A stretch of DNA of 58,585 nucleotides, the filler included, from Squatina squatina (taxonomy: Eukaryota), in the NCBI GenBank assembly GCA_031763465.1. It is 4 parts of 4 records of this genome, joined end to end, with 100 filler letters (N's around TTAATTAATTAA, not from the genome) between each part and the next. Parts side by side here need not be neighbours in the genome. Positions count along the whole stretch, not along the records: positions 45,691 to 58,585 come from JARFOE010000234.1; 3 more parts are not named here. One strand, 5' to 3'. The notes below the pieces were generated by a model, which was given only the letters and a program-made list of their open reading frames with translations, did not search any database and was not told the DNA's origin. The translations under genes were made by a program, and so were the position numbers. Shown here in pieces: positions 1 to 58,585 of this stretch (positions within the stretch are counted from its first letter, which is position 1; every line of letters starts with the position of its first letter).

Positions 1-1672
1 GGTTATTATTTTTGTTTGATGTTTTTAGATGCTGGTTGATTGCACTGGTTGGTTGTTACTGGCTGTTTATTTTAGGTTGGTCATTTCTAATCACTAATTG
101 GATGTTGCTGAGTGCTGCTTGGTTAATCGCTAACTGGTGGTTGTTAGCTTGAGCTAAAACGACCATAGCGCTGACGAAAACCTTATTCACAGAAGTTGAA
201 CTCTGTTTAATGGCGATGCCTCCTGCATATATAGATATATATATAGATATATATATTTTATAGAATGACTGTTGCATATTTCTCCTCTTTTCAGTGTAAG
301 AGGTCTTTTTTTATGTCATTTATGTTTAGATTTCACTGCTGCCTGCCAGGAATGCTGTGCAACAGTGCTTTTATTGCTACAATGTCTGGTGTGAAGGTAT
401 AAGTATCAGTGTTGAATAGCCCAGGCTATTTGACAGATTAATGAAGTGTACTAGAACCATCTGCTCTGAAATTAGCACAAGATAAGAATGCCCGTCCATA
501 GACTGGCAGTGCTTTTTGTAAATTTTCAGGTACAGCATGCTCCAGAAATCTTCTGAAATCCACATTGAACAAATATTTTGGCACCCAATTGGTTCTCCAG
601 TGCTGGCGCTAAATGGGCGTAGAACAGGCGTTAGGGGTCTAATGCCCGTTTTTAATGCTCAATTATAAGACGCAAAATTGGTGTCAGTTTATTGCTGCCG
701 CTAACTGGGCGCTCATGTGGGAGCGCTGAAAACGTGGCGCTGGATGTAAAATGGACTCTCTGACTTCANNNNNNNNNNNNNNNNNNNNNNNNNNNNNNNN
801 NNNNNNNNNNNNNNNNNNNNNNNNNNNNNNNNNNNNNNNNNNNNNNNNNNNNNNNNNNNNNNNNNNNNGAGAAATTTGAAGTCAGAGCAGCCCCGTTACA
901 GAAAAGATCAGAGACCTGTGATAGAACAAAGTCCGAGGGATATTTTTAGAGTTGTACCTATAGAAGTACACCCTTTTCCCTAAAGAGGATGATCTGGAAT
1001 CTCACTTATTTAGCCACGTTTCATAGGCTAGCTTACTGGGTATTAAAAACTCCATGAAAATAAAAGAGAAACTCCCCCAAATACATAAAATATGAACATC
1101 CTAACTCTGTGTTACCAGTCAATCTCTTTACCCTGGATTGTTTGGAGGTTACATCTGTTCCTTATTTAGGAAGTCAGTGAATTACTGACAGCGATGGTTT
1201 AATTTGGTCCCTTCGATCACACCTAGAATAACAAAACGTCAAGGCTATAATTCAACTGAAGGATACAGATGACATGAAAAACCCTGAGACTGAAGCTCGA
1301 CCAATTATGAACATAATCATAACCCTGAGACTGAATTACTGCCTTTAAGTCATTCAAGTTATTTTATATTAAATTACACCCCTATGTAAATATCTATCTG
1401 GAATGTGGGCAAGATCATATTTTCTTGTCCAATTTTCTTAATGATTTTTGTGGAGGATGTTGCATTTGGTTGCCTGCCCAGCTTCTTTGCCAAGAAATAA
1501 TACACAGCATCAGGAAATCGAGAAGAGAGAAAATGTTCACAATGGGGAGGAGATATGTATATATATTTTTTTTACCAAAAAGTTGTTTGCGTTATGAGGA
1601 AGAAAATGAAGGAGACATGACACCGAGGCTATTTCTATCCCGTCCCCCCATTATCCCCAATCAAACCCTACT

Positions 1673-1800
1673 TAGAATCAAAGAATCATAGAACCTTACA
1701 GTACAGAAGGAGGCCATTCAGCTTGTCGTGCCTCTTTGAAAGAGCTGTCCAATATAGTCCCAGATTTTCCCCCATAGCCCTGCAAATTAGTCCTCTTCTA
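1673..1800 (-). mobile_element. CR1-type LINE 3' tail
   Basis: agaatcatagaaccttacagtacagaaggaggccattcagc is the reverse complement of the same tail type. Confidence 0.75.
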
Positions 1801-4800
1801 GTGCTTCAATATGGAAATAGATATTATTGCATGAACATTACATTGCCAGTTACACCGACTTTAATGTACACATGGGACAAATGGACTGATGTCACCATAA
1901 TGCAGTTAGCAAAGCGTCTTATAAAATCAATTGACCCAAGTCAATTGAGTGCCAACCACGGCACTGCATCTCTTAGCAAAAGGAAGAAAGTTCTCAGACT
2001 CAGCATCTGTGCTAGGGAGCTCCACTGGCAGATGCCTCTGTTTGCTAAAAGATTGTTCCTCCTACAAAGCCTCTACCTCTGCAAACCTTCGGAACAGCAA
2101 CATATATAATAACGAATGCCATCAGCATGATGGAAACTGCATATTCTCTGTCAATGATCTATTGAAGCTGATAAATGCTTTTTAACCTCCTCTCGTTCCC
2201 CTCGCTGTACCTCTGCACTGTCCCACATATATAAAAAGAGATAGGGTAAGCCATTTTCAATTGATTAACTCAAAATACAACATATTGTTTGCAAAGTTTT
2301 AATGCAGTATATAAACATGTGGTATATACAGAATTACTATTGCAGCAGCTGTAAGATATAGGAAATAGTTCAACTGGTCTTGTCGAGGAGCACTTAACCC
2401 ACTCAGTCTTTAGACTGGTGAGTAATGATTCCTCGATGTGAATAACATTTCTATCCTCTATGCCCCATCAGTACTTGTATACATACCGTGTTAGCACTCT
2501 GTGTTATTGATAAAGTGTAGNNNNNNNNNNNNNNNNNNNNNNNNNNNNNNNNNNNNNNNNNNNNNNNNNNNNNNNNNNNNNNNNNNNNNNNNNNNNNNNN
2601 NNNNNNNNNNNNNNNNNNNNNNNNNNNNNNNNNNNNNNNNNNNNNNNNNNNNNNNNNNNNNNNNNNNNNNNNNNNNNNNNNNNNNNNNNNNNNNNNNNNN
2701 NNNNNNNNNNNNNNNNNNNNNNNNNNNNNNNNNNNNNNNNNNNNNNNNNNNNNNNNNNNNNNNNNNNNNNNNNNNNNNNNNNNNNNNNNNNNNNNNNNNN
2801 NNNNNNNNNNNNNNNNNNNNNNNNNNNNNNNNNNNNNNNNNNNNNNNNNNNNNNNNNNNNNNNNNNNNNNNNNNNNNNNNNNNNNNNNNNNNNNNNNNNN
2901 NNNNNNNNNNNNNNNNNNNNNNNNNNNNNNNNNNNNAGAAGATAAACCAAGCATGGCAATTACAACGCTGGTTACCACATGGAAAGACTGCAAAGGAAAT
3001 AGTGCCACTGTCCTAGCTTACAGTTCCATTGCCACATTGTCTACCACATGAATCATTAAAAGTAGACAAGACAAACAATGAAGTTCCCAACGTTCTGAAA
3101 GGGTATTTTCATATACCTATAATGCATTTATAAGGTTGTTGCATCCTATCTGACATCAGGTCCTGGATGAGCTAATTGGCTGCAGATGACGATCCGATGC
3201 AGCGCACTGATGTGCTGATACTGTCTGCAGTGGAGTGATGGGATTCAGTCCCACGCCCTCTGATTCCCCAACATGGTAGGGTCCTAGCTTCAATCAGGCT
3301 GATACTGGAGACACGGAGCAGATACAAGGTATTCCCCCATCAGGAGGGGAAAAGTGGAGGCTGAGCGAATCTGTGTCACACCACCCAGTGGTCAAATGCA
3401 GTGATGTAAGCAGAAATCCAGAAGCATGTCAGGGAATGCTGTGCAGAATTTGGCAATAAGCCTAAAAAGGCTGAGCGATTAACGAAATAAAAAGGAAAAG
3501 AAAAACATATAACTTCTTAAGTATTTTCAGAACGTGCCAAGAGCAATGTCCCTAGACTTCCTCCCACTCAATATAAATACTTAAATGAAGGAACTCAGCA
3601 CAAACTCTTAAGCTCTCAAAACCTACTGGGACAAATATGTTTGTGAGGTTTGCAGCAGTTAGTGCTTGACAAGTTCCATGCCATGGATAGGATTACTCTG
3701 CAGTGTTACCACATGAACCCTTCAATTCCTCACACTCACGTATGAGTACTTTCTGCCATCCGCCATTTTCCCATTTTGTTCCTCTCCATCAAGCAGTCAT
3801 CTCGTCCTCACCCTTATGTTGCTGGCACTCCTTCCTGCCCACTGCTTTCCATTCTGCCATCACTTCACTGAGCTCCCTTGATGCGAACAGTGTGGCCTAT
3901 AATCACAGGCCAAGCTGCGAATAGCACTGAGTCAAACAAACTGCTGCACGGACACTATCAAATCACTCACCAGTCCAGTTGTTCACGAGACACAGGATAC
4001 TATATTTAAAAAAATTAAAAAGCAGAAAAATGTTATTTTTGAAAAAAACACCAGGACAGGTGGAATAAAGATTTGCAGGCAGTGAATATAAATCCAGTGA
4101 TGAATTACAGAAAACAAATGAATGAGTGATGTGATTGATATAACTCAGTTGTGACTGCCAGTACCACCGAATTAATGGTTTACAATCCACAGTTGCCTAA
4201 TGTGTGTCCTCTATGATACTGTTCATATTTGTTACAAATACTCTTTCGTGTCATTGTTTTATTTTCAAGTTTGATATCTTGCTAACACATAAAAGGGTTG
4301 GTTTCTTATGAGGCAGCCATTGGCAGATTGAAAACATAGCTTTAAAAATGAGTCCTTGGCTTCTATTTCTGTCTCTGTAACATTCCATAAATGTACACGA
4401 CTGGTGTGTTATGCAGCAGAAATGTGGGCCGAGATCATTAATGCTGGATCTCCACTCACAATGCAGCTTGAAGTGAATTTCCAGCCAATGAAATGAATGG
4501 TGCAGAAAGTTCATGCCAGCAATAGGCGGGAGGCTCACTTTAATACAGTCATTAAGCAGGAGTTGGACCATTGAAACAATGAAGCCATTTTGCAGCATTT
4601 ATGTGGGAGGCATACTACATCTTAAATTTCCCCTTACAAATTGGGCATCCAGTGTTGATCAGCTGTGTCTTTCAACACAAAGTTGTTAAAGGGATGGCCT
4701 GCGAATTTAAGCTGAGCTTTCAAATCACTTTTTGATACTTTTGCTGTGTTTGGTTAACAATTTTTTCCCAACTCTCGCAGCAGAAAATTTTACATTAAAT

Positions 4801-6012
4801 GCGGATGGGATTGTATTTAGCTGTACACTGAGTTATACTTTATACACTGACAAAATATACATACAGGCACGACACAAACTCAGATTAAACTAACAGCTGA
4901 TGAAACACTTACCATTAAGTATGCTGTTGAAGTAGGGTTACGCAAACTCACATAACCACAGTGGCATTAAGTTATGAAGTCTACAAGTGACCAACACGAC
5001 AATCTGGCAGTGAAGAGAATTTTATGTGTGCTTTGCCAATTCTCAGGGGAGAACTTGTCCATCCATCAATCACCACAATATATATACCCCGGCTGATAGT
5101 GCTATAACAGAGCTGCACTAACAATGGCATTGGGCTCTAGTCTGACCATTTTCTCTCCGGCCTGAAGAAAGGAGGTCTGAAGCAAAAAGCTCAAATACCA
5201 TGAGGTGGAATCAGATGAGGGAAGTAACAGCTAAACAGACTAATTACTATAGAGTAATCGTTGCAAAAAAGACCATTAATCTGAAACTGGATAGCCTTTT
5301 CAGCTAAATATTTAAGGGCCCAAGGCAAGAGTCAGGGCAACTGTTTGCTCAACAAGTAAGCAATTGGTGAAGTAAACTTTCACAAACTCCTTTGGGGAAC
5401 ATGTAAAGAAACTCAAGAACCTTTATAGTCTGTAAATAGTTCCTGACAGAGATGAAATTACAGGCTATTAATGTTAGCTCTTGGCAATCATTGTGAATGA
5501 ATCACTGCAAGTTTATAGTTGCATATCTCCTAACTCTAATCTTTCATAAGGATACCATCATACATCGACTATATGGAGTATCTGGCCACCACTATCCACC
5601 ATTGGCAAAAGATGAGTGAAACCAACTAAAACAAGCCCACCAATTTCAAAGTCTGCATTTTAAAACTGACTAAAATACATCTCCAAGTATTAATCTTATC
5701 ATAGTGCTCAGATGGCAGTCACAAAGCCATCTTGTTGTTTATGACTGTCAGCTGACACCATCAATTGCCTAATAATCGTTACTGGGTACCTGAGCTATTC
5801 TGTTGGGGTGGGGTGAGGCAGAAGTTCCTCTTTTGAAAAGAAATCTATTACACTCGTGATAAACTAATTACACTACAAACTTAGCTATAGAACAGTACTC
5901 AAATTAATATCANNNNNNNNNNNNNNNNNNNNNNNNNNNNNNNNNNNNNNNNNNNNNNNNNNNNNNNNNNNNNNNNNNNNNNNNNNNNNNNNNNNNNNNN
6001 NNNNNNNNNNNN

Positions 6013-6529
6013 ATGTCGACACATAGCTCCAGTGACATCAAGCCTCCCTGCATGCCGAGGAATGGACTAGTCAAGATTCCAGCCCAGTCCAATGGATTAG
6101 GATCTGCCAGCATCACCAAAGGAACCCCTGCCGCTAAAAACCGACTGTGCCAGTCATCTTCTATTCCAACAGTGCTCCCACCACCTCTACCTAGCCACAG
6201 TGAACTGGCTTCAGTCGCACAGGCAGCGCACGTGCCATCATCATCTCTGTGCGGAGTGACTGACAGTATTCCACTGGTGGAACCAAACTCTGACGAGACC
6301 TTGCCAAGTACATGCCAGCCATCAGGGTCCAAAAGAAAACTGTCGATCTCTTCAATGGAAGGGCAATTGCCTATTTTGGATGAGAAGATCCTCAATCGAC
6401 TCTTCTGGTACTTTTCCTCTTGCGAGAGATGTGTTTTGGCACAAGTGTGTAAAGTATGGAGAAAGGTGTTGTACCAGGTCAAGTTCTGGGAAGGCATCAC
6501 CCCCATTCTTCATGCCAAGGAGCTGTATA
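6013..6529 (+). CDS. FBXL16: FBXL16 first coding exon (N-terminus and F-box), 3' part lost in a gap
   Basis: [26 protein letters not shown]...[50 protein letters not shown] closely matches recalled vertebrate FBXL16 ([44 protein letters not shown]). Bounded by N gaps on both sides. Confidence 0.96.
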
Positions 6530-7619
6530 NNNNNNNNNNNNNNNNNNNNNNNNNNNNNNNNNNNNNNNNNNNNNNNNNNNNNNNNNNNNNNNNNNNNNNN
6601 NNNNNNNNNNNNNNNNNNNNNNNNNNNNNCTGTTCCTATTTCTTATGGTCTATGGTCTTATGCACCTGGGATCCATAAATTCATCCAATTTATAACTCAC
6701 TCCTTTCGAAATGATCAAGCCAAGGCTTTGAGCACAAGAATAGTTCAAGACAAGAGGCTGTTGGGCAGCTTCAAACCTCAACACTCTTACGCTGTTCTCC
6801 CTGTAACAAAGGAGAGACTGCGGTCGATGCCGGATGGTGCTAAGGGGGCAGTCACAAAGAAGATGTATACTTTTACATCTGTAAATATCCTGGGCACCAG
6901 TATGAGTCACCACTGACCGAATCGCCATACATTGTCTCTCAAATACGTTGGGTATGTGGGTGATGATGTCCATGATGTTGAGATTTCTTTCCTAGGGCTG
7001 TTAGCCATCTCATTCACATAAAGCATGTTCCATTGGTCTAAGCTTGACTTGTCAGATGGACAAAAGTCCGGGATGGCTCCAGTAGTTCCCATCAATTTGC
7101 TGACCATAAATGGTCAGTGACAAAAAGGCCATTCAGTTTATCCCTTTAGTACCTTTCAAAGGGGATAAGGGGGAAGGGAACTCAAAGTCTTTCGTAAACA
7201 CATAGGCCAAGAGCTACTGCTTTGTGTGCAACTGACCATCCGGATACAAATTGCAGTAAAAATTGTGTTCGTTTTGCAAAGTGAATTTTTTGCTCAAGCT
7301 TCCACTCAAACTCATTTACATATCATTGAACGTAAAATGCTGTGAACCAGCATAATTGGGCAGCATTTTAGAACGTCATTTTGAAAACATATGGTATTAA
7401 AATATATTCCTTGATATATTTAACAGTGGTAACCTGGTGCAGTTTTATTAATATAGCTGAAAATGGGCTTATCACAAAAAATAACCAGTTTTACTCGAGT
7501 GTTTCGTCTGCCACTTGCGAGTAATCCAATCTTAAATAATTGAAAACATCTTTAAAAGACTGTAAGGGACCATTTACTAGTAACTTTGATGTACAGTAGT
7601 CAGTTTCTTGGTAAATTAT

Positions 7620-8281
7620 GGGGGTGAAATTATATAGCGCCCTGTTTGGGGTGATAACTTCCAGCAAGGAAATGCTACACTAAATCAAGTGCGACCACTT
7701 TCCTTGGAGTGCTAAAGTCAGCAAGAAGGGCAGTAGCGGTGCAGCACTACCCACTGTCGAGGGCAGTACTGCCGGGATCATAGGCTTCTTCCATCCCTTA
7801 AAGGGACGGGCCATTGCTGCAGGCTCTGCATTTCAACAATGTCCCTCGTTGCAGACAGCAGCCGCGATTAGCCCCAAGCACTCTAATAGAGGGCAGGGCT
7901 GATCAATTGTGGCGCTTCAAAATTTCAAAACACAACCTAAGGGATGAAAAAAAAAATGTTATGCACACAAGCAGCCTTACCTTTAGTTACCATTTCCCAA
8001 GCAGGCGGCCTCCCGAACGATGCTTCCTGCAGCTGCCGGTGTTAAGGGGCGGAACTAAAGTTCGGGACCTGAACGCTACTGGGGCGATGAGCAGCACGAT
8101 GATGTCATAATCTCCGAGCGCAGGAACTCGTGGCGCTGGGGTTACTGCCATCGCAAACCTCCAGGGGAATTTAGCAGGCGTCAGTACTCTCGCCGCGCCC
8201 GGGCACAGAGCTGTTAGTGCTTCGTTATCGCGTCCCTGGAGGCACTAAGGGGGAGGCACAAACGAGGCCAATTTCCAGCCC
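7620..8281. mobile_element. Apparently complete ~660-bp Harbinger-type MITE in the FBXL16 intron
   Basis: Imperfect TIRs gggggtgaaatt ... aatttccagccc (9/12); GC/CpG-rich body in AT-rich surroundings; internal cccttaaaggg palindrome. Confidence 0.65.
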
Positions 8282-9298
8282 TNNNNNNNNNNNNNNNNNN
8301 NNNNNNNNNNNNNNNNNNNNNNNNNNNNNNNNNNNNNNNNNNNNNNNNNNNNNNNNNNNNNNNNNNNNNNNNNNNNNNNNNNCATAGTGCGGGCGCAAAA
8401 CAGATTCTGTGCACTTGTGGCAAAGCACCTAATCCCCTGCTTGGTAACTGGTAAAATAGCCATGCAGCTGCATGGAGTGGGTGTAAGGAAGGGATGTCCT
8501 GTTTGACACTTCAGGGCGTCCGCCTCAGAGTGTAACAGTGCACCATCCCAGGGAAATCTGACCATAGATGATCAATAAGTAGTGATTGGATGTGATTTAT
8601 ATATAATTTGTGCCATTGACCATAACTAATGATTCTTTTCGTAGAGACGAATCTACCATGTCAGCCCACTTATGGGATACGAATCACATCCCACAGGTTT
8701 GCATAATGCATATCCTACATCAAGCACCCAGTGAACATTTGGATGCATGACCAGATAACCAGCGCTAATTGGTTAGGATATTAAAAGGCTGTAATGCAGT
8801 CCCAGAGATACAATGAAATTATTAGCCACTTAGGCTTTGCTCTTGAAGTCTGACATCACCTGAACTCTTGTATTCCAGCTGTATAAATTGCAGCCAGCTT
8901 TTGTTCTGTATTTCAGGTTAAATCACAAAATATGACAGGACGACTGCGCTGTGTATGCCTTATGCAATTGCGATTTGAGTCAGAAACCCAAATTTGCAAA
9001 GATTGTCCTCTTGGTTGATTCTGCTGATTACGGTTGACTAAATTAAATGCCACGAGGAAATCGTCTATGTTGGAAAAATAAATCATTTTGATTAAAAAGA
9101 AATTAAAACGTTCTCATCCTTTCATCTGTCCTGGGGAACAGTGCATTATGTCTGATTGCTGAGATGGAACTGGGGGCCCAATTCATTTCTTGGTCCCATT
9201 AAATAAGCGCCTGGCCGATTTAAAGTGATTGGGATATGCAGGTAAGGAATCATTACTACAGTATTTTATACATTCTCTTCACTCTTTCCGTTTCCTAG

Positions 9299-9910
9299 GT
9301 AATGTTGGAGCAGATGCAGGGACTCGCCCATCTGGAGCTCTCAGGCTGCAACGACTTCACAGAAGCAGGCCTCTGGTCCAGCCTTAATGCACGGATTACC
9401 TCCCTGAGCGTTAGCGACTGTATCAACGTGGCGGATGATGNNNNNNNNNNNNNNNNNNNNNNNNNNNNNNNNNNNNNNNNNNNNNNNNNNNNNNNNNNNN
9501 NNNNNNNNNNNNNNNNNNNNNNNNNNNNNNNNNNNNNNNNATGCCATCGCCGCCATTTCGCAGCTGTTGCCGAACCTAACTGAGCTGAATTTGCAGGCCT
9601 ATCACGTGACGGACACGGCCATGGCCTATTTCACTGCCAAGCAGGGATACACAACGCACACGCTGCGCCTGAACTCCTGCTGGGAGATCACCAATCATGG
9701 TGTGGTGAACATGGTGCACAGCCTGCCCAACCTCACTGCTCTCAGCCTCTCCGGCTGCTCCAAGATCACCGACGATGGCGTGGAACTGGTAGCGGAGAAC
9801 TTGCGGAAGCTGCGCAGCCTGGACCTGTCGTGGTGTCCACGCATCACTGACATGGCGTTGGAGTATATTGCTTGTGATCTTCACAAGCTAGAGGAGCTGA
9901 TATTGGACAG
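9299..9910 (+). CDS. FBXL16: FBXL16 leucine-rich-repeat exon (interrupted by a false 100-N gap at 9441-9540)
   Basis: Acceptor tttcctAG at 9297-9298, donor GTag at 9911. Encodes [71 protein letters not shown]...[13 protein letters not shown], near-identical to recalled FBXL16 LRRs. Confidence 0.97.
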
Positions 9911-12269
9911 GTAGACCAAAGGCTACATCTGCATTGATATTAATAATGTAGACAGTTCATAGGTTACAGTAAGACATATTGATTTGGTATCTGGTAACTC
10001 ATGCAGTAAAGCAATGCACAATGTGAATCTCCACATATAAGAATGAAGACCCATGTAAGCACCAGATTGCAGGGTCTTCAACTTCTNNNNNNNNNNNNNN
10101 NNNNNNNNNNNNNNNNNNNNNNNNNNNNNNNNNNNNNNNNNNNNNNNNNNNNNNNNNNNNNNNNNNNNNNNNNNNNNNNNNNNNNNCCAGGGGACTTGTC
10201 AGCCTTTGGTCCCATTATTTTGCCTAGTACTTTTTCTCTGGTGATAATGAATGTATTTATTTCATTTATATATGTATAATATTCTACAGCAGAAGATAGG
10301 AGACAATATCAGAGTTACCTTAATATCATTGCAGTGGGTGAGATCACAGTTTTCAAAAGGAGTCTAACTCAACCTTGTACAACATTCATCTGATGACTTT
10401 TGAGTAGAAGTTGTAAATTGCAACAGCCATATGATTACTCCAGATAATATACTGAAAGTGTCGCAAAAATCTTAAATGAACTTACACTTTTATACAACAA
10501 ATTGCATTGTGATATGTCAGAATATCAACGATAATGCACCTACACAGCTTTAGCAAGAACAAATTCTCCACTTCTTACAGATTAAATTGAAGATTATTGA
10601 GCGAAAGTGACTATTAGTGTAGTGACAATCTGAAGTACATTTGGGCTCCGAATGAAGAGATCTGTCCGACTGATCTGTGAGAAGAGCTCTACATTTTCAC
10701 TTTTTTATTTTTGAAAATTTTTCCCAAGAATTTTCTGAGGTTTATTTTTGTACAAGAGTTCTACCTTTTTATTTGTTTTGTGCTGACTGTAAAGGGACAG
10801 CAGCAGCATGAAACCTCATTATGTGTTGTCCTGGTGATGATAGAAAATAGTCCCACAAGGAAGTAGAGCCACACTGATGTTATCACATAGCTCGAGAAGC
10901 TCCAGCTCTTTTATAATGCTATATATTTCACAAGGCAGAAATGCAGTAGACCACAAAATCATTTTACCTGCCCTTTTGTTTTAAGAGCAAAATTTTAAAA
11001 ATCCAAATGTCTCGTGCTATAATTCAAGCCCGGGGATTTACTTTGTTTTTTTCCCCCCTCTTAAATGTGAAATTGATTCCCTGACAATGGAGCCTATCGG
11101 GTACGCATTGCTATGTATTATTCAAATGTTGTCCTCCTTTGATGTTCATAAAGCCCGCTAACTACAGAGCTGCTCCTTGGTGCTCCTTGCAGACGAATTG
11201 CGTTCGCAGCAGGGAATCAATCTGCCTCAGTACTCTCACTTTAACTTTAATTAGAAATGTGAGACTGTGTAGCAGCCGATGAAATAATGATGAACGATCT
11301 CGTTTCACAATAAATGAGGTCACACTAGCGGCAGCTTTCCTCATGCATAATGGGAACCTGTTTTGTGTGTTGGGCAGACAAGTGATTGATTGACGACCCC
11401 ACCCATATGTCTCAAGTTTTTCCTGGGTTTCTAACCCCTCCCACACCAGTGACTGTAACCGATGAGCACTTTAATGATATAGTCCTGACAATGCATTGAT
11501 TGTATCCTCTCGGTTCATACACCGAGCATTAAGGTANNNNNNNNNNNNNNNNNNNNNNNNNNNNNNNNNNNNNNNNNNNNNNNNNNNNNNNNNNNNNNNN
11601 NNNNNNNNNNNNNNNNNNNNNNNNNNNNNNNNNNNNGTTTCTGATTCTCATGCTAGTTTTTCGTGTGTTTTATGTAAAAAAAAACACCTCAAGAACACAG
11701 AATCCCTGTTTACAACCGCGTGCCAGTCACAGCAAGTTGTAACCCTTGTTCAGCATTTCTGTCATTGAATAAGATGTGAGTGCCCCCTGCTGTCGGGATC
11801 TGTTTACACTCGAGCCCATTCTGTTTGGTCATTCATATTTGTTGCTGTGAGGATTGTGCTGAGAAAACGGACATAAAAGGCACTAATAGCACAAGGTTAG
11901 TGTTTGAATAATGTTGGTAATAATTATCTCCTTAGAGAATACAATGCGTCCAGTCACTGATTAAATTCTGCCCTCTGGGCACAGGAATGGTATGCGTAAA
12001 ATTATAAACAAGATTTTGGCTTCATGTTTTCTTGGTATTTTTCTTCCCATACTCTTTCCCTCCTTCCTGTCCACTATCCTCCTCAAGCAGGTCAGCAGTC
12101 AAGAAACATTCCACGAGAGCACTGCTGGGAGCCAGAGTCCTTGTTGTAGCAACACAGGCAAGGAAAGCTGCACTATGACTAAAGAAACTATTTATCTTCA
12201 GAATGCCATCCTCTTGTCTCTTGTGCCGAGCAGCAGTTTAATAACAATTGCAAATACCAGTCCAATCCT

Positions 12270-12332
12270 TGGCTGTCCAAACTATGGCCTGTGGGCCAAA
12301 TCCATCCGTCAAGTTTAGTTATCTGGCCACAT
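12270..12332 (+). mobile_element. Possible hAT-Charlie-type MITE end
   Basis: tgtccaaactatggcctgtgggccaaatccatcc resembles the recalled Charlie subterminal tgtccaaactacggcccgcgggccaaatccggcc with CpG decay. Confidence 0.4.
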
Positions 12333-12837
12333 TGGTGCCCTGGTCCCCGGATGCTTCATTTTCTATTTTAACTAGATTTGTTCCACTGCTAGGCTTACCT
12401 TATTGAACTTCTAATACAACTGGTAATCCCACTTAGTTACCTGTCCTGCCGTAACTTGTACTGCCTTTCCTTCTCTCACTCGCATTGCTTCTCCAGTCAC
12501 CACGAGCTCTGCCTCTACTAGAAATTTGTAGGAAAGAAGGAACAAATTCTTCAAATCTCTAGTCTTATTTGAGCTTTATTAGTTGTGTACTCAACAATCT
12601 ACTTGCAGCGACATGATTCATGCCCCCAGCATTTCTAAATAGTAAATTTCAGTAGATTTGTGAGCATGCTTTACTAAATCCACATTGGCTTCTTTTTTTT
12701 AAAGCTTCAGGGCTTATATGATGAACATTCCTGACATCCCATAAATGTTGTTGATTTGTTTTCCCCAAGAGGGATGCAAAGATAACTTGCTCATTCTTGG
12801 AATCATATTTCACTGCTTTTTGAGTTTCAGGATATCT

Positions 12838-13202
12838 ACAACAGCAATGACTTGCATTTATTTAGTAGCTTTGAAATCCAAATCATCCCCAGGCACTTTA
12901 GAGAAAGGAGAGGAATGGATGGCAAGCCATGGGAGATAGGTTAGCAGAGTTGACAGAAGGCTAGTTTGAAAAGAGAGGTTTTGAGAAGGTTTTCAAGAAG
13001 AGGGCCCAAAAGTCAAGAGGTAGCAGGCTTTAAGAAGTCAAGCTGAGGCTGAGTCAATCTCAGTGGTGGGGCAGAGGGAAGGGGGATGTGCAGAATTATA
13101 AAGCTGAACTGTGCAGGAGGGGATGCGAGGCTGGAGGAGGTTGCAGACGCGGTGGAAGCAAAGCTGTGGAGCAACTCAAAGACAACGACAAAGATTTTAA
13201 AT
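12838..13202 (-). mobile_element. Old L2 LINE 3' region
   Basis: caacagcaatgacttgcatttat tail followed by purine-rich L2-like sequence (ggctggaggaggttgcaga...gattttaaat). Similar copy at 51340-51680. Confidence 0.6.
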
Positions 13203-13302
13203 NNNNNNNNNNNNNNNNNNNNNNNNNNNNNNNNNNNNNNNNNNNNTTAATTAATTAANNNNNNNNNNNNNNNNNNNNNNNNNNNNNNNNNNNNNNNNNN
13301 NN
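13203..13302. other. Artificial scaffold linker (44N-TTAATTAATTAA-44N)
   Basis: TTAATTAATTAA at 13247-13258 (stops in all six frames) centred in exactly 100 positions. Confidence 0.97.
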
Positions 13303-14104
13303 ACTACTCAATGTCCTCTTGAGGCGGAGGGGAGAAAATCCGTGAGAGGGAAAAGAAACGAGTGCTAATACCTGTCAAATTGTTAAAGAAAATTACATTT
13401 ACAAAAGGATAAAAAAAGAGGCCGTCCAAGCAATGTGTGAATGTTGGGGAGGTGCAGGAATGTGATGCAGTGGCGAGCACACTATCCTTTCACCTGCTGG
13501 ACCTGGTCTTGACAGAGAGGATCTGTGGTAGGAATGGAAACTGCACAATGAGAGAAAATGGAGAGCAATAGGAAGTGAATTCATTAACCTTAGTGTCTCG
13601 AGATATTTTAAAATGATCATGCCTGCGCTCCCTTTTGAATAAGGGAAGAAAAAAACCCAAAAGACAATCAGAACTGTGCAGCTCAAGGAACTAATTAAAA
13701 CATACAATTTCTGCATTGGCACTCCTGTCGCGAAGCACTGCCTACTTTTAATGATGAAAAATCAGGAGCCACTTGCAGTGATTTTCTGATATAGGTCTCA
13801 ATTATCCAAAGCTTCACACTGGGGGGCACAAAATGTGCCCTTAAAAGTAGAGCCCATTCACTGCCACCTCCTTTTATTGGGCCTACCTCCCTTAATTTTC
13901 TGTAATACTCTCTCAACACTTTCATTTTCAAATTCTGTACCACCGCCAGCCTCCTTCCCTGTCTCAGATTTAACCCGAATTTGAAACCCCTGCATTCTGT
14001 TTGACCCCGAGCTGAGCTTCCGACTTGATACCCTCTTCATGACCACCTCTGACCTATTGGCTGTCTCTTGTGAGAAGGCGCTGAATGTTACACCCTTCGA
14101 AGGA

Positions 14105-14325
14105 AAGAGCTTGCATTTATATAGTGCCTTTCAGGACCTCAGGACGTCCCAAAGTTCATCACAGCCAATCTGAATGTCTGAAAGTGTAGTCGCTGTTGTA
14201 AATGCAGCAAGGTGTAAACATGACTCACGTGGAGTATAAATACCAGCATACCTATTGGGGTGAATGGCCTGTTCCTGTGCTGAAAAATTCTATGCAAGGT
14301 CCCACAAACAGCAATGCGATAGAGG
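14105..14325 (-). mobile_element. SINE 3' part with a nested 80-bp CR1-type tail
   Basis: agcttgcatttatatagtgcctttcaggacctcaggacgtcccaaag...cccacaaacagcaatg is interrupted at 14214-14293, and the insert is flanked by a gcaaggt duplication. Confidence 0.75.
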
Positions 14326-14344
14326 ATGTTGATTTTAAAAATTA

Positions 14345-14640
14345 ATTCATGGGATGTGAGCTTCACTGGCAAGGCGAGCATTTATTGTCCATCCCTAATT
14401 GCCCTTCAGAAGGGGGTGGTGAGCTTCTTGAACCGCTGCAGTCCTTGTGGTGAAGGCACTCCCACAGTGCTGTTAGGGAGGGAGTTCTAAGATTTTGACC
14501 AGGTGACGGTGAAGGAATGGCGATATAATTTGGATGGTGTGTAACTTGGAGAACTTGCAGCTGATGGTGCTCCCATGTGCCTGCTGGCCTTGTCCTTCTA
14601 GGTGGTCAAAGTTTGGGAGGTGCTGCCCAAGAAGCCTTGG
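14345..14640 (-). mobile_element. LINE (CR1/L2 group) 3' end; further copies at 27050-27169 (-), 27335-27416 (+), 46235-46360 (-)
   Basis: The block attcatgggatgtg...agcatttattgyccatccctaattgccctt recurs in four places in the window. The minus-strand reading resembles WNSLPNSTVGVPSPxGLQRFKK..HHLLKGN*. Confidence 0.75.
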
Positions 14641-14844
14641 CTTAGAACTCGCTCCCTCTAGCTAGCTGTACCTAATCTGTAATTTCTGCATATGTAGGCA
14701 AAGTGCGATGCTATTCCATCTGGATTTCTGATGCAGGTAGGTAATGCCCATCATCATTTTATCAGCTGAATTCACTTCATTTACCCTGTGTGTATTTTAT
14801 GCAAGAACATCCTGAGAAATCCGTCTCAACTTTCTTCTTGATAG

Positions 14845-14993
14845 GAGCAGCGGCATAAAGAAATGTCTATCCAACCCCAGTCAGCAACAGCATCCACAAC
14901 GGTCTCTCCAAGCTCCACATCAGGGAAAAGCATCAGTACAACTGCAGCAGTTGATCTGTTCTCCGTACCCACGCCAGCAACAAGTACTAATAG
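14845..14993 (+). CDS. PICALM/SNAP91-family (CALM/AP180-like) internal exon
   Basis: Acceptor ttcttgatAG, donor GTaaac. Encodes EQRHKEMSIQPQSATASTTVSPSSTSGKSISTTAAVDLFSVPTPATSTN, aligning with recalled PICALM EQRLKELAKK...PAIDIFSTP. Ends in phase 2, compatible with the next exon. Confidence 0.85.
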
Positions 14994-16227
14994 GTAAACA
15001 TCTTTTAGTTAAACTTTATGAAGTAGTAATGGCTAATGATTCACATCTGATGTCTGCTAATTACCCCAAATATGAGTTCACTTGACTTAATTTATCCAAG
15101 TTACATGCCCCAACTTCTTGTCAGTTATTTTGTATATTTAATGTATTAAGATAAAGAAAGTAACAGCAAATTGCCAATAATTGGATTGTAGTAGCATTGG
15201 ACTCTGTCAGGGAGCTCATACATGAATTTCAACCTAGATCATTCTAAAACTTGCGTGGCCTTACCAGATNNNNNNNNNNNNNNNNNNNNNNNNNNNNNNN
15301 NNNNNNNNNNNNNNNNNNNNNNNNNNNNNNNNNNNNNNNNNNNNNNNNNNNNNNNNNNNNNNNNNNNNNNNNNNNNNNNNNNNNNNNNNNNNNNNNNNNN
15401 NNNNNNNNNNNNNNNNNNNNNNNNNNNNNNNNNNNNNNNNNNNNNNNNNNNNNNNNNNNNNNNNNNNNNNNNNNNNNNNNNNNNNNNNNNNNNNNNNNNN
15501 NNNNNNNNNNNNNNNNNNNNNNNNNNNNNNNNNNNNNNNNNNNNNNNNNNNNNNNNNNNNNNNNNNNNNNNNNNNNNNNNNNNNNNNNNNNNNNNNNNNN
15601 NNNNNNNNNNNNNNNNNNNNNNNNNNNNNNNNNNNNNNNNNNNNNNNNNNNNNNNNNNNNNNNNNNNNNNNNNNNNNNNNNNNNNNNNNNNNNNNNNNNN
15701 NNNNNNNNNNNNNNNNNNNNNNNNNNNNNNNNNNNNNNNNNNNNNNNNNNNNNNNNNNNNNNNNNNNNNNNNNNNNNNNNNNNNNNNNNNNNNNNNNNNN
15801 NNNNNNNNNNNNNNNNNNNNNNNNNNNNNNNNNNNNNNNNNNNNNNNNNNNNNNNNNNNNNNNNNNNNNNNNNNNNNNNNNNNNNNNNNNNNNNNNNNNN
15901 NNNNNNNNNNNNNNNNNNNNNNNNNNNNNNNNNNNNNNNNNNNNNNNNNNNNNNNNNNNNNNNNNNNNNNNNNNNNNNNNNNNNNNNNNNNNNNNNNNNN
16001 NNNNNNNNNNNNNNNNNNNNNNNNNNNNCTGAAAACAAAAGGCAGATTGAAAATAACATTTTTGCAGATCGACTACCGTTAACTCGCTGGCTGGCTGATT
16101 TATCAATTGCCGACTTTTTTTAAAACCTGTCAGTGCGCAAATGAATAGACAGAGATGGAAAGGAAGGCTACGGAACAGCGTGCATCAGCAGCACGGGCAT
16201 CTTGCATTATATTCACCTATTAAAATT

Positions 16228-16309
16228 GAACACCCGTGGTTCGGAAAATCCTGTGCTTTGGCACGGGTCAGGTCCCGAGGGTGCCGGATTATTGAGGTCG
16301 TACCTGTAC
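16228..16309. mobile_element. Possible Tigger/pogo-type MITE end
   Basis: ggttcggaaaatcc...gccggattattgaggtcgtacCTG-TA ends in CTG plus TA, as Tc1/mariner-pogo termini do. Confidence 0.4.
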
Positions 16310-16455
16310 TTGGATATGCACTTGAGGTGCCGTAAACTGCAGGGTTATGGACCAAGAACTGGAAATTGGGATTGGATTGTGTAGCTCTCTTTCGACCGGC
16401 GCAGACACAGTGGGCCGAATGGCCTCCTTCTGTGTCATAATTTTCCATGATTCTT
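16310..16455 (+). mobile_element. CR1-type LINE 3' end
   Basis: gggttatggaccaag...cagacacagtgggccgaatggcctccttctgtgtcataattttccatgattct is a typical CR1/HE1-type 3' tail. Confidence 0.75.
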
Positions 16456-17719
16456 GAGCTGGAGAATTTGTAATGAGCCACTGCTCAAGATCAATTCACA
16501 AGCAAAACACAGCACAGAAGGCGAGATAAAATTATGATGAATGTTAATGCTCCTGTTAAATCAGTCTTGAGAGGTGTGTAATGGGTGACTAATTCTGTGA
16601 GAAAATTGGAAGAGTGCAATTATTGTCCAGTGTGGAAATTCAGTAAAATTATTGGGATTCAGAAAACTAAACCTCTATCTTCTTGCACTCTACATGCTTG
16701 AACTAAAAATCACTCATTTTTGATACTGACTTTTAAACCAGTAAATTATGAATAAGTTAAAGTTCATGATTAAAACATGAGGCAAATCTGTATCTATAAA
16801 CACAAGTGTGTAATGTACAAATTAATAAAACTGACATTTTGAATATTTTCAGTGAAATGATGTGAACAACATGGTGAAATGTAAACTTACAAAAGAATCA
16901 ATTACAATGAACCACAAACAGTCTTAATTCATTTATAATTTTATTTTAAAATTCCACTAAATTTGAAGGACAGCTTTGCAAGATCTCGACTGAAACCGCA
17001 ATGCAAGAGATGCTGGCACTTAAACCAATCCTCCCTGATCATATTGGGAACACACAAGCTGCTGTTGATGTATCTTTGCATTCTTTGTAAATCCAAAATG
17101 TCTGCATGGGATACGAGAGTGAAGCTTTAAGCATGGTATTATTCATGTAATAATCTCTCAAGATTATTTGGAACCCTGTCCCTTGTACACATGAGTGCAA
17201 ATAGTTTGCTGAAGCATTTATTAGATTGCCATACTTCAACATCTCCCAAGACTTTTCCAAATCTGGCCTTGTGTGTTCTCAAGAACTAAGGGACAAATTT
17301 GTATTTATCTGCCCTGTTACTTGGCTCCTGCTGCGCTTTGTTATGCAACCAAAAATCATCTTAATATTGATCGTGCGTCAGTGGATGTGCTTACTGTCAA
17401 CAGTGCACATTCCCTATAATAGAGACAAGCTGTAAGACTGTGGCATCTGGAACTTAAGAGTGGTGATTGAAGGTAATGCAAAATGTGGAATTATTTCCTA
17501 TTAACTTCCCAATGGATCCAGTAGGGACCAGTGGTATGCAGATATAAATAAAATTCTAGCAGAACAGTTCTTGGATATTACAAGTTTCCACCTGAGCTCC
17601 ACTCTCCCAGTATCAACCTAGAAATGCCATAACAAACAAATTTTTAAAGTCCATGGAAAAGGATTATCTTAAAAGTCTGTGTGTGAAATTAACTTGGAAC
17701 TTTTTGGTTTCTTGTCCAG

Positions 17720-17823
17720 TGCACCTAACCTGTCCAACGATATCTTCAACCTGCAGTCAGCTTTTGTACCTACAGTGCAGAGCACCCCAGCAATATCAAC
17801 CTCAGTATCTAATGCATGGGGAG
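17720..17823 (+). CDS. PICALM/SNAP91-family internal exon
   Basis: Acceptor cttgtccAG, donor GTAAGT, phase 2 to phase 1. Encodes (S)APNLSNDIFNLQSAFVPTVQSTPAISTSVSNAWG, similar to PICALM SKLPNDLLDLQ...ASTWG. Confidence 0.88.
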
Positions 17824-18067
17824 GTAAGTTACTCTTGTATACTGTAGCACCTGTATACTGTAACAATTATTGTAGCACCATTATGCTTCATATTGCTGTG
17901 GGATAAACTTGACTGTTTCTGGGTGGAGTGTAATCATCAGCATTGTTTGTTTCACTTTGGATGAAAAGATTTGATGGTTTACAGTACGGAAGATTGAGGA
18001 AAGGATATTAACTTTCTGTGTTCCTAATTTTTTTGCAATGTGGCTGTTTATGCTGGGTTTACAAGGC

Positions 18068-18440
18068 ATCTGATACAAAAGTGATTTTCCAGAATTCTCT
18101 AGGTTCCACATAAGAGACTATTAGCAAAGATGATAATGCATTGAATTAGAAGCAACCTATTGACATGGGCAGGGAATTGATTGGGAGGTAGAAGATAGAT
18201 TAGGGATAATGGGAATGTACATGGTGTGACTAGTGGTGCCCCCCAGGGATCTGTAGGGGGCCTCAGCTTTTCACCATATTTATCAATGATATAGATGAAG
18301 GAATAGAGGACCGTATATCCAAGTTTGCTGACTACACTAAGTTGCAAAGGGACATTGATAGATTAAGTGAGTGGGCAGGTGGAGTTCTGTGTGAGGTCAT
18401 CCATTTTGGACCTAAGTAAAGATGAAACAGAGTATTTTGA
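18068..18440 (+). mobile_element. CR1-clade LINE reverse-transcriptase fragment
   Basis: gtgactagtggtgccccccagggatctgta...cagcttttcaccatatttatcaatgat...tccaagtttgctgactacactaag gives the decayed motifs VTSGxPQGSV, QLFTIFIND and ISKFADxTKL. Confidence 0.88.
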
Positions 18441-19747
18441 CATGAGTTAATGAAGAAAATCCCACTTCAGGCAGATACGTGAGGCAAAGTGGACAACTAT
18501 TTCAGCACTCTTTGGAACAACTAGGAGCACTGTCTTTTTTAAACTGGGAGCTAGAACTGATCACAATGCACGACTTAAAAATTGTGTCTCAAAACAGTCA
18601 CCAGCACCGTCTATCAAATTTCCTTTTAGACTCCCTGCAACCTTGACCTTAGCTACAGAGTCCTCTGAAGATGGATTTCAGACCGAGGTGAAATCCTGAA
18701 ATTCATTTGCCTCTCTCAGGAAAAATATCTGAATTTTGTGCAAAGCTAAGATAAATGCTCCAGAATTACATCTTTAACTTGTAAGACCGACATTTCGCAG
18801 TCCATAATAACAGAAGGCAGTGGTAACAGTGTAGTTACATTGTCTTGCAGCTCTTAACTATTCCATTGCTAAAAGTTTTTTTTGGCAAAGCTGTGTACTT
18901 TCTCCTGCACAATTACAATGCTTACCTTGCAAAGAAAGGTTAAGTTCATTGAGCCTGTCAAATATATTGGACAAATAGCCCAGTAAAACCTGGAAGTTCT
19001 GATCGAGGAATGGTGAAGTCGTGATTCAGTCGGTCAAAACCATGCAACACTCTTTTCCCCCAGTTTGCAGATTTTGGTTAAAACTTTACCAAGTTCATTT
19101 TGTTTCATGCAAGACCTTCAGCACAAACAGCACATTGTAGTCAACGATTTTCATTAGTACCAGTAAAATGTGAATCCCAAGCCCAAGTAGGAAAGATTGT
19201 ATTTTTTTTTGGCCTGGTTCCACTTGTTCCTTCCACAAGATCAACGTGCTCATTTTTTATGCTTCATTTCCTCACCATTGTCGAACACCAAGCATTCATC
19301 ACGTCAATTATATGGCCTGCGGGAGCTAGTGGGTGTTCAGAACACTTGAATTTGAAATGGCAGATCAGTGCAGATACCAATTCGATCCAGGATTATCTGG
19401 ACTGGTAGAAAACAATAATATTGTGAAGAGATACTGCTTACCTGGTGGGTGCCTGCACCTGCTACCAATGTAGCCGTACCCGACTATTGTGCTTTACTAT
19501 GGTAAACTGGCAATCAAAGGTCTGGATTTCTTTAAATGTTAAAGAAACTGAGTAAATTTAAGTAACTTCAAAGAAAAAGGTGTATACTGATNNNNNNNNN
19601 NNNNNNNNNNNNNNNNNNNNNNNNNNNNNNNNNNNNNNNNNNNNNNNNNNNNNNNNNNNNNNNNNNNNNNNNNNNNNNNNNNNNNNNNNNNAGGACTGTA
19701 CACGTGGGCTTTGCCTTAACTTTGTAACTCCATATTTTCTTACTAAG

Positions 19748-19879
19748 GTTTTGGTCAACCAGGTGAAATGCTGATGCCAACTCTCCTTGCCAAAAGTCAG
19801 ACAACAACCCCAGTGAGCCAGCAGAATAGCAAGCTACTAGCAACTGACTTGGATTCATCCCTCGCCAACCTTGTGGGCA
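19748..19879 (+). CDS. PICALM/SNAP91-family internal exon
   Basis: Acceptor ttcttactaAG, donor GTacgt, 132 nt phase 1-1. Encodes (G)FGQPGEMLMPTLLAKSQTTTPVSQQNSKLLATDLDSSLANLVG; DLDSSLANLVG is a hallmark of PICALM/AP180 C-termini. Confidence 0.92.
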
Positions 19880-20663
19880 GTACGTATTTACGAACAAGCT
19901 AGTCTATTGCTATTTGAGGAGAGTCCTGAGGGGCTAAAGTGATTGTGGGCAACTCTTTCTAAGCTAATATCCCAATTTCTGCTCTGGTTAGGCTGTTGCA
20001 CCTGGTCCCATAACTGGAGTAATTATTTGAAGATCATGTAGTTTACAAATCTGCATTGCTGTTCAAAAATCTTACAAACCTCACAGAAGTTTCTTTCTTT
20101 AACAATTATATTGGAGTTTAGCGAGAAATCTTGACTAAATTGTGTCCTGTAATGTGCCATCTCAGTCAGAAATCCAGTTTCCTGCACTGCAAGGNNNNNN
20201 NNNNNNNNNNNNNNNNNNNNNNNNNNNNNNNNNNNNNNNNNNNNNNNNNNNNNNNNNNNNNNNNNNNNNNNNNNNNNNNNNNNNNNNNNNNNNNTTAATG
20301 GAGCTCAGGTAAACATTGCACTTAAACTATTCATTTCATATGGGCCTTTTTCTCCATTTATAAGTCAGCACCAAACACCCTCTTTGTAAAGGAATGAATT
20401 ACAGTTAATTTCTTCCCTGAACTTTCAGTGACTTTTTTTAGAACATGGCACTACTTATGTGCAACAGACATTTGACTTCAGTAGTTACAATGGCAAGTGT
20501 CAATTATACAAAACCCCAACCCCCAAGTGAAGGACTTGCCACATGTGGCCACGTGTGGGTTTTCTGATTGCTGACAGATGAACACAAAAGTGGCTATTTT
20601 CATACATTCCTTTTCATACTAGAAAGCGTTTTTTTTTACTAATATCCTTCTCCATTCTCTCAG

Positions 20664-20678
20664 TTGCAGTTCATGTAG
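20664..20678 (+). CDS. PICALM-like terminal coding exon (LQFM-stop), followed by a probable long 3'UTR
   Basis: Pyrimidine tract ccttctccattctctcAG then TTG CAG TTC ATG TAG. PICALM ends in a short last exon IQFM*. Confidence 0.8.
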   Translation: MQFM

Positions 20679-23600
20679 AGACAGCGGAGCTGCATCAACA
20701 CACAGTTCAGTAAGCACCAAATACCTGGATGAAGGCAGATGAACACAGACCAAGACTCGAGGCTTATTCATCATTTTAAACTGTCATTGAACTTGCATTA
20801 TCTTACTGATTCCCAATCTAAATTTACAATCAAATGCAAGATCTGTTTTGTGTAGGGAAATAATGAGTAGAAAACAGTCCAATCTGTCTTGAATGGTCAT
20901 CGATCCACTGAACAGGCTTGAATAGATGTTGCTATTTATTGACCTGTTCGATGCAGTTTCTTTTCTTCTCTCTGCTGAACATAACTGAAACTACTCCTGA
21001 CCCTAGCATCAGGAAAATGAAGAATGTACAAGAGGTTACCAGTAAATATTAGCAATTGAACAGAGCCTGAAAAGAAATTGCAAGGTGGCAGCCCAGCCAG
21101 ATTAGGACAAAGTCCTAAACTGTTCATAGATCCTATCAGACCTCTTGATTTGGTTTTTAATCTTTAACTTACTGCCAGATAAGTATTTCAATTCAATACT
21201 TTTAAAATGAATGTTGCTATTAACAGTCCTGTTTACTTCCTGTTCCTTTTCACCAGTTTAGGAGGATTTCATCCTCTTATGACTGGGTGCATTGTATTAC
21301 ATGTTTTTTGGCTGGCAACAGTTACTGGGTTATCTTGGTGCTTTGCTGTGCAGAATGTGAGAGTTCATTTTTTACAATGTGTGAAAGAAAAAAGTATAGT
21401 CAGATTTGGAAAAAAGGTCTAATACATGTGTTTTTGGGGTGTTTATTTTGGACAATTTCAAATCATGAAGCAGCTAGCACTTTTTTGTTAAGTTGTAGTT
21501 GCCAATATGTTTTTCAATATTACAAAGATTAAATCAGAGAAATTGACCATTGTTGAATTGGGGTAAGCCAATTGAGGAAAGGTCAGGTGGAGCATCTAAA
21601 TTCTGTTTATACCACTGAATGATGGCTCTCAGATATAGTTTAATCAGAGATGGTCTGTTCTGATCACCTCTAAACTTGAATTCACCGATGGGTTTAGCTT
21701 GAGCTGGGGAGGAGTACAGTTGCTAACAGAACAAGTTGTAGGATACTATTGCTCTAGTGTAACTTGGAACATCTGCTGAATACAGCATGTGCATATGAAG
21801 TAACTGAGCCGAAGCTACTCATCTATTTCTGGATATGTGTACATTTCCTCCAAATAGCCACTCCTTCCCCTATATCCACACACTTAAAAGAAGATAATGT
21901 TATAACTATATATTTAGTCAACGTGGATTCCCTTATTTTGTACACCCCACTAACTATGCTGAAGGTGCTCATGACACCTGAACTTGTGTTTCTTCTGACT
22001 TCAGCTCTTGAGCTGCTAATGGAATTAAAGATTTAATTCCTATGCCCCTACTTTTCCCCCTTTCCAACTCCAAATCAAGTTTATGGTAATATTATGCAGT
22101 TTGACTAGCTCAGTTTACAGAGAGTTTTTGCTGTAGGTTTGATTTTGAAACTGCTTTGCAAACCAAATACATTTTTAAAAGGACAACTCAGCAAAGATCA
22201 CTGGATATTCAGAAATGTTGTGTCGCGGGAGTTGATCCACCAAAGGCAGGCCAATCAACCACAGATGCTGATGCAGTAGCAGTGTGTTGTATCAAGCTGC
22301 ATAGTACAGAAATGATTGGGAGGGATGAGGTCAAAGCTAACAATANNNNNNNNNNNNNNNNNNNNNNNNNNNNNNNNNNNNNNNNNNNNNNNNNNNNNNN
22401 NNNNNNNNNNNNNNNNNNNNNNNNNNNNNNNNNNNNNNNNNNNNNNNNNNNNNNNNNNNNNNNNNNNNNNNNNNNNNNNNNNNNNNNNNNNCATTCTGTG
22501 AAGTAATGCATTTCAGAAGAACCAATGGGTATCCTGTTTTACATTGGCCTAAGTATTGGGATCACCAATTTAATTAGCAACTGGCTAGTGAGTAACCATG
22601 AGGAAGTTATCTTTTTTTCCTCCTTCCCCCAAAGTATAGAACCAATGATGGATGAAAACCTATAAATTTTCAAACACATGCAATTTGAAGTGTGCCTGTC
22701 CTTAGTGCTTAATGACTTTCTCAAACTTGAAATAGTAATTTTCCCCCAAATTGCACTACTTGGTGTTTTGCATCGAAGATGGAAAATCTATTCTTAAGAG
22801 ATGACTGTTGATGTAGGTTGGACTGTGAATGTTATATAAATCTGTGCCAACACAAAATTATCCATATGTAGCTGGTGAATGGTTACAATTCTAAATAAAA
22901 AAAACTATTGAAATATGTGAATTTTGGTATACATATAGCACAGCTCTTCCTCTTTAACTTGCAACAGTAACCCAAGAAGATTTGTACAAATTTATCTGTT
23001 ACCATTTTAATTTAAATTTATAAAAGTTTTGAAAAATCAGGAAAAACTACATTTCTGTTACTATTTATTTTTAATCATTTATGTCAGTTTTTCCCCATCT
23101 AAATTTAATATTTTATAACTTAAAAATTGCAAACTCTGAAGCCTGTGTTCTGTAACGGACAATTAAATAAGTATCATTGGGGCTAATGAGTTTTGTTTGG
23201 TTTTGCCTATAGTTCATTCCTTGCTCCAGGGATTTTCATGGANNNNNNNNNNNNNNNNNNNNNNNNNNNNNNNNNNNNNNNNNNNNNNNNNNNNNNNNNN
23301 NNNNNNNNNNNNNNNNNNNNNNNNNNNNNNNNNNNNNNNNNNTTTCTTTTCCATCTTTTTGATACAGTTTAGAGTAGGGCTTTAGCTCAGTTTATTGGGT
23401 TGGGTAGGGAGAGGAGGGGAGACAGAGGACAAAATGTACAGTTGCTTTTGTGCCAAAAGCCTATGTTTTCTCTGGATTTTCATCTAAAAGTACAAAATTT
23501 GAAGCAGAATTTTTTTTAAGGAAAACAAAAGTTGGCTCGAGAATTAAAATTGAAATCCACATTATTTACCCACAGATCAAGCAAATATTTCAAGTTTTGA

Positions 23601-26258
23601 ACAATAGCCTGATTTTTACATTTATGCAGATTTATACAGTGCCAGGAATGCAAAGTAAATCATTGTTAGTACAGCACCTTTGCTGAACTAGATATGCAGG
23701 GAAATCATCCTTTTTTTAAAAAAAATTAAGCGACTATATTTTTGTTCTAATGCATTTGCGTAATTCAAGGAGATGGCATTCATGTAGAAAACGAGAACTG
23801 TTAAAGTGTACTTGCTTTAAAATTGCTTTCAGCTGTCAAGCATAGTGAAATAGTTGTGTGCAGCTGTTCTCTTCCCACCCTACCCAGATAACTTTGGTAA
23901 AAGTCATTACGTAATTTTCATAACTAATCATACTGCTGCCTCAAATTGATGTAAATCACAGCCAGCATCTTCATTTTAGATAATGAGGACTGTTGTGAGT
24001 TTGCTTAATTTTTGTTTTGCACTGAACTAACTGTATTGGAAGGGGGTGGGGGAGGTGTGGTAGAGAGAGAGAAAAAACAAGAGGAGGAACACCCCTTATT
24101 TGAGTCAAGCCTATGTATGTCAGTTACTGGGTAGGTCTTTCATCTGAAATGTGTAATCCATGTTACAGAATGTTCTGCAGCGACAAAGTCGTTGTCTGTT
24201 TAGCCCTGTTGGAGTGTACAGTACACCATGAAATAACTACAAGTTCAGCCTATGGAGGCTGAGCTGATCTGCATTTATGAAAATGCACATTTAAAACAAT
24301 CAATGTTATCTTGCATAGAAACAGAAAATGCTGGAAACACTCAGCAGGACAAGACTGGAATTTGCCATATTTTCAAAAGAGGCTTTGCTGCAGGCTTCCT
24401 AGCTTGCTTGCAAGGAGAGAAATATGAACGGCAGGCTACTTAAGCTTAAGAGCAGAAAACCTTGCTAATTATGCTCAGTATTAAAATCAGAGTTTGCACA
24501 AGTAATTTATTTTTTAAAATGATGGATTTAGAATAAGTGGCAAATTTTAGGAATCTTCATTTTGTAGTAATAAAAATTACATTCCACATGCCATAGAGAT
24601 GCTATTGCAAGACCCTTTCAATCAGTAACATTCAGTAGAGCCCTTCAAGTTGCTGGCAGCATAGGCCAACAAAGCTTGTTTAAATGCAGTTTCCTATATT
24701 GCCATTGATCATAGCACTTTCCTATTTCCCTACCCCCACGTTGGCTTATTGTACCTGTTGCTTTGACTTTGTGGCTGTGTGATCAGTGGGTTATATTAAG
24801 TTGCAATATGCTAGGGCCCCTATAGTACTGATGTACAAACCATTTTTCTCACCCGACTGCAGACTTTAATGTCTATTACAAGTTGGGAGTTACCAACTAA
24901 TCTCTTAATTGCATACAAATGTGCCAATGCAGTGAGCAGCCAGCAGAATAGGCTGTACAGAAAGTTGGTTTCCTTGCTACCTCCAATATTAAATTCTAAT
25001 TGACTCGATCTTACAAAAGTAATCTAGCTGCAATAATTTCTTCAGGTTTTGATTTGCATGGAAACTCCTTCAAAAGCACTTGTCTGCATATATTTTGCAA
25101 AAATATTTCTTTTTTTTAAGTTCCACTGTAGTTGAAGCACATTGACTTGCTGCTACCATTTTTGGTGAACCAATGCAATTTTTAAATTACCGAGGAAACA
25201 TTTAAACCTTCTATACTTCCTTACAGGTATGCTGTTTCTTCAGATTCCAGCCATACGCTATGTTTAGGATGCTTCCCTCAGATTAGTCTTTAACTTTAAA
25301 AAGTCACCATAACAACTCAATGACTTTTAAACAAGTAAAATGCTGAAAATATTTCCTTCACACTATAAACTACCTTTTCCATCATTTAACAGGCTTGTTG
25401 CATATATTTAGTGCATTAATAAAAATCTTCCAACATTTATATGTATCACTGTGGTAAATGTGTGAGCACTGAAATAAAGGGGGCAAATACCCTGGACTTT
25501 AGTGTATTTAGAAGGGGGAGTTGAACCGAATAAATAATTACAGCACTGTGGATCGGTGCTTCTTTGTAAATAAGTGCAGGAATTTCCTTTCTGTTTTTGG
25601 GTAGTTTGTGCTGTGAGGGGAACAAAAATAACTATCTCTGTGAATTGCAACAAATGAAAATTACGCTGTTGTATTGCATTTTTGCAGATTATATTTTTGA
25701 GTAATTGAAACCTGTATATGTTATCATTTATACATTTACAGTAATTAGTAAACTTAGAAAAATAGCAAGTTTCATCAGGGTTGTATTTGATTCTGAAATC
25801 AGTGTATGGGCAAGTGCATTATTGCATAATAAAGGAAATGTATTGAACACTTTTGCTTGTGGTTTTTCAAGTATTGGGCAATTTTAAATGNNNNNNNNNN
25901 NNNNNNNNNNNNNNNNNNNNNNNNNNNNNNNNNNNNNNNNNNNNNNNNNNNNNNNNNNNNNNNNNNNNNNNNNNNNNNNNNNNNNNNNNNTGGTTTTGAA
26001 CTTGCTGTATTTTGTAAATCAAGTATCCTCTTGTGCTTATTAGCTACAATGCTAGAAGCCTGCCTGCTGCTGTTCTGACAGATATCTCTGCAGTATGTGT
26101 ATTATAGACAAAAGAAAAACTGCATGAATCGAAGTCAGGTAGATTTTTTTTAGATCCATTTGTTGTTTGTGCAACCAGCCTTCTAGCCAGCTGGCTGTGA
26201 ATTGGTCAATTATGTGCTAGCAAACAATTTTAGTTGCGTTTTGTCGTAGAGAGGCCAA

Positions 26259-26525
26259 GTGTGAGATTAGACAGTGACTGCCGTCAGGTTATTTGACTAT
26301 AGGAAGGGGATCACAGCTGACCCAATCCTGCCCTCACCCACTGTTCACATGCACTTCTAGGATAACTAGAATCAGGAGCAAAACCCTAGCAGAATTTACC
26401 CTCCTTGTACTGGGATGCTGAGGCTGATTGTAGCTACCCCACCTCTGTCAAAGCTAACTCAATGCAGCAGGGTCAAATCTGGAAACTTTGTGGGCTGTAT
26501 GAGTCGTCAACTCCCATTTGGTGCT
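26259..26525 (-). mobile_element. LF-SINE-like element, partial
   Basis: gtgtgagattagacagtga..caggttatttgac..atcacagctgacccaatcctgccctcaccc..atcaggagcaaaaccct..gctgaggctgattgtagc..agctaactca; co-linear with 34045-34431. Confidence 0.7.
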
Positions 26526-26615
26526 TTCTCTTTTTTTTGCTGGCACATAAATGGTCTTCATTTTTCAAGTCCATCACTTAATCTGTTTTTTTCTTTCTAA
26601 TCTTCTGCCTTCTAG

Positions 26616-26740
26616 GAAGATGTTATTGCATTTATGAAGCAGCCCGGTAACGAGACAGCAGATCTGGTGCTGAGGAGGCTAGACGAGCAATATCAAAAAT
26701 ACAAATTCATGGAACTGAATCTATCGCAAAAGAAGAGAAG
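26616..26740 (+). CDS. VBP1: VBP1 (prefoldin subunit 3) exon 2
   Basis: Acceptor ctgccttctAG, donor GTAAGa. Encodes EDVIAFMKQPGNETADLVLRRLDEQYQKYKFMELNLSQKKR, matching recalled VBP1 EDVDSFMKQPGNETADTVLKKLDEQYQKYKFMELNLAQKKR. Confidence 0.96.
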
Positions 26741-27169
26741 GTAAGAGGCTAAATTGTGAGGAAACAAGAATGTCCAAACTGTTAAGCTAGTTTAGCTGAG
26801 TCTGTTAAATGTACAGTGTTCTATCATGTATCAAAATGGATTCACAATTTATCCTGTGATTGAGAAAGACACCCAAATGATCCTGGTGTTCTTCGGTTAA
26901 GAAAATCCTCCTCGTGAGAAAACCTCCCTGTACCTCATTGCCAGAACCACTGTTTTGCAGTAACTGAATAAGACAGATTCTGTTTTTATTAAACAGAATT
27001 TACTACTGTTCTGGCAATCACGTTCTGAAAGTCCATCTTTTTTTTTCCAATTCATTCATGGGATGTGGGCTGTGCTAGCAAGGCCAGCATTTATTGCCCA
27101 TCCCTAATTGCCCTTGAGAAGGTGGTGGTGTGCTGTCCTCTTGAACTGCTGCGGTCCGTGTGGTGAAGG

Positions 27170-27269
27170 NNNNNNNNNNNNNNNNNNNNNNNNNNNNNNN
27201 NNNNNNNNNNNNNTTAATTAATTAANNNNNNNNNNNNNNNNNNNNNNNNNNNNNNNNNNNNNNNNNNNN
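27170..27269. other. Artificial scaffold linker
   Basis: TTAATTAATTAA at 27214-27225 with 44 N on each side. Confidence 0.97.
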
Positions 27270-29243
27270 TAAAGAGGGACAGAAAGGTTGGATTAGAAAA
27301 GGGAGACAGAAATAAAAAGTAAAAAAAGAACAGTGGTGCTTCTCAAGGGCAATTAGGGATGGGCAATCAATACTGGCCTTGCCAGCGATGCCCACATGCC
27401 GCGAACGAATAAAAAACAATGTTGTTGAGTTTTCATACTGATATGAAGAGAAGGCAAGAATCTGAATTTGAAACAGAGCCCACGCTGGATTAACGTAGTG
27501 TAAAGGTCGAACTTTTGAAGTCATTATTAGAAATCTCTAAGAATTCTCACTTTAAAAGTAAGAAGCCTTTTGTTGGTAATCCCACGAGGCGAAATTAGTT
27601 ATCTGGGCAAATTTCACAGACCTTCAATTAACACAAGAGAACCTTAGCTGAGTGGATTGTGAACACAAGTACAGGCTTCAGTGCTTTTGAAATAAACTGC
27701 ACTGCATTTTCCATAACTCAAACATTGTGGCACTGCACTTATTGGAAAGGTCAGGTCTCTTTCCACTCATGTTCTTCATCGGCATCGTGATTCAGTTAAA
27801 CAGAGTGACAGAACCTTTTACTGGTGGAAGCCAGGCAATGGGAATGATGTAAAATATAAAAGTATGTTCATACTGAGGATGTGACTTGTTGGCACCAGGG
27901 TCTTTCAGCTGGGAACCAAACAGCTAATTCAATAAACAGTACCAGAAACAGTGTCGCTGTCCCCGTGTTTTATGTGGTCAATCCTGTCAATGTTCAAACA
28001 AAAGGTCAGGGAGTCAAACTTGTTGACCGCGTCAAGCATAAGCTACGACTCTTTCACTTAAAACCTAATTACATATCTTGGAAGTCGCATTTCAGGTCAT
28101 CTGAGACAAACATCTCTTAACAGTATATACACCAATGAAATGAGATCTGTAAACATTGCAATTACAGATAAAAGTAAAACAGTATTTTCACAAAGATTGC
28201 TGGAATGCCTCTGTGGTGAAAAAAAATTGCAAATAGATGTCTGAAATTTCCTGTGGTGGCACAATCAGCAAATTACGATGAAATTTTTGCCGTTGCCACG
28301 GCCATTTTACACTAAAATTTCCTGTGCACAGGATGCAAGAAGCAGCGTAAAAGGCCAGCATGGCTTGTCCTATTTAAAAAAAAAAGTGGGGAAAAATACA
28401 ATTCTTCAGTGAGACTGGGGAGTTCAAGTGGCAGATAGCTCTCTGTCTCAAATTTCTGAGTCCAGAGAGTTCCTGTTGTCTTANNNNNNNNNNNNNNNNN
28501 NNNNNNNNNNNNNNNNNNNNNNNNNNNNNNNNNNNNNNNNNNNNNNNNNNNNNNNNNNNNNNNNNNNNNNNNNNNNNNNNNNNGCGTATTATAAACCAAT
28601 GTAATGCTGCAATTACATGATTTACGTAACATGCTGGATATTCTTATCAGAATAGGTATTTTGTCAGGCAGTGGAAGTATTCAGGTAGTAAATCAATGAT
28701 AAATCCAGCAATTTACCTTCATTGTGAGTTATGATCCAAAGCTATTTTCCATTATCTACAAAGTGAGCAGTAAATTGCAGATTCTAACAGTACCCAATTT
28801 GAAAAGCTAAAGGATTCAAAATTTCACTCAGAAAAGTGATAATTGAGTTTAATTGTTTTGCACTGACTTTCCATTGAACTCATAGGAACAAGTGCTTTTA
28901 ATTCGCAATGATGTGGCATGGATAGCAAACAAACCAATCGGAATACGCTGATGATAGTGCTACTGAAAAACCTTTTAACAAGCCTCTTAAGATATTGGAA
29001 GTCACGCATTTAGTGGCAATCTAGCTGTGCGACAGGAAATTTGTGATTGATGGAGCAGACAAGATGTAATTCAGAAAGAAAACTGTAATTCAGTNNNNNN
29101 NNNNNNNNNNNNNNNNNNNNNNNNNNNNNNNNNNNNNNNNNNNNNNNNNNNNNNNNNNNNNNNNNNNNNNNNNNNNNNNNNNNNNNNNNNNNNNCATGAA
29201 GGAAAGCTGTAACAGGTATGGGAAAATTTAACAAGATTATAAT

Positions 29244-29429
29244 GGGGGTGAAATTGGACATGGTGCAGGACGTAAAACAGGTGATAATGCATCAGTCTTT
29301 TGTCATATGCATCGCCTGATATTCATGTTCCACTGACTTCAATACAACTGAATATGGAGCGTGTCCCATAACAATCAGCAAATGTGATTCCGCCTGTTTT
29401 CCATGCCCAAACATTTCTAATTTCATCCC
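29244..29429. mobile_element. Complete ~185-bp MITE
   Basis: TIRs ggggtgaaattgg ... ctaatttcatccc with subterminal aaaacagg/cctgtttt inverted repeats. Confidence 0.7.
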
Positions 29430-30661
29430 ACAACATGCAAGATATAATAAGTGAAAATAGAAAACTCCCGCACTAATCCCTCTGCTTCCTGCTACTCAGA
29501 ACATTTCCCAATTGTTGCCCTCACTTACAGCAGGTCCAAACATCCATAAAGCACTTACTTTTGATGTGAATCCCCTCCCTCAGAAGGCTGCCCTGATTTT
29601 TCACTCGAAACCTTCAGCAAGACCGCAACAACTGTGGTATTATCCCCCCATATAATTGAGGCGTAGGAATGCTCAACACACAGATAATTAATCTGTTTCT
29701 GCTTTCTCCCATCATTTCGCCCAAAACATTATGCATGCATCCTGTTTGCTGCAACGTTTCAGGGACAGAGGAATGCCGACCACTCAGGATTTTCGTTCGT
29801 GCATCTCTTCCCACCCACTGACATACTTGACTTTTTACCATTATGAGTCATCACACATTCTCAGGAGTTGGAATCCGAATGCTTGGAGGCATTTATAAAA
29901 ATATCCTGACCAGCATGGAGGAACTGAAAATTTATGGTAAACCAGTAATCACATTTATAGAGGCATGATCATAAATCATACAGAAAGCATTATATAACAC
30001 AATGTTTGCATAATTTATTCAAAAAGCTCAGTAAGTTATAGCTCTTCATCATCATTGTGGCGTATAGGTTATTGATTTTACTATTATTCACTGCATACAC
30101 CAAGTCATCACAGATAAGGGCCAATGTTGCAATGTCAAAGCACTCCGTAATTCATCTTCAGGCCAGCTGTTCCTTTGCACTTCAGATACAAGCTGCCTCT
30201 TTCTTTGTTTATTTTCTGAACACCCAACATTGTATCAGAACAAAGATGCTGTAAGTGAGTATTTGCGATGAACTCAATGAAAGCAAGCACTGGAGGCACA
30301 GAACTACATTGGATGTTTAATGGAGGATGGTGACGAGCACTATATAATATGGTAATGTTTTTATTTCTTTTCTGTTAGCACAATATAAAATGTGCATCAT
30401 TAAGACTGAAATCTGTTTGAAAATGTGTTGCATGATGTATCTATATAGTACACCAAAAATGCATTATGCAGCATTGTTGGAAACATGCCATATCTGAGAG
30501 CAGTGTCATCCACTGATGGATATTACATGCATCAGTAGATTGCACGCTCTTACAGATGAGCNNNNNNNNNNNNNNNNNNNNNNNNNNNNNNNNNNNNNNN
30601 NNNNNNNNNNNNNNNNNNNNNNNNNNNNNNNNNNNNNNNNNNNNNNNNNNNNNNNNNNNNN

Positions 30662-30842
30662 CCTCTCTCTCCTCCTGTAAGACATTCCTTAAAACCTACC
30701 TCTTTCACCAAGCTTTTGGTTATATGTCCTAATTTTTCCTTATGTGGCTCAGTGTCAAATCTTTTGACTCATCGCGCTCCTGTGAAGCACCTTGGGATGC
30801 TTTACTACCTTAAAGGTGCTCTATAAATACAAGTTGTTGTTG
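30662..30842 (+). mobile_element. L2 LINE 3' tail
   Basis: ccttaaaacctacctctttcaccaagcttttggt...ctcctgtgaagcaccttgggatg...aaaggtgctctataaatacaagttgttgttg. Confidence 0.75.
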
Positions 30843-31526
30843 TATAGGATATCAAGCAAGCTCCTTTTATGAAAGCAAGTGAAGCAAAGAGAACAACTGG
30901 TGGCCTCTCTGCTTGCTTACAACTAAAAGTGGTCGCGTCGACTTGTACTAACATGTGATTCTTTGCACTGGAACACTGTAATAGTGATATAATTTATGAT
31001 ATTAATAAAGTTTAATAGAAGTTTAAGGTTGATTGAGTTGAAATGCTTTTTGCCTGGTCAGGCTTGGTTATGAGCAGAGCTCTACTGTACTTATATGTTG
31101 TTTGGACTGCTTTTGACAAATTTAGTTTCCAGTAAAATTAATGTGTTTTTCAAGCATTTACTGACTTACACCTTGGGAAGTAGTCATGTTTGAAGAATAA
31201 TTAGAAAACAAATTTGAAGTTAATGAGGCTGCACATTGTGAGCTGCAGCTTCATTAAAGTAACTCCCAAGCTAACTGCCTACTACTTAAATTCTAATAAC
31301 TAATGCGTCCCTTATTAAAAACTAGCGTGGAAGGCTTTGGAAAACTCAATCAACAGTGGAAGCTGATGTTTACCTGCTCAGCGTATGCGAGTTATTCTGG
31401 TGATTGATGTCACGACGTGGAGAGACNNNNNNNNNNNNNNNNNNNNNNNNNNNNNNNNNNNNNNNNNNNNNNNNNNNNNNNNNNNNNNNNNNNNNNNNNN
31501 NNNNNNNNNNNNNNNNNNNNNNNNNN

Positions 31527-31844
31527 TAATGTACCATTAATTTTTTTGATTTAAAATTTTTTAACAACTCTTATGCTAGTAAAACCAAGCATATATGCTC
31601 AGTTTTACCATGCATAAACAACTTTAACAGATTTCCAGTGCTGGCGTTGAGAAAATCTCGCAAATCTCAGTGCAGGAAATCTGTTTTGCAGCCTAAGTGT
31701 TGGATCTATCAAGAAGAATCTTGACAGATCGCAAATGCCGGATCTGCGGGCTTGTGCATTACAGCCTGAGAACCGGCATTTGCAATGTCTCCCCAGGTGC
31801 GTGGGAACATCGTATCCACCTGGGGAGATCGGAATTCCTGCCCC
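31527..31844 (+). mobile_element. Multi-hairpin element, right half
   Basis: Shares taatgtaccattaatttttttgattt...gagaaaatctcgcaaa...tcttgacagatcgcaa with the 47.7-kb copy; ends ggaattcctgccc. Confidence 0.8.
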
Positions 31845-33070
31845 ATACTTTTACACAAGATGTCCTGAAAAAGCAGTTTATTAAAAATATCTCTAGCTTC
31901 CTAGGTAAAAACAATTGTGATCAATTTAATACATGAGTCATAACTTTCCACTGTCAAACCAATATGAAATGTGTAGACTTGCAAACTAGAGATGTATTTG
32001 CTATTTAAAGATTTTTTGCATTATGAGTATATTGGATGAACTGTAAGTTGTCATACATGGTACAATTGGTCCTATCACCAGTTGTTACTATGTGTGTTGT
32101 ATAGAACTTTATTTTTGGACATAAAGTGGTAGAAATTGGTATGTAATAAAAACAGGAAATGCTGGAAATACGCNNNNNNNNNNNNNNNNNNNNNNNNNNN
32201 NNNNNNNNNNNNNNNNNNNNNNNNNNNNNNNNNNNNNNNNNNNNNNNNNNNNNNNNNNNNNNNNNNNNNNNNNAGTGCATTTAGGTCTGAGATAGGTTCA
32301 GATACATGAAACATTATAAATGTAAGCTGCAGTAATGGGTTTCGTTCCTGGTCCACATGAATAGGCAGCACTTAGTGATGGGGAATACTATACTGTTTGC
32401 AGATTTGGCTCAGAATATTCAGTCAACCACAAATACCTGCTTGCCTGTCATTTCCAATCAGAATCAGGAGCTGATGTTCATGCATCTTTTAACAACTACA
32501 TAATCGGTTTTGTTTGCTGGCATGAGTGTATGTTTGATCTGTGTAGATCAGTTAATGATCCTGCTCCTCTGGGAGTAGCTAGAATCCTCTGATGTTTCCT
32601 TCATTCAGGTCTCTCACTCTTTGCATCGGTTGCTGGATTGAAAACTGCATGGTTTTACCTAACTTGTATATTTAATCAGAGGGTGAAAAGCATCTTGCCC
32701 TTACATTGATATATGCCCACATTTTTAAAAAAAAATTATTTTTAAGCTGGATTTTTCTTCATTAAAGTCCACGCTGTCTAATATCGTTAGGCTGTAAATC
32801 TGTGTAAATATTAAAGGAAATACTGATCAAATATGATAGTAGGGCTCCTGCTTTTGACTAATCTTCATGGGCCACCTGAAGCACGCAGCATGTGGCAATG
32901 TAACAAAGTAAAAGCTGAAGGTGTTATTTATGAAGAACATCTATGGGGATTAATGATTCCTGACTTAAAANNNNNNNNNNNNNNNNNNNNNNNNNNNNNN
33001 NNNNNNNNNNNNNNNNNNNNNNNNNNNNNNNNNNNNNNNNNNNNNNNNNNNNNNNNNNNNNNNNNNNNNN

Positions 33071-33318
33071 TTTTTAGTGATGCCGATTGGGGGATAGACA
33101 TTGGCCAGGACAAAGGGGATTAAAATAGTGCCATGCGATCTTTTATATCCACCTGAGGGAGCAGATAGGGCCTCAGTTTACCATCCCATCCAAAAGAAGT
33201 CTCCTCTGATAATGCACCACTGGAGTGTCAGCCTCGATTATTGTGCTCAAGTCTCTGGAGTGGGTCTTGAACCTACAGCCTTCTGACTCAGAGTGCTACC
33301 AGCTGAGCCATAGCTGAC
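33071..33318 (-). mobile_element. tRNA-derived SINE (SacSINE1/DeuSINE-like)
   Basis: Minus-strand head tggctcagctggtagcac (A box)...ggttcaagaccc (B box); body shared with the copy at 56960-57308. Confidence 0.8.
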
Positions 33319-33464
33319 ATATAAGTTAATGCTGCAAATCTCAGGTGTTCCTTTAATTTTCCTATATGGAATGTGCAAAGTGCATGCTTGGGCACAACTT
33401 GGGCTAATGCTAATGATGGTGATGACACTGAAAAAGTGAGCCGAGGCATGAACTGCCCTGACCA

Positions 33465-33990
33465 ACAGTACAAAACATTGGTTAGGCTACCATTAGAGTA
33501 CTATGGGCAGTTTAGGGTGCCCCATTATGGAAAGACATTGAAGATATTCAGAGCACACATTGATTCACCAAAACAATGCCTTGGATGGGAAACAATAGTT
33601 ATGAAGAGAGAGTTGAGTCACTAGGACTATTTCTATGGGAGCAGAGATGGCTAAGAGGAGATTTAATAAAGAAGGGTGTTTTAAGGGATAGACTATTTCC
33701 TCAGGTTGGTAAGTCATTGATAAAGGGGTTGTCAATTTAAAATTGTTACTTACGAGAGTGAGGAGAGATGTTCGGAGACATTTCTCTGTATAAAAGGTTG
33801 AGGGAGCACAGCAGCCTTTGTTACAGCAAGGAGTTGAAACAGAGATCATTGCAACATTTGGGAGATAATTGGATAAATATTTGAAGCTGAGGAAGATAGG
33901 TGGACAGCAGAGCAGTGGGATTAGGTTGGATTGCTCTAGCAAAGATGGGCTGAATGGCCATTTTCAGTGCTATAAATTTCTACAGTTCTT
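33465..33990 (+). mobile_element. CR1-clade LINE 3' fragment with tail
   Basis: YKTLVRLPLEYYGQF..PHY resembles CR1 LYKTLVRPHLEYCVQFW; ends with tail gatgggctgaatggcc...tttctac. Confidence 0.8.
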
Positions 33991-34044
33991 TTCTTGTCTT
34001 CTGTGATATGACACTCATTGGATTTTGCTTCTTTTTCGCCCTTG

Positions 34045-34431
34045 AATTTTCTCTCCTCCTCTCTTGAAGGCACTAATTTTATCTATGGTGCCGTTCCACG
34101 AACATTGATTACCCTTCAATACCTTGTCCAAGCAGCCATTCCTTGTAAGCCTGAGCAATGAGCATTAGCAGCTATGACAGCTGACTCCGATCTTCTCCTC
34201 ACCCAGTATTCACGCGTTTGCATTTTTAGCAGATAATGATCAGAATTGGGAACACAGTCCGATTTGTATTTTCCTCCCCCACTCTATAGCCTCTGACTCT
34301 GAGGCCAATTCTAGTGACCTTGACCAGCCACATTGAAATTAGCTAGACCAGAGATCGAGCATATAACTTTCATGGTCTGTAGGAACTCAATCCCACACTC
34401 AATAGTGCACCTACCAACTGAGCCAACAGGG
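34045..34431 (-). mobile_element. LF-SINE-like element, near full length
   Basis: Ordered similarity to the reverse complement of the recalled LF-SINE consensus (ttttctc.cctcctctc.tgaaggcact; gttccacg; gccattc; tcctcaccc; tgaggccaatt; ggtctgta; ctgagcc) and to the copy at 26259-26525. Confidence 0.7.
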
Positions 34432-35158
34432 CAGCTGACACATATTAATTTACCATCACTACTAGAGCATCAGAATTTGAAGGTTATTGGCACAGGTCCT
34501 AGCCCCTCCGGCAATGGGCACAAGACTGCACATCCTGTTCGTTGAACGAGAGAGAGATTGCTGAGGTAAGTGAGCTTTACTGAACTTGTTGAGATGTTTA
34601 ATTTCAGCCACAGCTTCCAATCATTTCAGAAATCTATCAGAAGGATGAGCTTAATGTATCGGAATCCTTAATGTATTTCNNNNNNNNNNNNNNNNNNNNN
34701 NNNNNNNNNNNNNNNNNNNNNNNNNNNNNNNNNNNNNNNNNNNNNNNNNNNNNNNNNNNNNNNNNNNNNNNNNNNNNNNTTTTTTACACCATTGCTGTAT
34801 TTGAATGGGTATACAGTGCTGGGCAAAGCTAATCGAAGCACTGGCTCAGGGGTCAGACTATTGATATTGAGGGCAGTAAAGTGGTATAAATTATAATGCA
34901 GTTCTTTTCTCACTCATTTTCTGAAAGAGTTTCATCGATCAATGGCACTCGATGTCTGCAACAACCAGTTTTATCCTGATGCCCGCAACTGCAACTATTA
35001 GTCATTGTGCTGTAAAAAAATATTGATCAAGGATCACATTGACCAATTGAATAAGGATTTGTAGAATAGTGTTGCTTCTTTAATTAGTGCGGTCACTGCA
35101 GTACAATTCAACCAAGTGCACATCCTAGTTCTTCTCGAAATTCAATTACAGAATTCAG

Positions 35159-35591
35159 GGGGGCCCAATTGATGTCTTTTGACACCCAGTTAGTGCCTAC
35201 GAGGGGCGCTAAAGGCTCACAAAAATGGCGTTGGCGGTCCGCAGGCGCAAATACATTGCTCCGCGGAATTCATCATAGCGCCTTTGCGCTAGGGCCACAA
35301 ATTCCGCCGCGGGTTGGCGCGACATCATCAGATCGTGTGCCAACTCCATATCGCTGCCACGCGACCCCTTTTTGCGTCGCTAGTGGCCTGCGGGCAGAAC
35401 TCGTCATTGGCACCGAATGGTTCAACCTGTTGTTGACCATTAAAGCGGAGATGACGTGTGCCGGCGCCCACCATGTTTTTTGGTCCCACTGGGCGACCAA
35501 TCTGTTTGCCGGCACGCGGCTTCCCTGGTGGCCCGGTGGCGGCCACCAGTGGTCTGTGGCGTCGGCCAGCGGCCCTCCTCTTTAACGTAGG
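35159..35591. mobile_element. GC/CpG-rich Harbinger-type element end; similar truncated ends at 580-768, 40170-40470, 40824-41025, 49620-49769, 54250-54510
   Basis: Abrupt CpG-rich block starting ggggggcccaatt; the other ends start or finish with related GGG(N)nAATT termini. Family assignment is inferred. Confidence 0.5.
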
Positions 35592-35691
35592 NNNNNNNNN
35601 NNNNNNNNNNNNNNNNNNNNNNNNNNNNNNNNNNNNNNNNNNNNNNNNNNNNNNNNNNNNNNNNNNNNNNNNNNNNNNNNNNNNNNNNNNN

Positions 35692-35876
35692 GAACACTCC
35701 GCCCGCGGAGGCCCTTCTCCCGGACTGTGTTGCGATCTGTTAAGAGAAATCTTGACAGATCGCAAGTTCAGGGTTGAGGCACACGCGCTTCGCGTCCCTG
35801 AACCCGGAACTTGCGTGGTCCCTACGGGCACATGCGCATCTCGCACACGCCCGCAGGGACCGGGATTTCAGGGCCC
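35692..35876 (+). mobile_element. Multi-hairpin element, right end (second subfamily)
   Basis: ttgcgatctgttaaga-gaaa-tcttgacagatcgcaa plus two more hairpins; ends gatttcagggccc. Confidence 0.8.
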
Positions 35877-35899
35877 TTATCTTTCTGCAGTGAATCAAC

Positions 35900-36500
35900 C
35901 AAAGATCGCCTGCTTCTGAGGCTCTCTGGGCACCCGCGTTTACTGGCCCACACATCCCATCCACGTATGCGTTTCGCAAACAGTTCTAGTGAGCCGGCTA
36001 ACCGAATCAAGGTAGGGGTATTCCCACTCATACTTGTGATTCGAATCACCTTAAGTACGAATGGGTACACCCCAAAGACACACAAGCACTTTAACTAAAT
36101 TTTTAAAAAGCCATCACATCTTTAAAATTAACCAAAATAGAACTTAATTTTGAAAAAATAAACTTACATGTTTCAAAGTGTCTAAAAATAAACTTAGCTT
36201 ATTGAACATGGTTGTAAATTATTTTTAAAAAATTTATTTTTGTGTGCTTTAAAAGTCTTGTGACTGAAAAAGCAGACCTTACCCCTGCTTTTTCAGTCAA
36301 ATGAATTTGAAGGGCATTTACTGGGTAGGAGTTGGACAAATAGCCTAAATCTCCGCCTGCGGAGGTCCTTCTCCCGGGGAGGGGTTGCAGGTTCCAGGTT
36401 TAGGCACATGCGCTTCGCAGCCCTCAACCTGAAACTTGCAGGACCCCTATGGGCATGTGCACACCTCGTACGCACCCATTGGGACTGAGATTTCAGGCCC
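35900..36500 (+). mobile_element. Multi-hairpin element lacking its left end (second subfamily)
   Basis: Same order of GC block, AT core and hairpins; 36350-36500 is similar to 35697-35876; ends gatttcaggccc. Confidence 0.75.
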
Positions 36501-37285
36501 ATATAGATGGAATAGTATTAGTCTCAGCATCACAACACCTGACCAGCCCAAGAAAAAGGCTAATAACAATGAATTATGATGACAATAAAATACACTGTAG
36601 TTCTGACATTATAATGGCATTTTATTTTTAATCATACTTTCCGTTATAGCAGCTCCCAAATGTTATCCCCTAAGGATTGAAATGTAATTGTTCTGATATT
36701 TAAACTGTTCTTTATACCTCATTACAGTTCATTGTTAAGGAACAGTGTAATCTGGATTAGCATCTTGCAAAACTCTTCCCAGATTTGTAAATGTGGGTGT
36801 AAGTGGTGATGTCATTGTATTACCATGCTTTCCTCTAAATCTTTTCAACTTACGTTCAATCAATAAAATGATTTTTTTTCTGGGTGTTAAACAATTCAAA
36901 AAACCTCTTCAAAGACTAGAATTAGGATGCAATATTGAGGTAAAGATAAAGGACAAATTTTGGCCCCACTATATAAGAGGTTTTAGAATTGTCAACAGTC
37001 ATAAAGTGGAAATGTTTCCACTGCTGCCATCTCAAAGCTTGACCAAGTAAAAGCTATGTAACAGAATCTCTATTCTCAGCATGTTCACTTTCACTACAAA
37101 AGACGACGGCAATGATACAAGGTCTCGCTGCTTTGGAATAAAGAATGGGTATAAACTATGTGGAAGTTTTTGCAAACATCCCACTNNNNNNNNNNNNNNN
37201 NNNNNNNNNNNNNNNNNNNNNNNNNNNNNNNNNNNNNNNNNNNNNNNNNNNNNNNNNNNNNNNNNNNNNNNNNNNNNNNNNNNNN

Positions 37286-37415
37286 GTAGTTTGCAAGGAT
37301 GGAGGGGTTAAAGGTTGTTTGTTTGAGGAGAGGGTTGATGATGGCAGAATTGAGGGAGAGGGGGACAGTACCTGAGGAGAGACAACAATTAACAATTTCA
37401 GACAACATGGGAGCC
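37286..37415 (-). mobile_element. L2 LINE ORF2 fragment
   Basis: APMLSEIVNCCLSSGTVPLSLNSAIINPLLKQTTFNPSILANY is the pre-RT segment of L2 elements that leads into YRPISNL. Confidence 0.85.
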
Positions 37416-38119
37416 ATAAAATCCAGCCTTCGATATCTTCATAATTTATGCATTATTGCAAATTAATTGTCCAAATGTATGTACAAAATGTTTTAAAAGT
37501 GTAACTGTATTATTGGCAAAGTGCTGTGAGAAACACAGCATTAAAGAGTTAATGTTGTTTACATTTGTTGCCTTACACAGTGTGCTCACAGCTATCAGTA
37601 AATAGAGTTAGAGAATGTTTAATGACAGTATTGACTATTACATTTGCACTTGCGGGACACTGCAGTGGTAATTACTGGCTAATTAAATAATGAAGCTCGA
37701 TGCATATTTCTTGCCTGTAAACAAATGTGTCATTACACAAGAAAGTGACATTATTTCTTGGTAAGCACCAAGCACTTTACAGATAACATNNNNNNNNNNN
37801 NNNNNNNNNNNNNNNNNNNNNNNNNNNNNNNNNNNNNNNNNNNNNNNNNNNNNNNNNNNNNNNNNNNNNNNNNNNNNNNNNNNNNNNNNCAGAAACTCAG
37901 GGCAACCTAATTGGCTGCCCCTGGTGTTTAGTCAGAACGGAATCTTTGGAGCCACTCTGATTGTGGGAGGTATTCATATGGAAGGTTTGTGAAAGGATAA
38001 AATGAGCTGGAATTCACGCTTCAGAAACATTTGACATTTATCAGTGAATCTTGGAGTCGATGGGAAACTAACCTCACAAGTGGTAATGGGCCTCTACAGA
38101 TTTTTTCAGCGTTTGTATA

Positions 38120-38740
38120 GCCCCAATTTTAACCCAGCTCGCCCAGTGGGAAGGATGCAAATGAGGGGGCAGGGAGGGGCGCAGTTAATATGGCGGCTGG
38201 TCAGAACCTCTCCATTCCTGCCCCTCTGCCAGCAGTGTGGAGATGACTCGCCAGTTAGACAGGGACCTCATTAAAATGTGAAAGTTGTGGCCCAGTGATG
38301 TCATTGGTGCCACAGCATATTTTTAACTTAAAGTGGCAGGAGGCCCGCATGGCGCTGAGCCCAAGAGACTGGCCAGAAGAGGCCAAGGTAAGTATATTTT
38401 TTACATTTCAGTGAGGATTCCTTGTGGGCCAGGAGGAACTGGAGTGCTCTGCAAGGATTCCTGGCCTTCCATCTCCCTCTCACTACCAGTAGCTCTCTGG
38501 AAACTGCCACCTCCAGCACTAACCTTCTGTTGGGAGGCATTCCTTCGGGTCACCGACGACGTTGGCCTCCCATCCAATTTCGCTCTTTCATCCGCCAGCC
38601 CTGATGTCGTTCCTACTGATCTTGAGTGGGAGATAGCACAGACAAATTTAAATGAGGTCTGGAAGTTAAACTGGCCCAGGCCTCACACTGAGGAGTGGCT
38701 GTTGACTCCTGTCCTGAACCCACCCCAGGTTAAAATCAAT
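38120..38740. mobile_element. ~620-bp Harbinger-type MITE
   Basis: Termini aattttaaccc ... aggttaaaatc; internal inverted pair cctcattaaaat / atttaaatgagg; GC-rich body. Confidence 0.55.
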
Positions 38741-41700
38741 GCTGTTGCACCTATTCCGTAACACCCTCAGCAATAAATAGTGTCTTATGATGGGCATATG
38801 GTACACCACTGCATTTGAGACTGATGTTGCACTCTTCACTCAGCCGTTCATGACAATGACAATGTTGGCTGAATGCCCAAGCGAAAGGCTGTATCTTTTC
38901 ACTATATTCCCAGTGATATATACTGGTGTATACTTGTAGCAATGCAGTTTCTCTGCTCGCTACTAAAGCTACAAGGCTCAGTGGTGCTGCCAGATTTGTC
39001 TCTTTTGCCAACATTTCACCCTGAACATATTGATATTCTGTCTTTTTCCATTTACAGTCACTCCATTATGTGCTCGTACTAAATCCCAACCGTCGTAGTG
39101 ATGCTGGGTTCGCATTTCACTTTGGTTATTCACTGGAATTCTAATCGTGTGGGCAGGNNNNNNNNNNNNNNNNNNNNNNNNNNNNNNNNNNNNNNNNNNN
39201 NNNNNNNNNNNNNNNNNNNNNNNNNNNNNNNNNNNNNNNNNNNNNNNNNNNNNNNNNCAATCGCTTTGTTGTGAGGAATTTATTCGAGGAAGGAAATAAA
39301 ATGTTCAGCAAAGATGCAGCTTATTTCGGGGTCGTCCTGAACTGGTAGCAGTAAAAATAAAGTGCCCTGTTATTCCCTATGTTAATATTTCTAAGAGCAT
39401 TAAAACTTATCAAGGTTATGTATGTTTTTAAGATATCCATAAGAAACATTGGGAATGTTATTGTGGAGTTTTTCATAAATAAGAATGGACTACAGGATGC
39501 TGTTAAGCCCATGAAGTATTTTTCATACTGTGAATTTGATTCTAGAGACTTGTAAAGGAATGGTTGGGACTATACCGCATGCTTCATTACATTAAGTTAC
39601 TGCCACTTCATATTGTGACCTGAAGACTTCACTATTACTCCACTAGTCTTCCCACTCGGAACATTACATAGTGCTTTAGATCATCTTGAGTAGACTTTCC
39701 TGTATTTAGCCCCTGGTACATATATATACATATACCCTCAATGTTTGGATTACATAAGCAATTACTTCAGGAAGTCCTTAAGTGGTCATCTGACATCACA
39801 AGCAACTATACTTAGCAAACAATTCTTTGCTCCAGCTATCACAAAACTCAGGGCTATCATTAATTAGAACATTTGTAATTGAAGAAAGTGATGAATCGAT
39901 TTTCTTTTGCTAGAACTGCTATTAATATTTGTCAAGCATAAGTGAGCAGCACTCCATTCTTGACACAATGCTCCTAAAAAGCACACACTGGGAAAATATC
40001 ATACGTCCTCATATGAATATTTACTTAGCTCAGACTTCTGAAGAATTATATTGAAATACAAACAAAATGAAATAGCAGCAAAGCAACAGACTAATCTGTA
40101 GTTCATAATATTAGAATGTGAATGCTTATTGGGAGAGCACCTTTAAGACCGTCAGAGGTAAGAGGCTTAAGGGGAGAAATTTGTGTGGTTTGCGCAACAT
40201 GTTAGCGCTAAAATCTTATTGATAGCTGTAACGACAGCTGATGCCAGTTCCAGCACCGCACGCCATATCGGTGGTGCCAGTAGCGCTACCGGTAACCTCG
40301 ATCGCCAGGGAGCTCGCCAAGATGGAGTTTTTGACATCAGTGAGTTTGCAATGCTCACTGGACACCCGGTCTCCCAACTTCATTTTGGCCAAGGTACTGG
40401 AGAAAGCAATGACAGCTTCAGGTGGCGTGCAGCAGCAGGAAGCTGGCTGCAGCAATGCTATTTAAAGGAATCCTCACCAATCATTTGCACTTGTTAGAGT
40501 TTTGAAGTTTGTGTGGCTGTGTGCTAGTTCCTGTTATTGAAAGAGTTTTCCTTAGTCATTTCACGGTTCTTTGGTATCAGGGAGTGTTCTGACAAGTACA
40601 AAACTCCCTCATCATGCCATTCCTGTCTCATGCCATATCACAGCGTCCTCCTAGGCGCAAAGGTGAAAAACACCATTAATAAATGTATCTATAAACAAAT
40701 CAAACATGTTGCATGAATTGAATNNNNNNNNNNNNNNNNNNNNNNNNNNNNNNNNNNNNNNNNNNNNNNNNNNNNNNNNNNNNNNNNNNNNNNNNNNNNN
40801 NNNNNNNNNNNNNNNNNNNNNNNGGGACTTTTCGCTTTCAGTAAAGCACGCGACTCGAATATCATCTGGCCAAAGCGGGCCAGCGGCAGGTGCCAGCATC
40901 TTGCCCAGGTTATTCTGATTCGGCCTGAAGACTGAGGCCTGATTTCGAACTGGTCGCGGGCCTCCCAGGTCACGTACACATTATGCCTCTGCACAAAAAA
41001 TCAAGCACTGACAGATTCCTACCCCAAACGATCATGAGGTACTAACTCTTCTGGATGATGCAGATAAATGCGGAATTCCCATTTTACAGATTCTGCACAA
41101 TGCACTGACAAGAGACAAGCTATGATTTTGCAAATAGCAAGCTCAGTATTAAAGCTATATCCAGTACAAACGGTGCCCAGTGTGACGACAACTGCTTCTC
41201 CCTCTCTGTTGGTATGAAAGGAATTATGTTAACAGCACATATCTCATGCAGCCTGTTCCTCACTTTTCCCTCATTGCTGAAACTGCACGTTTTTGAAAGT
41301 ATATCAATTTCAAGAGGGCTCCAGACAACTTTCTCTCCTAATTTACCCGCGCTGACACACATTGATCTGTGCGTGACAGAGCTGACAGCTACTGCAAAAC
41401 TCCCGTGTCTACTAATATTTGAGAGCTCTGCACCACACTGCGCAAAGGCTTGGAAACAAAATAAAATAGATCTTGCAGTGGGCCTCTAAGCTTTTAATTT
41501 TACAAAAGAATAAGAGGAACCTTGTCAGCCTAAATAAATTCTGATGCTGTTGCAAAAGGAAGTGATCTGGATTGGCCAAGAGCTATGGCCAACACAAACA
41601 TGCTGTAAGTGAGCCACTTAATGGTTTTAAATTTTCATAAAATGAATACTCTGGAAAAATGTATAACCCCATTAAGCATAAGAACAGATCGAGAAGTGCA

Positions 41701-42269
41701 CTTTGATCTTTACTAATCTCAGGATTTATTTATCTTTTTATTTTCTTGCTCCTTCAAGATACATTTCTCCGAGTGCATGCTATAAATTTTAGTCCTGTTC
41801 TGCTCTGTCCAATTGTAATCCTGGAGTGTGATAAGGAGTTAAGTTATAAAATGACCTGAAGGCCACTTGTGAGCTGTCTCCCCTGCAGTGGAGGCTCTCA
41901 GTAAGCCTGGTGATTCATGCCTCTAAGCATCCACTCACAACTCATCTAGTTGTGGATTCAGCAATTGCATTTTTCTCTCCTTCCGTGAATCTTCGGAGAA
42001 AGCAAGGGAATGTTATTAGGAGGGAGCCCTACCTGAGTATCTCAAACAAAAGGGCTATGTTAAAACTGTAAGTCCTATAATACAGTGAGAACAGGAACGA
42101 TGGCAACTGGTGTGTCTCATAATACATGCCAGGGGATATGAATTCCACCGCACACTGCGCACCGCCCCCNNNNNNNNNNNNNNNNNNNNNNNNNNNNNNN
42201 NNNNNNNNNNNNNNNNNNNNNNNNNNNNNNNNNNNNNNNNNNNNNNNNNNNNNNNNNNNNNNNNNNNNN

Positions 42270-42418
42270 CTACCGTGACTTCCCCCCATGCTCCGGTCCG
42301 GATCATCCTGGCTGTCCCCCTTCTTCCAGCAACAGGAAAGAGATTTGCTGCCCTCCTGTTAACTGCTTGAATGAGTGAAGTGAGGTGCCCTGACTCTCGC
42401 TCCATCTCTTTGAGCCAT
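42270..42418 (-). pseudogene. Harbinger Myb/SANT-like (NAIF1/MSANTD-type) ORF, N-terminal fragment
   Basis: ATG at 42418 gives MAQRDGARVRAPHFT (cf. RAPRFS); after a frameshift it reads IQAVNRRAANLFPVAGRRGTARMIRTGAWGEVTV (cf. V..RR..LF...AW.EV). Confidence 0.65.
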
Positions 42419-43332
42419 CTTGTGAATTCTAAATACAGATCTTCCTCACCTGCTCCTACAACACTGACCTAAGCAGTGGCTGTGTGTCAGAAAGGCCCCC
42501 CCTTTAAATATTGATGTGGGCTGATAAGTAAGTGGAAGCAGCTAGGCCAATTGAGGAATTCAACAGCTGAAATAAACTGAGAAAATCAGCGCTAAGCATG
42601 GGCCCTTTAGTGCTGAAATTAGCACGCTTTTAAAGCTGTCTGAGTTTTTTTCTAAGTGTCAAATTGCTGGACTTTACAAAAAATTTCAAAGACCTGAACT
42701 TTGCTCATCTCAATTCGTCCAGTAGCGCCAGAAATTCAGGGCAGCCTAATTGGGCGCCCCTGGGAAGAAAGTAAAGCCAATTTTTGTCTCTGCAGCATGC
42801 ATTCAAATTGGGCCATTACAGAATGAATACAGAACGGGAATGTGTGTGGAGATCAGTTATGGTGGAACTCCAGGCACAACTTGGATCACACAGATTTATG
42901 AATTCCACACTTCTCTGCATCAATTCAGTTGGTGGATGCCCGACTCTAGGTTTTCTCAGTCCAATCCTCCAGCATGTTGCAGCTGGACAAGACAGCCTGT
43001 TGTAAATTGGAACTCAACACCTCCATAGCAGCAGTTTGAGTAGTTATGAGAGATACTCTGACTGGCCCTCGGATTTCTTTCAATGAGGGCTCCACTTGTC
43101 CTGCCCAAGCTGCCATTGCAATGGCATAGCCCTTATTACCAATAACACCGTAGGATGCTCCAAACAGAAATAGGCGTGAGCTTCATTTTAATATTATAAC
43201 CTCAATGAAGTAACATAATTAAAACATCAATGCAATTTTCCAGCCTTTACCCAGTAGGCTGCAGTGTTTCTGAGGGAGCTTCTTGTGATTCAGGTAGCCT
43301 TGTACTTGCTCATGTTAAGTTACCAGATGGCT

Positions 43333-45350
43333 TTCTTCTCAGGCAATCCCTCAGGTTTGAGGATGACTTGCTTCCACTCCGGAGTTGTGGGTTCTGAGGT
43401 GGCTAAATAGTTCAATACGGGAACCACAGACACAGCCGCAGGTGGGGCAGGTGATACTTGATGAGACGTGTGGCAGGGATGAGCGTGTTGCTGCGTGCTC
43501 CTTCCTCTGCCAACGTTTGTCCTCAATGTGCTTCCGCCGGAGAGACTCGAAGCGGTTGGTGCCTTCACAGATGGCTCTTCTGCATTGCGGGTGATCTTGG
43601 GCCACGGATTCTCATGAGTTGGTGGGGATGTTGCATTTCTTCAATGAGGCCTTAAGGACGTCCTTGTAGCATTTCTTCTGCCCTATTTGGAGGTGTTTCC
43701 CAAAGCGGAGTTTGGAATAGAGAGTTTGGGAGTCTTGTATCTGGCATGCGGATGATGTGACCAGCCGATCACAGCTGATTGAACGTAACCAGTGTGTCGA
43801 TGCTGGGGATGTTGGCCTTGGTGAGGACGCTGACTTTGGTGCGTTTGTCCTGCCAGTTTATTTGCAGGATTTTGCGAAGGCAGCGTTGATGGTATTTCTC
43901 TAGAACCTTGAGGTGTCTGCTGTACAGTGCCTGTGTCTCTGATGCATACAAGAGGGCGGGTATCACTGCTGCCCTGTGGACCATGACCTAGGTCTGAGGT
44001 CTTTGTCCTCAAACACTCTCTTCCTCAGGCGCCCAAAGGCTGTACTAGCGCACTGGAGGCGATGCTGGATCTCGTCGTCTAAGTCTGCCCTAGCTGAGAG
44101 GAGACTCCTGAGGTATGGAAAGTGTTCCACGTTGTCCAGGGACTTGGCATGAATCTTGGTGTTTGGGGATTGGTGGTGTGTGGCAGGAGTGGGCTGGTGC
44201 AGCACTTTGCTCTTGTGNNNNNNNNNNNNNNNNNNNNNNNNNNNNNNNNNNNNNNNNNNNNNNNNNNNNNNNNNNNNNNNNNNNNNNNNNNNNNNNNNNN
44301 NNNNNNNNNNNNNNNNNNNNNNNNNNNNNNNNNNNNNNNNNNNNNNNNNNNNNNNNNNNNNNNNNNNNNNNNNNNNNNNNNNNNNNNNNNNNNNNNNNNN
44401 NNNNNNNNNNNNNNNNNNNNNNNNNNNNNNNNNNNNNNNNNNNNNNNNNNNNNNNNNNNNNNNNNNNNNNNNNNNNNNNNNNNNNNNNNNNNNNNNNNNN
44501 NNNNNNNNNNNNNNNNNNNNNNNNNNNNNNNNNNNNNNNNNNNNNNNNNNNNNNNNNNNNNNNNNNNNNNNNNNNNNNNNNNNNNNNNNNNNNNNNNNNN
44601 NNNNNNNNNNNNNNNNNNNNNNNNNNNNNNNNNNNNNNNNNNNNNNNNNNNNNNNNNNNNNNNNNNNNNNNNNNNNNNNNNNNNNNNNNNNNNNNNNNNN
44701 NNNNNNNNNNNNNNNNNNNNNNNNNNNNNNNNNNNNNNNNNNNNNNNNNNNNNNNNNNNNNNNNNNNNNNNNNNNNNNNNNNNNNNNNNNNNNNNNNNNN
44801 NNNNNNNNNNNNNNNNNNNNNNNNNNNNNNNNNNNNNNNNNNNNNNNNNNNNNNNNNNNNNNNNNNNNNNNNNNNNNNNNNNNNNNGGTAGAGAAGCCAA
44901 GAGTCTCCTCACAGGTGCTGGTAATCGTAGACTTGAGGGCAGACCAGGCACTGTGGACAGGCTGTGGCTCCGACTCATTGAGCACAACCTGGTTGGTTGT
45001 GAGACGTTGGCTGAGTAAGGCCTTTCTTCGCAGGATCTTTGAGTCCTTCGATGCTGATTTTCCTGCGGCAGTGTTCATGTTGCCGCTGTCGTTTTTGGGC
45101 CAGGTTGACGGAAATGATAGAGCGGATTAGGAGATGGTCAGTCCAGCAGTCATCAGCTCCTGTCATGGCGCGGGTGATGCAGACATCCTTGCGGTCCCTC
45201 GCTCGAACAATGACGTAGTCTAGGTGCCAATGCCTGGAGCAAGCGTGTTGCCATGAGGTCTTGTACTTGTCTCTCTGACAGAATAGGGTGTTGGTTATGA
45301 CAAGACCATGTTCCAAGCACTTCGTCAGGGGGAGGACTCTGTTGGAGTCA
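43333..45350 (-). mobile_element. Decayed, 5'-truncated RTE-clade LINE
   Basis: Frameshifted pieces: AP-endonuclease end (GLVITNTLF...TSWQH..SRHWHLDYVIVR...WTDHLLIRS), post-RT region (VEHFPYLRS...EIQHRLQCASTAFGRLRKRVF; AAVIPALLYASET; HQRCLRKILQINWQD) and a terminal C2H2 finger (CPTCGCVCGSRIELFSHLRTH). The RT core falls in the 44218-44887 gap. Confidence 0.9.
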
Positions 45351-45374
45351 CCTGAATATAGCACCTGAAAGACA

Positions 45375-45590
45375 GCACCTCCGGCAGTGCAGCGCTCCCT
45401 CAGTACTGCACCTCCGACTGTGCAGCGCTCCCTCAGTACTGCACCTCCGACTGTGCAGAGCTCCCTCAGTACTGCACCTCCGACTGTGCAGAGCTCCCTC
45501 AGTACTGCACCTCCGACAGTGCAGAGCTCCCTCAGTACTGCACCTCCAACAGTGCAGAGCTCCCTCAGTACTGCACCTCCGACAGTGCAG
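45375..45590. repeat. 33-bp tandem repeat, about 6.5 copies, SINE-derived
   Basis: Unit gcacctccgacwgtgcagmgctccctcagtact repeated head-to-tail up to the scaffold end. A related sequence occurs once in SINE copies near 57200-57235 and 54205-54250. Confidence 0.95.
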
Positions 45591-45690
45591 NNNNNNNNNN
45601 NNNNNNNNNNNNNNNNNNNNNNNNNNNNNNNNNNTTAATTAATTAANNNNNNNNNNNNNNNNNNNNNNNNNNNNNNNNNNNNNNNNNNNN
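45591..45690. other. Artificial scaffold linker
   Basis: TTAATTAATTAA at 45635-45646 with 44 N on each side. Confidence 0.97.
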
Positions 45691-46444
45691 TGCGTAAATC
45701 TGCATTTTGGAAGTGAAAATATTGAATATTCAGCACATTCTTTTTGCTGCTTTGACTCAGTAGCATTCTATTTTTTCCCCTGAACTGATCAGCTGCTCCC
45801 CCAAGCTGTCAATATCAGCTTTGGAAGAATGTGTTGCCAGTCTATTCAACTGTATGAGTTCTTAAGTTAACTCTCCACACTTAATGTGACTCAGAACCTG
45901 GGTTCCCCTGGGTGCCAACAAGCCATAAATTCCATTAACATCTGCTGCCCCTGAAGACCTCTCAGTCCACCATTGCATTCAGATTTCCCTGCTACTGTCT
46001 GATCCCCAATTCTTTTGAAAGCAGACAACCCTTACACTTGGCCTCGGGATTTGTGTCTATCCTGCTTGTACCATGCGGCTTCTCTCCAAGTGCTTTCCAT
46101 TCTCTTCCATGACCAGGCCCTCAATTAACTGAATTCTAATGCCCTCTATTATTGACGGGTGATTAAAAATACAGGAATCTGTTGTGGAGAAAAACAGCAA
46201 AGCAGGTGTGTATTGTTTTTAAATGTGTTTTCAGGATATGGGTGATCCTGGCAAAGGTGCATTTATTGCACATCGCTAGTTGCCCTAAGAAGGTTCTCTT
46301 TGAACGGCTGCAGTCCATGTGCTACTGGGGCTTGCATAGTTGTGTTAGGGAGCAAATTCCGGGATACTTCTTTGAATTAGTGAACATACCCATTTTGGAT
46401 TTGGTGTTGGAGTTTGCATATGTCAGAGTTGCTAAGAAATCTTC

Positions 46445-46712
46445 CTTTGTGATGACCAGGTTCTGTTACAGTGGGATCAGGTCCAATTATTGTGGTAGCC
46501 AGGTACTACCACTGTGACAAACAGGTTACCAGATTAAAATCACCATTGTGGTGACTAGGTGCTGTCGCTCTGGTGAGCACGTTCGGACATTGCAGTAACC
46601 AAAGTCCTGCAATTGTGGCGACTATGTCCTGTAATTATGGGTCCAGATCGTGTCATTATGGGACCATGTCCTGCCATTATGGGACCAGGCCTTGTCACTG
46701 TGGGACCAGGTA
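46445..46712. repeat. Degenerate 21-22-bp minisatellite
   Basis: Units such as cattatgggaccatgtcctgc, cattatgggaccaggccttgt, aattgtggcgactatgtcctgt. Confidence 0.75.
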
Positions 46713-46882
46713 GGCATAGATTTGGTTTTGCTGATGGGGTTGGGGAAAAAAGTGTGGTTTTCTTGCAGGAAGTTTTGATCGATTAGGTCATGGAAGCATT
46801 TGCTTTACTGGTCTGTAATTCTGTGTACAGTAGGGAATTCATTGCTGATTTCACTATACTTGTCAGTAGCCCTATACATTAC

Positions 46883-47039
46883 CTTGCATACCCGCTGGAC
46901 CGAAATCTTGCCTTGTTAAAAAGATGGCATGGTCGTGGTGCTCCGAATGGTTTGGGTCTGATTTTTGCTGAGAGTAAGCCCAACGGCAGACATTCTCCAA
47001 ACTTCGAGATGGATTCCCTCTTTCGATCAAGCTGATGGA
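46883..47039 (-). CDS. ADAMTS3: ADAMTS3 metalloprotease-domain exon
   Basis: Minus-strand AG/GT boundaries, 157 nt. Encodes [52 protein letters not shown](G), closest to recalled ADAMTS3 among ADAMTS2/3/14. Missed by the ORF track. Confidence 0.94.
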
Positions 47040-47231
47040 CTGATCAGAGTGTTTGATTTCATTAAGTTTTCATGTACGCGTTATAAGTACTTATTTCTTC
47101 AAAGCTGGATATATCATTTATACAAAATACCTCAATGGTCATTTTCCAACTTCATATTCCCATGAGTGAGCCTCACTGCCAGGAACACATATTGGAAATT
47201 CAGGCCTCCTGGAATGTCCTGTCAAGTCATT

Positions 47232-47930
47232 GGCCCTGAATTTGCAATCGGAGGCTTCCTGCAAGTGGGAGCCTCCAATTGCAAAAATATCTACGAACTT
47301 ACCTGACAGTCCTGGATCCACAGGAGCTTGCAATTTTCTGTCCCCCACAGTTGGAGATTCGGATCGCAGCTCTTCTCATTCCCGGGGACATCCAGCGAAC
47401 AGACTGGAGAGGTTACATGGGAGGCCACAAACAATCAGGTAGGAGTATCGCTCATTCAAGCTTTGACACTTCTGACAGATCTGTCGAAGCTTGAATGAGA
47501 GATGAAAAAGTACACAAACACATCCAAAAACAACTGTAACATTAAAATTTAATAAAAAGGAGATAAATAAGACAAAAGATTTTTTTTTTAATTTAAAAAA
47601 AGATCTTTTAAAATGTTTAAAAACATACTTACCTTATTGGGAATGTTTTTAAATTAATGTACCATTAATTTTTTTGATTTGAACATTTTTAAAAACTCTT
47701 ACACTGGTAAAACCAACCATATACACTTGGTTTTACCATGCATGAAAAAGTTAAGAGATTTCCAGTGCAAGTGTGGAGAAAATCTCGCAAAGCTGCGCTA
47801 TGGAAATGTCTTTTCCTGCCGAAGCGTATGATCTTGACAGATCGCAACTGCCGGATTTGCGGGCATGCGCAGAGCAGCCCCAGATTCGCCACTTGCAAGG
47901 ACCCCCGGGTGCGTGGGAAAATCATACCCT
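47232..47930 (+). mobile_element. Multi-hairpin non-autonomous DNA element (most complete copy; right end in a gap)
   Basis: Left terminus ggccctgaattt; serial inverted repeats; 47655-47930 is highly similar to 31527-31810. Confidence 0.8.
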
Positions 47931-48032
47931 NNNNNNNNNNNNNNNNNNNNNNNNNNNNNNNNNNNNNNNNNNNNNNNNNNNNNNNNNNNNNNNNNNNNNN
48001 NNNNNNNNNNNNNNNNNNNNNNNNNNNNNNCA

Positions 48033-48414
48033 CCAGCAGGGGTGCCCCTCACTGAGCTGGAGGAAAGGGTCCTGCAGCTGATCGGCCCTCAAGTGGCAGA
48101 CCCTGTTGCCCAGGGCAATGCAGATCCAGTGACTGGCGAGTGTTGGAGTAGGTATGATGGAACTTCACCATCAGTGCAGGAAGCTAGATTAAAGTGTGCA
48201 TGCCCATTGTGGACATGCGTAATGCCACATAGGTGCACCCTTTCACTTCAACCATCTAAAGTATGTGCTGTTTGTCATTGCAGAAGTCTTACATATAATG
48301 CCAGCATCACCATCAGTCCACAGTAGCATGACGGAGGAGGATGAAGAAGCCACCGAGACTGAAGAGGGAGAGGGGGAGGCTCCGGAACAGATGGAGTCAC
48401 TTTCCACCCAGTGA
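48033..48414 (+). pseudogene. Harbinger Myb/SANT-like ORF, internal fragment with a putative intron (48136-48283)
   Basis: PAGVPLTELEERVLQLIG resembles the LT.LEERV..L.G motif that follows the Myb/SANT domain. A g/GCGAGT donor and ttgtcattgcAG acceptor join in frame to the acidic tract EVLHIMPASPSVHSSMTEEDEEATETEEGEGEAPEQMESLSTQ*. Confidence 0.55.
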
Positions 48415-48767
48415 TACTGCACAAGCACCTTTTCAACTTGGCTAGAAAGCATGAATGGACTGCATACTTTAAATAGTCGTGATCTAGTTTCTGAAATACA
48501 ACTGATAAACTTATCTGCCAACTCTTGTAAGTTCCTGCTGTCAGGGTATTTCCTCATATCCAAATAATGTGCAAGAGAATAGAAAGGTGAAGGGTGCACA
48601 ATGTCTCAATTTGAAAGTTAATATCTCAAGATGTTGCATAAATAGCTCAAATCAGCCCACACTTTCTCATTTGTCAGCTTCCTTCGAGAGCATTGCTTTC
48701 TGCAACAAACTGTGACCCGTAAATGGAAAACTCTAAAGACTGTGAACAGCTTTGAATTTAATCTTAC

Positions 48768-48851
48768 CTTTGCATATCCCAGCATGATCATTCGTACCAG
48801 CACAACATTCACATGGGCTCCCAGCGATTTATCGTGGTAAATCTCATTAAC
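48768..48851 (-). CDS. ADAMTS3: ADAMTS3 metalloprotease-domain exon (upstream of 46883-47039)
   Basis: 84-nt phase 0-0 exon, cAG acceptor and GTAAGa donor on the minus strand. Encodes [28 protein letters not shown], which joins directly to SISLIERG as in ADAMTS3. Confidence 0.94.
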
Positions 48852-50771
48852 CTGACAATGAAAGGAAGGGAAGAGTATTGAAGTCATTCCAATTTGTGAA
48901 TTGCCCAACTGTTTCCAGGGGCTGTTTGTGTTGCCATCTTCTACTACAGCCAAACCTTTATTTCAAACAAAATACAAATCTCAGCTGTAGATAATGAATC
49001 TCATTGGGGCATGAATCTCAGTTGGATATCTTTACCTAAAAGAGTTAAAAGTTTCTTATTATTTTAAGTAGAGGGTTGTTTATGAGTCGCCAACTCAAAT
49101 ACATGTGTCAACTAAAATGTCATTGAATAACTGATTGAGCTCCTGTGGCATTGCTCCTACTGAGTCATTGTTGCAGGTTTGAGGATGGGGTTGCTGGGGC
49201 ATGGGGTGGGTTGGGGAGGGGAGAGATTAAATTTGCGATAGCATCCTTACCTATGTGTTCACACTGCACTCTTGCCAAATTTCACAGACAGGCAAGGGCC
49301 TCATTAATATTCAAAAATCAGGGACTGATGATGTTATTTGGACCTTGATTCGATTTTATCCCCAGCCCGTATGAATTGTATACAATACCGAATGCGCCAG
49401 GGAAAGCTGATATTTATAACATTTTTTAAGGTTAAGTTTAAGCAGGAGTCCTCCTCCGGGTTGCACAAGGAATATTTAGGCCTCCACTGCCCTGGGCTTC
49501 CATTTCTAGTGCCATGACCNNNNNNNNNNNNNNNNNNNNNNNNNNNNNNNNNNNNNNNNNNNNNNNNNNNNNNNNNNNNNNNNNNNNNNNNNNNNNNNNN
49601 NNNNNNNNNNNNNNNNNNNCCCCGGCCCCCCAGTGCAGTGATCCTGTTTTATGTGGGAGGTAATGACACTGGAGTTCCAGCAAGGTCAACGCTGGAGTGG
49701 ATCAGCGGATGGAAGTTCCAGCTCAGCAGCGCAAAATCAGGGCAAATGGCCACGTAGAATTTCAGGGCCAAGAAACAGGAAAGAGCCATTATGCCTTCAT
49801 TGTCTGGCATTTCGCAGTGTCTGTATTATTTCAAGGACAGGACATACTGGGTGGATAGCTCTTCGGAGAACAGGGCTGGCAGACACAGTAAATACTGTGT
49901 AAGACAGTCAAAGGATGTGGGAGCAGATGAGAAATAAAGGTTAATGGCCTCAGGAAGTCAGCCGAGCTATGTCTCGGCAGTATTTCATCATACCAAGGAG
50001 ATGAGCAAAGCTTGCTTTGCACAAAGCATTTACTGTCACTATGTTGAACTCGGGCTGTGTGCTGAGCTCTCAGAAAATAGCTCTTTCCATTCCTTACATG
50101 TGCGCATAAATGGCAGCAAGGCATCCTCTATTACAAATACTTCAGAGTGGACTTGTTATCACCTTGCCATTTACAAAGGGTGACTTCAGAAGCAAGTCAG
50201 AACACAACCTTACCTTCATGTACTCACACACCAGCTGGGAAGCAGGGTGAACACTTGTATGTCACTCTAGATCTTCTTCAAACAGCTAACATCTCAATGC
50301 AGCTTACACAATAAGACAACAAGCAACAGACAACAGCAAACTCAAATGGGAAAAAGATCCCCTAACTTTGGATTACTGATTTGAGGGAATCGTAGCTAGT
50401 GGTTATAGGAATGGACTAGTAACCTCGCAGTTATAAGTTCAAATCCACCGGCCCCCACCCCCACCGTGGCAAGTTGTAACAACTAAACTAATATAGATTT
50501 GTAGATCTGCACTTGCATTTCTCACAGATAGTCCGAGACCTTAAGTGTAGTTGCTGATTTTCATGTAGTTAGGATACAACAAAGGTGAGTGAGATGATAA
50601 ACATGTTCACACAGATTCCCTCATTGGACAGTAGCCTGAGCTTGGGTTCACACTCCATACTGGGAGTTGTAGTGTTGCCCATCAAAATTTAGAAGCAGTT
50701 TACAAAAATATGCTAGGGGTTGGCAAAATGAAGAGTAGCAATGGAGAGAAATGAGGACTCCCACATGTCTC

Positions 50772-51060
50772 TTCCCCTCACACCCGCCCATCTCCCTCTC
50801 ACACCCGTCCCGCTCCCTCACACCCGCCCCTCTCCCTCTACCTCTCACACCCGTCCCTCTCCCCCTCACACCCGCCCCGCTCGCCCTCACAACAGTCCCA
50901 CTGGCCCTCACACCCGCCTCGGTCCCTCTGACACGCGTCGTTCTCCCCGTCACACCCGTCCAACTCCCCGTCACACCCGTCCATCTCCCTCTCACATCCG
51001 TCCCTCTCCCCCTCACACCCGTCTCACTCCCTGTCACTCCCTGCTACAGTCGTCTCACTC
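50772..51060. repeat. C-rich ~21-bp minisatellite
   Basis: Unit approximately cccctcacacccgtccctctc repeated more than ten times, with degeneracy, up to a gap. Confidence 0.9.
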
Positions 51061-51339
51061 NNNNNNNNNNNNNNNNNNNNNNNNNNNNNNNNNNNNNNNN
51101 NNNNNNNNNNNNNNNNNNNNNNNNNNNNNNNNNNNNNNNNNNNNNNNNNNNNNNNNNNNNTTTTTAAACTGAAACAAAAAGAACTTAATATTTTTGCAAT
51201 ATTCTAGCCCAAAAAAGCTGCTCTGTGATGTGACTGAGATGTTGTCTTAGTAGAAATCCACTTTCTATCTCCAAACAATTGTTAGGAATAGTTTTCTATA
51301 GTATTTCTACTCTTCAATAAAGCAGCCACAATCTGGGAC

Positions 51340-51680
51340 AGACAATAACTTGCATTTATATAGCACTGGTAATAGAGTAAAGCCTCCCAGTGTGCTTCAC
51401 AGAGAAAAAAATGAATGGATGGTGAACTGGTGTGTGAGAGTTAAGTGAGGCGATGGAAGCTTGGTCAAAGAGCTATGTTTGAGAAAGCTTTTGAAGACAG
51501 AGAGGAATGTGAAGAGACATATGAGTTTAGGAAGACACTTCCAGAGGGGACGATGAAGAAGGCTGAAGGGTCTGCTATTAATCATAGAGCCAAGGGATGG
51601 ATGGATGTATAAAGGACAAGAGTCAGAGGATTGGAGGTGGTTGTCAAGGTAAGAAGCAGCGAGGCCCTGGGTGATTTAAC
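51340..51680 (-). mobile_element. Old L2 LINE 3' region
   Basis: aacttgcatttatatagcac tail, agcttggtcaaagag, ttccagag...ggctgaagg; similar to 12838-13202. Confidence 0.6.
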
Positions 51681-54109
51681 ATAGCTCAGTGACTCAGTGA
51701 AAGTGAGGTGGTGAGGCAGGTTCTGTTTGACATACTCAGTCGAAGCAGCATGGTCTGTAAATATGGGTGTTTAGATATTGCTGGGTGTGAACATATCACC
51801 CAAGATATATTTGTACCTGAAGATGGTGTCCTATCATTAAGTGGTCCTTCTCATCTAAATCATGCAGCGCTATGGCAATAGCCAAAGTGATTCCCATCCT
51901 TCCGAATTTGTTAAATGCAACTTGTAATACTGCATTATTTTGGAAGACATCATAAAAAAGTGTGGCATTGCAAAATGAAGCAGTTTACAAAAATACATTA
52001 AAAAATCTAAAATACATGCCCCAGAAAGCTGAGACAGCCATTTGTTTTACAAGCCAAAGCATTTCCTTTCAGCCAGTCAAGATCTTTATTGTCCTAACCT
52101 TGAATTGGTCGAGATTTTTCACAAGGGATGCCACAACAGCATCATCGTTGTCAAGGAAGGTAAACTATGACTGATTGACGACAAAGCGGGAACAAGCATT
52201 TATACTCAACAATGCAGCATTACTAGTTGGCCAGAATAAAATGTTGCCATGGAAATGTGACCTGAATTCAATGAATCACAGAAGCTTTTACTTTTTGTTA
52301 AGGTGAAACAAGGAGCAGGCCTATGTCCTGCCAAGTTTCAGAAAGCCCAGGGTTCCCCTTGGACCTCTGAAAGCATGCACATAATTACATGAGTTCAATA
52401 CTGTAGGTAACTTCCTTCTGTTCGCAAGCAGCTGCAGTTCTGATTACCACACACAAACAGAAGGAAAATCACCCAACGTGCGCTGTGAACGGCTTATCAC
52501 TGATATAATTTGAGTCTCTAGATCAATTCATAATTTATAATCAGACACCAACTCTAACCACTGAGATTCAGGCCTCAGAGATAACTATTGAATTTCCAGA
52601 AGCAGCAGGATCCCAGCCTCATTTGGCTTTTGCACCAAAGCATGCAGGNNNNNNNNNNNNNNNNNNNNNNNNNNNNNNNNNNNNNNNNNNNNNNNNNNNN
52701 NNNNNNNNNNNNNNNNNNNNNNNNNNNNNNNNNNNNNNNNNNNNNNNNCTGCCTCTCTCGCCACACTGGCGGGGTTTAATTCAATGCTTTCCTGTGCTGA
52801 ACGAGAGCAGCTGGAAGATATTCAGACTTTGAAAGGCGAAGAAGTAGATGATCACTTTGCTTGGTTCCAAATTATCCAATCAGATCCCCAAAGGTAAGGG
52901 CCTTGTGTCCTCGCTGTTGTTGCCACCTGTCGCGCATCCTGCACATTGGGGTGGATTCTGGGTCCTCAAACTCCGGAAATCCCAGCTTGTCCAAGATTTC
53001 AAAGACACCTGCTGGAGCCGCCACCTGTAAGGAACAAAATAGAGGAATTACAGGGTTATGAGGGGGAGGAGTCTCCCAGTTGGAGTGGAGTTCCAGCCTG
53101 TCCCCTTTTTTTCATCCAAACTCCGACCCACCTTCCTGGANNNNNNNNNNGGCCAGGATTCATATTCATCAAGAGGGAACCCGCCTGCGTATGGATTTCC
53201 TGGAATGACGATCAAACTAACACTTCATTTATTTTTCACATGCTTTAGTTTAAAAGTGCTTACACGCAAATCAGTTTAATGACAGAATGTCCTCTCTCTG
53301 GGATACTGGCCTCTGTAGCACAGTGCAGAGGACACGTTCTGATGTCACGCAGACGGAGTGCACATACCAACCAAGTGTGAAGCAACTGCGGCTTTTCCCA
53401 AACTGAATGAAATTTACACAATCATTTCCGTAATAACACGCTCCAATCTGCCATGTTATTTTGAGAGCTTTCTTCTGCAAACATCCCCGACATTCGGTAA
53501 ATAGCAACTGACAGCCCAGAGGCACACCAAACATTTCCTAAGTTACAGGACTACTCCATTGTAAATCTGGCAAAATATTCATTGTTAAAAGACAACGAAC
53601 GAAATGAAACGTACTTCCATGTGTGCAGGTCGTGGACACAAATCTTCTTTCAGCTACAATGATGTTTCTAGCAGAGTTTGTAAAACAAGAAATTTATATA
53701 TAATACTGAGAGGCCCTGAATGTACGAATTGAGCTCCCTGATGTTTGTGGGAGGACTGCTGCTCTGTATATAAGTGTCCTTTGTCACAGATGAAAGTGAT
53801 ATACAGTAGTGCAAATAAACTGCGACTGAAATAGTTGTCGAAACCCAGGAAAAATTAGACGGCAAAATATGTTTCTTTACTTTAGCAGCAAAAACCCAAC
53901 CCAAGCCTCTCTTTCACTGGTTGCCAGGGTAAATTTCCCTGAAAGCAGACTGTCTGAAATCAGGCCTGATCATAAATGAGCAGTGTTGAACAGATTTGTT
54001 TTCTGCCAAGAAATTAATCATTCCAGATTTCTTAAAGATGCAGTGCATTCAGTTTTGGTGACCACTACAACATATTGATTATCACCCAAAGTGGATCTCC
54101 TTCTTTGTG

Positions 54110-54250
54110 CCAGCCTTGGTTCAGTGGTAGCACTCGCTCCCTTCAGTCAGAAGGCTGAGGTTTCAAATGCCACTCGAGAGACTTGAGCATACAATCTAGG
54201 CTGGCACTTCAGTACAGAACTGAGGGAATGCTGCGCTGTCAGAGATGCTG
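54110..54250 (+). mobile_element. tRNA-derived SINE 5' part
   Basis: ttggttcagtggtagcactc (A box), ggtttcaaatgcc (B box), then the same body as the other copies; stops where a GC-rich element begins. Confidence 0.75.
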
Positions 54251-54599
54251 GGCGCCCAATTGTTCCGCCCTGCGTTTTAAACTCAAGGGGAGCAAAAGCA
54301 GTGATTTTTGCGCCCGTTTTGCTCGACCCCGCTAAGTATTCGGGTCTTTGAGAAAAATTTTAAGGCAGCTTAAAAACTCTTGCAGAATTCAGCGTTAATG
54401 GATCCCCGACCGGCGCTAATTGAATTTTACTGGATTCAGCGGGCCAATTCAGCCACCGATCTAAGGAGCTGCAATCATGTGTCTGGCCACCTCAGCCCTT
54501 AAAGGGGCTCGTTCTGGAGAAACAAGCAATGCTTAGGTCAGTCAAATCATAGCTCGTTGGTGGGTGAGGAGGTATTGTGTTGTCAAGTGCTGTGCTTGG

Positions 54600-54790
54600 C
54601 AGACATAACTGATGGCACCCTGTTCCCTCGGGAAGCAGGCTATGTTCGCAAAGCACACAGCTCTGTCTTGCTGATCCTGGAAGCTACAAGAGAAGGATAT
54701 GTACTGCTTTCTTTTCCTGTAGAGTGCTTTGGTGACCTGTCTAATGGGGCAGTGGACTGCGTAATGGGGGATGTTGGAGATGCCAGCCAT
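54600..54790 (-). pseudogene. PIF/Harbinger (HARBI1-like) transposase fragment
   Basis: GISNIPHYAVHCPIRQVTKALYRKRKQYISFS...QQDRAVCFANIACFPREQGAIS resembles the Harbinger segment GD..ISQSAVHRCIRQVT.AL...YISFP...F..IAGFP.V.GAID, with the first catalytic Asp lost. Confidence 0.8.
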
Positions 54791-54805
54791 AGTACCTTGA
54801 AATGA

Positions 54806-54950
54806 GCTAATGTTTCAGGTCGGTGACCGTTCGTCAGAACGACAAAGGGTCTGACGAAAGGTCACAGACCTGAAATGTTAACTCTGCTTCTCTCTCCACA
54901 GATGCTGCCTGACCTGCAGAGTATTTCCAGCATTTTCTCTTTTTGTTTGT
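54806..54950 (+). mobile_element. Penelope-like element terminal repeat with a partial inverted copy; shorter tail fragments at 24318-24350 and 32146-32173 (-)
   Basis: tctgacgaaaggtcacagacctgaaatgttaactctgcttctctctccacagatgctgcctgacctgcagagtatttccagcattttc, preceded by a 31-nt inverted copy. Inverted partial termini are typical of Penelope-like elements. Confidence 0.75.
54846..54885 (+). ncRNA. Minimal type-I hammerhead ribozyme-like motif (probably decayed)
   Basis: agggt / CTGACGA / a-aggtc-aca-gacct (stem II) / GAAA / tgTTA / actct. Core boxes are in the correct order and stem I agggt:actct pairs (one G-U). Confidence 0.6.
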
Positions 54951-55086
54951 ACAGGTCCTTCCTGCCCTAGGACTGGTCCCAATGCCNNNNNNNNNNNNNN
55001 NNNNNNNNNNNNNNNNNNNNNNNNNNNNNNNNNNNNNNNNNNNNNNNNNNNNNNNNNNNNNNNNNNNNNNNNNNNNNNNNNNNNNN

Positions 55087-55688
55087 ACATCCGTGGGGCC
55101 CCGCAAGTTCCGGGTTTAGGGCTGCAAGGCGCATGCGCCTAAGCCCAGGAGTTGCGTTCTGTCAAGATTTCTCTTGATAGATCGCAACACATCCCTGGGA
55201 GAAACCTTGACCAGTGAAAGCCCTTCAAATTGTTAAGCTGATAAATGCAGGCATACAGGCCTGCTTTTAGCAACGTAAGACTTTTAAATAATTGAAAAAT
55301 AGAATTGAACTACTTATTTATTTATTAATTATCCTGTCAAGTAAGATAAGTATTTTTCAGAGTCTTTAAAATGTTTTTTTTTAATTTTCAACAAATTTTT
55401 TTTTGTATAAAATATTTAATTAGATAGCATTTTAATTAATTTTAATATTAGAACTGTTTTTTAAGTTTATTTTTATGTGCTTGTGGGTTTTTTGGTATTT
55501 CCATTCATACTTCTGTTGGTCTGTAACCCGCATACGCTGTTAGGATACCTGGGTCTCTACGCTGATATTCACACAGAGGCCCAGGATCGCAAGACTGCAA
55601 ACCTACCAGACCACTAGGTACTTTCGCAGAAAGCTTTCCGATCGGAGGCCTGAGCCTGCGGGAAGGCTCCGTCCGGAATTTCTGGGCC
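55087..55688 (-). mobile_element. Multi-hairpin element in reverse orientation
   Basis: gttgcgttctgtcaagatttctcttgatagatcgcaac hairpin, gcgcatgcgc-centred hairpin, AT core, terminus ggaatttctgggcc. Confidence 0.8.
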
Positions 55689-55717
55689 AATATGTTGGAA
55701 AACAGAACCAGTGAAAC

Positions 55718-55816
55718 TCCTTAGTATATCTGTACAAATATCCTTAGTATAATTATACGAGTGTCCTTATTTTTATACAAATATCCATAGTATATTTATA
55801 CAGATAGCCTTAGTAT
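55718..55816. repeat. ~23-bp AT-rich minisatellite, about 4.5 copies
   Basis: tccttagtatatctgtacaaata / tccttagtataattatacgagtg / tccttatttttatacaaata / tccatagtatatttatacagata / gccttagtat. Confidence 0.85.
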
Positions 55817-56803
55817 CACGATAGAAAGATTTCAGTGTATCAGGCAAATAAAATGGAAACAGTAACTAAACATTTATTTGAAAGAATCAGCAAATTACAT
55901 TGTTTCAATGGCTGTTTTATATGTGTTCAGAATATAATAGTTAACTACAACATTTAAAAATACCTTGCCTCAAGTATTTTCCTGAAATGGCTACATTTTT
56001 TCTATCATTTTTTAACCCCTCCGAACTGACTATAGATGTATTTTGTATCAAAATCAGGTCAAATACCTTTTCATGGCAGGAACCAATTCTTACCCACTTC
56101 CTCCTCAACATATTGGGCTACTAATATGAAGATCACTTGCTGACTCTCATATTTTGTTTACTTCTGATTTCTTTACAAACACTTATTATTTTTGTAAAGA
56201 GAGCAGCAGCAAACCAAATTTAAGTGGAGGCAAGTGATCTTCATATTAACCCAATACAATGAAGAGGAAGTGGGTACGAATTGCTTCCCATTATGAAGGG
56301 GTATCTGGTCTGATTGATTTTGATTCAAAATACTTTGCATTTTATGTGCCACTGAAATATTATTCTGACAATCACAACCAGTTCTCAATAAGCGTAAATT
56401 AAAAGGAGGCCTGTGCACTGAAAAATTCTGGTGCAAATTTACAGCCATCCTGAACTTGCATAAATGCAGCTTAGTTTAGGCTTAACCTGAAGTGTATATA
56501 GTACTTCGCATGTGTAACCACTTTTTAATTCCCTCCAATTACTTTACAACATCAGTGTTGTAAATATTAGTAACAGTGTATGCTGTAAAAGTTCAGAACC
56601 TGCATTTTAATCATTTCTGAACAATGATTATTTAAAATGGAGATTCTAATGTGTTCTAGGTTTAGACCACTTGTTACCTGTGATTGGGTTTAAACCATTT
56701 ACAACCACTTGTAACTTAGGTGTCAGACAAAATTGAAGCTGGGCAATTTCTTGCATGTTGAGCATTAGCCATCAATTTCTTTTGCCAATCTTTATTCTTT
56801 CAG

Positions 56804-56929
56804 ATGAAGATGAATGTTCATTCTCTCGTTCACCCTGCAGTCAGCTGTGTACAAATACAGTTGGGTCATTTTACTGTTCCTGTGTGGAAGGATATCGCTT
56901 ACAGCAGAAAACCATCTGTAAAGTACAAG
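56804..56929 (+). CDS. LDL-receptor-related protein exon: calcium-binding EGF domain
   Basis: Acceptor ttattctttcAG, donor GTAAGa, 126 nt phase 1-1. Encodes [42 protein letters not shown] (six Cys, cbEGF consensus). Confidence 0.92.
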
Positions 56930-56959
56930 GTAAGATCACTTGGAAACTCTCCTATAGAA

Positions 56960-57308
56960 AGATTGCATTTGTATAGCACCTTTCACAACCTCAGGCCATC
57001 CCAAGTGCTTTACAGCCAATGGTGTAGGCACTGTGGCAACCTGCAATGGGATAATGACCAGAATCAGTTTGATGTTGATTTGAGGGATGAACATTGGCCA
57101 GGACACGAGGATAACTCCCCTGCTCTTTAGAAATAGTGTCATAGGATAATTTCACATCCACCTGAGCAGCAGATGGTGCCTCAGGTCATTTCTCATCTGA
57201 AAGACTACAGTGCAGCACTCTGTACTGCAGTCAGCCAAAATTTGTGCTCCTCCCTGGCACTGAAATTTGAACCCACAACCTTTTGACTGAAGGGTGCAAC
57301 CAACTGAG
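56960..57308 (-). mobile_element. Near full-length tRNA-derived SINE with L2-type tail
   Basis: Tail ttgcatttgtatagcacctttcacaacctcagg; body attggccaggacac...aaatagtgtcatagg...catccacctgag; degraded tRNA head at 57265-57308. Confidence 0.8.
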
Positions 57309-57330
57309 AATGATCTGTTTTATTTTGCAG

Positions 57331-57534
57331 AAGGCAACATTTTCATCTTGGCAGCAGGGAAGCAAAGTCTAGGAACACTGGATTTAAACAGCAGGAAGTA
57401 TCACACTATTGCAGTTGCTCAGGAAGTTGTGGCTATTGCATATGACCTAGCAAAGCCTGCCTTTTACTGGGTAGATGTGGAAGGGACCATATTTTGTTCA
57501 TTAACTGAAAATTCAAGCTTCCCAATTTACACAG
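57331..57534 (+). CDS. LDL-receptor-related protein exon: start of a YWTD-type beta-propeller
   Basis: Acceptor ttattttgcAG, donor GTAAta, 204 nt phase 1-1, in frame with the EGF exon. Encodes EGNIFILAAGKQSLGTLDLNSRKYHTIAVAQEVVAIAYDLAKPAFYWVDVEGTIF..., with the VAIAYD...FYWVD class-B motif. Confidence 0.88.
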
Positions 57535-58585
57535 GTAATACTTGTATATTCACTTCTCAGCATTTACTCATCTTTGTAATTGGGTTTTTGTACATGGGCA
57601 CTGTATCTTTACTCCTCCATAAGACTTTGTCTCCATCTAGTGGAATCATTTCATGGTGCAAGTGCATACTACAGGCCTTTTGGGGCAGTGTAGCTTGTAT
57701 CTTTTTCTTTAACATAAATTGGTGCTTTACAAATGTTCAATTAAACCTTAAATACACACTGGCTTTTATAAATGGACAATTGCAAAGCTCAATTCCCCAA
57801 AAGCTAGATTTTTAAATCTTGTATATTCTCTGCCTGAATGCAACAATTCAGAACTGCTGCTGTGCTGAACTCATCACTTTTTTTGTTTTGGGTTTAGTGT
57901 TGTGCCTAAGGCCTGTCAAACTTCACATTTGAAATAGTGATGTGCTTGTTTACAATTGTAACGTGGTTTACAACTTGTCCAAAGTAGTGTTTAGGTCTCG
58001 ACAGCTTTATCATTGTACAAAGGTTTGTTTTAGGCACATCAATAGAAATTTATTTGCATGCCAGATTAGACTAGTAAAAGCAGTTTTGATGGGTGGCAGA
58101 GTAGCTCCTTGCCAATAATACATGGTTATCTAACAGACCAATTGATTATCCAAGGTAATCAAATACTCTAGGACCTCCATTGTATCTGGCTTCTAGAATA
58201 GTTTACTAGTCCTACCACTAGTATCACTTAAATTTTTCTAGGTTTACCTTTGCAGTCCACCTTAAGTTTAAACTCTAATCTTAGATACTTTTGAATTTTG
58301 TTCATTCCTAAGCACTGTTCTACATCTTGCTTAATGTATTATAAACCTAGCATAACATGCATAACTTTTATTCCAAACAATTCATGGATGCTATCATACC
58401 ACGAGTTCAGAATGCATGGAATCTGGGGGTGGGGATGATGTGCAAGGTTGATGCTAATGCTGCTGATATAAACTTTTAGATGCCAAAGGAGTGACTAGTA
58501 TAGCTGTTGACTGGTTCACTGGGCTGATTTTCTGGACCAACCACCTTGAGAGGAAGATTTGCATTGGCATGTCTAATGGCAATGG

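What the first reader, a model, noticed from the sequence alone, without database searches (positions are those of the whole stretch)
47232..47930. Dispersed ~0.7-kb element made of a fixed series of hairpins with compensatory changes between copies
Seen: five copies on two scaffolds (31527-31844, 35692-35876, 35900-36500, 47232-47930, 55087-55688 reversed) share one layout: GGSCC..GAA(A)TT-type terminus, hairpin, GC block, hairpin, AT core, four or five more hairpins, terminus. Homologous hairpins differ in sequence but still pair. Last hairpin: tctccccaggtg/cacctggggaga (31.8 kb) vs ggtccctacgggc/gcccgcagggacc (35.8 kb). Preceding one: gcaaatgccgg/ccggcatttgc vs gcaagttcagggtt/aacccggaacttgc. 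Post-core one: tggtaaaaccaa/ttggttttacca (47705-47738) vs gactgaaaaagcag/ctgctttttcagtc (36.27 kb). Others include ctcattcaagctttgaca/tgtcgaagcttgaatgag (47451-47499) and gcgatctgtyaaga/tcttgacagatcgc. Ordinary MITEs are one long fold-back; this is a string of local stems. Inference: either structure (ssDNA/cruciform, RNA, or paired protein sites) was selected during propagation, or the arms are homogenised by template switching. No coding potential is visible.
Basis: partly seen in the sequence, partly recalled or inferred. Interest (0 to 1): 0.72.

Follow-up and report, generated by a model that had tools for sequence, protein, structure and literature searches.

The report
Hairpin-chain Harbinger transposon with co-evolving arms
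A 750-base non-coding jumping element, present in thousands of copies in this likely shark genome, is built as a chain of DNA hairpins whose two arms changed together while the element was multiplying but not after copies settled, likely because one arm was copied onto the other during the DNA repair that would duplicate such elements.

Summary
Observation confirmed. The element is a non-coding repeat of 751-772 bp with 18-bp terminal inverted repeats, a 3-bp AWT target duplication and five subfamilies (58-85% identical), most likely a non-autonomous PIF/Harbinger transposon. The genome holds many DDE_Tnp_4 and Myb/SANT genes beside similar termini, but no direct parent was found. Seven long stems keep their place in all subfamilies; the left-middle block re-pairs differently. 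Covariation is real: 11 of 12 double changes between subfamilies A and D and 9 of 11 between B and C keep Watson-Crick pairs (slid controls 0-4). It is confined to source lineages: resident copies show 13 private compensations against 14.9 expected and lose hairpin tips by deletion. There is no G-U or strand bias, stems are not slower than loops, and mismatched haplotypes spread well, so an RNA structure is unlikely. Best reading: arm-to-arm copying during gap repair of excision sites (inferred); main rival: selection for DNA fold-backs. Many copies have flanks from different sites, by assembly chimerism or real recombination (unresolved). Dfam/Repbase could not be checked.

The parts
47229..47231 (+). 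Left target trinucleotide ATT (AWT-type target duplication; right copy lost in the N gap)
   Evidence: flank profile of 123 left and 102 right ends; +3 nt against empty sites
47232..47930 (+). Subfamily A copy of the non-autonomous element, consensus positions 1-725 of 751, 91.7% identical
47232..47249 (+). Left 18-bp terminal inverted repeat (GGSCCWGAAWTTGCGRTC type)
47241..47285 (.). Hairpin H1; its outer arm is the inner half of the TIR
47302..47412 (.). GC-rich middle block; pairing differs between A/D and B/C/E
47447..47503 (.). Hairpin H6, longest stem (23-30 bp in consensuses), many compensatory swaps
47506..47699 (.). AT-rich core
47700..47744 (.). Hairpin H7 (post-core)
47753..47813 (.). 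Hairpin H8
47828..47841 (.). Remnant of hairpin H10; a 14-nt deletion removes the left arm and tip in this copy
47842..47898 (.). Hairpin H11
47901..47930 (.). Hairpin H12, cut by the assembly gap
31527..31844 (+). Right 318 bp of an A/D-intermediate copy with right TIR (31827-31844)
35692..35875 (+). Right 184 bp of a B/C-type copy with right TIR (35858-35875)
35885..36500 (+). Subfamily B copy, left ~86 bp missing, H10 largely deleted, right TIR 36483-36500
55087..55688 (-). Subfamily C copy with left TIR (55688-55671) and ATT flank; deletions through H4-H6 and H8; cut by gap in H12

Best explanation
This is a family of non-coding, 750-770-bp DNA elements with 18-bp terminal inverted repeats and 3-bp AWT target duplications, likely moved in trans by the genome's PIF/Harbinger transposase and Myb/SANT proteins, whose hairpin arms co-vary only in the multiplying source lineages, likely because one arm is copied onto the other when an excision gap is refilled by homologous repair. 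Steps: (1) shown: TIRs, target preference AANAY-AWT-RTNTT, +3 nt against empty sites, five subfamilies, order 10^4 pieces. (2) Inferred: mobilisation by Harbinger proteins; no parent was found. (3) Shown: compensatory swaps between subfamilies and between shared haplotypes, none in excess among private changes; resident copies decay neutrally and lose hairpin tips. (4) Inferred: cut-and-paste elements gain copies when the donor gap is resynthesised from the sister; the nascent single strand folds on the inverted arms and template switching perfects them, a ratchet that only actively transposing lineages ride. The seed inverted pairs were probably subterminal TIR-like sites (TTGCGA-type motifs sit at the base of several stems in A and D).
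For: TIR profile of 293 ends; flank profile; 4 copies inside known repeats show exactly 3 extra nt (L079, L086, L176, L179). 32,675 DDE_Tnp_4 and 12,120 Myb_DNA-bind_5 first-look candidates. Contigs L151 (DDE), L318 and L341 (Myb) carry GGGG(G)..AAATT/AATT-type termini near the genes, with ATT or ACT flanks in L151 and L341. Covariation: A-D 11 of 12 and B-C 9 of 11 double changes stay Watson-Crick, slid 0-4. With pairs defined only from other subfamilies: 8 of 10, 3 of 4, 6 of 11, 6 of 9. 44 of 140 shared column pairs show two or more WC types vs 4-12 slid; 23 of 43 RNAalifold pairs on 29 real copies. Resident copies: 13 vs 14.9 private compensations, 1,714 single-arm breaks, equal 3.4-3.9% private change in stems, loops and core. 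50 of 114 deletions touch a tip vs 32.9 expected (2 of 2,000 simulations). For copying over selection: stems not slower than loops (P 0.24-0.85). In C-H6 the two fully paired haplotypes differ at 3 sites, yet mismatched ones are commoner (9+6+5 vs 3+3 of 44). At 49 stem mismatches the pair-restoring base is a shared variant 12 times vs 3 for the two other bases together. Literature: HDR can duplicate mPing (PMC10288884, passages; authors call it far from conclusive); DSB gene conversion perfects quasi-palindromes by template switching (bioRxiv 10.1101/2023.08.09.552703, abstract).
Against: No autonomous parent sharing internal sequence in the DDE- or Myb-bearing loci or partial-copy continuations, so transposase identity rests on TIR and target similarity. 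Compensated sites are mostly not clustered (P 0.37, 1.0, 0.11; only C-B 0.03, one shifted block). No whole-hairpin or spacer inversion, a hallmark of template switching, was found: 9 of 1,620 tests scored better inverted, and the 8 in H6 were explained on inspection by arm haplotypes, CpG decay or deletion; the one in B-H10 was not inspected. All five consensuses keep all seven stems and a 751-772 bp length although resident copies lose tips often, which hints at selection. mPing excision sites are usually closed precisely by NHEJ (PMC4561436, passages), which limits gap repair. Other Harbinger-like termini sampled fold weakly (z +2.5 to -3.0 in the 4 non-family cases), so gap repair alone does not make such chains. 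Many copies look chimeric, which could blur haplotype counts.
Confidence: 0.5

Rival explanations
1. Same Harbinger-type element, but the DNA hairpins or cruciforms are functional cis-elements selected in the source copies (for synapsis of the ends, nucleosome placement, or survival of a single-stranded repair or replication intermediate).
For: Seven stems hold position across 58-85% identity, and length is conserved. Compensation occurs only in propagating lineages. Swaps are mostly single-site, not tracts. Tip-centred deletions suggest the stems can extrude in genomic DNA. Internal sequence tunes mPing mobility (PMC9921582, passages).
Against: Stems change as fast as loops. Haplotypes with 1-3 mismatches outnumber fully paired ones in C-H6. 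The left-middle block changed its pairing altogether.
Confidence: 0.3
2. The palindromes are inverted pairs of Myb/SANT or transposase binding sites, and parallel change reflects protein-DNA co-evolution.
For: TTGCGA occurs 7 times in A and 6 in D (both strands), including the TIR and stem bases. Harbinger Myb-like proteins bind the element ends (PMC9179366, passage; the palindromic subterminal sites of Harbinger3_DR are recalled, paper not held).
Against: Motif counts are within the shuffle maximum (mean 4, max 7-8), and B and C show no such enrichment. Stems are 10-30 bp and unrelated in sequence to each other, and compensations fall outside the motif.
Confidence: 0.1
3. The element is, or derives from, a structured RNA (or moves through RNA), and the stems are RNA helices.
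For: Strong folding z-scores. E-box, CCAAT and minus-strand splice-donor-like motifs are present.
Against: TIRs and a 3-bp target duplication; both strands fold alike; G-T 21 vs A-C 17 and 29 transversion-type vs 23 transition-type swaps; no Rfam match.
Confidence: 0.05
4. A different class (Crypton, Spy, Helentron-like) that inserts without duplication into AWT^AWT.
For: The middle base differs between the two ends in 13 of 41 clean A/T cases.
Against: Four collinear empty sites show a 3-nt gain with matching middle base, and the discordance is accounted for by copies whose flanks come from different sites.
Confidence: 0.05

Closest known systems
PIF/Harbinger MITEs (Tourist-like; mPing)
   Same: Non-coding, under 800 bp, short TIRs starting with G, 3-bp target duplication, high copy number. 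AWT is listed among PIF/Harbinger TSDs (PMC9033116 Table 1, seen).
   Different: Target is AWT in a long palindromic preference, not TWA. The interior is a chain of 7-10 local stems of 10-30 bp with compensatory change. No such architecture was found in the searches run.
Pangu group of PHIS (Han et al. 2015, PMC4482050, passages)
   Same: ANT target duplication, TIRs of 11-40 bp beginning GG or AG.
   Different: Pangu's second ORF has no recognised domain in that paper's results, whereas the candidate partners here carry Myb_DNA-bind_5. No transposase tree was built.
Harbinger3_DR / HARBI1-like vertebrate Harbingers
   Same: DDE_Tnp_4 transposase plus Myb/SANT protein in the same genome; subterminal binding sites (recalled).
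   Different: Its CWG target (recalled; NuwaI type in PMC4482050) differs from AWT, and no sequence link to this element was found.
Quasi-palindrome template-switch mutagenesis (yeast DSB repair)
   Same: Perfects imperfect inverted repeats during repair synthesis (bioRxiv 10.1101/2023.08.09.552703, abstract); homogenises arms (PMC8604942, search listing).
   Different: Shown for single reporters, not for a transposon lineage. Spacer inversions, expected there, were not found here.

Membership tests
PIF/Harbinger (PHIS) non-autonomous element | Short terminal inverted repeats | tested here: met
   18 bp, 14-17 of 18 matching between ends in the five consensuses; profile of 293 ends
PIF/Harbinger (PHIS) non-autonomous element | 3-bp target-site duplication (TWA, AWT/ANT, CWG by group) | tested here: met
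   4 of 4 collinear empty-site cases gain 3 nt; flank consensus AWT. Only 31 of 92 both-end copies had identical 3-mers; many have non-collinear flanks
PIF/Harbinger (PHIS) non-autonomous element | No coding capacity, short, high copy | tested here: met
   ORFs at most 89 aa; 3,460-11,682 first-look candidates per query
PIF/Harbinger (PHIS) non-autonomous element | Autonomous partner with DDE transposase and Myb/SANT ORF sharing the ends | tested here: inconclusive
   Such genes are abundant and sit beside related termini, but none shares sequence beyond ~12 terminal bases
Pangu group | ANT TSD and transposase in the Pangu/IS5 clade | tested here: inconclusive
   TSD fits; no partner identified and no phylogeny run
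Spy / Crypton / Helentron | Insertion without target duplication | tested here: not met
   3-nt gain in L079, L086, L176, L179
Structured non-coding RNA | Rfam match or strand-specific covariation with G-U tolerance | tested here: not met
Structured non-coding RNA | Discrete transcript | not testable with these tools
   No RNA holder of this stretch listed; only contigs of other organisms
Named Dfam/Repbase family | Full-length match to a library consensus | not testable with these tools
   No such library on hand

The most novel reading that the evidence does not exclude
A DDE cut-and-paste element whose amplification depends on, and is recorded in, a chain of single-stranded DNA hairpins: the stems are selected cis-elements of a fold-back intermediate, and the left and right halves recombine between copies during amplification. 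This would make it a structure-dependent, replicative mode of transposition within PIF/Harbinger.
Probability: 0.2. Interest if true: 0.82.

Novelty: new variant of a known kind. Interest (0 to 1): 0.55.

Why it matters
How cut-and-paste elements multiply is still argued; for PIF/Harbinger the evidence for homology-directed refilling is called far from conclusive (PMC10288884). This family offers a natural read-out: compensatory arm changes occur in source lineages (11:44 double:single between A and D) and not in resident copies (13:1,714, all at chance). That contrast can be tested directly in an excision assay. It also warns that covariation, usually read as proof of a functional RNA, can arise in transposon DNA. 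Finally, Harbinger elements are very abundant here, whereas two surveys found none in elephant shark, and one of them asked for other cartilaginous fish to be checked (PMC4482050, PMC9179366, passages).

Tried and rejected
(1) Heteroduplex target duplication. 13 of 41 clean A/T cases differ at the middle base against ~5% expected from the 2.5% A-T rate. I first read this as carry-over of donor overhangs, as mPing has (PMC11254759, PMC4561436, passages). Dropped: of 90 both-end copies tested, 19 had a repeat-anchored flank. By eye, 4 continue the repeat on the other side (all with matching middle base), 5 clearly do not, 3 probably do not and 7 are uninformative, so mixed flanks suffice. (2) Locus-level arm homogenisation: no excess. 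(3) Spacer inversions: none convincing. (4) Parent search through DDE loci, Myb loci and partial copies: none. (5) Hairpin chains as a general trait of Harbinger ends here: not supported in a small sample of 6 termini, 2 of them from this family. (6) RNA: no RNA holder listed; contigs of guessed RNA runs from other organisms touch only short parts; no evidence either way. (7) Telling assembly chimeras from real recombination: A and D never switch across the core in 81 copies, laying four DNA runs on L184 showed no joint across the element, and no comparable control repeat was in the sample; unresolved. (8) Earlier findings by sequence and words: nothing. (9) Two papers were not held (Sinzelle 2008; Hicks 2010); what I say of the first is recalled.

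Full report
Observation. The five pieces are present and homologous, and the quoted arms are at the stated places. A stem scan found 14 stems in about 2.4 kb of copies and 1 in 20,592 bases of other window sequence. The genome is 1.5 Gb in 1.15 million contigs. That it is a shark rests on recalled SINE/LINE tail motifs and an earlier unchecked note.

Family. Nine DNA searches of the genome gave 3,460-11,682 first-look candidates each. An unbiased scaffold sample held 8 pieces in 386,312 non-N bases (0.6%), so the order is 10^4 pieces. From 245 de-duplicated copies, chosen as best hits and so biased to consensus-like copies, five subfamily consensuses of 751-772 bp were built: A, D, B, C, E. 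They are 58-85% identical. Copies of A-D, B and C lie 6-14% from their consensus. TIRs are 18 bp. Flanks read AANAY-AWT | element | AWT-RTNTT (123 left and 102 right ends). Four copies inserted in other repeats show exactly three extra bases against empty paralogous sites. No ORF exceeds 89 aa, and Rfam gives nothing. The genome has 32,675 DDE_Tnp_4 and 12,120 Myb_DNA-bind_5 candidates. Several such contigs carry related GGGG..AAATT-type termini, some with A.T flanks. AWT is a listed PIF/Harbinger TSD (PMC9033116, Table 1 seen), and ANT defines Pangu (PMC4482050, passages). No element sharing internal sequence with a transposase or Myb gene was found. I put non-autonomous PIF/Harbinger at about 0.88.

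Structure. Consensuses A, B and C fold at z = -11 to -20 on both strands with RNA or DNA parameters. Outside the AT core, 52-66% of bases lie in confident Watson-Crick pairs in A, D, B and C. Seven stems (H1, H6, H7, H8, H10, H11, H12) keep their place in all five; positions ~70-190 pair differently in A/D and B/C/E. The terminal stems H1 and H12 use the inner half of the TIR as their outer arm.

Covariation. A to D: 11 of 12 double changes stay paired among 157 pairs (slid controls 0-4). B to C: 9 of 11 among 166 (slid 0-3; four of these are one shifted block). With pairs defined only from other subfamilies the counts are 8 of 10, 3 of 4, 6 of 11 and 6 of 9. Across five consensuses, 618 of 698 cells in 140 shared column pairs are paired, and 44 pairs show two or more pair types against 4-12 when slid. 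RNAalifold on the right halves of 29 real copies gave 23 of 43 pairs with two-sided change; that count is not corrected for relatedness.

Where it acts. In 231 resident copies, private changes run at 3.4-3.9% in stems, loops and core alike. There are 13 private compensations against 14.9 expected and 1,714 single-arm breaks; CpG pairs show 137 against 154 expected. Deletions of 8-60 nt outside the core touch a hairpin tip in 50 of 114 cases against 32.9 expected (2 of 2,000 simulations). So after insertion the host erodes the stems; pairing is renewed only in the lineages that multiply. Shared compensatory haplotypes within subfamilies confirm this.

DNA or RNA. G-T and A-C mismatches are equal (21 vs 17), and transversion-type swaps are as common as transition-type (29 vs 23). 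With TIRs and a TSD, this points to DNA. Expression could not be tested.

Copying or selection. For copying: stems are not slower than loops. In C-H6, fully paired haplotypes differing at three sites (3 and 3 of 44 copies) are outnumbered by mismatched ones (9, 6, 5). At 49 stem mismatches the pair-restoring base is a shared variant 12 times against 3 for the other two bases (partly transition bias and mixed consensus). Homology-directed repair can duplicate mPing (PMC10288884, passages), and break repair perfects quasi-palindromes (bioRxiv 10.1101/2023.08.09.552703, abstract). Against copying: compensations are mostly unclustered, no spacer inversion was found, mPing gaps close mainly by precise end joining (PMC4561436, passages and section 8), and all seven stems and the length are kept in every subfamily. 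I give copying 0.5 and selection 0.3. Paired protein sites may have seeded the stems (TTGCGA 7 times in A, 6 in D, but within the shuffle maximum).

A side result that changed. The middle base of the target differs between ends in 13 of 41 clean cases. I first read this as donor overhang carry-over. One search showed instead that, of 19 copies with a repeat-anchored flank among 90 tested, 4 are collinear, 5 clearly and 3 probably are not, and 7 cannot be judged. L172 switches from 93-97% to mostly 85-89% identity with L179 inside the AT core. Variants left and right of the core are unlinked within subfamilies (mean r2 0.017 over 722 pairs, against 0.22, 0.10 and 0.06 for same-side pairs at <20, 20-100 and >100 nt), yet A and D never swap halves (81 copies). 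Assembly chimerism is the simplest cause; real recombination is not excluded. The hairpin tests concern pairs under about 70 nt apart and should be little affected.

Novelty. Ten literature searches returned no description of a MITE with a covarying hairpin chain. The library lacks most subscription journals and Repbase Reports, and Dfam/Repbase could not be queried, so the family itself may already sit in shark repeat libraries. Papers were seen as keyword passages (PMC4482050, PMC4561436 plus its section 8, PMC9179366, PMC11254759, PMC9033116, PMC6334234, PMC5753468, PMC10288884, PMC9921582), an abstract (the bioRxiv preprint) or a search listing (PMC8604942). Verdict: real feature, new variant of a known kind, interest 0.55.

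Noticed in passing
window 46872-47024 (-): Coding exon resembling an ADAMTS metalloprotease (best PDB hits ADAMTS-5, E 1e-4; covered by contigs of guessed RNA runs). The element sits about 200 bp away, apparently in an intron.
   Followed up: partly
whole genome G000: 32,675 DDE_Tnp_4 and 12,120 Myb_DNA-bind_5 first-look candidates: a very large Harbinger load, where two surveys reported none in elephant shark.
   Followed up: partly
L172, L184, L195, L406, L085 and others: Copies whose left and right flanks come from different sites, and no linkage across the AT core within subfamilies. Assembly chimerism or real recombination.
   Followed up: partly
TIR position 3, 293 ends: C 156: G 122, variable at most ends of most subfamilies and independent of the target's middle base. 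Unexplained.
   Followed up: partly
L086, L176, L179, L184, L019, L172: Repeated insertion at one palindromic site in the tail of an abundant SINE/LINE; L179, L403 and the left part of L172 are duplicates of one insertion.
   Followed up: partly
consensus positions ~66, ~182, ~200, ~410: Minus-strand splice-donor-like motif (twice in A, D, B), E-box (B, C) and CCAAT motif (A, C, D); possibly promoter remains of a parent.
   Followed up: no
window 54608-54811 (-); 48031-48290 (+); 35158 onward; 7620; 29244: Degenerate Harbinger transposase fragment (tblastn E 9e-9; no Pfam hit), a Harbinger-like exon fragment (recalled resemblance), and three other Harbinger-type termini.
   Followed up: partly
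window 56038-56333: About 300-bp self-complementary fold-back (75% identity), probably another MITE.
   Followed up: no
window 45372-45590 and 50770-51041: Short tandem arrays.
   Followed up: no
L144 (-) near 6550-6400: A transposase-linked Harbinger end followed by short stems and an internal inverted copy of its TIR; similar internal motifs in L147, L148, L150.
   Followed up: partly
runs X1-X6, X13, X20: Related copies occur in at least three other coded organisms (A, B, D), so the family is shared among relatives.
   Followed up: partly
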